A stretch of 64,000 nt of DNA, taken from positions 8,742,001-8,806,000 of the forward strand of contig OU015566.1 of NCBI GenBank assembly GCA_907165135.1, in the 5' to 3' direction. Positions within the stretch are counted from its first letter, which is position 1, and every line of letters starts with the position of its first letter. The notes under the pieces were generated by a model that saw only the letters and a program-made list of their open reading frames with translations, was not told the origin of the DNA and made no database searches. This document shows positions 1 to 64,000 of the stretch, in pieces. The stretch comes from Oikopleura dioica. Taxonomy: Eukaryota; Animalia; Chordata. The translations under genes and the position numbers were made by a program.

Positions 1-678
1 CTCACTGATCTGATCATACCTTCCGGCAAGAGGCTAAATAGCACTCGCTTGTCCGAAAGAGGGCGCTCTTCGATGCATCACCTGCGGCGGGTGAGCCGCC
101 TAACTAACGTAGTCGAAAATGCACATCTGATAAACTAAGCTAGACGAAATTTCCAAATCAAATAACTGAAACTAATTGATTCTCTTCTCAACTTTTTGAA
201 CGGATTTTGAATCCGGGATTCCGTTGGTAGCGCTTGGCGTTCAGGGGAAATGAGTCTGATTATAAACTTTCAAAATATTTACGCCAGCGTAAAACTCTGA
301 GAGACTCCTCTTGTGAAAGATAAGAAAAAAACAAGATTCAATGAAATACTTGCATTTAATTTTCATTTTAACATCGACCGTAGATTCTCGCAGATTTCAG
401 AGATTTGCGTCTCGCTGCATCAGGAAGAGATTCAAAATTGAATGAAAGCGAGAATAAAGCTTTTGATGAATTTCAACAAAAAGGCGGCAAGATCATGAAC
501 GCCAAGTTGCGTGTTTTTGCAGAACCAAAAGTTTTTATCTATCATTTTGTTCATCTGCAGAAAATCATGGATTCTTAGCCATGAAGGGCTTTCAATATCT
601 CAAAGAAAACTAAAAGATTAGAAAAAGACCATATTCTGTAGCCCCAAAAAAGAAGCTTCAAAAGACAACGGTATTCAC

Positions 679-1310
679 ATGTGCACCCTTTGCAATCAAA
701 TCGGTATTTGGAACCGACTGTATAGGTGTAAAGACTCTCATGACTGCGCTGAAATGGAAGAAATTGTCGGCAACCTTCTTACAACCTCAGCGATTGAGTC
801 GAAAATAGTCATTCTTTCTGACAGCGCTTTTGATTCAAACAAGAATCTGCTCGAACATGTGTCGATGAAATTTATGATTCAAGGGGAACTAAAGAAGAAT
901 CGCCCAACCAACTGCAAGGAAATCCGGCAATTGTCGATGTGGGTCAAGGAACTAGTAAACAACTTTTATCGTTCGCGGATAGAGACAGTCCTGTTTACTT
1001 TCTAAAAAAAGCATCAAAGCGCGAAAAGAATCTTGCCGAAATCTACAGTGGCTCTTGGATTGAGTACAGCCTCAGTTTCGAATGGGTTCAAAACAGCATC
1101 GCCAGAAAAAGCCTAGAAAACGCTCTTCTCAAACTTCGAAGGCGCCAAGCAAGAGCACAGCTTATTCAACTTTCGTCAACACTGATGCGAAAATGTTTCA
1201 ATCCAAATGTTAAATTTGGATCTCTTAAAAATGTTACACGGGATTTGGATTCATCGGAAGTCTACGCTGGAAAATGGCTCGATGTATTCAGGAATGGGGT
1301 CGAAATCTAG
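679..1310 (+). CDS. Uncharacterised coding-like segment (two overlapping ORFs offset by one base near 990-1010)
   Basis: ORFs 679-1005 and 939-1310 overlap and could join by a one-base shift near 994-1010; no family recognised. Confidence 0.3.
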
Positions 1311-1636
1311 CCTAAAAGTTTTAGACTCTAAAACTACTTACGACGAAAACGACCCTGAGTGAGTGAGATTGACTACAGTAAGCTTGATTTTATTATGTAA
1401 TCGAATTCATAATAAACCGAATTCCGTCAAATAAACTTTATTAACAGGAAATTATTGAGAAGGTAATCATATCGTGATATAAAAGCAAGTGTTGCCACTA
1501 AACCCAGTGAGCACCAAAAACATTTCCGTGGTCACTATTTTGATCGACATACGAGGAGAAGTCCCCCATGCTTTTGATCCAGTCTGCAACCACGTATTTG
1601 TCAAGATCGTCAGCTAAATAATAATTAAAATCATAA

Positions 1637-2167
1637 CTAATCTCCCTCTATACTTAGCTTATCAATGACACCACTATCATCTTCAACATCTCTTTTGAAA
1701 GCAAAAGTGGGCGCTGTAAAAACAAGAAATGCATTTGAAAATTGAAGCAAATAGAATAAAACAAAATACTTATTCAGCATTGTATATCTGAAAGGTGGTA
1801 ACTCGGTAACTAAGGGGGAAACGACATAAGCCGCTATCCTGCTATTGAATATAGTGTCGATAACCATTCGAGTTGTTAATTTATTTTCAATATTGCTAAT
1901 GACGATAAAACAGAAATTTTTTCTCATTTATTGAAGCCTTAAAAATTATACTTACAATAAACTTTATGGCTACTTATTGTATGCTGCTTGGTTAAATTCA
2001 TCTTCTGATATCTTGACTGCATTTTCGGGCAAATTTCCTGTCGTCTTATAAAGCGATTTCTCCGGCTCAACCCAAGTCATTGTTTGATGAATTACGTCTA
2101 AAAAGATCTTAGTCGCTTGAGGACAAGAAACAAAGATAATTTGAGGAATACTTACCAATTTGATCAT
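1637..2167 (-). CDS. Uncharacterised, possibly membrane protein (two exon-like ORFs)
   Basis: ORFs 1970-2167 and 1637-1927 on the same strand separated by a short gap; hydrophobic stretch YFVLFYLLQFSNAFLVF. Confidence 0.3.
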
Positions 2168-2428
2168 TTATCCGGCCATCGACGAATTTCAAGTATCGCA
2201 CACCATTCTTGAATCAATATTTAGCTATTGTTTAGTTAGGCTTCAGTTAGGGTTAGGAAGAGTGTAAGTAAAATTGCTTTACCTTCGATGAAGAATTTCT
2301 TATATCGAGCTCTATCGTTACTTGCGTTATAACATCCAAGTCATAGGAGCTATCGCCGAGCTCACGAAGTTCCTCTTCAGACATTTCGATATATTTTCTC
2401 TATGAGAATTAATAAATAATCAGAATTA

Positions 2429-4083
2429 TTAAAATATTACCTCTGGAATGAAATCAACCTTGTAATATTGATCATTCATGGAAATCTGGCGACGGAGCAT
2501 TCTAGTCAAATCTTTTCCCAAGTCTCGATGATAATTCTCCAACTTTTGGGGCTTCTTTTCTTCATGAAGGCTTCTCTTTAGTTCTGTCTCTTGCTCTATG
2601 AGCCTTCTGTTTTCATCATTGAGCTTTTTCTGAGAATCATTCCAATCATCTACTCTTTTTGTCAATTCTGCTAATTTCTGTTCGAGTTCTTGTTTCTCTC
2701 TTGTTAACTCGTTGCCCTTTTGAATGTGATTTTCACACTCTTTTTGGAACTGCTGCTTTCGTCTTTCGATTTCTGATAATTTGTACTGGATATGTTCCTG
2801 ATCCGTTGAATACTCTTGCATCAAGAAAAGGTTTGGTGAGGAGGCCATTCGCTGAGCGAAATTATGTTCTTTGTAATTCGGCTTTACAGGAAGAGTATTT
2901 GTCCGTTTGATGGGAGATTTCGAGGGCGTTTCATTTTGAACATACCACGGTAGAGGCTCTTTCTTTGTCGTCTCAGTTTCATTTTTTAGTTTTTCGTAGA
3001 TTGGCATGATACTAAAAATCATATGTTATTTCAATTGTTCGAAGATAAAATTGACAAACACTGGGTGGCTCAGAAGGTCTTTTGCTTTGGGTCGTTTCTT
3101 TCTGAGCTGAAAACATCCCTGGACAATTTCATCGGCTGCAGGGCTTCCTTCCACTCGTCTGTAATTTAGGTTTTCGATACGTTTTTTTATTTCCATTCTC
3201 TTCTTTTCCAGGTTTTTCTTCTTTTTATCATCTGCAGAACAAAACGGATTTTCAAGCATGATCATCTCGTAAAGAACAACGCCAATAGCCCAGATATCGA
3301 GATCGGTACCAAATTTCGAGTTTTCAGTTTCTATGAAAAACTCGATGGGGTAGTAATCAATGTCACCGGTTGCTTTCATAGGCTTGGTAAAGTATAAAGC
3401 ATCTAACTGAGAAAAAGAATTTATCCAAAAGGGTATTTTTCAGATTATTAATCCAAGCCTGACACCGTTGAAGTAACACCATGATCCAGTTGCTTTGCGA
3501 AAGAAAAACCTCCCAATTTGCATCTTTCTTTCTTGCGATTGAAGAGAATGTTTTCAGGTTTCACAAGACGATGAATGATGCCCTTTTCGTGAATGAATTC
3601 GAGAGCCATGGTGATTTGCGTGAACCAGTTCCATATGCTTTGCTCGTTCAATTTAACGTCTATAAAATTATTATTTTCGTAAAAAAAGACTGATAAGTTT
3701 ACTTCTTTGAAGTGCATTTTCGATTGTAGATCTGAGGCTACCACCTTCACAGTATTCCATTACGATCCAAAATTCTCTGGGAAGCGAGAATCCTGCTTGC
3801 CAGATTCGTGCTCGTCCAAGTAGCGGACGATAAATGGATGAACAAGTTTTTTCAGACGGGCTGCTTCGAGTCTAATATTCGCAAGTTCATTCTTTGCCTT
3901 CTCTCTATTCCTGCTCAATTCAATATGTTTGATGACAACGAGCGTTCCCTCTTTGATAAGATCATTGCCTTGCTTCTTCTTCGCTAGAATCGTTTTTCCT
4001 AGAACGCCTTTTTCCACGTGTCCAAGTGTCTTTTCCTTTTTGTATTCTTTTTCGTACTCTTTAAAAAAGAAATCGCTAAACAT
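2429..4083 (-). CDS. NEK-like protein kinase-fold protein with C-terminal coiled coil; catalytic motifs degenerate (probable pseudokinase)
   Basis: Kinase subdomains in order: VVIK, LVHPFIVRY, WIVMEYCEGG, QITMALEFIHEKGIIHRLVKPENIL, KLGGFSFAK, DIWAIGVVLYEM. A 48-nt GT-AG intron links the kinase ORF (3026-3379) to the coiled-coil ORF (2429-3022). 5' end not resolved. Confidence 0.75.
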
Positions 4084-5312
4084 TTCTGTCAGAGATCAGG
4101 AATCGTAAGAAACGCGATTTTGAACCGCCAATATTTGCGATTTTGGCAAGATTCTTTCACGATTATCGTTAAAATTTAACCTTGATCCTCCTTCTATCGC
4201 GTTATGAAACAATCTTAAAATTTGAACAAGATTCAGAAAAGCGTTTACGGAGCACTTTTTCACCGATTTGAGCGTGGTAACCAGATTACACCCAAACTTG
4301 ACGAATTAATTTTCGGAGAGCTATTTAATTTCCTCAGTAGCTCTTTAGAAACAAATATTGTTTCTCCTCTAGCGGTGATGTCAAGTTCAACCAATTTTAA
4401 ACATCATCTGTCTACTCGCTCTAGAACCGTTGTTTATCTAAGCTAACATCCTGCAAAGAAAGACACAGAAGACAAGTGTTTGAAAAAGTGATAGGTTTTT
4501 ATTGCTTTTTGCAATATAAATTCTTGTTGCTCACCCCAAAGGGAGATAGGTTTTTATTGCTTTTTGTCGAAAGCAACAAAACCGAAGAGGACCTGATATT
4601 TCATCAGGTAATTCACCTTCTTCCGTCTTTTCGAAGAAGCCTCAATTCGACCAGTCCAACCCCATTATGGGTTGCTGACCGCTGAAGAACGGTCATTCCG
4701 TTCTTTTTCTTCTAAATAATAATTTCAATAATTGATTAAAAACGGGGCTTCTCACCTTGTTTCTTTCGCTGCCGGACCAGGAAAAATCCTGAGACTGACC
4801 AAATTCTGTTTCTAAGCCCTCACAACAACTTTTGTTCTAGAAGATTTTAGTGAAAATTTTTGATAATTGAAACTTTCGTCTAGAGAAATTCTTGCTTTGA
4901 GCGGGTTTCAAATTGAAATTTATAATGGCGAAGTCATTTTTATTTTTACTGTAGCGAAAGCAAGGTGTTTCACAGGAGCATTTTCGCAGACCAAACTTTT
5001 AATCATCGGCCCGTCAAATTGTCACTAATTAACAATCAAGTTCGCTGTCTTGCGCACTTCCGTAACTGTGAAATCGGCGGCCAAGTCTTACGTTTGCCAC
5101 TGCTGCTAATTTGGCGTACAGTGGCGTGTCTAAAACCGCATGCAATTTGGCGGCTTCGATCGTGATTGATCCTTCTCGATAGATGGCGCTGCATGGCACT
5201 AATTCGACGAGATTTCCGTCGCATGGCAGAAATCGGACGTTGCTCTTTGAGAGGAGGGAGAATTTGTTTTCCAAAAAAGCCGCGGGAATGGAATGCGGCT
5301 CAGAGAAATTTC

Positions 5313-6758
5313 AGTCTTATTGCTAGCAGCCAAGGTCGATGGATTTGCCTACTACGATACTTATGAAGGAAAGTTTTCAAGAAAATCACAATTTTAACAG
5401 TAGCTTTGTTATTTGAAAGTCTTGAAATTTTAGGCAAATATTCAATTAATATGTTTCATTGAATAAGTTAATTTTTCTTAAAAATTTGATAATTTTTTAA
5501 AAATGTTCTTTGAATCCGTCTATTGAAAACAACAAAGACTACTCGGAATTAATCGGCAGTGTTGGAGAAAACGAAACTTATATAAAAACAGTTGACCTGA
5601 GCGAAGGGCTTGATCGAAGCTTTGCCGCCCGTGCCGATCTTTATGATCTTCCTGAGGCGGTCAAAAGTGGCGAAATCACCCTCGACGATCTTCTAGCGGA
5701 GACTGGTTTTGATTTGAAATTATCCGAAGAGGATAGATTTCAGAAATTGCGCCAATTTCGGCGACTGGTAAATTGAGACTTTTGATTTTTAGGTAGAGTA
5801 ACGACCAAATTTGAAATGAACTTTAGTACACATTTTATTTGGTCGGATATCGACTTAGACCCGCTCATTTGGTTCAATATGGTTGTTGGTGTTTTCCAAG
5901 AGGCCAGGTAAGTTTAAATTTTTCGTCAAAGCCTATTTTTGTTTCAGCTTATAATGGGCTACGGTCAGCCAATCGACAATATTGATGCTACATGTAGGAA
6001 TCATCAGGTAATCAAGTTTTCCCACGCTGTGCTCAATTCAGAAATGCTGACGTTTCTCCAAATGTCATCTACGTTGCTTACTTCCGTCTCGTTACCGGTT
6101 CAATTAAAATTTTGAAACGAAGGAGATTCTCCGAAGAAATTTACTTTATATATTCAGCTTTGTCTCAACTGCGTTGGGTTGGATACAAACTATGAGTGCA
6201 ATCCGCATACTCAGCCGTACCGAGTTTACGGTCAAATCTACCAGAATGGTATGTTGCTTTTGAATCACGTATTGGACAAGAAGAGTAAAAGAGATACTCT
6301 CTTTTCATACTCTCTATTTGTTGTTCAGATTATCAGATAGCAAAGGATGAGAGCTTTCCAGAAACAATTATATTTTTTGTGTTAACATGAAAATTAGGGC
6401 GCCGACTGATGTGCAAAGACCCACCTGGCTCATGTGCGTGGCTTGCTTGTCAGTGCGATGTTAATATGGGTACATTAACGTATATTCATACTTTTTGTAA
6501 CGAATCGTTTTTCAAGTAACAACGAGTATTATCGAGTCGCTGAAGGGTTACAAGCCTCGCTATTGGATGTACGATCCGCGCCGATGCACCGGATACGACC
6601 AGCAGCACGAGATGCCACCCGATCAATGTTGTGGAAAATACCCGGAAAGGTTCCCTTATCATTCTACGGAAAGGTCCTGTTGCGCCGGGAAAACCTACAA
6701 CCCTGACTACAAAGAATGCTGCGCGAGCGAAGATGTCCGAAATCTGGGAGAATGTTAG
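5313..6758 (+). CDS. Secreted phospholipase A2-like protein with C-terminal Cys-rich (galaxin-like) repeat
   Basis: Spliced reading gives QYGCWCFPRGQ|LIMGYGQPIDNIDATCRNHQ|LCLNC...ACQCD (PLA2 fold pattern), then CCGKYPERFPY...CCAGKTYNPDYKECC. Start codon not located. Confidence 0.75.
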
Positions 6759-7235
6759 TTCATGAAGTTGATAAGTCTCTTATGAAGAGCTTGTCATTGC
6801 AACCTAATTTTTTCACGTGATTTATCATTTTTTCTCTTCCCCTTTTTAAACGAATCAAAAACAAACCATTATTTTTACGAATTTGTATCTCAATCTGTAA
6901 ATAACTGTACATTCCACTTTTTTCTACAGCTCGAGTCATCGCATGTTCACAGCTTGAATATCTGACATTTGACATCTCGCACATTTGACATTTCAAATCG
7001 AACAAATACGGAAATTCCAAGTATGAATAGCGCTCTTCACAAAACTGCTTTCCCAAACTCATCAATAAAACAAGAAAGCACCGAAAATAAAAGTTTCATA
7101 AGTCTTATTCATATCTTTTCGGACCATAAACTTCAGAAATCTGCCAAAAGTGATTTTCATGGTTGAGGAGAGTTCGCAGGATCAATCTTAGTGATCATCC
7201 CGGGAGAAAGTATTTCAAAAAAGAGATACTAGAAG

Positions 7236-8168
7236 ATGAGCTTCAAGCTTATTTTTCTTGCACTTGGATCACTGGAGGCCTTGCAGTGCTATCAATGTGG
7301 TACAGTTTTTGGGTAAGTATCTGAGATTCTGAGTCTACTGAAAATAGCATTTGTTTGAGAGAATTCGAAAAGCTCATTTTACGAAAAAGTAGAGTAGTCA
7401 TCGTTGATTTCAACTTAAAATTCCATATTTTAAATACCAAGTATCGTCAACGTCTAGCCATTTTATTTAGCGGTCCTTGCGATGGTAACTTTGAGCGAAC
7501 ATACGCAACTTGTCGCTATCTCACCGATCCAGTCTGCTACTATAACGAGACAAGGCAAGCAAAATAGAAAACCATAATTAATTGATTTTGCTCTAACACA
7601 ATTTCAGAAAATATGCAATCTCGCAAAACCTCGGTGTGCGCAGCCCATACGAGTAAGTCACTTTTTCTTCTAAATTTTTCAACAAAAAAACTGTGATTTT
7701 AAAAACATAAATTTCAAGCGTCGAAGTTTACAGAGAAGCCGGATGCGTTTCGAGAAAGGAAATTATGCCGAAAAACGAGTGCTCAGAGATTTACGTCGGA
7801 CGAGTCGCCAGCAAACTCGAAGTAAAGACCCTTGATTTGATTCAAAAGTAAAAAATCGTTTCCGATCTGACAACAAAATTAAGGCAATGAAATGGCAAAG
7901 CTTCACCGCATCAACTGGTCAAGCGAAAATCCTAATAGAGGTGGGTTCAAATTTCTTCTAAAACCCTACTTCCGCAATCGATTCTTTCGCCCTCTTAAAC
8001 TCCTTCATATACCCTTAAACTTTATTAAAACGGTAAGAGTAATCAGAATTTCAGACTTGCGGCACGACATGCTCGCGTGACGGATGTACGTTCTATAGCT
8101 TGGATTCAGCCTTTGCTACAGCCGTTTCTTCCGCTGTTCTTTTGTTTGTTTTTCTGCTCAATATGTAA
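7236..8168 (+). CDS. GPI-anchored Ly6/uPAR (three-finger) protein
   Basis: Signal peptide MSFKLIFLALGSLEA, then LQCYQC...PCD...TCR...VCY...REAGC...CGTTCSRDGC and a hydrophobic C-terminal tail; five exons, one intron GC-AG (7555-7607). Confidence 0.8.
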
Positions 8169-8288
8169 CAATCAAAAGATGGATTTCTTGATCGTTTATT
8201 GATATGTACAGGAACATTACATGATGGAACTTCTCTTCAATTTCCTGGGCGTATGTTCTAACAAATTAAAATTAGGCAGCTTGATGAA

Positions 8289-9757
8289 TTACACTGTATT
8301 GCTGAATGATCCTTCTGCATTGCAAAAATTTCCCTCGCAACAGTAGACGCAAACATCAACGAGCGTTCTCCTTGAATAACATCTATCAAACCTTTTTCAT
8401 GAAATTAAAAACAAACCTCTGGCCCCCGCCACAAAGGCCCATTGCTTTGAACATCGCCCTTTGATTCTCGCACGCTAGTTTTTGTTTACATCTTTTTTCG
8501 AATCGAGCAGGGAGGCCATTTTCAGCCCTTACTACTGTTTGGCACATCTGACCCTTGCTGATATCGCAATGTTTCTTTTCATCGTTACAAGCTAGAACAT
8601 AGAAGTATGAACATCTGAATCATTTGAGTTGAACAATACCTTGATTACCCACTTTTGAGTTACAAACGATACATTTGTAGAGGTCTTCATTTTTCGGATC
8701 AATCAAGGAGGCGTTCGCTTTCACACTCAACTCTTGGCCACTTGTTAGTACTATTTTCATGCTTTGTGTGGCTAATTAATCATTGAAAAAATAGTTATGG
8801 CTGAAATAACGGAAAATGACGGATTTTCTTAGATGCTCTTTTTTAATTGCCATTCCTTATCAAATACTTGAAGCCAGAAGTTGCTCCTGTCCAAGTGTAA
8901 CCAGTCCAAGAAGGATCAATAACCGGAATCTCCGTGGAATCGCCAAACTGATCTATCGCTACTATCTATATCAATTTCTTGGTCAAGATGATCGAGTTCA
9001 AAAGTACCGTTATATTTTGCACGCTTCCTGATGCTCGCTGACCTCCGAAGTTGCTCAAATCGTTCCAGGTCATTTGAATGGTCGTCGGACCGAGAATTTC
9101 TATTCTAAGGCCAACAATCGAGTTGTCTTCGTTATCTGCAAGAGTCGTTTGCGGTGCAGTTGTTGTTGTTGTAATAATTGACGTAGAAACGAAAGAGGTC
9201 GTTTGTGTTGTTAGTTCAGCTGTCGTTTCTGTTACTGCCTCTGTTGTGGTGATTGTTTCCGTGGTTGTTTCTCCGGAGATACAATCAGGCCAAGGAGCTG
9301 TCCAAAGTTTTTCTTTTTTCTGGCAAGTGATGGTCGTTGGACTGTCGACTGGATCAAGAACTCCAGTTAGACATGAAACCTCGCACGTTGACTTCTTTCT
9401 GTACCCATTCGAGCAGGTAATGCTCAGATCGGGCTTATACGGCGGAGCATCGCAACACTCGGCGCATTTACAGAAGCCGAGAAACTCGACATTTCCGTCG
9501 TCTCTACAAACCAATTCGGAAACATCGCCGATAAGAGCCATTCCGTCCATACAATCAAACGTGCATTTTGTACTTTCTTTGATCGTCCCGTCGATTTCGA
9601 ACTGCGAATCGCTGCATTGCAAATTCTCTAGGTTATTTTTGCCCGCGTCTGGCACAGTGCAAGTAACGAAGCCATTTCGAGCGGTGATATTCTGAGCCTC
9701 TGTTAGCGTCGAAAAAAGGGTAAAAACTGTATTAAATATTTTTCGTGTGGAGATCAT
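8289..9757 (-). CDS. Secreted mosaic protein: sushi/CCP repeats, Thr-rich mucin stalk, FN3-like domain, Ly6/uPAR domain
   Basis: ORF 8966-9793 has CCP-type Cys/Trp spacing and a TTTE-rich stalk. Splicing (42-nt GT-AG, then 94-nt GA-AG at 8762-8855) continues in frame into KCIVCNSK...CVYCCEGNFCN, stop at 8289-8291. Confidence 0.7.
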
Positions 9758-10539
9758 TCTAAAAATCGGTTGATTCCTAATTCTGATCTGCAAAGCATGA
9801 CATTGCTCGAGTATCGTGATCTATCACTTTGGCGCTGTTGAGCGCGCCATAACCGCTGGGTACTAAGGTGTAAGCTTGACACCTGATAGGCTCGTCGGAC
9901 GTTAAGTCTAAGCCAAACCCAAGGTTTCCAGCTGGCCGACGCGTAATCCAACTCAAAAATGGCAACGTTATTTTGGCAGTCTTGTAGAAACCTGAGCATT
10001 GAAGAGAAAAATCAACATTCAAAGACCCACTAGCTTCAAAAATGGAAATACATGTCAACAAGGAAATCAACGATGATTAGCAAATATCTCGGAAAAAAGC
10101 TAAAAAACTAACGACCTAACGTCATATCAGAACGACTGAGGTTTAACTCTCCGACTTATGACGCGTTAATAACTATGGGACAGACAATTTAAAGAAATTA
10201 GATATAAATTATACGTAATACCAGCCGCAATATCAAGTTTATATCGTGAGCTGAATCACCAAACGAAGTTCGTTTTATCAATTTTTTCATTTATGAACAC
10301 ATAAATGTAATATTACAATTTTTTATAATTATTACATGCACATTTATGATAAGCAAATTTTTGATTCGACGTTTATCATATTTTCAGAAATAATAAATAA
10401 TAGTTTTTTGAGAGAGAAGACCTTATGGAACAGATTTTACATTCGACACCTTTTAGTCCAGCACATTGCGTTGGAGAGTTTCTTAGCCCTGGATACGAGG
10501 GATCAGGTTATGAAGGTGGCGCGAAAACGTGACGCGTTC

Positions 10540-11438
10540 GATTAAAGACCAGTTGAGCTCGATTACATACTCAAATGCTGGATTATCCCTGAGCCTCCTG
10601 ATTTCATACGTTGACAGGAATTTTTCCGTTTGCGGATTAAATATTCCTTCCTAGAAAACTTAGACCGGCTCTTTATTAGCTTTCAGATTTTGATGACAGA
10701 TAGAAAATTGTTCATGTCTTTCGCCAGTTTTTCTTCGTGCAAGTTCGTAGCTTCGTGAGATTCATACTGTTAAAAAGTGTAAAAGAAATAACAATGAAAT
10801 CATTCCTTGAAGCTTTTTGGAAACTCGGGTGGAAGAATAAACTTGACTTACAGCGAGAGCTTTCTTCCTTTTGAATCCTGTCATCTCGCCATCTTAAAAT
10901 CAGTATATCTCGTCATCTCTTTCCATAAATGTGCGCTCACTTTTAATAAAATTTTTCAACGCTGATGATCCTCGTCCCTCCTCGTTGAGCCATCCGGTGT
11001 GCAACTTTAGCGTTTTGAGAGTAAGATTCATCTGTTTAATTTCATCCGAGATAGGTATGATCCCGATTCTATGGAATAAACGCGCTGAATACCAGATATT
11101 GTTACCCTTACCTCTTCTCTTAGAGAGGAACTTTTATACTGTAGCGGTGTTGTTATCGGTCGGGTTAGGCCCTAACCGTTAGGGAGCAAGAAGGTCTTAC
11201 CTCGGTTAGGCTTAGAATTAGGGGTTTCCCGACCAATAAAAGTGAGCTGTTCCTTGCCTTGGTCCAGTTGTTTGAGCTCATATTTGAGAGTTCTTGCTTC
11301 TCTTCTGTTCTTGCTGTGCGCTTTCTGTACTCTTGCTGAAGCAAATGAAACTAAGGTGGCATTTCCAATATGAAATAAAAAAATTGTCTTTGCTTTTGAA
11401 ATGCTTCCTGGGCGAGCTCCGCCTGCTGACATGGTCAA
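10540..11438 (-). CDS. Possible uncharacterised multi-exon gene
   Basis: Several exon-like segments bounded by AG and GTAAG on the minus strand; no family recognised. Confidence 0.25.
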
Positions 11439-12156
11439 ATGATAGTCTCGTAATCGAGTGGAACGCTTTTAGCAAGACAAAGAAAGTATCAAATTCGATG
11501 TTAAAATTCTCTCACAAGTCCAGTTAAAATTATAAGCCTATAAAATATCAACCGAAAGATCTCAAAAAAGGAGCACTAAATCGCTTTTAATTATTTTTTA
11601 CGATTTTTGAAGTGCAAAATTTCGAAAAGATAATTTGACAAGTGTGTCTCCGAGAAGGAGAAATTTTTATCTTTGATGTGTCTCTTTACGATAATTATTT
11701 TTGTACTACCGTTTGTTTCTGAAAATTTCGTTTATGAATTAATTAGTATTGTGTCCACTTTAGTTTTTATGGCGCTGTTGGTTTTGGTGGTGCAGCACCT
11801 CCACCAGCGCTCACTAAAAACAATAGCTTGTGGAAAGATTTAAGCAAACCGTTAATCCTTGAAAACGTAACATTTAATAAGAGAATTATACTTACTCATT
11901 ACAGTTATTGAAAGAGCAACAGAAATAACCTGCAACGATGTATAAGATAAGGTAATATAACTCAAAGTCTTCCTTAAATTAGAGCGCCTTCCATTTCCAT
12001 TATTGAGATAAAATAGAAATTTCGGCGAAATTATTTCGCTTCATGGTCTCATTTCCCCAAATTCATTCCTCATTTCCTTTTGACCTTTTGAAAAACCTGG
12101 TCCTATCTGTCATGTAAGATGCGCTGAGAATTCAATACAAGTACAGTTGGTTTCCT

Positions 12157-12534
12157 AATTTCCGGACTAATTTTGTCCCCTGGTTTCCAAAAAATGTCCG
12201 GAAATTTAGGTCACCGGAAAAATTTTATGTCCCACCAAGTATTCTTAAAAAGCGTTGGTACAGGGTCAATACAAAGAGATTATGAAAGAAAAACCACTTA
12301 ATGACCCTTAGTTTTTACTCTTCTTCTTCAACCTCGCGAACAAGCTCAGCTTGCGCCCAAAAAGAAGTTAATTTAAGCGAAAATTGATTCCTTTTTTAGA
12401 GAAAATGATGACTAATCAATAAAATTTTGAAAAAAAGTCCGGAAATTTGGACAATGGTCGATTTTGTAGTGTCCCACTAAGATGCCTTAAAATCTGAAAA
12501 ATGTCCGGAAATTTGGACTCCGGAAATTTCCGGA
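12157..12534. repeat. Cluster of TCCGGAAATTT motifs, probably subterminal repeats of a decayed DNA transposon
   Basis: Forward copies at 12197, 12438, 12504 and 12519; an inverted copy at 12157; perfect 16-bp palindrome TCCGGAAATTTCCGGA at 12519-12534. Confidence 0.5.
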
Positions 12535-13284
12535 CTCTTTTCCTTCAAGGCTGGAAAATTTCCTTCCAGGTTACACAGTCTTATAAAAGTAACATGTAAG
12601 ATGAGTAGCGCACAGAAAAAAGTAATTAAAAAGGTAAAGTGTGACCCTAGAGGCGCCATTTGAAATATCGTTAAAAGCGCCGAAAGTGATGATAAAAACA
12701 AACCTCAATAATTTTAAATTGAGATCTCATAAAATTGAAGACTTCATATTTTTATTTGTTCACAAGATTACAGTAAGTCTCAGAATGGTAGTCGGAAAAT
12801 ATTAATTCTTTTTAACTTTTAATTCAATTATAAAAGTAATTAAAAAACCCGGGTTTGAGAAAATGAAGTTTTCATTCCGCTAAAAGCAGTTTTTTGTTTA
12901 GATCTGCGGCTAAACAGCTAAAGCCAAAAAATTTAGGTTGTGCGCGGCGGAAATTGAAAAACATTCGGTTGCCAGAGTTCCGTTCATGCAGCATTTTCGC
13001 TCATCAGCTTGCTTATTTTTTAAGCGCGCGGATATACATTCATTTGAACATTTCATTTTTCTCATCAAGCCAAAAACTTCATCTGTTTTGATCGCAACAA
13101 AAAAAATATCTACAAGGCATTAACGAGTTTGTTTTTTTCGTAAAATTAGTTTTCCACGGCTGCGGAAGACGGGAGGCGCCGCAGCAATAATACAAATTTA
13201 TGTTTTATAAAAACTGAATCTCACTCTTTTTCTCGATTTCTCAGTGTATTAAAAGATTCATTTAGAGCAACAAAACGCAGTAAA

Positions 13285-14896
13285 ATGGATCAAACTACAG
13301 TTCGTAACAGTCCTTACGCCATCGGAGACGATGGGGTCGGAATGAGACCGAATTCATACGATGCGAGATATTTAATGTGCCAAAAACTTCTCAACTCCGG
13401 ACTCAGTGCGCTTCAAATCCAAGAGGTAAGAAAAAAAAGCACAAATTGCCAATTCATTTTTGCAAAAACGAATATTTTTAAGCAGGCTCTGAGCTTGCTA
13501 ATTTTTGTGGAAAAGGAGCCGCAGCTTTTTTCCCAAACAAGTATTTAGTATACCTTCTACATATGCAAATCCGCGACCCCCTTGAAAAACGACAGCAAGT
13601 TACTACTAATCTCCGTTTTATAAATATAATGGCAACAATTGTTTGTTTTGTTTTTGGCAAATTATCGAGAAATGCCGCGACGTCTGACTGCCCAGGCCAG
13701 TGACCCTGGCCTCTTTTCTTGTTTACTACAGTACTAAAAAAACCGGCAGTGGCGAATTTTTCCTGACGCTCTGCACTCTCATTATTTATTCAAATTTTTA
13801 TTTATGCCTCTTTTAGATCGTCAACGCGAAGAAAATGCAAATTTCTGAGGAGAGCACTTCACAGCCTGGTGAGTAATTTCCTAATTAACGAGTGCCAGTA
13901 CTTGAGCAAAGTTGAAAAAATTAAAATCTTGGCTGCAAAAACTAATTCCTTTTTTAGAAGAATCGCCGAGAAAACCATCCGAGGACATGATCGATACGAA
14001 TCCACTTTACCCGAATTCGTAAGTAAAAGTTTTAATCTCAAAATCCTTATTTTGTCGTTCAGAGCACTGGAATACCAACTGCCAGCCACATATTCTCCTG
14101 CTGAGCCGATTCCTCCTCAAGGCGACAGGGAACGCGACGGGCGCTACTCCAAGCCGTACAAATGTAAGCTGTGTGAAAAATCTTTCTCGACGCCTGGATA
14201 CTTGGACACACACATGCGCCTGCACACAGGAGTGAAGCCATACACATGTCGAATTTGCCATCGAGGCTTTGCCCAACGTCCTGGCTACACCTACCACATG
14301 CGCACCCATTCTGGTTTGGAAAACAATAATCAACTTGGGCCTTAATTTCTTTTCAGGAGAAATGCGCTACCAATGCAAAATCTGCTTCAAAAAATTCATC
14401 CAAATCGGTACTCTCAAGCGCCATTGTGATACGCACGGCATTCCAGCTAAAAATGTCGAAGAAATCATCATTCGCCTCAACCCAACTAATACCATGGTAA
14501 GATCCCTACCATCAATCTCGTGTCATTATCATATTTCTTTAGCCGATTCCAAAGCCTTTGGAGAAAGAGCCTTCGCTTTCGCCTGATTTTTCTACCAAGT
14601 CCGTGTCACCTTCTTGGAGGCCATTGTCTACTTCATCGCAGTCCTTTCCTCCGAGTTTTTTCCCGAATACATCCTTGCCGAATCTAAGAACCCAAAGCTT
14701 GAGCTTTCCGATCGGGAACCCTCTCAACACGGCTTCATTCTTACAAATGCAGAACATGATGACCAACCAGCGCGGATATCATCAGCCCTTAGTTCAATCA
14801 AACTCGGCACCATTCTTGCTAAATCCTATTTCTCAGTATCAAGCTATGTTACAGTACCAACAATACTGCAATTTGATCAATGCTGCTTCAAAATAA
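13285..14896 (+). CDS. C2H2 zinc-finger transcription factor (three fingers)
   Basis: YKCKLCEKSF...HMRLHTGVKPYTCRICHRGF...HMRTHS|GEMRYQCKICFKKF...HCDTH with TGEKP-like linkers; GT-AG introns. Confidence 0.85.
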
Positions 14897-14943
14897 TCTG
14901 TAAACTGTTCATAATAATAAACATACGGATAAAAAAGTAACTT

Positions 14944-15530
14944 TTAATTTTTGCTCGAAGCAGTGAACTCATGTCGTTGAATTCCCTCGTTTGCGAGATT
15001 CTGAGCCTCTTCAAGCTTGTCAAGCAATTCTTGACCGCCATCGGTGTCTTTGATGATGTTTTCAAAGGCAGCTAAATTGGTATAGATTTCCTGAGAGGTG
15101 AAATATTTACTTACGTCCAGTTCCGTAAATGCAGATAAAGATAATAACCATTACTTGTAATAAAAGAAGGAGGGTCTGAAATAATGATTTTATAAGAATA
15201 GATTATTTTTTTATAATTATAACATTTGTCTAACAAGTTGTTAAGATAACATCTGTTTCTTTCACGCTCACTGAATTGAAAAATTTCAATATTTTTTACC
15301 TGAACTACATATGTCAAAAAAGTGTTCAGCCTGCTTCCACATCCTTGACTGTCGCAACAAGCCCTTCCAAATGCGCAAAAGAGCAGAATAGCTTCAACAA
15401 GGCTCAAGAAGATCGTTATGTAATAGAGGATGATGCCAGTTTGGAGGAATTCGATACTGTCGCATTTGTAACTGAAGAAAACGACGAGAGCGGCAGCTGT
15501 TGTAAGAAGTGATGCAGCCGTGGTAGCGCC
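14944..15530 (-). CDS. Uncharacterised multi-pass membrane protein (partial)
   Basis: Exon reading AASLLTTAAALVVFFSY...IILYYITIFLSLVEAILLFCAFG and terminal exon ...ELLDKLEEAQNLANEGIQRHEFTASSKN*. Confidence 0.45.
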
Positions 15531-16489
15531 ACTGTGAAATTGCTTAGCATTAGAAAAGAATCGATTTCATAATAATGAAGACATAGAAGACTAACTTACA
15601 CTTCTGAGGGGTTTTTGTTTTCTTTGTCTGTGCAGCAGCATCTGGCGCACGTGAGAAGCAAAGGAAAGATAGCTCAAATGAGATAACCTTTTACGTTAGA
15701 CTCTAATGATTAGAGGTTTTATTAGGTGTTGGGTATGAATCATACCGTATGAAATTTACTCATGTAGGATAAGGTATTTAATCCTAGAGTCTAGGACCTA
15801 GACAGCGAGTATGAAGTAAGGTATCAACTTTCCGAAAAAAAGTAAGCCAAGTGAGCAATAGAATGGAATCGTCGCCTTGTCTGGGGTGACATCTTCAACG
15901 CGTAGACCTAATTACTTTCAGTCGGGTTTTACGGAAAAAATGAATGGATCATACCGTTAGCTTGAAGCCAGTTTCCACCAATTTGCCATTCGTCGATTGG
16001 GTGCCACAGGCTCATGAAGAAGTTCGACATTCTCAGTAACGTCAATAGGAGAAATGGAAATTATCAGTTTCTTTTCTGCTGGCGCAAGGTGACCCTCTCT
16101 TGTTTCTGTATTCTCTGTGCTTATACTACGTACTTGGGGCAGGAGAATAATAGACGCGCTCAGGATTAGCACACTACGTTGGGGAGCGCGCTCAGGCAGG
16201 GATGATGAATTGATAACACGGGAGAATGGATGATCTAATTACTTACCAAATTCCAGGCCTAATTAGCTTATGTAAATCAGGCAGATCGACAATCAGAATG
16301 AAAAATGAATGCGTCCTTTCCTTTGTACCGAAAACGTCCTCAAAGAACTAGATTGACGCGTTAGTAAATGACCCTTCTCTTTTGGATCATTTACAGTTTT
16401 TTATAAAAATAATATTTTATTTAGATAAATAGAATATACAGTGCTTCTCGAGCCAAGAAAAGAATCAGTTTATGAACAGCTTTCTTGTT

Positions 16490-17580
16490 TTAGTACATGA
16501 CAGAAGCGTCAGAGTTTCCTCTTGGGTTGGTGAGTCGATCGTAGTTCTTTGTTATCACATCGAGGATAGTCGTGTAGTTTGTGCGCACAGTCATTGCGAC
16601 GTTTCGTAATCGACGGCACTGTTTTTCATCCTCGTCGAGTACAAAAATCTGTATAGAAATTTAAATTTTCCCAAACGAGACTGGAGGTTTCTACCTTGAG
16701 ATCTTCGATGTTGCTTTCTTGAACGATCTTTTCCATGATATTCGCTCGTGCAATGTGGTACGCAGACTGCTCGTCGATCGTCTGCGTCGTTTCTTCCTTG
16801 ATTGCCTAGTAATAATGACATTAAATCTTCTTCAATCAAGAGCAAATTGTACCTGCAACTCGTTGAGTGCTTCCTCCTGGACCTCAACGCCAAAGTTATT
16901 GCCATCTTCGTGTCGAGGAACGTGAATGGTAATCCAGTCCTTGAGCTGCTGGCAGTGCTGTCCTAAAGCAATGTGTGACGTTGCGGGCTAAAGTGCCCGT
17001 GTTGACTTACCAAGCTCGATCAGCTCAGGTTTAAGAATGTTGTACAAGTCGACAATGTGCTTATTAACTGGGATTCGGAGTCGCTCGTCAACAGCGCCTT
17101 CTGACATTTGCGAAGCCTAGAATGGAATATAAAATCCGGTTATAGTAAGAGGATAATCCTCCGGTAATTAACCTTCGATTTGGAAAGACCGACGGAAACT
17201 TCGGATGAAGCATCGATTTTCGTCTTTTTGACTGGGACTTCGTCATCTTCATCGGCTGCTTCCTCTTCCATCTGCTTTTCTGCTTCCATCTCTTTCAGCG
17301 CGTTTTCATATTTTTCAAGAGAATCTAATTTATCGTTAGGTTCAATCTAATTGAATGGTTTCTTACCAACTGAAAACTGTCTGGCTTCGTCGCAGTAACC
17401 AACTTGAAGCATAGCATTCGTTTCAATAAGTTCATCGAGCTTCTCCAGCTTGTTAGGAATGGTTTGATGCAGAATTTCCTAAACAGTCCGAGATTTAGGA
17501 AATTTTATAATGAGTACCTTGGCGCTAGAACAGACTTCTGATCTGTACGTATTGATAAATTGGGGTTGTTCAGCGGCCAT
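16490..17580 (-). CDS. PSME3: Proteasome activator PA28/REG gamma
   Basis: WITIHVPRHEDGNNFGVEVQEE matches the PA28 signature; C-terminus ...ITKNYDRLTNPRGNSDASVMY*; GT-AG introns. Confidence 0.9.
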
Positions 17581-18196
17581 TTTCGTGGATTTTCAAAACT
17601 GATTAGACAATCGTGAAAATTCATAATAATACAGAGTGTTCTAGAGATTCAATTGAATCTAAAGTTAGAGACATAATTATGGGATTTTCTATCCATTCTT
17701 AACTCCACCAACTCCATATTTATGAGATTTATTTTATCGTAATCACTGAAACTTTGTCAATTATATTTTTATCATTTTAACTTAAAGTCTCAAATTGAGA
17801 TTATGGTTTCTGAAAACTCGCTCAATGTTGCGTTCCATTTCTTCCCGCGCTCTTATTGGCTCGCGGCGACGAAAGCGCGTCCAGGACGCGCTCAAGAGTC
17901 CTCGAAAATTTCAAACTTCCGAAAGTTTTTCCAACTTTTCGAACCTAAATGGATAATTTTTACAAATTGAACAAGAGATTATCCAGTGGTTTGGAGAAGA
18001 TCTTGGTTTTTAACCGCTCGAATAGCGGAAGTTATGGTTTCTTTAAAATTCTCGAAAAATTTTTATAATGGATTAGTTTTCTCAGTGTGTGTTTTGTGAT
18101 GGGATTAAAAAGTGCGCTTTGTTAAGAGAGAATGTCGAGCATGACCGTTGGATTCTAGATACGGTCGAAAGCTTCGGATTTTATGGCAAGGAATCG
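17581..18196. promoter_or_regulatory. Bidirectional promoter region between divergent PSME3 and MON2
   Basis: About 616 bp between divergent ATGs; contains ATTGG (CCAAT box), an E2F-like TTCCCGCG and a perfect palindrome at 17874-17892. Confidence 0.55.
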
Positions 18197-21100
18197 ATGA
18201 TGTTCTCCGCTTCTCCCTCTGTCAAATCTCCAGCTGATCATGATGCCGCTGTCATAGAATTGATTCAGAGTGATTTAAGACAACTCAGGTTGTGGTCTTT
18301 TTATGAAGTAATCAATTTCCCAAGTAATTACTATTATTAATTCGCATATCCAAAAATGGAAGACTCGGGCTAACGTGCACTACCTTCTCAAATAGTTATT
18401 TTTTCAATTTGTTTATATTTTATTCGTCAGTTAAGGTTCCTCATACTTATACAGACCTCTTTCAAAAGCAATGACACAAGAAAGCGCTTTGGCCCTATCA
18501 AAGAAGCAGCGGAATCCGCGATTCTCAAAATCAAGACCCTCTCCTCCGCCGCCACCAAATCCAAATCATCCTCTCCGCTAGACACTTTGAGGCAACATTC
18601 AAACACCGTCCTTCAACCATTTTTGATGGGATGCGACACCAAGGTTCAAGACATTTGTCTTCTCTGTGTCAGTGGCATCCAGCGCCTAATTACGCACCAA
18701 ATCGTCAGTCCTCAAGCGGGAGCAAACATTGTCTCAATGCTGGCCCAGTTGATGGAATGGAACTTTGACAGCATCAGAATTTTACAGACTTCGATGTTGT
18801 TGCTTTCCACGACGACTTGTGTTCGGGGCAAGACCTTGTCTAATTGTTTGGCTCTGTGTTTTCGTCTTTTAGGTTCAGGAAAGGCTTTCTTCAAGACTCG
18901 GAATATATTATGTTTATTTTATCCACAGATAGAAAAGACTTGATTGAGGCGATTTCCAAGTGAACCACACTGCGTCGGCCATTATCCGTCAGGCCGTGTG
19001 CACCGTCCTCGACAGAATAGACGCTCCAGTACCTCCTGCCAATGGCCTTGTCTACCCTTACCGCAACAAGGAGTCAAGTGAAAAGGTCAAACAGAATAAT
19101 ATCGAAGACCTGGACGAGTTCGGCCAAGATGGTTGCCGTCTCTTCCTCGATTTGTGCCTAATGTCGTGCGGGGATGAACCAAAATGGTTGGTCGCTCTTG
19201 ATTCTGAATCAGTTCATCCGAGCTTCTGCCTTGAAATGATGGAGGCCGTCCTCAATCAATACGTCGAAATTTTCTTCGCTTTTCCACAGTTCATATTTTT
19301 ACTAAAAGAAAACGTCTGCAATATCGTCATCAAAAACTTCTCGCCTAAGTGGAATCTCCAGAGCCAGCTCTCGATCGAGGCCAAAGTGGAGCATTATGTA
19401 ATCGCTACGAAGATTTTAAAGGTCGTCGCGATCATGCTTGAGCGATACAACAGCGTGCTCAAGACCGAGTCGGAGATTTTTCTCAGCTTTTTAATCAAGT
19501 TTCTTTCTGGCGAGCAGTGGCAGCAGGCGATTGCAGTTGAAGTTCTACACAAGATTTGCTGGAAACCAAGGCAACTACGGGATATTTGTCAGCAATACGA
19601 CTTGCAGAATAAATCAAATGGCTCAACTCCCGTTTTTCAAGAGCTGATCAATGCACTTGCCTCGGTTACGTCATCAAAGTTCCACAAGCTTTATCGAAAC
19701 AAAGAAGACCCAGAGAGCCCGAGCGATGCGGAAATTCTCGATGATTTGAGCATCAACAAGTTGATTCTCAATTCGGAAACTCAAGGTTCACTTGTTTTTC
19801 AATGCCTACCATTTTCAGTTTTAAAATATTTTGATTGATAAACTCGATGAAAAACAAGGTCGAAGGAGGAACAAAATATTACTATCTTGAAGTAAAGTTG
19901 TTTAACACAAATTTAAAATTTATTTACAAGTTGCAACATTCCAATTTATATTCCAATATATTTCCTCTCAAAATAATTTTTCCTTCGTGTTCATTTAACA
20001 TTTGTATCCCATTGATCATTCAAACCCCCGTACATGTTAAACATCCTAATAAAAAGCTTCAACCGAGCGTAACGAGATCCCATTTGTATCTGAGGATTAT
20101 GTTCTTCGAATGTCAATGTCATGTCTTCTCGACATTGCCACCGCTATCATCGACCTGGGCGATAAGGAATTGATCAAGCGCCGCGCCGCGAATGTCCCCA
20201 TCCACGAAATCAACGAAACAGAAAACACGCTTCGCCAAATGATCATGTCCGGCTGGTCCGGATTGTTGCAGACATTGAGTTTGCTCTTCGAAGCAGCACC
20301 AGATGAGAACACTGTCAAGTAAGATCAAACAAACTAGCGTTCGATAAGTGCCCCTTCAGTTCGGTATTGGATTTGATGACGGCCCTGACGGCGGTCGCAG
20401 GCGGGCTAAACATGGACAGTCCAAGGGAAGCCTTGGTCGGCACGCTTTGTAGATTTGCCCTTCCGCCAGGCTATCATGAAAAGTCGTATGCTGGGGAACA
20501 AACATCAGGTTATTTGCTATCGGTAACTTCGTTTCTGATCAAGTGTTAAAGGCGGGCAAGTGTTGGTAGTGGGACAGCCGCTCACGGCGTCAACGAGTTC
20601 CGGTGCTGGCTTTGTTCTGCTGACAACGCGGAATATTCAAGTGCTCCGCGCGCTCCTCGACGTGGCGTCAGATTATGGCCCTCTCCTTGGTCAATCTTGG
20701 AGTCTTGTACTTTCTGCCTTACAGCATCTTTCTTGGATTCTTGGCTTCCAGTGTTCAATAACAGGCGAAATGACTGCCAAGGTACAGGAAAATGGGCAAT
20801 CAACAGTTCTGACAACAGCGATCTCACAAGAAATTCCAAAAATTTCGAAGAAATTGGCAGATGTATTTGAGAACTCTTCAAAACTGGATGAAGTTGCTCT
20901 CCATCACCTCGTGAACGCTATTTGCGAATTGAGCACGGAAACAATGGACCAGGCGTATGGAAGTGCCACAAGAGAGCCAAGCCTTTTCGGAATGGGATTA
21001 ATACTTACAGAATGAAATTGATCTTTTATAAACTCTTCATTATTTGATCGAAGTTAATATCACACTTATCCCTGAATCATATCCATCCTTAATAAAGCCG

Positions 21101-24100
21101 TCGCCAACCTGGTCCAGGTGAGCATCACTAATTTGAATCGCCTGGAAGTTATATGGCGGCTAGTCACTGGACACTTGCTCGAGGTGTGTCAGCACACGAA
21201 CATGCATTTTCGTAAAGTCGGCGCTGAAGGCATCAGTCATCTCATCACGTCAGCCTTTGCGGAAGATTCCATATTCAGCAATCAGAGGCGTCAGGAAATG
21301 GTCCTCGCAGCCAGGGATCCGAGATTTTGTCGTCTGGACGATCGCCCACTTTTCAGGCGCGATTTGAGTTATCGCGCAGGAGCTAAAATTCCGATCGCGC
21401 GCTCAAATGCGCAGCGTTTAGGCGCGATGGCAAAAACTCGCTCTCTCGGTGATGGGGCGATGAATTTCGATCGCCCAGCCCTATCAGGCCGACAAAAAAT
21501 ACTCGCGCGCTCAAATCCTCAGCGTTCAAGCGCGATGGTATAAACTCGCTCTCTCGGCGAGGGGGCGATGACTTTCGATCGCGCAGCCCTATTACGCCGA
21601 TAAATAATACTCACATGCTTCAAAAGGGTCGAAAATCTGCCGAGCGGGAGTGCGATGGTGGCGCTTGGTTTCAATCAAGGCCCACGAATCAAATGATCAG
21701 CGTGAGATTGCTGACTTAGTTGACAGATTTTTTTGGAAATTCAATTTTTGGATGTCACATTGTTAACACTTAAATTCGACTAAGTTGTTCATAAGAGAGC
21801 CGACAAACAAACTGTAAATTTGTATTGACCTCCCGCAACGTTGCCTACAAATAAGTCGTGCTAATCGCTGACAGTGACGCTTGGCACCGGAAATATCCGT
21901 AAAATCCGACTATTTTTCAAAAGAAATATTTTTACAGTAATTGAATTCTGTTGTTAAGCCAATTTATGACTGAAAAATATCTTTTTATTGGCTTTTGAAC
22001 ATGCAGATTTCGAAAATTTCATAAAAATTATATTGAATATATCGAAATCTCCTTATAAATGCTTTTTTCTTCTTCAAATTTTGGCTAAACATCGAGCGCC
22101 ATCGTTTAATCGTGTAGCTTACTCCAAAATGACAGTGTTTTATCGAGTATCAAGGGGTCTCCCCATGTTGAAATTTTCATGGGCGAAAATATAATGTCGC
22201 GCGCAGCCAGGGTGACCGAAAATAAGTTATCGCGCTCTCGAGCCCACCGCGATCAAAAATCATCGCTCCTGAAGCGCAAGGGCGCAGGGAAACCATCGGC
22301 ATATTTTTGACTAATCCAGCCCGCCGATGGGAATTTTTCGCGCTGCGCGCCTAGCAGCGAAAATGATTATCGCGCGCTGAAGAGAAGTGCTAGGTGCGCG
22401 ATCGTCCAGACGACAAAATCTCGGATCCCTGCTCGCAGCCTTTTCTGAAATGTCGACAATTCCGAAAATCGACGTCAGAACTCGACAGATGCAGTGCGTG
22501 CTAGAAGTGCTTGAATCACGGGGCGAAAAACTAACCAGTGCGTGGCCAGTGCTTCTTGAGATTATACAGGCATCCTGTGAAGCTCTGAAAGATCAAGGAA
22601 ATGTTTGAAGTGCAGTTCTTTCATCTCGTAAGTGAGTGAACTCAGATGTTGGCTTCCTTTCTGAGTTTGAACTCAAAAATTCGTAAACTAAGCTAAACTC
22701 TCAACCAATTCAAAAGCGCTAAATGAATCCGTGAAACTCAATCGACAGCTGTCTGTAACTGGTCTCTTGGAACCTTCCTCACCAACCGAAAAATCTCCGG
22801 AGAAGAATTCTGAAGCGCAAAAATCAGAAAATCACGAGCGCGAGGTGCTCGTCAAGTCTGGATTCCGTGCGATAAAGCTTGTCGTGACTGACTTTCTAGC
22901 AACGACTCCTTCGGAGCACCTTCAGCTCATTATCCAGGTGCGTTTGGTTTATTTATTGAACGCTTGTTTGAGAAGGCAGGCGTTTCTGAGAGGTATATTG
23001 TCAGCCTGACGCTGTACGCCCGATTGTCAAAACAATCCCTTGAAGTTGTAAATTCTTCTTGAACTTGAGTTTGTTTCTAGTCCACGATGAGATTCGGTAC
23101 CCAACAGCAGAGTCTAAATATTTCTTTGACAGCGATTGGCCTTCTTTGGACAATTGTTGACTTTCTTTGCCATGATTTTGACGAAGAAAATGACGACAAA
23201 CTCTTGCAAAATCTCTGGATTGCGTTGTATCATGCAATTGGTAAGTAAATTGTTTTCATCTAAAACTTTTTAATCTCAAAATCCCTCGAAAATCCACTCT
23301 CATATCAGTCTTTTATCTGCGGCTGATAGAATTGACCCTCCTGACATACTGTATTTACTCTCAGTGACTGTATCTATTAAGGCGTTCTTTGTGTTGACCC
23401 ACGGCCAAGCGTTCGAAAGTCAGCAGGTCAAACACTCTTTGGAACGATTGCAGCACACGGCGGAAGTTTGAAAGAAGAAACATGGCGTCGATTATTTTGG
23501 GAAATACTTTTTCCAATCCTAGAGAATGCCGAAAGCGTGATGCAAGAGCAGGAGAAAACTGCCAAGAGTGCGAAAGCAAGTAACTTTTTAGTCCATCATT
23601 CGAGGTGAGATTGAAACGGGGAAATCGAGCTTTGAAGATCATTTTATCTAGAGATACAGCTGAGAAGCAATGGGCAGAGACAAAAAGGCTGACCCTCCAA
23701 GGGCTCACAAAACTTTTTAAAGACAACAAGTCGGGCCTGAATCCAGCGGAATGGGTCCGTTGCTGGAAAGGAATGCTGCAGTACATCGAGGAATATGCGT
23801 TCTCAGACAACAAGGAAGTCTCCGGCGGGGCATTGGAGGCCTTCAAAGAGCTGCTTGAGGCGTCACCAGGAATGCGGCTCAAATACTAGTACTTTGGCAA
23901 ATATATAAATTAAGCATCGTGCGATTTTAGGAGCCTTCATTTGCCATGAGAGAAATTTTAAGTCCTCTAAAAAGATCTATCCAACTCCGGTAAAATTCCA
24001 GAGACGAATCTTCAGGCAGCAATTATTGCCGCGTGGCAAGTTTGGATATCAATTTGCGACAAATCCCTCCTGAAATACGAAGGTTCTCAAAATCCTCAAA

Positions 24101-26135
24101 ATGTCCCGAGACAAGAATTTCTCCAATCTTGGGCCGAGCTTCTACCTCTCTTCACAGAAAAATTGGGCGAAAAGATGAGTTCTGAGCAGATGGAGAGTGT
24201 TTGCGAGATGCTAGTCAGAATAATCTCCGTTCCTGTTTTATCAGACGCATTGCCTTTTCTCTTCACTGGCTGCGGCGACGATGCGAATTTAACCAATTTG
24301 CAGAAGATTATCTTATCGAACATTATCAGCTTACAAAAACTAGCTGTTTACAAGGTAAATTAAATAAACAATCATCTGTGTATGATTAGCTGGTTTTCCT
24401 AGAACTAAAGTTTTCCTACAAGGCTCTCAAGCATTCTCCATTTTCGAGGCTAACTTAGGTCGCTGACCAAGCATCAATGCCAATAAAAATTGCGCAAAGA
24501 TGGGAGTTATCGTTCTTTGATCCATCTTTACTTGTCAATTTTACTTAAATGACTTGCTCTCTTCTAAACATGTCATTTTCTCAGACGATCAACAATGTTT
24601 ATCCTCAAATCTTTGGCTTGCTAAGCGCGATGTTGACCTTGTGCTACGAAATTCCATCATTTGATCCGATGAATGCGAGGCTAGAAGCAGAAGGAAAACG
24701 CAATCGATGGCTTTTCGCGAATCCTGAGAAACTAGGCAATCATCTGATGAAGAGCGCGAGCGATCTTTACCAAAAGGTCGCTTGTGACCGCAGTGTCATC
24801 AAGAATTCTATTTTGGCCAAGTTAATCAAGACGCTGCTTCCTTTTTGGGACATGAAGGTAAATCTTCGCCTCCTTGTATTCTTTCACGCTGAACAACAAT
24901 TGTTTGATCCCTGTCAGCTTTTCCGTTTGATGAAAATGACGCAAATTTAGCGTCAATGAAATTTCTTCGAGAAACTAGAGTTAAATCCTTATAAAAACAT
25001 GCCATTGGAACATCTTGAACTCTTTTGACAGGCGGCAAACATCCCAGGGGTAAAACAAGAACTTTTTTTTTGACTTTTATCTGCTTGAAAAGAAATTTTT
25101 TTTACACAGATTTAGGAGAAATCATCCCTTTGGACCGTCGCGCACAAAGTATTCATATCCATCCTGTCTACCGGTCTTCCTGTTGTCAGACAATTCGCAG
25201 CCAGTATCACAGATGAAGATGTACTCTGGAGGACGGTGGTTCATTCATTCCAAAGTTTTTTGATCGAGGTACATTCATCTACAAATAAGTCTAGCCATAC
25301 TTCCTAGCAGACCCACGGAGTTTTTCCGAAGTAAAAGTATGACTCATACTGTATAAGCACTGATCTAGCCGTCTTCTGAGACTCAAACTTATCATTCGTA
25401 AACTTATATTTGTCTAGACTTTTTCTCAAAAGTTAGCATAGCACGGATATGACATTTAAGTTTTAAGAACGTCTGGGAAAATGAACATGCTGCTCTCCAT
25501 CTCGAACTTTCATGCAAAACGGCGCTTCTGATCAAGTCAGAAATTCTTGTTTACAGAGCGAGCTACTCGAAGGAATTTATTGACAACGTGACTTTAGTTC
25601 TTGAAAAAGGACAGCAGCAACAAGAGAGAGATGATTTCAGTAAACTTTGTTTTGAAATGGCGTCTGGAATCAGGTAAATACAGTACTTGTACTAGGAGAG
25701 CATGAAAAGTAACTGTTTATCAAAAGCAACGAGTCAAAAGTTGATGAAAATTCTTACGAAGACATCATCAAACTAGTAGAGAATATTCGTCTGGGAAGAG
25801 CGGAAGAGAATCAACAGTTGGCAGTTATTTCAAGGTGTACGTCGCTCATTCGCAAGATCAGGGAGGAGTCAGACGAACACATGCTGACGGAACTGGCATT
25901 CTTCCTACAAGCATGTCGAGGCAAGGCGATCTCAGTATGACTAACTACTAAATTGCCTTTTTCAGCTATTCTTCAAAACATCGTCAAAGACAAGAGGGGT
26001 TCTTCCCAGATGACGATGAAATTGTACGAGTTGTATCCGGTGCTCTGCAATCTAATCCAAAAATGTCCACAACAACTCCTCGAGCCACTCAGTCACGCCT
26101 TGCTTGCCTACCAGCCTTTCCTCTCAAGCGAATAA
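18197..26135 (+). CDS. MON2: Protein MON2 homolog (Sec7/ArfGEF-like endosomal scaffold)
   Basis: N-terminus IQSDLRQLS..KRFGPIKEAAESAI..LQPFLMGCDTK; internal REPSLFAVA..NLNRLEVIWRLVTGHLLE, LNISLTAIGLLW, SRDTAEKQWAET all match MON2. Interrupted by a MITE at 21312-22431. Confidence 0.93.
20990..21097 (+). other. Non-canonical GA-AG intron in MON2
   Basis: Removal restores conserved EPSLF-AVA; no GT is available before the in-frame stop. Confidence 0.85.
21312..22431. mobile_element. Non-autonomous hAT-type DNA transposon (MITE), 1120 bp
   Basis: Perfect 34-bp TIRs CAGGGATCCGAGATTTTGTCGTCTGGACGATCGC (21312-21345 and 22398-22431); 8-bp TSD CTCGCAGC (21304-21311 and 22432-22439); no transposase ORF. 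Confidence 0.93.
23870..23974 (+). other. Non-canonical GA-AG intron in MON2
   Basis: In-frame stops on both sides force a phase-1 junction CCAG|GAATGC...AAAG|AT; using the upstream GT would delete a conserved MON2 helix. Confidence 0.75.
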
Positions 26136-26343
26136 CTATATTTTTAAAGATGATCAAACTTTCTAGTGCAATTTTAAACTATTCCATTTATAACTCGCCC
26201 TTTCTCTGGCCAGTTAATTCAGTTCAGCTTTTATATACATTTTAAGTTCCAATTTATATTCTATTCTCGTGTCCTGAAAACTAAAAAGAGTGCAATAACT
26301 ATTCAAAAGACTTTTATTGAAAGAAAAAATTCAGGAAATCGAA

Positions 26344-27679
26344 ATGAATGATTTTGCGAATGAGTTTCCAAACATCGACAAGACGGATTTGAACAAAGTA
26401 TGGGGAATCCTGTCGAATTTACAAAACAACAACCCTCAAAAATACAAAAAGTTCATGGGTAAACTCTGCTCACCAATTTATTATTTATCAAAAACTATTT
26501 TAGACCATATTCAAGCGTCTCAGAAAAAGATGATCGAGCTGGAGAAAATTCGACCAATACCAAAAGTCGTCTATCAAATTGACGCCGCCAACATTGATAA
26601 ATTCAAATGGCATGTGAACATTCTTGCTTGGGAGAGAATGCAGTACCCTAAAGCGGACGGCCCGTTGTCTCTGATGGCAGGAGCGAAGCTCGTAAAGCTC
26701 AACAAAACCGAAATAGCATCTTGCATCGCCATCAATCCAAAAGTTTTTGAAGAAATTTCTGATTGCCCGGAAATGGAAAAAGAGTTCAAGCAGCTCGTTG
26801 CAAAATTTGTAGCTGATAATTACAAAGAATACCGATTCTTTCCAAATACGATCAAGACATTCAAAATGAAGGACGACTCCTCTGAGCAATTCTTTGGCCC
26901 CAAACCAACCAACTTGATCGACTGCTTCAGAAAAACGACAGGAAAAGCCGATCAAGATCTTCTTTCGATAATCAAAGAGGATCCGAAAGAAGATGCTCCG
27001 GAGCCAGAGAAAAATAGCGGCCCCAAAGATATGATAGAAGCCCTGACTTATGAAATGAAGGAAGCAAAAATAATAGCTTCAAAAGAAGAAGAGAAGAGCC
27101 AACCAAAAGAAGAACCTAAAAAAGAGCCAGAAGAGAAGACCAAGAAATTGCGACCACAGACTCCAAAGGCCCGAAGAAAACCAATTATCGAAGAGATTCC
27201 AGAAAAAGTTGAACCAAAAATTCTAACACCTGAGTAAGTAAGCTCTTTTTTATCCAATCTTGATAGCATTTCTTAGACACAAAACCGATGATAAACACGC
27301 TGATTATTGGAAAGTTCAAATTGCTCTTCCGGGAGTCAATAACCCCGCTGAAATCAACTCTGCTTGTTCTGCATCCGAATTAAGAATAGAAGTTTCTGGA
27401 AAGTATATGCTTTCTATTCCCTTACCAAGAGGCCTGAAAGATGAAACTGCAAAGGTTTGTTTTTGTTTAACTCAGCATTCTATTTATCTTCAAATCGAAC
27501 AGGCTCGTTTTTCGAACAAGAAGGAAACGCTGACGATGAAAATTATGCGCGAGCAATCCAAAACGCAAACGACCGTCCCAGCTGCGGAGGAATTCGTCGA
27601 TAAGAACTTCATGGAAAATATTCGAAAAGCAATGAGCCCCAACTCGCCAAGCGCACGCGGAACTGCTCAAGTTCAATGA
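26344..27679 (+). CDS. PIH1D2: PIH1 domain-containing protein 2-like, with C-terminal CS domain
   Basis: KVWGILSNLQNNNPQKYKKFM, HVNILAWERM, IAINPKVF, and CS-like WKVQIALPGVNN...LSIPLP...ARFSNKKETLTM. Confidence 0.75.
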
Positions 27680-27848
27680 GAACCATCCTCAATCCTCTAT
27701 TTTCGTTAATTCTATATATTCTTTTAAGACTTGCTGTACGACTACTATTACTATTGTAAAGGTTTATTTTTTCTACCAATGAATTGTATTTTTATAATTG
27801 ATCTGTCCATTGCTAACTTGTGCTGAAGTAAAAGAGAAAAGAAAGAAA

Positions 27849-29181
27849 ATGTCTTTGTGGTGTGATCGATATCGACCAAAATCTTTCAAAGAGTTGGATT
27901 ACAATGTAAAGCAGGCGGATCAGTTGCAAAGAATGGTCAAAGAGGGCGATTTCCCGCACCTCCTGGTTTGGGGAACGAACGGAGCTGGAAAGGTAAATAG
28001 CTGGTTTGAATCATTATTGAGCTTTTGGATGGTAGAAAACGCGGATAAATTGCATCCTTCGGGAGTTATACGGATCTGGCGTTGACAAATTGCGTCTTGA
28101 GCGGCATGAGTACACCACTCCGTCAAACAAGAAAGTAGAGATTCATGCTTGTGCAAGGTCAGTTAGAGAAAATCCTTCCTATACAACAAGTTTCTAAGCA
28201 ATTATCACATCGAGATTTGCCCTGCCGACGCTGGAGTACATGATCGAATCGTCATTCAAGAGCTAGTCAAAACGATCGCCGGCGGTCAAACTCTGAACGC
28301 AGATAAGCAGAAGCAATTCAAAGTAAAGAGAGTACTAAAGTGAAGTTTGTTAAAAAAGGTGTGTTCAGGTAATTGTTATCACCGAAGCGAATCGCCTTAC
28401 AAAGGACGCTCAACATGGACTCCGTCGAACGATGGAAAAATACATGTCAACATGTAGGATGATTCTTTTGTCCGAGTCCACATCAAAGCTGATCCCTGCT
28501 TTGCGCTCAAGATGTCTTGGAATACGAGTACAAGGTTTTTCAGGAAGATTTTTAATTCATCCTTCGTCAATCATTTTTCAGCGCCATCGAATGAGGAAGT
28601 GAAGCAATGCCTGATTCAAGCATGTGAAAACGAGCGTTTTGAGATGTCTAATGATCAGTTAGATCGAATCGTCAAATGTAAATCGTCAGTTTCAGTCAGC
28701 TTCTTTAATTTGTTTAGTGGCTGATAGAAACTTACGAAAGGCACTTCTTCTCGGTGAGGTTTGCAAAGTGAAAGGAATCACAAACGGCAACCCGCCCCCT
28801 TATGACTGGGAAGAGTTCTTGGAGAAGACGGGGAAAATGATCCTCGCGAACCAGTCCCCTTCGCAGATTCTAGCCGTTCGGACAAATCTTTATGAACTGA
28901 TTGTTCGACTCATCCCCGCGCACATTATCTTCCAAGTAGACAGCTTATCTCCTTTCGTAACCCCTAAAAATCCTCAGAAACTTTTCCTGCAGCTTCAAAG
29001 ATCCTGCCCAGATATTCAAATGAAGACCAAGCTCGCGAAGGCCGCTGCAGAATTCGAGCACCGCTGCAATCTTGGGTCCAAGCCCATTTATCATCTTGAA
29101 GCCTTCGTTGCTCGATTCATGGCCGACTACAAGTCGTTCATGGATGAGTTCATCGACGACATGGATGAGGACGAATTTTAA
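27849..29181 (+). CDS. RFC3: Replication factor C subunit 3
   Basis: MSLWCDRYRP, Walker A HLLVWGTNGAGK, SNYHIEICPADAG, C-terminus EHRCNLGSKPIYHLEAFVARFM. Confidence 0.95.
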
Positions 29182-29339
29182 AGTTTCAATTTTATTGAAA
29201 ATTTTTCATGTTAGGAAAAATACATTTAGCACGATTTTACACCTCACTGCCTCTTACACACAATAAAATACAAAATTTCTTATTCTCCTGATTGCGAAGA
29301 ATAAGGCTTATTCATAAATGATGATTAATAAATTTCAGT

Positions 29340-30053
29340 ATGATTATGCTTGTTCGGCAATTGAGAATCGCGCCATGTTTCCTTCGAAGTAATGTTCAAC
29401 CTAGATTATCCTCAAGCTTGCGTACTTTTTCCACTACCTCGCGAAAGTCCAATGAGTCCCAAACGAGTGAAAGCGCCAGTTTGCCGCCTCCTGTTGCAGA
29501 GAAATCTTCCTTCGACCAGTTTGTTGATGAAATTTTATATTTTGGAAAGCGTTTCGCCCTTCTTGCCGCGGCTATTTATGCGTTCAAATATTTCTTTATT
29601 ACGCCGATTATTGGACGATCAATGTCTCCACAATTCAACCCTGGGATCGCTGATTTCGGCGACTCTGTTTTATTTCTGCCTCGTTTGCCCTGGGCCAAAG
29701 CCGACCCTCTCGTGCGCGGAAAAATCTATCTGTTCGAAGATCCTGGAAAGAAAGCTGAAAATCTCATCGAAGGAGAGTCTAATCATGTGATCAAGAGATG
29801 CATCGCCGTCGAGGGAGATAAAGTTATGATCCAGAATGACAAAACTAAAGAGATAGAGTACGTCGAAGTTCCCAAAGGTCATTGTTGGCTGGAATCGGAT
29901 AATTATACGTATAACGCTGGTCAATATCCCGACTCTCTCAAATATGGGCCGATTTCAAACGAGCTTGTGTATGGTAGAGTTGCACTAGCTATTCGTAGAC
30001 TGAATATCTTTCCGGTAATCACCAAGAAATCACTGAGAAATGAGTATTTTTAA
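29340..30053 (+). CDS. Mitochondrial inner-membrane peptidase subunit (IMMP1L/IMMP2L family, peptidase S26)
   Basis: GRSMSP catalytic Ser, VIKRCIAVEGD catalytic Lys, VPKGHCWLESDN, DSLKYGPI; N-terminal mitochondrial-type presequence; single exon. Confidence 0.88.
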   Translation: MIMLVRQLRIAPCFLRSNVQPRLSSSLRTFSTTSRKSNESQTSESASLPPPVAEKSSFDQFVDEILYFGKRFALLAAAIYAFKYFFITPIIGRSMSPQFNPGIADFGDSVLFLPRLPWAKADPLVRGKIYLFEDPGKKAENLIEGESNHVIKRCIAVEGDKVMIQNDKTKEIEYVEVPKGHCWLESDNYTYNAGQYPDSLKYGPISNELVYGRVALAIRRLNIFPVITKKSLRNEYF

Positions 30054-30217
30054 GACTTTCTATCCACATCCTCAAAACTATGAACTCATCGACGTTTATG
30101 ATGCGTTACCTCATCAGCGAATAGTCATCAGTCCCAATACACGAAACGAAGATTTTATGGGTAATAAATTCATCAAAAGCATTTTGATACTGACTCTAAA
30201 ATCAAGCTATCGATAAA

Positions 30218-30567
30218 ATGAAAAACCTGCCAAACAAAGAAGATATGACAGAGCTGCCAAAAGGCCCCGCTGATCTTGCGATGGAGGGAAAGACTGTTGA
30301 AGAAAAACAAGGATGGACGTATAATTACGGGTTTAAATTATTTACGCGCGGTAATAAACGCCTTCGGCGGTGACCGAATGGAATTGAAATTCAATTTTTC
30401 TTCACGAAAATTAGTTTTCAACCCTTTTCAGTCATAATTTTGAAGTCTCCAGTGACCGAAAATTTATCGACGATTTGAGAAAGAAAAACGAGCAAGCTGT
30501 TGAGGACGAGTTGAGGAGATTACGCGCTCCAGGCACTTCAATTACAGAGACGAAGAAAGAAACCTAG
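30218..30567 (+). CDS. Small uncharacterised gene
   Basis: Terminal exon RKFIDDLRKKNEQAVEDELRRLR...*; upstream frame ambiguous. Confidence 0.3.
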
Positions 30568-31452
30568 CTTCATTCAATTGTCCTTTTTAAAAATCTTATA
30601 ATAAAAACTCTTCATGGATGGGTGCTCTGACAGGTCGTATTTTCTTTAGAATGGAAATGAGTAGAGAATAGAATAAGCTACGTCCAGAAAAATGAGAGAG
30701 AGGGGACACAAAAATTTATAAAATACAATGGGATGCAGTTTTCTTGAAGATTTTGTGCTCGTGCTTCTCTTTATTTCAATATGGTACTTTCTGATAGGGT
30801 TCAATTTTCATACATTTTATGTTTTACAGTGGCGTTTGAAAAAAAGCCTCAAAAATTGAACCCTTTGAACATTTTTATTTGGTATTTTCTTGATGCTTTC
30901 AACTCGCCAAATATCCTCTTTCCAACAACTCCCGATCCGGCTTTTCTTATCCAGATGTACGAGTCTGTCTGTTCTCTTTTGCATTCAGCGCCGAAATGGG
31001 ACAATTTAATTCTATTTATATTGGTTTTCAAACGCTTTCGTTATTTATTCTTGAAATTTTTACTCCTTTGCTTTATTAACTTTGCCACATTCTTCATGCT
31101 TTTTATCGTTTTTAACCTCGATATTGTACAAGACTATTACTCTTCCTTAATAACTTCTGCTTTTTCTGTTCCTTTTAGTACAGAAATCATACAATTCTCC
31201 GCTTATATCCAATCCGCTGTTGAGTCTACCCCAATTCCGACAATTTTAAATGAGCTTCCTTCCATTGACAGTATTCAAAACTCCGTAGAAAATATTACCT
31301 GCTCTTTGAACTTCTCTAGCGACCTTACACTTTTTATCAAAAATTCTCTGTACTTTATTTCTGATGCCTGTAAACAACTTGCTGATAGTCTTTGATTATT
31401 ATTATTCTGAAAAGATCGACGTTCAATTTTTTATTCAGATTTCGGATTCAAA

Positions 31453-33473
31453 ATGTTCAAAAAAGTGAGGAATCCGTTTCGTGAAAGGAGAAATGGTAAG
31501 CTACATCATTCCGGATGAAATTTAAACCAGCCTATAGAAAGCTCTTCCTCGAGTGGATTCTTCACAAAGTCATCTTTCAACGAGCTCACGAGTAATATGG
31601 ACTCGATAATGAAAGCTTGTGGTAAAGTAAGAATACAAGCCAACTTCCTTATTTAAACATTCATCCCAAGATCCCAAATTTGAACAACTCGCCTCCTTAC
31701 ATCCTCAGTATTCTTCCGGATATCCACACGATTCTCCACAAAATTGTAACAGAGCATGATCGAGACTTTCATGCGCTGGCAGATAATGATTACTTCCAAG
31801 TATCTGCATTCAATCTCGCCGAAAAATGTCGTGAGCTAAAGGTACATCTTCGGTTCTCTCTCTTTGTACGTTGGCGTACTCATCGTTGATTTCAGTTTTC
31901 AGAGAATCCTCAAAAACGACCCCTCTTCACATCACATTCTAAAAAGTTCAGTCCGACGAGAACTGTCAAAGTATTCCCTCGTCTTCAGCCATATTCTTCA
32001 TGAGCTAAACGCCTTCTTTTCAAATGGGACATTCACAGGGGGCCGCTTCAAAATAACCAAATCAGAGGCGAAGGCCTTTTGGGAGCAAAATTTCGGTGCA
32101 CAGGCGATCATCAACTGGCAGGTTTTCAAACGCGAACTTACGAAAGTCCACCAAATCGACAACAGTATAGATCTGGAGCGCGCTTTGCAAGAAACAATTC
32201 AGCTGACAAAAAGCCAATATGTTAGCAAATTCGAATTCGATGTTTTTACAAGGTGCCGATAGCTTTTTTTAACAACCTTGTAACAACACTATTTTCAGGC
32301 TATTTCAGCCCTGGCCGCAGCTTCTTGTTAACTGGAAGGTACTCGCTGTCACACACCCTGGCTACTCAGCCTTCATTACCTACGAAGAACTTCACGAAGA
32401 GCTTCAGCCGCATAGTGTGGGCTGGATAGATTCTTCGTATAAATTAACAATCGAGCATTTTCTCATGCAACATTCTTGAGCCCGAGAAAAGAGACAGCGT
32501 CGGTGCTTACGCATTTCGCTTATCAAACACGAAACTAGGTCAATGGGCGATAGGCTACGTCAACCAATCCGGCGAAATCTTGCAAACGATTCCTGAGAAC
32601 AAATCCCTGATGAAAGTCCTAATAGACGGCGAACGAAATGGCTACTATACAAAGCCAAAGGGGCGCCCTGAAAACCCGGATTTGACGCGTTATCTTCACG
32701 AAACAAAGCCGGAAAATATCGAAGTGCCCGAAGAAAGCGTGCAGATTTATTTCGACATGGGAACGACGTTTAATTTGTGCAAAGTGTGCCTGGACAGGGA
32801 TAAGGACATCAGAATAGAGCCCTGCAATCATTTAGTTTGTGCTGATTGCGTGGCGAAATGGAAGGTCAAGGATAACAGTCCGACGCCGACATGCCCGTTC
32901 TGTAGATGTGACATTAGGGATACAACTCCGATTTGTCTCGATAATGATAAAAAGTGAGTTTAAGTTTATTCTTGCACAAAAGGATAGAAACACGTCATAC
33001 AAGTCTCGGAAAGAGATTTGGCTTCATTTTAAAAGCGTTTTTTCTCATTATTTATCATTTTGAAATAGCCTGGAAACCCATCCTACCGAAGTTCTTGTTC
33101 AAATTTTATACTTCGTGAAATTGATTAAAATCGATCTCTGTGCCTGATTTCCATACGTGACCTGATATTCAGCTCGAACAAACCACAAGAAACGAACCGA
33201 CCTCTGCCACCGATCCCTGTCGATCCTCCCTGCATTCCACCATCATCAGATCCAGACGACGATCTTTACATGAACGAGTTTGATGATGAACCGACTCCTC
33301 CACCAGTTGCTCCTTGTCCACCAGTTAGGAATTCACTGATGGGCGCCGAAAACCCTGCCTTTGAGTATCACCTACTCTCTCCAGAAACACAGAGATCCTC
33401 CTCGACCTCTAATCAAAACATTAATTCTGCCGGGATCGCTGCTCCGCCAATCCCTCCTCGAAAACTGAGCTGA
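31453..33473 (+). CDS. CBL: E3 ubiquitin ligase Cbl (TKB + RING + Pro-rich tail)
   Basis: [83 protein letters not shown]...CPFCR. Confidence 0.95.
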
Positions 33474-36400
33474 ACTCTCTCTGTCCGAACATCAATCACT
33501 CCATCAACTTACCTTGAACATATCTCCCATGAATACACCCTTATGTTTACAGATTCCCAAGTGCAAGAAATTTTCTTCAAAATATTTCTTAAATAATTGA
33601 CCTTAAATTCTCTTCCTTCTTTGTTCATATATTTAAATATATTTCTGTTCATCAATTTACAAAAATACAGATCAAATCAGAACTGCGGACTGACATTTTC
33701 TAGGTACTCTCTGTGAATTACTTTTGGCATTTGGCCACATATTTCGTTTGAAAAGAAATACCGAAAAGGTCTAGTTTTAACGACCGTCGATTCATTGTCA
33801 TATTTTTTCTTGGTTTCGATGATTCGATGAGAACGTTCTTATAAAAACTGACGACTTTACTCTATTATTCTAAAATAGAGAATTTTCAATTTAGATAATA
33901 AAAGAGATGCTACGATGGATGGGAATGGGTGGCTCGACACCTAAAAAGGAAATCAGTGAACAATTGCGCATCTTTTTTTGTCTTTTTCTATATTTTTAGC
34001 ATAAGCATTGTCCAACTAGCAAATCATCAAAATCTACCAGTAGCACTCTTTTATGCAGAATCTTCCATGTCTTCGAAAACACCAACTAACTAACGAATCA
34101 GTAAAACGAGTGCCAGTAAAATTTTTTGAGCCTCGATTCAACTCCAGAGGATTTAAATTCATAGTAAATTTGCACACTGAATATTATTTGTAATTATTTT
34201 CGAACATCATCATCGTCTTGTTTAGTTTTCTCACACGGCCGGTAAATGTGGAAACAAACTTTTTTTCTTCGACTTCTTTTTTCTCCTAAAAATATCAAAA
34301 AGAGACCTTCTTGAGAGAACAAGCCGGAACGAAAATTTCGACTATCAGCGTGAACCTTGAATGTAGTTAATAGTTCGTTTATAAATGGTTATTTCTAAAA
34401 AGCAAATAAATACTCGACTAGTTATGTCGGTCAAGTACTTGTGACCTGTCGCGCTGAAGAGGAAGCCTGCGATTTTTGATAATGAACGAAAAATTGATAA
34501 AAAAAAGAGCTTTTTGGTCATTTTGCCAAGAGATGTGGATCAAGAAGAGCTAAAAGAAATTTTTTACCAAAGCGCTTCGAATATTGAATTCAAGCAAAGT
34601 ATAATTTTCAATAAATAATTCATCAAAGGATCGAAAATAATAATCGAATACTGAATTTTTTGTAATTTTAACTCAGAACGAATCTCACTAGATTTGATAT
34701 CTCTGGCTAATTAGAGCTTTACCCTTGAACTCGGGCCGAAGAGACCCTTCGATTGAATCACGTTTTGGAGACAATCTAAGAGAGAATCATCGGGTCACAT
34801 AAACTTGTCTTTTATTTCCAGTGACTTCTGTTTTTCAGACTCTGTTTTTCGTGTTCCATATTTCAGAGTACAAATAAGGAAATTAAATTTAATTACTAAT
34901 CGTCAGTTCTTGTTCAGTCAATCAATCAATCACTTATTGTGAGCTTTTCTTTTTGGAAATCTACTGAATAGGGCATTTGGAAAACATGTGCTAGAATTAA
35001 CATTTCCGATCTTTTTTCAATAGGTATAATAAAAAGCTTTTTGACCTAGCGCCAAGCATTGATTCTGGTTTCGAAAAAGCTGCAGATCTGCTCAATTTCC
35101 TTGAGTGACTAACGCTGGATCAACATGGCTCTCAGAAAAAAGTGCGATGTTTTCCCTGATGCCTGCGAAAAAATTTATAATTCCGTTTTTATCAATCACG
35201 AAAATTTATTACCCTGCTGAGTTTTTATTAGTCCCCTGGGGTTGCCGGTCCATACTGCTCTTAGAAAATTTGCAATTTATAGAGAAAGTTTTAATCCGCG
35301 AAATTTTAAAAAGAAATTCGCTACTGAAGCTTTTGTTGCTCATTGATTCTATGATTTATGAAATTACATGCGATACTTGATCGGGCGTCAAAATTAATTG
35401 TTTGGCAAGAGCATTTTTTTCTGTAGTAAATTCGATTCCAGCACATTTTTGAAAAAATGGAAGAGTCGACTAGAATTAGCTCAGAAAAGCAGAAGCCTGA
35501 TAAAAGTCGTCGGCGATCAAGAAAATCGACAAAAAAGCGGCGAATTAGTGAAAAAAGCCGAGAACCTCGAAAAAGACATTATTTGAGAAAAAGTGCCCAT
35601 CGTCGAGAGACAAAGAAATTCAGAGTGGCTATTCAGGAATGTCCCAATTTGCTACAGAAAAAATGCTCTTGCCAAAAGTTGTAAGGTGTTAATTTTATGA
35701 TATACATTTTTACGTTTTATGAGATTCAATCGTTTTTGTAGTCGGCTTGACCTTTTCTCTCCCCGGAAATCGGTATCGGGCTCAGTTATAATTTTCTTGA
35801 CGCGTTTTCATTTCGGTCAGATAGATAAAGAGAAAGAGTTACTGATAAATTATCAGTAATAATCAAAATCGTCACGAAAAACAGAGATTTCTGAAATTGA
35901 AAGACAGTTTCGTGATTGTTTTGTCTGCATTCCTCACCTAGAATATATGAACTCGCAGCTTCTCATCATCCGTTCAGTCGAGAGCAAAAATCGAAAAGTT
36001 AATATTTTTAGATAGAATTGATCGTTATTTGGAATGGGAAGGAAACGCGACGCTGTAAGTTTCTGCCCAGATTTTTCATCCCTTTTTTCATGAGTTTCTT
36101 CTGTCTAATTTTCTAGACTTTTCGTGTTGTCTCATAATTACGATGAAGTAGAAATAGTTTTAAAATATCGTTGTTAATGTCTATCATCAAAAAGTTAATT
36201 GCAAAGGACGAAAAAAAGCGCCGAAAAGCCGAGAAAAAAGCTGGAGTAAATCTTAAAAATCAAGCTTTGGAAGTCCTTGTCTCATACTCTTGATAGACTT
36301 TAGAATTAGACAGAAGAAATCATACGGAATTAAATTAATCATCATTAATTGTTTCCATTTAGTTTGGGCGAAAGGTAAGCGCTAGGTGGTGTGCCTAATG

Positions 36401-37066
36401 TGCTTGTGTTTTTCTTTATCTCTCCATTTTCGAATAACCGTCTAATCGCTTTGAAATCAATTTTCACACGGCCGGTGCATCCTTCTCTCTTTGCTAGAGC
36501 CAGAGTGTACACTCTTAAAAGAAATATATTTGCTCACATATTTCCAAAAAGTTACAAATTTTAATCCGAGAGAGCTTAATCTTTTTTATGGCTGTATACT
36601 TCCAGGTGGGCCCCTAAATCCAAAGTGCTCGAGAAAAAGAACAAAAACTAAAGAGAATGGATGAAGCCCGAATCTTTGAAAATTCCCTTGTAAATCAAAC
36701 GCTAAAAAAGACGGCATTTATCCTCGCACTTACTTACAGTAAAGCCTTACAGTTACAGTAACGCAGAAGACATCATCATCATTTACCTTCATTTAGTCAT
36801 ATTTGAAGCGAACACCCTTTTCTAGATCCGATTGGATGATCTCTATTTAAATATTAAAGCCGTTCCTACTGGCTCGTTTTTAGTTGCAGAAATGAACCTT
36901 TCAGAGCAAAAAATTGAAAAAGTCCAAGAATAGTGTTTCGCTCCAAATAAGACAAAAAACATTCATCTAAACGCATGTTTCATTTACCAAACATTCCATT
37001 TATCAATCAAAACTCATTTCTCGGAGAAACGATCCGAAAGTACCATTTTTGCTCACTAGTACTTAG

Positions 37067-40063
37067 AAAGAGCCAGAAGTGTTCAACACTGTAGCAGCCG
37101 GACTCAAGAAGCTCTACAACTCCAAGCTCAAGCCGCTTGAAGATGCCTACAAGTAATCAACTTGGAAAAGTCTTGAATTCTTATCGATTCTTCTTAGATT
37201 CCATGACTTCCACTCCCCGCCCCTCGATGATGCTGATTTCGATGCCAAACCGATGATCCTGTTAGTTGGTCAGTACTCGACTGGTAAAACGACCTTCATC
37301 AAGTATTTGCTGGAATCCGAGTTCCCTGGAATGCGAATCGGCCCTGAACCAACCACTGATTGTTTCATCATCATCTCTAAGGTGCGTTTCTTCCCATATA
37401 GCTTCAATATTCCAGACACTAGCTAAGCATGAGTTCGTTTTTATTTGATAAGGGTGTCTACAGATATGAGAAATCGTTAGTGTCTTTCCCGTTTAAATTC
37501 TTCCAAATTCAATTCTTTCCCAGGGCGATGAAGACGCAACGACAGGATCGATCAACGAAGGCATCATTCCAGGAAACGCCCTTGTCGTCGACAAGACAAA
37601 GCCATTCAGAGCGCTTTCTTCGTTCGGAAACAACTTCTTATCGAGGTAAAATGCGCTCTATGACCATTTTTTTATTCCTTCAAGATTACAATGCTCTCAA
37701 ATGGACAACCCCGTTCTGGATTCGATCTCCATTATCGATTCTCCCGGTATTCTTTCTGGAGAGAAACAGCGAGTCAACCGTGGATATGACTTTTCAAAGG
37801 TGAATTCTCTACCAACTTGTCCTTTCTCTTACTGAAACAAGGTTCTAACATGGTTCGCCGAACGAGTCGACAGAATCATCCTCCTCTTTGACGCACACAA
37901 ACTTGATATTTCCGACGAGTTTCACGAAGCTCTCAACGCTGTCAAGGTAATCATAAATTCACCTGCCAAGGTCTAATCTTTTTAGGCTGGTCTATCCGGT
38001 ACCACGGTAGGGTAATCATATTGCAAATATATTTTATACCTTCCCCGTAAATCCTATCCATCTTTTTTCGTGTCCCGGATGATAACAACTGGGCATGAGA
38101 CGTGATTTATCATCCTCCACAAGTTTTAACGGTCGACATTTCAGGGTTACGACGACAAAATCCGCGTCGTCTTGAACAAGTCCGATCAAGTCAACACGCA
38201 GCAGTTGATGCGAGTCTACGGTGCTCTCATGTGGTCCCTTGGAAAAGTCATCACTACTCCAGAAGTCGTTCGAGTCTACATCGGTTCCTTCTGGGATCAG
38301 CCTTTCCTTCACTCGGAGAATCGAGCTCTCTTTGAGGCCGAAAGTGGCGATTTGTTTGCCGATCTCCAGTCATTGCCAAGAAATGCGGCTCTGAGGAAAT
38401 TGAATGATCTTATCAAGCGAGCTCGTCTCGCCAAGGTACATTGCTTAACCGGCCCGATTCCAACCCTTTTCAGGTTCATTGTTTCATCATTGCTCATTTA
38501 CACGACAACATGCCCGCCATGTTCGGCAAAGAAAAAGCCAAAGCCAAGTTGATCGCTAACCTCCAACAAACCTACACCGAGTTGAGCAAGGCCCATGGTA
38601 TCTCGCCCGGTGATTTCCCAGACGTTCGAAAGATGCAGGAGCTTCTGAAGGACGCTGACTTCTCTAAATTCCAATCTTTGCGTGAAACATATCTCAAAAA
38701 GGTCTGCCTTTATTGATATCGTCTCTTCACCTCCTTTTAGGTTGACGTTATGCTTGGGAAAGAAATTCCGGAATTAATGAAGATGATCCAGAAGGAAGAA
38801 GCTGCGGCGAATTTGAAGGAGAAAGAGCAGCCATCAATCAAGGGGGTATGAAAAGCCGAGTATATTTATCATCTCTCGCTTCCATTTTGAACTTCCTCTG
38901 CTTGCCCGCATTTTCTTCACCAAAAGAAAATAACCGGCCAAGCAGAAGAACTCCCAGACATTTCGAATTCAATACTTTCCAATTGATAAGATGTGATTTT
39001 CTGTCAATCAGAAAGGATTTGAGCAAATCGAGTTTCCATCAATAGACAGCCGAGTCATCTCAGCTTTTATTGATTGAATTCAATTTTTTACGAAATGTCA
39101 CTTTTGGTGACTTCTTAAAGATTATTCACAAGATATTTTTCATCGGCATTAGTTTTCCAAAACATCGTATTCAAAAATATACGTTTCTTGGGGCGATGTT
39201 TTTGAAAATTGGGTGACAAACTTGGTGTTTCTATAATTTCGTATCATGCTTATTATCCCTCAACAGGGCGGCGCGCTTGGCGGGCTAGTCGACAATCCCT
39301 TCGGAACTGGCTACGGCCGCGGTGTCGACGAAGGCCGTGATGAAGACGACTGGGTCTGCCTCAAGGACAAGATTTCGGGTCATCAACAGCTCCTCTATTT
39401 TTATTTATTAACATATTGCTTTTCTTCTAACTCGCTTCTTGCTCACTAACACTTCTTGATTCGCATGATTTTTGTTGAAATTGATTCATCAATCAAATTT
39501 TTGAAAAATATATTGAAAATTAAATATATTTAATATTTGACCAATCAGCCACGCGATAACTTTGACGACAGCAACCCTTTCGAAATTCGCGCTGGCTTCC
39601 TCTTGCCTGGAAATGCCGGCGAGTGGCCAGTCGATAAGATGAAGAATCGGTCAAAATTACGCTCAATATATAATCAATCTAAAATTCTCTTCCTTGATTT
39701 CACCACATAGTATTTCGAAAGTAGCAAGCTTGACCCGGGGCTAGCCAAAATACGATAGAATTTTTAATGACCTCAACCCCGTCAATGGCAAAGTCTCTGG
39801 TAGTGCCGCCAAGAACGAAATGGTCAAGTCAAAATTGCCAAACTCGGTAAGGATTTCGAGCCTTTTTTTCTTAGCTTAAAATTGTTGTTTAGGTGTTAGG
39901 AAAGATTTGGAAACTGGCCGACCACGACAAAGACGGCTACCTTGACGACGAAGAGTTTTCACTGGCCATGCACTTGATCAAGGTCAAACTCGAGAACAAC
40001 GAGCTTCCCACCAGACTACCGGAACATCTTGTACCCCCAAGCCAGCGTGACGGAAATTTCTAA
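37067..40063 (+). CDS. EHD1: EH domain-containing protein (EHD/Past1/RME-1)
   Basis: [69 protein letters not shown] domain [22 protein letters not shown]. First exon not resolved. Confidence 0.95.
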
Positions 40064-41194
40064 ACCCTCCTGTAGAGAATGTTTCCAGCAGCACTTTTCT
40101 AGCACGAAAAACAATTTTTGAAAGTGAAAGTGCAATTATGTAAATAAAATAAACAAAAAAAAACAAGATAAAAAAGCGTTCACCTCTTCGTGCTGTCTTT
40201 CTCCTGTTCACAATAAAAAGAACACCACGATTATGAATTTATTCTTTTCAAAAATTATGTTGAAGAAAGAAAAAGATTAAATCCTGAAGTACATAAATTT
40301 CTCTGTGGCTATTTTGGGGGATGTGGCACGAGTCTTCGAAAAATTGCAAGAATTTTTATCAAAATTTAGGTCAAATTTTAGACAGACAGTCGTAAAAAAT
40401 TAAGTTATTTGTCGCATTTTTGTCCACTCGTGTCACCATCCCCTTTTTGATCACAATAAATTAATGAATATTGATAGTATACTCCCCTCTTTTCTCCAGA
40501 CGAACCCTGAATAATTGGCCTTGAAATTCATTTTGGAATTATATATCACCCTCTCCTTTTTGGGCCGATCCAGTCACATTCCGTAACGCTTGAAAAGTCA
40601 AAGAGCTGGCCGATTCTAAGCCATTCCAGTCCGAAGTCCATCAAAATAGAAAAAAAAAATGCTTCAAAGTAAGAGAAAATGTGCCGTTCCTCGTCAAAGA
40701 AAGTTTTTTGTTCAAAGTGGTGTTTTCTCTCTGTGCATACAAATCTGACGTTTTATCAAAAAATTGCAATATTTCAATATACTACTTATGTTTCCCTTTT
40801 TCATTTATTTAATCAGAAAAAGAAATTCAATTTTCAAACATTAGAATCCTTTCCATTTCGTGCCTATTTCTATCTGAACTCCTTCTTGATCTCTGTCAGC
40901 ATGAAACTTGTAAAAATATCCTCCACTCAAATCTCTGCTTATTATTTAATTCAAATATATTTTACCTGCATTTTTCTGGTGAATTCTGTACTCAAAGCAT
41001 CCTATTAGAAAAATTCTTCCGCCCGATTTCCAATTCTGATACAAACAATTCAGTATCTTTATTCAGTATTTTTTTATTAATTCTATATCAAGATCGAACA
41101 AATTCAACTCGCTTTTCCTCTTTTTTCCTATTCATATTTACATTATGCAATCGATTCTGGAACTCATCGATAAACCTTTTTGCCAAATTCAGCC

Positions 41195-42335
41195 ATGGTC
41201 TCGCTCGCTGACAGAATCAAGAAAATTGATGAAGAAAATACCGAGTTGAATCTTGATGGCTTGCAGAAGCCTGATCTTTCATTGCTCAAAGAAAAAGCAG
41301 ACATAATTACAGGTACGGTTCTGCAAGAGAAAATGCATCTAAGATAACTTTTTAGAGCTTAGCTTGAACGCCTGCAAAATCAACAACTTGTCTTCTCTGC
41401 CCACCATGCCCGGCCTTTACAAGCTCCAGCTCAACGACAATAGCCTGACTGACATAAGCGAATTGGCAGCCAAATGCCCTGGCCTGATGGAATTATCTGT
41501 CTCGGGCAATAAGAAAATCGCATCAGTCGACCAATTAAAGCCACTCGCACAGCTCAAGACCCTGTTGAAAATTGAACTCGAAGGATGCGATATTGCTGAA
41601 GAGGAGGAATATAGAAAGCCTGTTTTTGCTGCCATAGCTACACTTGCCAATGTTGACGGATTTGATAAAAGAGGAGTTGAAATACCAGGTAATGTATTTT
41701 TTTTATTTATAAATATGAAGATTTCTTGTTTTTCGCTCAAAACGCAATTTCACTCACTCTACAACATATATGACAAAAGTTTCATTTTAGTAAACTGTCT
41801 AATTATTGTAATAATGGTCTCCTTCTAATGCTCTTTTATTCCTCAAAAATCGTCAAATCTAGGTCGATAATCGACCGTCGATTATAATCGCGTCTGAGAA
41901 TCTCAGCCTGAGATGTTTGTTTGATACCCTATTTGAATATCCAAGCAACTTGACCTGAATCTCTATTTGTTGCCTCTTATCGAAATTAACCTAGATGACG
42001 ACGATGAAGACGAAGAAGAGGAGGACGAGTCCGAAGAAGAAGTTTCTGCTGGAGTTTCTGGCACTCTAGCTTCGCTCTACAACGCTGACTTGCCATCAGA
42101 AGACGACGAGGATGGCGATTACGACTCCAACGAAGAGCCAGAAGGCTCGGACGGAGATGATGACGAGGACTCGCAAGATGAGATTATCCAGCCAACGGAG
42201 GGTAATGACGAGGGAGCCGGCTCATCTGGGTAAATATACTCTACTTCTCGCCGCGCATTTACTCGTCCATTCAGACTTTCCAGCGGCCCACCGCCGAAAC
42301 GGCAGCGTGTCAACGACTCCGAAGACTCTGACTAA
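41195..42335 (+). CDS. ANP32: ANP32-family LRR/acidic nuclear phosphoprotein
   Basis: LRR (LPTMPGLYKLQLNDNSL...LMELSVSGNK), LRRCT YRKPVF...NVDGFD, Asp/Glu-rich tail, C-terminal NLS PPKRQR. Confidence 0.9.
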
Positions 42336-42547
42336 AATAGCCAGCTCCAATCAACTCCTTTTTTTGTCTCATTTATCCCTGACAGTCTTTTCTTTTTTCT
42401 TTCTCAATTGTCTACAAGTTTTGAGAAATCGACATTTTCCATTATTTCGCGCTACACTTGAATAGGAAGATTATTTCCACTGCCGAGCGAAAAACATCCT
42501 ACATGAAAAGCCAGTGTTTTACTAATTCTGTTTCTATTTTTTAGTTT

Positions 42548-44873
42548 ATGGAATGGGAACCAAAAATGGAGTTCCAAGGGCAAGCGCTTGCTAACGCCCT
42601 TGATCTCAGCTCTCGTCTCGCTCAGGACCCGGCTCATCCAAGAAGCATTTATTGAATGCTTTTGCTCAAGTTTTATAAAGCGATAAAATCAAGAGCCGAA
42701 TAAAGCCAAAGAAAGAACAGAAGCAGAGCTCCCTTTTCAGCGCTCTTTGCGATCAAAATCGAAGATACGAGCCGGAGAAAGAAACCGATGCAGACGATGA
42801 TTGGCGTCAATTTCTGGTTAGATAATTAATTTATTTAAACAAAGATAATTTCACACGAGAATCGATGGGTCTAAGTCCGAGTTTACTCATTCACTGTTAT
42901 CGATTTTTGATCTCGCCGCGCTGGCACAGTTGATATTTTTACACTTCAGGCGGACCCGACTTTCCGCGATCCACCATCACAGGCCCGCTCACAGCTGACT
43001 TCGCATACTTCACCGCGCGAGTGCTACTCGCAGCAGTGGAGTTCCAATCGATGGAGCACACGTACATCGGGCTGCTCCTCGCTCCATTCTTCAGGTAATT
43101 ACTTTTTTCTTTTTGAAAAGGTCACTCAAGATTTCAGAATACGCGATTGATTTCGATGGAATTCACCTGGACGACCATTCGAGCTTCGATGATAGCAACA
43201 GTGGCTTCATCCTTTGCGATACTCCTGAAGGATCGATTACGACGCATCCTGATTATTTGGATACATATTCTGAAAATGGTGGGAGAAATCAACGCCACTA
43301 TCGAGTAAGGGGGAAATTTCTCAATCATCACTCTTGAGCGCTGTTTTAAGATGCCTAATCGGCCATCATACCACTCCGCCGACACTCTTTCAGATATCGT
43401 CCCTCGATCTGTTCGCCCTTCTTTGCCTTACAATCCATATTCCAGGTACAAAGAGAGCGATTGGAGAACCACTGATGAGCGAGCTGATTTTCCATGAATT
43501 TCCGTCACTTTGCCTGACCACATTTACTAACATTCTTCGCCCAATTATTGAATAAGGGCTTGGAATGTTAAGAAGTGTGACTTGGCAAGTGACTCTCTCG
43601 ACGTATGGATTTGAAGAAGCCTCCCTTTCCTAGAGATATCCGTTTGAATTAATCTAATGATCGCTTAGAGCACGAGTTCGTACTTCAACTCTTCATTCCA
43701 CCCCTTCCTTATCGTGCCCTTGCCCTTCTGAACCCGTTATCCCCGAGCAGCCGCAAGTCCAACCAGCGCAGGCGCAGAATTCCCTTCGAAATTCGTCGAA
43801 AATCCACGAAAAATGGCACCAGCTGTCCGACGAAGAACGCAAGAAATACCTAGAAGATCTGATCCAGTCACTATCAATCAACGATCAGCTTCATATTATC
43901 CGAATGATTGCCCCTGCTACTGATCTGCAGCAGTCTGACTTTCAGCAAACTACTAGTAATCAACCGCAGACATCCCATCACCAACCACATCCTGTACAGA
44001 GCTCAGAGACATGGAATCTACAGTTGAAAAGTTGCGATGCTGGCAAAATATCAGAGGTAGATTTTATTTTACTTAGTATTTTGTGTGCTCAGTCAGGGAT
44101 CGCATAAACTTCATTAATTCAGATTTTACATTTTACTTTTCCTTATTTTCGAGTCCTACTATTTCAGCCTTTATACCTTCTGGTTAGTGGCCATTTGATG
44201 TCGCTTCAGAGTACTCTTTGAATCTGCTTATTTTATTTGTTCAACCTAAAAGATAAATCAAATTCATTAGAATGATAGATATCAATTTGAACAAAATCCA
44301 ACATCTCTCTAGGTCGAGCAATACGTCGCTCAATGCAACGTCCCACAAGGCTACATGCCAAGCACGACCCAATATCCCCAGCAACAACAAGTTCCAGTTC
44401 AAATGGCTCCGAATCAAACTTACTCTCATGATACCATGAGTTACACAAATCTGCAGCAGCCAATGCACAATTGCACCAGCCATCAACAACCACCCCTGAA
44501 CCACCAAAATTCATGTCCAAGTGTGTCCCAACAGTTCTCCGTCCCAGCCCCGCCCCAACCAATGGCGCAGCTGAGACGATCGAATTCTGATCCCAATTTG
44601 GCGGATCAGATTCGCCATATTCAAGCTAAAAAGAAGCGAGAAGAGTGAGTCCTTGTTTTCAATGAATCAAGCAAATGACTGAATTTTAGCAAACAAAAAC
44701 AACGCCATATTTACCGCTGGTTGAATTCTCAGACGACGCTTCGCGATAGGCGCAAGCGCAAATTGCTCCAAGAGCGTTCTCTCCCACAGCTGTTTTCACA
44801 GCAGGAAGTCGTCGAAGTGACGTCCGATCCCACGATCGACGAGCAAAACGAAGAAATCGACGTTTGCGAGTAA
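42548..44873 (+). CDS. FAM199X: FAM199X-like protein
   Basis: WHQLSDEERKKYLEDL...LSINDQLHIIRMIAP, RRSNSDPNL followed by a basic stretch and a terminal EEIDVCE resemble FAM199X motifs as recalled; some splice junctions unresolved. Confidence 0.7.
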
Positions 44874-46938
44874 ACTTCTACCATTCAAAACAATTTCGCA
44901 CCGAGATTCTCCTTGTTGTCATCGTTTATCTTTCTTTTTTTTGTTTTCAGTCATTCATCCCTGTTCATAAATTAAACCGGCAAGCGAGAAGATCTCTCGT
45001 GTATTCGAACCTTCAGGTTTTACCGCGATCATTTGTTTCATGTTCAACTGTACCGTCACACTCTTCATCAGCGAAAGATTCCGTTACTTGTTCAAACCAC
45101 CGTTTTGTTCTCTTTTTTCATTTATCCCTTTTTATATTTTTCATCGAGAACAATTTGCATGCGTATTTTTTCAGCTAGCTTGGGTTTTAAATTTTATTTA
45201 TATAAATCTCGCAAAACCGGGTTAAAAAAAGAAAAGTCATTTCAAACTGTTTTTCTTGCTTGGCTCGAGCTCCATCGCCATAATTATCAATTAACAATAA
45301 GTCCATCAACGCGTTCGCGACATTCTAGTAGCATGAAGCTTCTCCAATAAGAAAACTACCCTATTTATCTATCCCTGTTTCCACCCTTCTTCTAACTTAA
45401 CCGAAAAAGTTCGAAATTTATCTCTGCAAAAACAAAAACCAATTGAATTGGAAAGAAACAACATCACTCTCTTAAAATGGCTTCTATGCTCTCTGAAATC
45501 CGTAGCCCAGATATCTCGCTTTATTTTCTATTGTAAAATATAAATGTTCGTTTATTATCTTTGTTTTATTATTTCAAAAGCAGAATGAGAGATTTATTAA
45601 TCCTCCTCAAGAGGGGGAAGAATGTTACTAATGTTTTGCCTCATTTTGATGATGACCCAACTAAATGGGTCCTCTTTATATATCTTCGGGAAATAAGTGG
45701 GGCATTTTATTAGACTTCAATCATCGCTGACGATCTATCGGATAGAATCTATCCATCGATATACAAGAAGAAACAGTAATAAAAGTTTTGGGCCAGAGCG
45801 TCTGGTCCCTGAATCCCTTGAAGTCCCGAATCAGATCACTAATCTTAGTTACCCATTGATGATGATCATCGCGGCTTTTTTGTGAAATAAATCGACGTGG
45901 GAAATTAAACACGCGCCGTAGTACTGGTAGTAAATTAGGGTGGGTCGCTTTTTGGGCTGAATAGGTCGCCTAGGGTGTTCACATTCCATAGTAGACTGAG
46001 CAGGGCGGTGATAAATGAAATGAAAAAGCCTTGAGGCGCATCGCTGACTCACTCAGTCTATAGACACTGCTCGTTCAAAACGAACACCAGGACCACACGA
46101 AATTGCGGAAAAACACCGATTTTCCCTAGCCCCAGAGCTACAGAGCTTTCCTGTCAGAAAACACCCTAAAAACGTGAGTTTTAGTATAGAAACCATAAGT
46201 AGCTACTCCTGCGGAAGTCGTATTTTTTATAAGTTGTTTCCACTTTTTTTTGCTTTTGGGCACACAATCGTTCTCCAACGCCTCTGGGATTGGACTTTTC
46301 CGGGGCTTTTTGGGCGTCCTAAATCATTCTTAGAAAAGAACGTCAAATTTAACGATCGACGAGTTTATCATGAACTTAGTGTTTCAATGCACACGAATAA
46401 GTCCCAATTTAACCCGTTTGGTTATGAAGAATCCGTGAAAACTTTAAATAACTATTTTATAACGTCAATTTCCCTCTGTAAATATCTCCCATTCAAAATT
46501 TTTCCCATCAATCTTTGTTTGAATTCCTCGAAAGAGTTTCAACTCCTTCGCGTGAATATCGTGAAATCGGTGACTCAAATCAAATCCTGTTGGATTTACC
46601 AGCGAGCCGGATTGTTCCGGGTGATAGGAGTAGCTCATCCTCAAGTGCAGCGCTATCGAAAGGCGGCTCATTAATTTTGCTGACGTTCGTCCATAAAACA
46701 AAAGATATATCATCATTTCACTTTGAAATATTTAATACGCGGCGGCGAATTAATGAAATTATAGGAAAAACAATTATCCACAATAATACAATCATCTAGT
46801 GGTATTTCGAGGGCTGAATTGCCCTCCGTTTACGTCGATTTCGTGAGCATGAATAAGACATTTCAATTCCCATTTCCTTTTTTTTAAATGGCGTCTCATT
46901 CAATGGACGACGGAACCCGTGACGATTACAGAATAATC

Positions 46939-47384
46939 GATCCGGGATAAAGAGACGTTTTCCAGGCCAAGCCTAGAGCGAGTTCGAAAACAGGCGCGCG
47001 AGAGGCGCAAGGTCGATCAGCTGAGGCACTCGCAAGTAACGCGGTAGGAGACAAGACACTTGCAAATGAAGCATCGTAGCCCCATGTGAAATTGAAAAGT
47101 GGCGAATATTTTCTAGACCTAAAAATAAACTTTTGTTTTCTTTTATCATAAAATCTATCCTACGGTAAAAATATGCAAGGAATTCAAATTTGACACTCAT
47201 TTTTTGTTTGTATTTTATTTTCATAATTTTTTAGTTGGATGGCAGTTCGAAAGAGGAGAAATTACAGTGGTATTTTTTGTTTTTAGCAGTCAATGGAGTC
47301 CGCTGTTCGCCCTTCGAACCTCTCGCGCGCCCTTTTGGAAGTCGCTCTGGGCTTGGCCTGGAAAACGTCTCTGATCCCTCGATC
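46939..47384. repeat. Imperfect inverted repeat pair (~80-bp arms, ~280-bp AT-rich spacer)
   Basis: Perfect 23-bp core AGAGACGTTTTCCAGGCCAAGCC (46951-46973) matches its reverse complement at 47350-47372; similarity extends on both sides. Confidence 0.8.
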
Positions 47385-47652
47385 CGCACTTCAGAAATCA
47401 ATCACCCAAATAATCGCCTGGACAGCTTGTTTCTTATCTTTCCAGCTTCTGGCCTAAATTGAATGAATGAGCACAACACACTCAGTATCAATTTGGCTTC
47501 ACTAATCAGCTCATTCAGTGCTTATTTTTCCATTTATTCGTCTGAACACGATGGCTATTCAGACACCTGCGCAAACGAATAGTTTTAAGAGTTATTTATT
47601 TAGGGTAAATAATTCAGTCAAAGAAAATCAAAATATTATTCGTTGTTGTAAT

Positions 47653-49710
47653 TTACAACCAGTTAAATCGTTCAAATTGAGGGTAGCAGTTCTCTTGGTC
47701 CACTCCCCTCTTCGTCGCTGCTTCTCGAGCATCAATGTGCGCCATCCAGTCGGCCATGTATTTTTCCAAATAGGAAATATATTTTTGTCTTTGTTCATCT
47801 TCCTCGAAGAAACGGTTGTTTTTCTCTTCTGGATCCCACTCGGTGTTGTAGAATGACTTGGTTCCAGGGACTAATTTGACGTTTCCTTTTCGAATGGCGG
47901 AATTTACGCCAGGAGTGTAAGCGTGCGTCATAATCGGTTTGTTTTTTTACTTCGTAGCTTGCTTCGCCAGTTTCGAGATATGACAAGAGACTTCTGCTGT
48001 CCGGGGCTTCGTTACAGCCCAAGTCGTATCCGATCAGCTCAGCGAGGGTTGCGTAGATGTCAACTGTGGAAACTTGAACACTTGGCTCGTGGATGATTCT
48101 TTGAAAAGGGTCATAAAGAGCTTTTTTTGTAGTTAGGTGCTGGATTCCGATTTTTAATCTAGCAGAAAAAAGCTTTATCTAAACCCTGTCCTTGGCTCGA
48201 ACTTTTTTGGATAACGCCATAAAAATGGAGTTCTGTGACTTGCCTCACCCATCGTGTTTTTGAATCCCTAAAGTTTGGATCGACGAATTTTCTTGCCAAC
48301 TGAAGATGTTTAAATTTAAAGTTTTCACTTGCCGATCCAGTTCCTGAAGATCAACTGATCTTGCTTTCATACCACCAGGAGATTCTGGTAGATCGATTCT
48401 CCACTGCTTGTGACCCCATTCGTTGAAAATCTTTTTACCGACCGTCGTTGGTCCGTTGTCCGACATGAAAAGAACGAGGGTGTCGTTTGCGATGTCGTGT
48501 TCATCCAACTTGTCCAGAATGCGTCCTACGATTTCGTCCGTCTCCAACACCATTTCTCCGAAAAGCCCGGCTTCTGTCTGGTTTCTAAATCGGAGTGGTG
48601 TGTTGAACGGCGCGTGCCCAGATTTCATGCCGTAGTAGGCGAAAAACGGCTCTTTATGATTTTCATCGATGAAGTTTTCGAGTTTTCGGCTGACTTCTTG
48701 TTCAAGTTCCCGACTGTCAAAGTTTTTCCCAGCAATCGTTTGTCGAGCCCATGTATCGTAGTAATTGTTCAACGAAAAAGGATCTGTGCCTTCCTCTTCA
48801 AACCCAGATGGACCAAAATAACCTGTGTTTGGGAAGTTGTTGCCACCTGCTGAATACTTTTCTTCGGGAGTTGTTTCGGGATAAGGTTGGAGGCGAACCC
48901 AAGTTTCGGCTGGTTCTGTGCTTCTTCCATTTTCGAAAGACAAGCCCGGATTGCAGCACATACCGGGGAGGGTATAGGAATAATCGTAGCCGTACAATTG
49001 TGGCGGTGCTCTTAGATTGTAATATCCGTATTTCTGGTGAGGGGTGGCTGTATTCGGATAAGCAAGCAAACCGTGTTCTTTTTTATACTCGAGAGCTGCT
49101 CGATCGCGCTGGCCGACAGCTGCAAAGTCCTGCCATGTTCCATTTTCTACAGCTATGCCCATCGGAAGAGGCTGCTGTTTTCCAAAGATCCCTGTCTTGT
49201 AGCCAGATTTTTTGAAAATTTCTCCAAGATGCGGTTCACCTGTATTTTTGTTCAAAATATTTTCTTAAGGGTATAGTAGTCGCTCTTTGCCAAGTCTCAA
49301 ATTTTTAATCTGAGTCTATTTTTAGAATCCTCATGAAATTCTGAACAAAAAAGTCCTCATTTTTGCCTTCCTTTTTTCAAGGGAGAAAGGCATGGTTATT
49401 ATTGGTAACTTATAATAATATTTTGAACGTTGCCTTGATTGATCATTCTCGACTGGCTATCTTCCATCGAATACCGCCCAGTCATTAGCATATATCTACT
49501 AGGAGAGCAACGACTAGAAGCCGAACTCGCTCCCAGAAATTTCACTCCTTCATGGCCGATTCTGTCAATATTTGGCGTGGGCACTTTAGCTTCTCTATTG
49601 TAAATTGTAAAATCTCCGATGCCGAAGTCGTCAGTATTGAGCATGATGACATTCGGCTTTCTTGCATCGCTCTCGAGTGAAAAAAGGAGAAGACTTGAAA
49701 GAAGCTTCAT
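47653..49710 (-). CDS. Secreted formylglycine-dependent (S1) sulfatase; one-base frameshift at 47942-47948 in this sequence
   Basis: Signal peptide, KPNVIMLNTDD, CSPSR (CxPxR), GYKTGIFGK, GHAPF, FMSDNGP, HRTPF, AIRKGNVKL. Confidence 0.88.
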
Positions 49711-51586
49711 TTTCTGTCAAAATGAAAGGACTGAGAATTGAGATTTTCTTGAGCATTTTTCGAGTATATTTTGGCGCTAATGAGCGATTGATGAGTTTGG
49801 AGGAAACATGACGCAAAATAAGAATTCGTTGTCACAAATTAACGTTTTATTTATACAATCAACATCTCTTTCCTAGTTATCCCAAACTTTTTTAATAGAG
49901 TAAATAAAACAATGTGGATTTTCATTGAAAGCAATTATCAAAACGAGATCAAGATGATCTTTTTGAAAATTGATGATTGATCACTGATTTGAAGAGATAG
50001 AACTACGACCGGTACGTTCGTATCGTATTTCTTTTACCTATTTCTTTTTCAGAAAGCAATAAATCAAAAGTTCAAAATTGATTGATGATCATCTGTCTCA
50101 TAAGAAAAATCAAAATAAAGGAAACATGTCCTGCTGAGGAATGTGATGTTATCTCACTGGGCTGTCCTGCGGGTAGTCCGCCTACCTCACTTTACTGTTG
50201 TTTGTGACCTCGCAACTTTTTTTATGCTTTTTCTTTGAACCCTTTTTTCGAATTCGATTGTTTTCGAAACTAAATAACACTGAGAGAGTTTCCCATTGAT
50301 AACGCTGTTGATCTATTTGTTGCTTTATTCAAATATAATGGCAGGAGACGATAGAAAGTGGGAAGCGCCAATCAAAGATGCGCGCGGGCCATTTGAATCC
50401 ATCGCCCAGGCGGGAATAATGAGAGATTTCTTTATTTAGAGATTTTGATTTCCAGATCAGAAGAGAGCCTCCGCGGTGCAAATTTGCATTTTGGCTCTAT
50501 TAAATTTTTATACCAATATCGCACACGCTTCAAAATTCTATCAATCACATTTTTCGATTCTTTCATAATCAACCTGCAAGGAATTTCCTGATCAGAAATT
50601 TCTTTCCATGTGGAAAAAGAAACAAAAGGAAGAGATGTTTGTTTAATCTTGGAATAAGGGACTGTGCGACTGCGCGAGCGAGATTCCCTTGAACTTTTTG
50701 AAATTTTTAAGATTTACAAGACCGGCCTGACAAATGCCAAGAGTGGTTTTTCGTTGTTAAAGAGTGAAGTCGCGTTCTGAACGAGTTGATCTGGAGTTGA
50801 TTCCAAAAGAGTAAAGATTAGATAGAGGAAAAGAGAGATTTTCATTGAAAAAGACGACAAATATTTGCCTACTACTGTATTAACTATTCAGTGCCGAAAA
50901 GTAAATACGTATGAATCATTTTTATCCGCTGAAGTTTGACGGTTTTCTTCTCTTTTTTTAGAGATTGATTTAAAATTCATGTTATTTGTGGTCCTCCATG
51001 ATTTTCCGCTCTTTTAATGACCCGGGTCGCCCTAAATGTCACGGTCAACGTTCTACCATTCTGAGCGGCAAAGTGGCTAATCCCCCTCAGGTCCAGTGTA
51101 GATCAATCAATTTTTGGGGGAGAAGATGTGTGCGCTCCTCAAACGCGCGCGCCAAGGGTAAACGCGTCTCGTGCGTGTCGTGTTTTCTGCAGCTTTTCTT
51201 TTTCGCGTCTTTAGCTTTTTATTTTACTCCCTTATATTTTCCCACCAACGCCGAGGTTCTTAGCCATGCAGGGCTGCATCGGGCTTGGCGGCGGATAATT
51301 TTGCCCTCCGCTTTTTTGAATCGAGAGAAAGTGGCACCGGAAAACGCACCCTCGAAATCGGAGTGATATAATTTTCACAAATGCGCCCCGCCGTGAACAG
51401 TAATGACTCGCCAAAATCGTTTTTGATTTATTGCCTTCAGCGAAATCGCCCCGCTCGGTGTGAACTCGAGCGTTTTTTTGCTTCCTTTTAAAAAATTTGA
51501 ATCAGCTTTTTCTTTATCCGTTTTGACAACAATAGAGGCTCGAGGAACAACGGGAAGATAACAAGGTTTATTTCAGATCAGTTCGG

Positions 51587-54500
51587 ATGAGCGCCTCGTA
51601 TTCTCGAGAGCGGCTCTACGAGAGTGGTCAGATGGAGATGGTCGATGAGGTACGTTTCCAGCGATCTTTACATCATTTTCATGTTTTCTGTCTAGGTAAT
51701 CTGGCAGCAACACACATATGTTCTCGAAAAAATGCCAGCATTCGGCTTCGGCATCGCCGTTTCCGGTGGAATCGACAATCCAACCGCCCGCACAGGGGAC
51801 ACTTCCGTAATGATATCCGATGTTGTCAAGAACGGCCCGGCCTGGGACAAACTTCAAGTTAACGATCAACTCCTCCAAGTTAATTCGATGTCAATGGAGA
51901 ACGTGACGCACAACCAAGCGATAGGCTTTCTGAAGAAGGCTGGTAGACGCGTTGAACTTACTGTGAAAAGAAAAGCGATCGTCAAGGTGCCGGCGCGTCT
52001 TGGAGGGCGGTCGACCTTGGGAAGAAGCCGACATCATTCAGAATCGAGAGATTCGCGCGACAGAAGCTATTCATCAGACAGAAGACGGAGCAGATCGAGA
52101 GGAAGGAGCTACAGTCACTCAAGATCAGGCTCCAGGTCGTACAGCTACAGTGATGACTATAGCGACGATGACAGACGATCATACCACTCAAGACGATCAA
52201 AACGAAGCGAAAGAAGTCGTCGTTACTCCGGCCAAAGTAGAAAGAGCCATCGATCGCGACAGGACTTGACCGACATTTCCCCACTCTCTCCCGATCGGCC
52301 AGACGCGCCCACTGATTACAATACGACGCAACTCCCCGTGAAAGCTGCTCCTCCAGAAACGGTGATTTTGAGCAAGGGCAAAATGGCAAAGGCATCGTAT
52401 GGCATCAGACTTGGCACGCGTATCTACATCCAAGACGTTCAACCCGGCTCTCTTGCGGACCAAAAGGGACTCAAAAGCGGAGATATTGTTCTAGCAATCA
52501 ATAGCAACGGCGTTGATAATAAATCTGTCAACGAAGCTATTCAGGAACGCGGCTAACTGAAACTTAATTGAATAAATAGGGTATCATCATGCTCGTTTTT
52601 GTTGAGTGACCTTCTTTTCGTTATCTAATTAGGCTCTTTGGCGAGTCATCCTTTCTTTAGTCGAGAAAAGTTAATTTCTGGCAAACAAAATCAGCTTGCT
52701 CTGGTCGTTCAAAAACAAGACGGCGGCACTGTAACCATTCCAAACTCAACGTCAAGGCCAGCATCGCGCCCGAGCTCGAGGAGGCCATCAAGATCACCCT
52801 CTCGATCAAGAACTCCTTCCAGATCGCGATCTCCCTCTCTGCCGCCGAAAGAAGCCTCGCCAGATCCACCAATTCGAACTAACAAGGAGAGTTTTTATTT
52901 TCAGTCGATCTCATTTGTCATATTTACTCGTCCACGTGGTCGAGATAATCCTAATTGATCAATTTGTAAAACTCATCTAAGCCCAGCGGCTTGCCTCAAT
53001 CGGCCGTGGCCCTTCCCGCGATGGCCAGCGCCGTGCCGCCTGTAAAATCGGACTACGGGACGCCTGACTACGGCGAATATCAAGACTCTGCACTCGTGAA
53101 TAGAACCGCTCCAAGAGCACAAGCTGATGAGAAACCCCGCCAAATTATTTTCATAAAAGCCAAAAATGTTGGAATCCGCCTTGCTGGTGGAAATGACGTT
53201 GGTATTTTTGTCGCATCGGTTCAGGAGGGCTCCCCAGCCGCCCAACAGGAATGGCATTGAACAATTTTCTTTTAGAAAATTTCTGCTTGTTTAAAATCGA
53301 ACATATTTTATCAACGCCTTGAAGGGTCTTAAAATGGGAGATCAACTTCTCGAAGTCAACGGAATAAGCTTCAGACAACTGACACGCGAGCATGCTGTAT
53401 TAAATTTGATGTCTCTCCCTGTTGGTGGCGAGGTTTGCATCGTGGCTCAGTCGAAACCGCGACACTATGAGTCGATTCTGGAGCGAGGAACTGGAGATAG
53501 TTTTTATATCCGAACCCACTTCAAACGAGATGCTGCGCAGAGCCATGAGCTTGGTTTCAAAAAGGGTCAAGGTAAGAACCGAAGAACGAGGGGTTTCGTG
53601 CGATGACGCGAGATCTAGTCATCGCAGTATTAAAATTCCAGGGCTCTTGACTATTTATTCCAAAACAAAACATGACTCCCTTTCTTTAGTGTTCCTGATC
53701 ACAGACACACTATACCAAGGCATTGTTGGTCATTGGCTTGCTTCCCGCATCGGGACGAACTCGATCCAAGTGGAAAAGGGCGTGATCCCGAATCAAGTCC
53801 GCGCCGATCAGCTCAAACAAGTCGAAGACAAAAGCAGCGCAAATGCGCGCCGCCAAAACCGGTCGTGGTATCCAGGCGAAACTCTTCAAAGGGAAGAATA
53901 AAGGAAATGATGCGCCACCAGCGCCGATTTCTGGAGCCAAGTTTGACTCGTATGAACGCGTGGTGCTCCGAGAGGCTGGCTTCAAACGGCCCGTTGTTAT
54001 TCTTGGAGCTTTGGCGGATATAACGAGGGAATTGTTGGTCGGCGACTATCAAGATAGATACGAAGGTAAACTTCAAAGACATCGTCCGCGTCATATCGCT
54101 CCAAATTTCGGGTTCAGCTAATTTCATAAATTACTGTGATTTAGTTGCCCGCAACGACTTGGCCCACCCAGATCTCCAACAGAAAAGTCGCAGAAAGGGA
54201 ATCATTAAGCTCGCCGTTATCAACGAAATCATCGAGCGGAATAAGCACGCAGTCCTCGATATCACGCCGACAGCTGTTGATAAGCTCAACTATTCTCAAC
54301 TCTACCCAATCGTTATCTTCCTCAAGGCCCCATCCGCAAAAGTAAGCCTTACAAATCCTAACATAAGGATTACGATTAAACATACTGTCTCCCATACAGG
54401 TGTGTTATAATCAGCACTTATCATTATTTCATAATCCAAATTCAAAACAAAATGGAGCTTCTTATATTAAATCTTAGGCATCTGGCTTGTTTTAGAAAAT

Positions 54501-56272
54501 ATTATGCCACTATTTCGAGGCGAAATTCATGATCGTCTAAATCATGTCCAACACAAATAACTTAAACTTCTTTGCCGCGTGCTCACCAAAATTCTTAGGT
54601 CGTCAAGGACCTGCGACAGAAATACTCCGTCTCTACCAAGGAGAAATCCACCAGCTCGAAGAAAATGCATGAGAGAGCGCAAAAGCTGGAACGCGGTTAC
54701 AACTACTTGTTCACTGACGTTATTGATCTAGCCGCACCCGACTGGTTTACAAGGGTGCACCAATCTATTGCTGATCAGCAAAATGGACTTGTTTGGGTAT
54801 CAGAAAAGGTCGCGGCTCCTGAAGAAGACGACGAAAATCTCGATCAAGGTGAAATTAATTTTCTTTCTTCAAGCTTTTATTCATTTATTAGATCAAGACG
54901 ATCGTCTGAGCTATGTTTCTGCACCCAACTCAGAATACTCCGTCACCACCATCGGCTCTGAAATGAACAGATCGAGAAGAGCCGACGACTACGAGTCGGA
55001 AGAAGAGGATGAAAATGCAGAACCATTCCAGTTTGATGATGATCAACAAAGCTATCGTAGCGACAGCAGATACGGCAGAGACGAGCGATCTAACTCGGAA
55101 CTCGCGCCGAATGATTATCTGTCAAAAGCGAAGAAGTCAGTTTAACTCATTACCTTCCTATTTACAAATCTCTTTAGTAATATGAGACGAGTTCCTCGCG
55201 ATCCATCTCCAGAACTTCCTCCTCCTCCAGTCTCAAAGCCTCCTCTTCCCGATTCTTCCGATGAAGATGTTCCAAAGCTTGCCTACGCATCACCCGCAAT
55301 GACGAAAAGCTCCTTCCCTCCTTCTCAAGAGCGAGAATACAGTCGCCCAGCGGATCCAGCTCCAGTGTCCAGTAGAAACGACCCTAACCGCTTGTCCGAT
55401 CCAGCGAAAATCCCCTTCCACCAGAGGCTCGACATGTTCAAGCAGCAGGATAAAAAAGAATACAATAATTACGTCAAGTAAGCCACGTTTTAAATCCTTC
55501 TAGTGAGTAACGGGATATTCGTAGATCTATTCGCGACCCGCAGCCAGCTTTCCAGCAACGGCTCGGCCCTCGACCTTTCAAAACGAGGCCAGAGCAGCAG
55601 ACTTATGACTCGGGGGTTGAACGAGATGATCCGAGAAATCCACAGTCGCAGTCTTCTATTCCAGTTGTGGAGGATGATGATAACGATCCAGAGGTACTTT
55701 TATGTTCAATGAATTCAGCGATAAACGATGTTGTGTGTAGGTTGTTGCGACTGCAAGAGGAACTTTTGACGTTTCTGGTGGTGTTCTATCGTCAGTTGAA
55801 ACTGGTGTCTCAATCGTCATTCCACGAGGAGCAATTCCACCAGGGATTCAACAAGAAATTTACTTCAAGGTATAGTCAACTCACTAAAGCATCTTTGTCA
55901 GTACAATTTCAGGTCTGTCGAGAGCTCCACGAAGGCGTTCCGCCGCTTGATGAAGAGCGAGGGGAGCGATTGCTATCACCGATGGTGATGTGTGGCCCCC
56001 ATGGATTGCGCTTCAACCATCCCGTCGAGCTACGTCTTCCACATTGCGCCTCCATGACTCCGGATGGCTGGAGCTTTGCCTTGAAATCGAGCGACAATGA
56101 CAACGCTGCTAATCAGGTATTCTAATTATGACTACACTGAACTTTTAATTGGATCTCTATCTTTTTGGGGATATCGACCTTTTGATTAACCTTGTGCTTG
56201 TAGTGGCAGAATATGCAACTGGGCGACCAAGTCGGGCAGAACTCCGTGTCCGTGTTAATTGACCATTTCTAA
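51587..56272 (+). CDS. TJP1: Tight junction protein ZO-1 (PDZ1-PDZ2-PDZ3-SH3-GuK-ZU5)
   Basis: GFGIAVSGG..DNP (PDZ1), YGIRLG (PDZ2), VGIRLAGGNDVGIFV (PDZ3), DSFYIRTHF (SH3), GFKRPVVILG (GuK), ZU5 with LLSPMVMCGPHGLRF, terminal VSVLIDHF*. Confidence 0.96.
52545..52670 (+). other. Non-canonical GA-AG intron in TJP1 PDZ2
   Basis: CAG|GAACGC...AAG|TTA gives SVNEAIQLISGKQNQLALVVQ, the expected PDZ2 length. Confidence 0.65.
53249..53324 (+). other. Non-canonical GA-AG intron in TJP1 PDZ3
   Basis: CAG|GAATGG...AAG|GGT restores SPAAQQ-GLKMGDQLLEVN; no GT before the in-frame stop. Confidence 0.85.
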
Positions 56273-57590
56273 CCTCACAACGCGCCGTGGTTAACAATAC
56301 CAGCCAGGATGCCAACCACCGCTACTAGAATTTCCATTCGCCAAAGCGCCAAAAGTACGATTAACGAGCTCGTCTCCCATCAACAATTAATAATATCGCG
56401 ATCCAATTTCAACAAAATACGAAACAAACGACATATGTATGAAAAATAATGACACACTGTTTACGCTTGCAACAAAAAAAAAAAACGAAACTGCTTTTAA
56501 CACGAATCATATTTTTTGAAACGCCGAACCCCAAAACCAACAATAACCCTTGTTAGATATTATCATTGTGCTATTTCCCTATATTTCCCTTTGTACGTTA
56601 CTCTACTTTGTTCCCTAGAATATTATAAAGCAGCTTTATATTCTTATTTTTTCTCGCACTCAAAATCATTCCTCATGATGTCGCAATTTGCTCGACTTTC
56701 CTACATGGTTCAAAAAACGCTTCTAATCACCCCTTCTTTTGTTATTACTGATATGAATTATACAACAATGAATTCAAATAATTTCTCTCGACTCATTTTC
56801 TCCAAGCAGGATATTGTTCATCTAGTAAAAATTATTTTGTTTCCGGACTCAGCATCATTTTGCATTCACGACCTCTTTGCAGTACGAATTGATTAAAATT
56901 TAAAATTAGACCAATCTCCTTTTTTGTCCATAATTATCCACTACTATCAAGTACTGTGTTTTCTATTCAATACGTTTTCTTCATATATTTCAGCTTCCTT
57001 CATCATTCAAACTCATTTTCAAGCATTCAAAGCTTATTCTCATATCAGCTTTTTCTCTCCTATTCAAGACTATTTTAAGTTATTTTAAGTTTCCATTGAT
57101 CTTTAAGTTACTCCAGCCTACTTGCTTGTATCCTTTATCTTCTCAGTTAAATAACAAGTCGCCAAATTCATGAATTGGCTGCTCCCTCTGTGCCTTACGA
57201 GCACCCCTTTTCCAGTCAATATTCCCCGATAACAGCATATCCTTTCTTCTAACACTTATCTATTGGCGCAGCCAAAAATAAAACCAACTTACACGAACAG
57301 GTTAAATTTTTAACTGCCCACTAGTCTCCATTTTTGTACTTATTCCTTCTTGCTCATATAGATTCATTTCAAGCTAAATCAAGAACAAACACCATGAATT
57401 TTCTAAAGCAAAACGAAAATAATTTCTCTGACTAATTTATTTCCGATGAATAAATTTTTTACAAACAGTAAAGTACATGCAAGTTTTTTCAGACCGTTCA
57501 CTTGAGCTTTTAATCGCAAGTTACCGGGCAAGAAAAAGACAATTCTTTCTGCATTTTTACTTTTCACTTACAGTAGAGCGAACTAACAGT

Positions 57591-59340
57591 ATGTCAAAGC
57601 GAAAGAGCACACTTTCAAATCAGTCGAAGATGCCGAGAAACAGTTTTCGCATGATAAGAAAAGGGTAGTTTATGGGGCACTTGTCAGATAACGCGGCTGC
57701 AATAGGGTGATTCTCTCTTTTTATCGGAAATTGTAAGACAGCTTTTACTGATATGATGAGGATTTTTAAGTAAACAAGACCCAAATATATCCTTCGATAG
57801 GAATCTAGCACAAGTGCAGACAGTTTTACGTGCAGATTTACACAGCAGTTCCCCAGAAGGTACATTCTTCGAACTTTCTTTTTATAAAAATTTTCTTTTG
57901 CAAGTAAATAAGGAAGTCCGAAATCCCAAGATCAAAGCAGAACAGAATCTGAACCCAACTCGTCCCCAAAATGCAGCAGCTGCAAACCCTCAAAGAGAAA
58001 TTGTTCTTCCACAACAAGTCATCGCCGAATCCACCTATTCCCAAGCTCTGGATTCATTAACTTTTTCACGGAAAATTACGAAGCTCTGAATTTTTGAATC
58101 CGACTGAAGTGAGCATCACAAGTCACTCGAGTGATGAAGAATCTAAAGACTCGCAGCAGTCGATTAGCTCGGTCAAAGGTCTTTCTCAAGAAGCGACTGT
58201 TACCGAGTCATTCCTCAATGAAATTACAGAGGTCGATATTAGAGGCAAGTGGAGTAGATGGCGATTAATCATCTTGTATTTGAAATAAAAGTTCAGATAA
58301 GCCCCGTGAATATTATGTGTTTATGCGACAACTTCCTCATTTGTCAGGTGCGTTCCTTCAATTTAAATAGCTATTTTAAATAGCCTATTTAAATTGTGTT
58401 TAAGTGCCGGACAGGTTGGAATATTATGCGCTGAGCAAGGGAGATAATCCCAAAATTACTCGAGTATTGAGTAGGGATCATTAAAATTTGTTCAGTTAAC
58501 CTCAAACACAAGTAATTCAAAATTATCCCTAAAAAGCTACATGGTCAAGGTGAACCGTTGAAACTTCTACAGTGGCACCAATTCACTGATTGTATAGGAG
58601 CGTGGGAGCAAGTTCTATTCAAACGTAATGCGAGCGGAACGTGTGAAAAACGGGCGGCATAATTATTGTTTACTTTTTTGGAATATTCTGATGAACTTGT
58701 GTGAAAGTAGCGAAGAAAAACGTGGTGATTTGCCGTGGCAAAGCCTTCCCGCTGCTTAACAGGGTATGATTGTTTGTACTGTACCGTCTTAGCTTTGAAA
58801 GAATCGTGAAAAATACAGCTCAAGCATAACAAAGTTCTTCAAGGGAAACCCTGCAGTTGAAGTCCCCGAGCTGAGCGCCACTTCAAAAGTATACGACGTT
58901 TGCACCGTCAAGGTGAGTTTCCTCGCCACTGATTAAATCATATATTCTGTTTATAATTTGTGCTCATTTCATACGTCCCCTTGCTGCGTAACTTTCGTAG
59001 AATTAGAACGTTACGTTCTATGTACTACTAAAATCGACATTTTTTCTTAGTTGAAGTTCTACGAGGAGGATTTGAAGAAGACAGGCGACAGCAAATGGGT
59101 TTGGGCAAGATCTGAGCAGCTTCCGAGAGCTCCTGTTAGGATTAATTTGTTGTTCAAAGAAGGAATTACTGGACCCACTTTTCCGGTGGAATATTCTTGC
59201 TGCGCCATTCTAGGGATCGGGGTCGGCATCTAACCCGCTCAGGGTCGCGCGTGTTATCTAACCCCAAATTACAGGAATAGTTCAATAACGAAGAAGCAAA
59301 AGAGTTACCTTGTTCGCTGGAAACTGCCCTGTTGAAGTTG
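57591..59340 (+). CDS. Uncharacterised multi-exon gene
   Basis: ATG just after an AG acceptor; several exon-like ORFs (57814-58089, 58094-58288, 59051-59233); no family recognised. Confidence 0.4.
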
Positions 59341-60045
59341 CATGTTTGTATCTTCTTTAGTTAGAATTTCAAAAGTCGGCTTTACATAGGAAATGCTCAA
59401 CAGGTGCGGTTTCGGCGAACCGCGTGAACCCCGAATAACCAAATCTTAAAACTCAATCATGAACTCATTTCTTAGCCAGTAAAACGATGGCCATGAACAT
59501 GATCGGGAACGAGGGTTGAAATTCTTAATAAAATATTTACCGCATTAGCCAAACGCTCCTTGAAGTATCTCTGTTGATAAACGTGGGGCGATGAAACTAT
59601 CGAGCATCGTTCTGACATAAAAATAGCAGGCCATATGAGGCCAAAGGAAACATGGACTGATAGAGTCTTCTCTGATAACCTGTAATTATTTTCTGAACGA
59701 TGTTTGATCGGAAAATTCGGTGATTTTGACGAATTGAATTTCAACCCATTGATTTGAAATACCCTCACCTGTCAATTTAAACTAGCGATTCCAAAAGAAT
59801 ATCTTTTGGATGATTTTACACTATTTTTTCATCATCATTCGTTGATGGAATTCCTCATGCCCAAAAAATTAAAACCAACAGCTACCGTTTTCTTGGCACG
59901 ACGAAAATTCACTGACAACGCTCTTTAACACTTGTTTTGCTTTTCCCATTCCATTAGAAAATCTGAGCACTGAAGAATTGCGAGAAAAGAAAAGTAGTTT
60001 AAACATTTTAAATTCAGCTAGCTCTTGTAATTCTACACTTTTAGA

Positions 60046-63000
60046 ATGAGCAACGTGCTCGTCCAGCACAGTCATGACGTGAACTGCGTTGCTGTTTCGA
60101 AGGCAAGATTTTTTTTTAAAACCCTAGTTTTTAGGTGAATAATAATCCCTTTGAATCAACACTGGACTGCATACACGTGTAGTATTTTGCGGTTGTCGGG
60201 CTTAATTTTTCCGTGCTCTTGTTAATCCACCCCAAACGTGAGCCCCGTGCAAATACGTATACTTTCAGTAGATTCAAAATGGAACATTCGCTACGCTAGA
60301 CCAGGCCATTTAATGACAGAAGAAATTAAAGTGCGTATTCTCCAGGCTGGGCCACGTAGCAATTGAATAAATAACTCGTCACTATTTCTTCGATTCAATT
60401 TAAGTTTTGAAAATCGATTGAAAGGGAAATATCTTTTATGGCTGCTCCGACAAAACGCTCTACAAAAGAGATGATAAGGGAAGTTGCCAAGAAGTTCATA
60501 AACACAGTCAGATTGTGACATGCTTAGGCTTTGGTTCATTTAAGCTACTGTAACTCATAAGTTTGCAAAAGTAACTGTACTACTGTCAGGTAGACGATAA
60601 CGGACACTAATCCGGAAGGTCCTTTCCGGGAAGTAATTTATGCATTAGCGTAAATTTAGGTTACTTCAGCTGCTTTTTATAATCTTCCAACAAAGTGACT
60701 CTTGATTTAATTAAAAAGAGATGGTCCGTTTTTTTTCAATAGCCATAATTTTTCAATATCGTTATTTTCCTAACAGTAGTTTTTTCATCGAAAGAAACTT
60801 TTTCGATGTAAATTATGATTAACTTACGTATGGAATGCACGGCGAACCTTGTTTACAGATCACGCTGACGGACTCGTGGTTTCCGGCGGACTAGATGGAA
60901 ATGTGAAGACCACAGATGGCATCGAATTCGCCTCGAAGTTGATTGTAGTGAGATCTATTGCACTCCATCGGAGCGGGAAAAAGATCGCCGTCGGAGGCCC
61001 TGATGGGCAGGTATCGGTAAGTTATGAAATCAACCAAACCAATGTCTCGTCTATTTTATAAACAGATCTCATTTCCTAATCATGCCACCAATTCAGGGCA
61101 CCGTGAATGATGCAAATATTTAATATTCGTCCAATCTTATATTATATAAGTTATACATCCAGCGACGGTAAAAAGCAAAATATATTTGGAAATATTTTAG
61201 AAGAACAGTTGGACCGCCGGAATTTCCGGTGCGGTGATAGATTCAGCAGGAAAAAATCGGTTTTGATTTTTTCGAATTGAACCGTTCAATGAATTAAAAC
61301 ACGTTTAAGCTCTTCCGTTTTCATTCACACAACAATATTTACGCGTTTGAATAAGTTTCTGTTTAAAAGCGAATGCGTTCCGAAAACAATTAAAAAGATA
61401 AGCCCAATTTCCTTTTAACCACTTAGTTCACCTAAATATGCGTCCTTCCGTATGGCTTGAAAAATTCAGAGTTTTGTTTAACACTCATTAGATTTGCCTT
61501 ATTTCCGCGCATCCCCCGATGAGAACGGTTGCGTTTCGTTATTTCCTTTGTTTAGTTTTAGAAATTTTTGCCGACTTTGGTGATATTTTTCTTCAGATTT
61601 TGGATACCTCCGGTCGCTGTCTTGAGTCGTGGGAGGGCCATTGTGATGGTACCGTCCACGCGTTGGGATGGTTGGGAAACTACCTCGTTACCGGTTCCGC
61701 TCTCGGTAAGACTTTTAATAGCACCATCTTGCATAAGTTCAATTTCAACGCTTTTGCTTTCTGAAATTGCATTTAAAATGTAGATTCTTCACGAACTCTT
61801 TCGGGGGCGTCTGGTTTGGTGGGCCAGGACGTGGCAGGGACACGATAGGTCTTGATAAATCGTCAGGCTGTGTTCAATTCCCAACCAAGCATATGTGTGG
61901 TAGACGTTCTAACCCACATAGTCCGAGTCTGTGAAGCATTGATGTTGGAACCAGTACTCAGTACTGACTAGTGGTTCCTTCTATCTATGTGGAGACATAA
62001 TAATAGACTTAGTATACCCTTCTCTCTTGAGAAATCCTCCTCCACAGCTGGGTACCTGGGATACCCAGCAAAGTGCCCAGTGATGTCGTAGGCCTAGACT
62101 CACTGGGACTTCTGGCTAAGATGGAATGTCGAGGGAAAATGGGAAATCTCCTCGATATAAAAAAACCGCAAATGACGATGAGTCTCACCAGCTCGGGAGG
62201 TTCTTTCGGGTCCCCAAGAAGGAGGATGAAGGATCTTGACACTGCCTGGACAACAGTGAAAAGTCCGATGAATCTTCCGCCGCTCGAAAGTTTTGTATTA
62301 ATTTTCAATAGAAGCAACAATCGTTTCAATTAATTTTAACATGAAAAAAGTTTTCGTGACGGGCCGCTATTAACAGCACGATGCTTCCTGTCTTCTAAGC
62401 ATCAAATATTATTACTTAGTCAGCACTCTCTTTTTACGAAACATGACTGTTCAGGAGATTTACGAATCTGGGAAACGGAAAAGAAACGGCGTCTTCTTGC
62501 CAGCAAAACGAGTATACATGACAAGTCCTTTTCCGGATGCGGGACATTGGCGCTTGACACAAATCCAAATAAAAGTCACATCGTTACAGTCGGAGCAGAC
62601 AATCTTGGCCACATTTGGTGGCTCAATGAGTCAGGTGAGTTTTGCCTCTTTCTTAGGGAGGATTAGAATCGCATGCTTTCGGCAAATGGAATGATATTTT
62701 CGAGTGTTACAAAGCTAAATAACTAAATACGGCTCTTAACTATCATGCGTAAGCGTGACTTTTGTCAAGTGCTTTTAGAAAACTATGAGATCATTCGTTT
62801 GCAAAGTGTTTGCAAAAAGTTATTTTATTAATGTCTTTTTTGAGCCAATGAGTTATTAAAGAGCGTTCTAAAGCTCCGTGCCGAAATACGCAATAAATAT
62901 GAAATAGGCGTAATCCTGCTCTCCTTTGTTAGCTGAGTCCATCTAAGATTAACTGTAGATATGATTATCCATTTCCAAAATAACGATTGATGTAGGACGT

Positions 63001-64000
63001 CGGCCATGTATCGATCTGGTGCTAAACCTGCGAAGCCACACTGCGCCCGTGAATTGCGTGAAATATTCACATGATCACTGTCTTATTGCTACCGGCTCAA
63101 TCGACAAGGTGCCTTATTACACAATACATAATATATATTATGAAGAGAATATGAAATGATAAACAAAAGTAACATCGCTCCTAGAATATTTGCATTTGGA
63201 CAGCAGCAGATGGAGCCCTTATCCGACAGATTGAGCAGCACACAGGCTCCGTTTTGTCACTTTGCTGGAATAGAGAGTCGACATCGGTCATTTCAGGTAC
63301 AATTTGAATAGGTGAAATAACGGGTCAAGCTGTTTCATACCAAGTTCACGTTTTTCTTGCATAACTTGAAAACGCGTTACCTGGAGTTATGTATATCTTG
63401 AAATCAGCTCGGGAATACCTCTGTCGATTCTCGTGGATTTTTATAAAATTCACATGTTGAATGAAATTATTATTCCTGGGCTTATCTTAGGATTTCTTCA
63501 GAAATACAAATCCATTTTTCTCGATATCAGCAAACCAGACGCGGTTTCATTTTGGAACCTAGAGTCACTACGGCCTGTCAAAATTATTTGATAACATGCT
63601 ACCCGGCACCTTGTTGAGCCACCTTTGCTTAGAGCTCTTCGGCATTTGAGAGTTGCGCCTAATATAGAAATTTACAAACTCTTGAATTAGCTCATCAATT
63701 TCTCAGGTGGTGCTGACAAGACGGTGCGGCGGCTGTACATCCAGAGTGAAAACGTGGCCGAGCCGCCGGAATTATGCTGCCCGATCACACATTCGCTCAT
63801 GCTAGACTGTGTCACTGCTGATGACGGGAACAACTACTCCAGAGCCGGCATCGAAGAGTGGTTTTCAAAAGGTAAAGAAAGAGTGGAATAGATTCATTAG
63901 AGCGGAAAGCCGGGACTTAGCTACGTAGCCCACTGATTCTCACTGATTATTTAGCCCAGGTTTCGGTCAGATACGAAACTCTTATCTGTGCTAAGCCAGT
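60046..64000 (+). CDS. WDSUB1: WD40 + U-box protein (WDSUB1-like), 3' end outside the window
   Basis: HSHDVNCVAVS, LVVSGGLDGNV, LVTGSALGDLRIW, IVTVGADNLGHIW, GGADKTVR, and U-box PPELCCPITHSLMLDCVTADDGNNYSRAGIEEWF. Confidence 0.8.
61798..62294 (+). ncRNA. Candidate intronic highly structured RNA (unassigned family)
   Basis: About nine hairpins with G-U pairs favouring the + strand, pairing of the two ends, and a following T4 run, all inside WDSUB1 intron 61706-62454. Confidence 0.45.

Follow-up and report, generated by a model that had tools for sequence, protein, structure and literature searches.

In an intron of a WDSUB1-like gene of Oikopleura dioica we find a 497-nt block that is probably a gene whose product is a stable, extensively folded non-coding RNA about 330-500 nt long, read from the + strand, with a Pol III-type organisation, a tRNA-derived head and a SINE-like anatomy, and kept by selection. 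The element matches no known RNA family, and on the best reading of its sequence we predict it to be a Pol III-type structured RNA gene. An earlier note on this DNA had proposed an undescribed structured RNA on the + strand, and that proposal now draws support from orthologues, from conservation that runs domain by domain, from compensatory changes and from strand-specific G-U changes. The window, by which we mean the whole stretch of 64,000 nt that was analysed, contains one such element, a further copy being found neither by blastn nor with a model of the 5' domain (R1) within the 64 kb.

The host is a WD-repeat/U-box gene, searched here exon by exon, with the Pfam U-box located further along. 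The intron that holds the element (61706-62454, GT..AG) interrupts a WD repeat between TGSALG and DLRIWE. Similarity to the sequences of three other lineages (L001, L008 and L009) starts at CTCTTTCGGGG and stops at CTCGAAAGTTTT, edges which match the ends of the element, and the parts lying between them are collected in Table 1.

Table 1. Coordinates of the element, its parts and the adjoining host exons in the window
Feature	Position	Strand	Description
Host exon upstream	61597..61705	+	WD repeat, ending in TGSALG; 84-92% identity to L001
TATA-like box TTTAAAAT	61772..61779	+	About 25 nt upstream of the conserved block; sequence match only
Whole conserved unit	61798..62294	+	Presumed Pol III transcript (493 nt) plus T4 run; fold z -3.79
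P1 5' strand CUUUC	61798..61802	+	Pairs with GAAAG 62286-62290; RNAalifold consensus
P2 5' strand GGGGGC	61803..61808	+	Pairs with GUCCCC 62210-62215
Hairpin H1	61809..61831	+	Box A match TGGTTTGGTGG (61812-61822) in loop and 5' strand
Hairpin H2, GGACAC...GUGUUC	61837..61876	+	3' strand opens box B match TGTTCAATTCC (61871-61881)
P3 5' strand UUCCCA	61878..61883	+	Pairs with UGGGAA 62140-62145; closes the variable domain
Variable hairpin-rich central domain	61884..62139	+	256 nt here; 179, 168 and 94 nt in L001, L008 and L009
Conserved 3' core	62140..62215	+	P3 3' strand, A-rich single strand, H3, P2 3' strand
A-rich single strand AAAAAAACCGCAAAUGA	62159-62175	+	Within the conserved 3' core
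Hairpin H3	62176-62208	+	98% paired; five one-sided G-U-compatible changes
3' hairpin H4	62221..62278	+	Base GGAGGAU...AUCUUCC, then GGA/UCC, apical CACUG/CAGUG
Invariant 3' end	62279..62290	+	Contains P1 3' strand; 100% identity
T4 run, Pol III terminator-like	62291..62294	+	T5 in L008; first + strand TTTT since 61752
Host exon downstream	62455..62636	+	Begins DLRIWE; served as handle for locating orthologous contigs

Orthologues were recovered from marine metagenome contigs by way of cluster members, few relatives having come from word-based protein searches that started from single exons or from P0001 (a gene-caller ORF running from the element of L001 into the exon). From their exon identity of 91-95% we infer that these contigs represent Oikopleura lineages. 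Four full sequences including the window, together with a partial one (L002), all carry the element in the same intron and the same orientation, and across the full-length lineages its size ranges from 331 to 497 nt. Conservation is domain-wise. Between the window and the other lineages the flanks cannot be aligned (46-54% identity), and identity amounts to 75-83% in the 5' domain, 84-91% in the 3' core and 100% at the 3' end, so that the conserved pieces are a 5' domain of about 90 nt and a 3' core of about 75 nt. The central domain, which varies in its length and in its number of hairpins, is likewise unalignable between the window and the others (31-46%). In L002 a second copy begins in the next intron, and it too has the upstream TTTTTCGCGTC motif. 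The element is not the sole conserved intron sequence in the gene, since the next-door intron also harbours conserved non-exon blocks. Indels of 1 nt fall inside the conserved blocks, and neither of the element's ORFs (one of 106 aa on the minus strand, an open one of 100 aa on the plus strand) matches Pfam or is recorded as a gene; on these two grounds we conclude that the element is not coding.

The block folds unusually well. Its predicted energy on the + strand is -174.9 kcal/mol, giving z -3.79 against 100 dinucleotide shuffles, and it ranks first among 254 tiled 497-nt windows of the whole 64 kb both in energy and in energy corrected for GC by an energy-versus-GC regression (-2.7 sd), which answers favourably the folding check that the earlier note had put forward. 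The minus strand reaches -163.9 kcal/mol (z -3.28), and the L001 orthologue behaves similarly, with z -4.05 on the + strand and -3.8 on the minus strand, which also folds well. Central domain and H4 fold better than shuffles even where their sequence cannot be aligned. For the central domain z is -2.8 in the window and -4.75, -3.4 and -1.6 in L001, L008 and L009, the minus strand folding slightly better than the + strand in the window; for H4 the + strand gives -2.7, -3.4 and -3.7 in the window, L001 and L008, compared with -2.4, -1.0 and -0.5 on the minus strand.

All ten of the local stems listed in the earlier note do fold as hairpins, with 4-15 pairs, and some of them are perfect palindromic stems without a loop, as at 61947-61978. 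Most of these hairpins sit in the non-conserved central domain. The two long-range pairings it proposed can both form; the likeness to a group I P4-P6 stack that it drew from one of them is not upheld, as that pairing (61988-61994 with 62040-62046) lies in the central domain and is not conserved. Its terminal helix (61798-61809 with 62278-62290) exists as 12 pairs with one bulge and -16.8 kcal/mol, but is conserved only in its outer part: the other lineages keep CUUUC/GAAAG and three further possible pairs, the inner GGCG/CGCC being specific to the window. Box A, box B and the conserved helices P2, P3 and H3 were absent from that account.

The conserved fold is built from P1, P2, P3 and the hairpins around them. 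P1 has 95% of its cells paired, with a single U-to-C break in L009. P2 is 100% paired in four lineages and shows an A-U to G-U change, although its mostly invariant pairs make it weakly informative and its G run may pair elsewhere. Every cell of H1 is paired, three columns alternating between C-G and U-G in a manner compatible on the + strand only, and a 1-nt indel falls opposite its bulge. The outer helix of H2 is invariant, and P3 is 100% paired with A-U becoming G-U in L009. H4 is the same stepped hairpin written in different letters in the window, L001 and L008, and is degenerate in L009; its base helix is GAUC/GAUC in L001 and GAUUUC/GAAAUC in L008, and its second helix GGAU/GUCC in L001 and AGAU/AUCU in L008. 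Imposing P1, P2, H2 and P3 costs just 0.8-3.4 kcal/mol in L008 and L001; the consensus fold is dearer in the window (15 kcal/mol) and in L009 (8.7 kcal/mol), and several other partners are available to both the G-rich and the C-rich strand.

Covariation has to be read against a sample of four full sequences, three of them (L001, L008 and L009, hereafter the trio) closely related, in which most core pairs are invariant. Within the trio the consensus has 95.7% of cells paired compared with 93.7% in shuffles (3/500 reach 95.7%), and six pairs have changed on both sides compared with 2.3 in shuffles (3/500) and 0-1 in slid controls, helices of the central domain being among those with compensatory changes. 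When all four sequences are taken together 94.5% of cells are paired against 93.4% (12/500) and covariation is reached by 138/500 shuffles, and we do not regard this control as significant. The core pairs that vary point to the + strand, with 12 kept and 6 broken on the + strand, compared with 7 kept and 15 broken in the minus strand's own best consensus. The middle domain and the 3' hairpin change letters whilst keeping their pairs, and the changes that preserve pairing through G-U favour the + strand, the strand that the earlier note had preferred from the G-U pairs of the window.

The 5' domain carries motifs of the Pol III type. We scanned for box A (TRGCNNAGTGG, up to 2 mismatches) and box B (GGTTCRANTCC, up to 1 mismatch), in that order and 30-75 nt apart, and across both strands of the 64 kb (128 kb) the combination occurs a single time, near the 5' end of the element, with box A at 61812 (2 mismatches) and box B at 61871 (1 mismatch). 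It is kept in all lineages, the mismatches in box A and box B being 1+1 in L001 and L008 and 2+1 in L009. The head also offers a D-arm-like UGGU/GCCA helix and a T-loop-like UUCRAUU. It does not amount to a tRNA: ARAGORN found no cloverleaf in the window, L001, L008 or L009, Rfam gave no tRNA at E up to 10, and the 5' G run finds no partner in the strand that follows the T-arm-like hairpin. At the same distance upstream as the TATA-like box of the window the other lineages have AATAAAG or TATAAAA, though AT-rich introns readily yield such matches.

At the other end, CCGCUCGAAAG (62280-62290) is identical in 5/5 lineages, L002 included, and T4-5 follows directly after the conserved end, or last pair, in the same five; the TTTT that the earlier note placed after the end pairing is thus present at 62291-62294. 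No internal TTTT occurs on the + strand in the four lineages, compared with 3-4 A runs in each, an absence that is weak when judged by dinucleotide shuffles (P 0.60, 0.18, 0.14 and 0.065). The L009 block has a TTTT at its extreme 5' end, and transcription may therefore begin beyond CUUUC, in which case P1 would be lost. The flanks, ending in CGAACT and resuming with GTATTA, share no target-site duplication, and there is no A-rich or repeat 3' tail, the 3' end being CGAAAG followed by T4.

For Rfam we applied gathering thresholds to the entire window and accepted E up to 10 for the element in each of four lineages, and at those thresholds no family matched in any lineage, with chance lines only, in agreement with the earlier note's failure to place the element in a known family. 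This holds for 7SK, telomerase RNA, RNase P/MRP, SRP and vault RNA, each sought at E up to 10 in four lineages. Self-cleaving and self-splicing ribozymes (hammerhead, HDV, twister, group I/II) have no Rfam match in the element, and nothing was found to support the ribozyme that had been suggested; the only related line, at 22 bits and due to chance, placed an atpF group II intron model on the AT-rich 62319-62354, outside the element. The telomere repeat of O. dioica is TTAGGG (PMC8008620), and a telomerase template was rejected, there being no conserved stretch of at least 8 nt complementary to it: CUAACCC (7 nt, 61910-61916) lies in the non-conserved domain of the window, half of it in a stem, and the orthologues have loops with CCUAA or CCUAU (5 nt). 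A GAUC motif of the 7SK kind was likewise set aside, as GAUC/GAUC is paired only in H4 of L001 and L009 and not in a 5' hairpin. We also dropped an RNase P CR-I-like AAGGUCCGAGA and an SRP-like CUCGGGAGG, which were in the wrong place, not conserved or without a model match. DNA pattern scans yielded three matches in JGI metagenomes (L003-L005) and four related GC-rich viral contigs in IMG/VR (L012-L015), all of which we attribute to chance.

Taken together, these features suggest how the element may work. Most likely it would be transcribed by Pol III independently of the host gene, with TFIIIC-type box A and box B in the tRNA-derived 5' domain, aided by the TATA-like box at about -25, fixing the start near 61798-61803, and with termination at the T4 run at 62291. 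The RNA would then be self-closing, its 5' end pairing with the invariant 3' end through P1 and with GUCCCC of the 3' core through P2. Inside this closure the order would be two 5' hairpins, P3 closing the fast-evolving hairpin cluster, the A-rich single strand, H3, the long H4 and the U tail. A likely role is that of an RNP scaffold, for which the conserved single strands and the U tail may be protein-binding sites.

Several other explanations need to be considered. The RNA-based mobile element allowed for in the earlier note is one of them, whether as a rival or as the origin of the gene: the block may be a copy of a non-autonomous retroposon, SINE-like and headed by a tRNA, or that family's master copy, whose conserved head and tail serve Pol III transcription and recognition by reverse transcriptase with no function for the host, and whose centre is a swappable body. 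Box A and box B in the head, the layout of head, variable body and conserved 3' part, and the sharp-edged similarity with flanks that cannot be aligned between the window and the others would all be expected of it, as would the second copy in L002, which fits a mobile family; the SINE content of O. dioica assemblies ranges from under 0.1% to 0.6% (PMC8008620). We nevertheless consider this account rather unlikely, if a serious contender. Five lineages share its intron, its orientation and its offset. The single copy in our 64 kb shows no target-site duplications and ends in its own terminator, not in an A-rich or repeat tail, and the second copy in L002 includes the upstream TTTTTCGCGTC, which an RNA-mediated copy made from the head would lack. 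Moreover, although the flanks align as clear orthologues within the trio (62-87% identity), pairing in the central domain and H4 has been maintained there by two-sided changes, unlike in dead copies.

A structure acting in cis on the host pre-mRNA, for example by joining the splice sites of a long intron, or an RNA cut from the spliced Pol II intron, would need no promoter of its own; it would suit the sense orientation, the pairing of the ends and the conserved blocks in the neighbouring intron. We judge it improbable, as the closing helices leave the splice sites uninvolved, with 92 and 160 nt of unconserved intron outside them, and as it leaves unexplained the conserved box A and box B, the T run at the conserved edge in five lineages with no internal T4, and another copy in a different intron of one lineage. 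It is harder still to credit that the element is an extremely divergent representative of a known family so far undetected in Oikopleura. Homology search found no 7SK in O. dioica (PMC5006418), telomerase RNA is among the families reported undetected in tunicate genomes (PMC8704543), and such a family would in a general way accommodate the element's length, its U tail, the closure of its ends and the rapid evolution of its middle; against this stand the Rfam results in four lineages, the want of a telomerase template and the restriction of GAUC/GAUC pairing to H4. The promoter-like boxes are, in addition, internal (type 2), whereas 7SK genes have an upstream type 3 Pol III promoter. Hardly tenable, finally, is a palindromic DNA element (a MITE or foldback transposon) or a run of chance hairpins with no RNA role. 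It would account for the good folding of both strands, for the loopless perfect palindromes and for the slight advantage of the minus strand in the central domain of the window, but the terminal 'inverted repeat' is conserved over just 5-8 nt and lacks target-site duplications, substitutions that leave + strand pairs intact by way of G-U disrupt pairing on the minus strand, H4 is stable on the + strand only in L001 and L008, and conservation is not confined to the termini.

If the element is an independent RNA gene, as we favour, its closest parallels are of mixed kind. Rodent BC1 is a Pol III RNA gene retained by its host and derived from the head of a tRNA-type SINE, and primate BC200 is its Alu-derived analogue. 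Going by what is generally known of this pair, the element would resemble it in a 5' domain that is tRNA-derived and holds box A and box B, in a 3' part of its own closed by an oligo-T terminator, and in occupying a single conserved locus in each lineage, with a possible kinship to a mobile family; but it is 2-3 times longer, has 5'-3' closure and a large variable hairpin cluster, and lacks the central A-rich linker of BC1. With tRNA-derived SINEs it has in common the box A/box B head, the D-arm-like and T-arm-like hairpins and the modular build of the body, and in one lineage there is also a second copy. It differs from them in having its own terminator, in lacking target-site duplications and an A-rich tail, and in occupying a single orthologous locus where compensatory changes went on accumulating once the lineages had separated. 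Like 7SK snRNA it is a candidate Pol III product of some hundred nt, with a U tail after a 3' hairpin region, a 5' end paired 3'-proximally and weak sequence conservation outside short blocks; unlike it, the element has no Rfam match, no GAUC-repeat 5' hairpin and an internal rather than an upstream promoter. Vault RNA genes likewise combine box A and box B with a TATA-like box upstream and terminate at a T run, and their RNA forms a 5'/3' panhandle around a variable centre; it measures about 90-140 nt, however, compared with 331-497 nt for the element, which gave no Rfam vault match. Vault RNA loci have been reported for tunicate genomes by homology search (PMC8704543), presumably elsewhere than at the element.

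Going further, we tentatively suggest, as a reading with somewhat less than an even claim to be right, that the element represents an undescribed Oikopleura RNA family. Its RNA, 330-500 nt long, would be Pol III-made and self-closing; the head would derive from a tRNA, the 3' end be invariant and the hairpin cluster evolve fast, and the whole would have been under selection for some tens of millions of years and serve as an RNP scaffold. Such an RNA could take the place of a regulator that has gone undetected in this species, such as 7SK, or be the domesticated founder of tRNA-headed units. With a candidate promoter, ends and a conserved core all defined, these ideas are open to direct testing. 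The Oikopleura genome is among the most compact and fastest-evolving in animals, with rapid intron turnover. The element likely matters to the animal, given that a single intron has kept a structured RNA of 0.33-0.5 kb in lineages that have reached saturation at neutral sites, and it may offer a clean case of a tRNA-derived Pol III unit becoming a host gene, or remaining a parasite.

The 497-nt block inside the WDSUB1-like host intron folds on the + strand to -174.9 kcal/mol (z -3.79 vs shuffles, clearly better than these) and on the minus strand to -163.9 kcal/mol (z -3.28), and among 254 equal windows tiled across the 64 kb it ranks lowest in energy, both raw and GC-corrected (the latter at -2.7 sd). 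The ten hairpins that the earlier note had described all fold in that way, the element ends that it had paired can form 12 pairs with TTTT directly after, and the WDSUB1-like host that it had named is consistent with the WD-like exons and the Pfam U-box.

Related DNA was sought through the host exons, each searched singly and never joined. The downstream exon, used in a full scan, led to P0001, an ORF on the marine metagenome contig L001; two further contigs covering the whole intron, L008 and L009, were reached via cluster members of an ORF matched by an upstream exon, and L002 carries the final ~45 nt of the element and the exon. P0001 itself, a 177-aa 'protein' in a public collection, is a gene-caller artefact running from the non-coding element through intron into a WD exon. 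The contig exons are 91-95% identical to those of the window, and we take the four contigs to be diverged Oikopleura lineages. The homologue search that had been proposed recovered the element from the same intron of L001, L008 and L009, and partly from L002, with unchanged orientation throughout. Similarity between lineages starts at CTCTTTCGGGG and stops at CTCGAAAGTTTT, and the central domain measures 256, 179, 168 and 94 nt in the four lineages. Within the conserved blocks there are 1-nt indels, which distinguish even L008 from its close relative L009; the blocks are therefore not exons. Among the trio of L001, L008 and L009 the flanks are clearly orthologous (62-87% identity).

Features of the element and its surroundings. 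Identities are window vs the other three lineages unless stated; P1-P3 (long-range helices), H1-H4 (hairpins) and the single strand are from RNAalifold.
Feature	Position	Identity	Sequence or remark
Host intron	61706-62454		GT..AG ends; interrupts WD repeat between ...TGSALG and DLRIWE
Flanking intron		46-54%	unalignable
Element	61798-62294 (+)
P1			CUUUC/GAAAG; links both element ends
P2			GGGG(A/G)C/GUCCCC
5' domain	~90 nt	75-83%
H1, H2			two 5'-domain hairpins
Box A match, H1 loop region	61812		TGGTTTGGTGG; TGGCTTGGTGG in L001, L008, L002 second copy
Box B match, H2 3' strand	61871		TGTTCAATTCC; TGTTCGATTCC in other lineages
Central domain	61884-62139	31-46%
P3			UUCCC(A/G)/UGGGAA; closes variable domain
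Single strand			A-rich, conserved
3' core	62140-62215	84-91%
H3			hairpin within 3' core
Internal strand	62203-62210		CUUUCGGG
H4		39-54%	long 3' hairpin preceding U tail
H4 base helix			window GGAGGAU/AUCUUCC; L001 GAUC/GAUC; L008 GAUUUC/GAAAUC
H4 second helix			window GGA/UCC; L001 GGAU/GUCC; L008 AGAU/AUCU
Last 11 nt and T run		100%, five lineages
U-box	63691-63888		Pfam
P0001	L001:2430-2963
Second-copy start	L002:490-530		ended by contig end
Past-terminator motif	L008:2576-2620; L009:1686-1730		CTCTTTCGAG or CCTTTCCGAG
Stretch of upstream exon	61656-61678		GGATGGTTGGGAA
Box B/P3 region	61878-61900		TTCCCAACCAAGC
Intron block 1	61190-61250	~90% over eight loci	TTTTAG|AAGAAC...GGACCGCCGGAATTTCCGGTG...GATTCAG
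Intron block 2	61385-61434	~78-92% to L001
Intron block 3	61468-61596	~78-92% to L001	130 nt preceding acceptor at 61596
miRNA-model matches	L009:760-850 (~61250-61340)		19-22 bits, E 0.8-3.6

The comparison comprises four full sequences, and RNAalifold gave the same plan from all four and from the three close ones. Enforcing P1, P2, H2 and P3 costs 0.8 (L008), 3.4 (L001), 8.7 (L009) and 15.3 (window) kcal/mol. Within the trio, 95.7% of cells pair vs 93.7% in shuffles, and six pairs change on both sides vs 2.3 in shuffles (3/500 shuffles as high in each case; slid controls 0-1). Compensatory change is clearest in the hairpin that opens the central domain, where a CCUAA or CCUAU loop is flanked by AGCG/CGCU (L001), GACG/CGUU (L008) or AAUU/AGUU (L009), and H4 likewise remains a stepped hairpin despite the turnover of its letters. 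The shuffle control was not significant for the full set of four, in which the middle of the window is beyond alignment by MAFFT and the core pairs are mostly invariant. Several G/C-rich strands have alternative partners; the invariant 3' CUCGAAAG, for example, can also pair with the internal CUUUCGGG, which could conceivably act as a switch.

The preference of G-U pairs for the + strand, noted earlier, holds: 12 varying core pairs are kept and six broken on that strand, vs seven and 15 in the minus strand's own best consensus. Kept changes mostly turn C-G into U-G or A-U into G-U and would be A-C mismatches on the opposite strand, and H4 z-scores (window, L001, L008) are -2.7, -3.4 and -3.7 on the + strand vs -2.4, -1.0 and -0.5 on the minus. 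Constraint therefore appears to act on a + strand RNA and not on a DNA palindrome.

A search of both strands of the window for box A (<=2 mismatches) with box B (<=1 mismatch) 30-75 nt downstream of it returned the element as its one occurrence. The first 30 nt resemble a tRNA 5' half (7-nt G-rich strand, 2 nt, 4-bp stem, 7-nt GG loop) and box B holds a T-loop-like UUCRAUU; no tRNA cloverleaf was found in the element. Every lineage has a TATA-like box ~25-30 nt upstream and T4-5 directly after the last pair, and none has an internal TTTT on the + strand (A runs number 3-4 per lineage), a lack that is only weakly unusual by dinucleotide shuffles. Judged from sequence, these features match the layout of a Pol III type 2 gene that also has an upstream element. 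Because the L009 block opens with TTTT, the 5' end of the RNA may lie a few bases past 61798; P1 would then not form there. About 25-30 nt past the terminator, L008 and L009 carry a motif that resembles the 5' start of the element itself and is complementary to the 3' end of the element; it could be a tandem-copy remnant or a downstream hairpin. A 23-nt stretch of the upstream exon shows 74% complementarity with the element's box B/P3 region; this would allow exon-element pairing in the pre-mRNA and may be chance.

The structured ncRNA proposed in the earlier note is borne out as to + strand structure by the fold, the orthologues and the pair-keeping changes, and we lean towards a structured RNA gene of Pol III type that is tRNA-derived at its head, maintained by selection and outside assigned families, with a putative function deduced from its anatomy. 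We favour this because a decaying SINE, a splicing structure and the known families each meet counter-evidence. Rfam gave no match in the window at gathering thresholds and only chance lines over the element at E up to 10, as the check suggested earlier turned out, no conserved template for TTAGGG and no GAUC 5' hairpin is present, and the predicted promoter is internal. No tRNAs were found in the window, and the element's open frames had no Pfam matches. A splicing structure of the host intron is disfavoured, since 92 nt and 160 nt of the intron, both unconserved, lie outside the closing helices and such a structure would not account for the promoter and terminator features.

The main rival, a selfish SINE-like element, seems rather unlikely. 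A covariance model built from the 5' domain matches the four orthologues and one further place, L002:503-530 (E 0.007), where a second copy begins, including the upstream TTTTTCGCGTC motif, in the intron that follows the orthologue of exon 62455-62636; the corresponding intron of the window and L001 has no copy, and no second copy was found within the 64 kb. The unit has therefore been duplicated at least once, and since upstream sequence came along, duplication at the DNA level fits better than a copy from an RNA starting at the head. SINEs occupy under 0.1% to 0.6% of published O. dioica assemblies (PMC8008620). Decay of a SINE copy is countered by the trio with its orthologous flanks, in which the central domain and H4 diverge at the rate of the upstream flank and yet retain their pairs through double changes; the element also lacks target-site duplications and an A-rich tail, and ends at its own terminator.

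The intron upstream (61041-61596) holds further conserved sequence. In the trio, an inverted repeat there draws weak miRNA-model matches in L009, far under gathering scores. Blocks 2 and 3, which are non-exon sequence, could be regulatory elements, further small exons or another RNA. Block 1 translates as a WD-like peptide (KNSWTAGISGAVIDS) and is therefore probably a micro-exon, whose donor may be non-GT; the host gene model needs revision.
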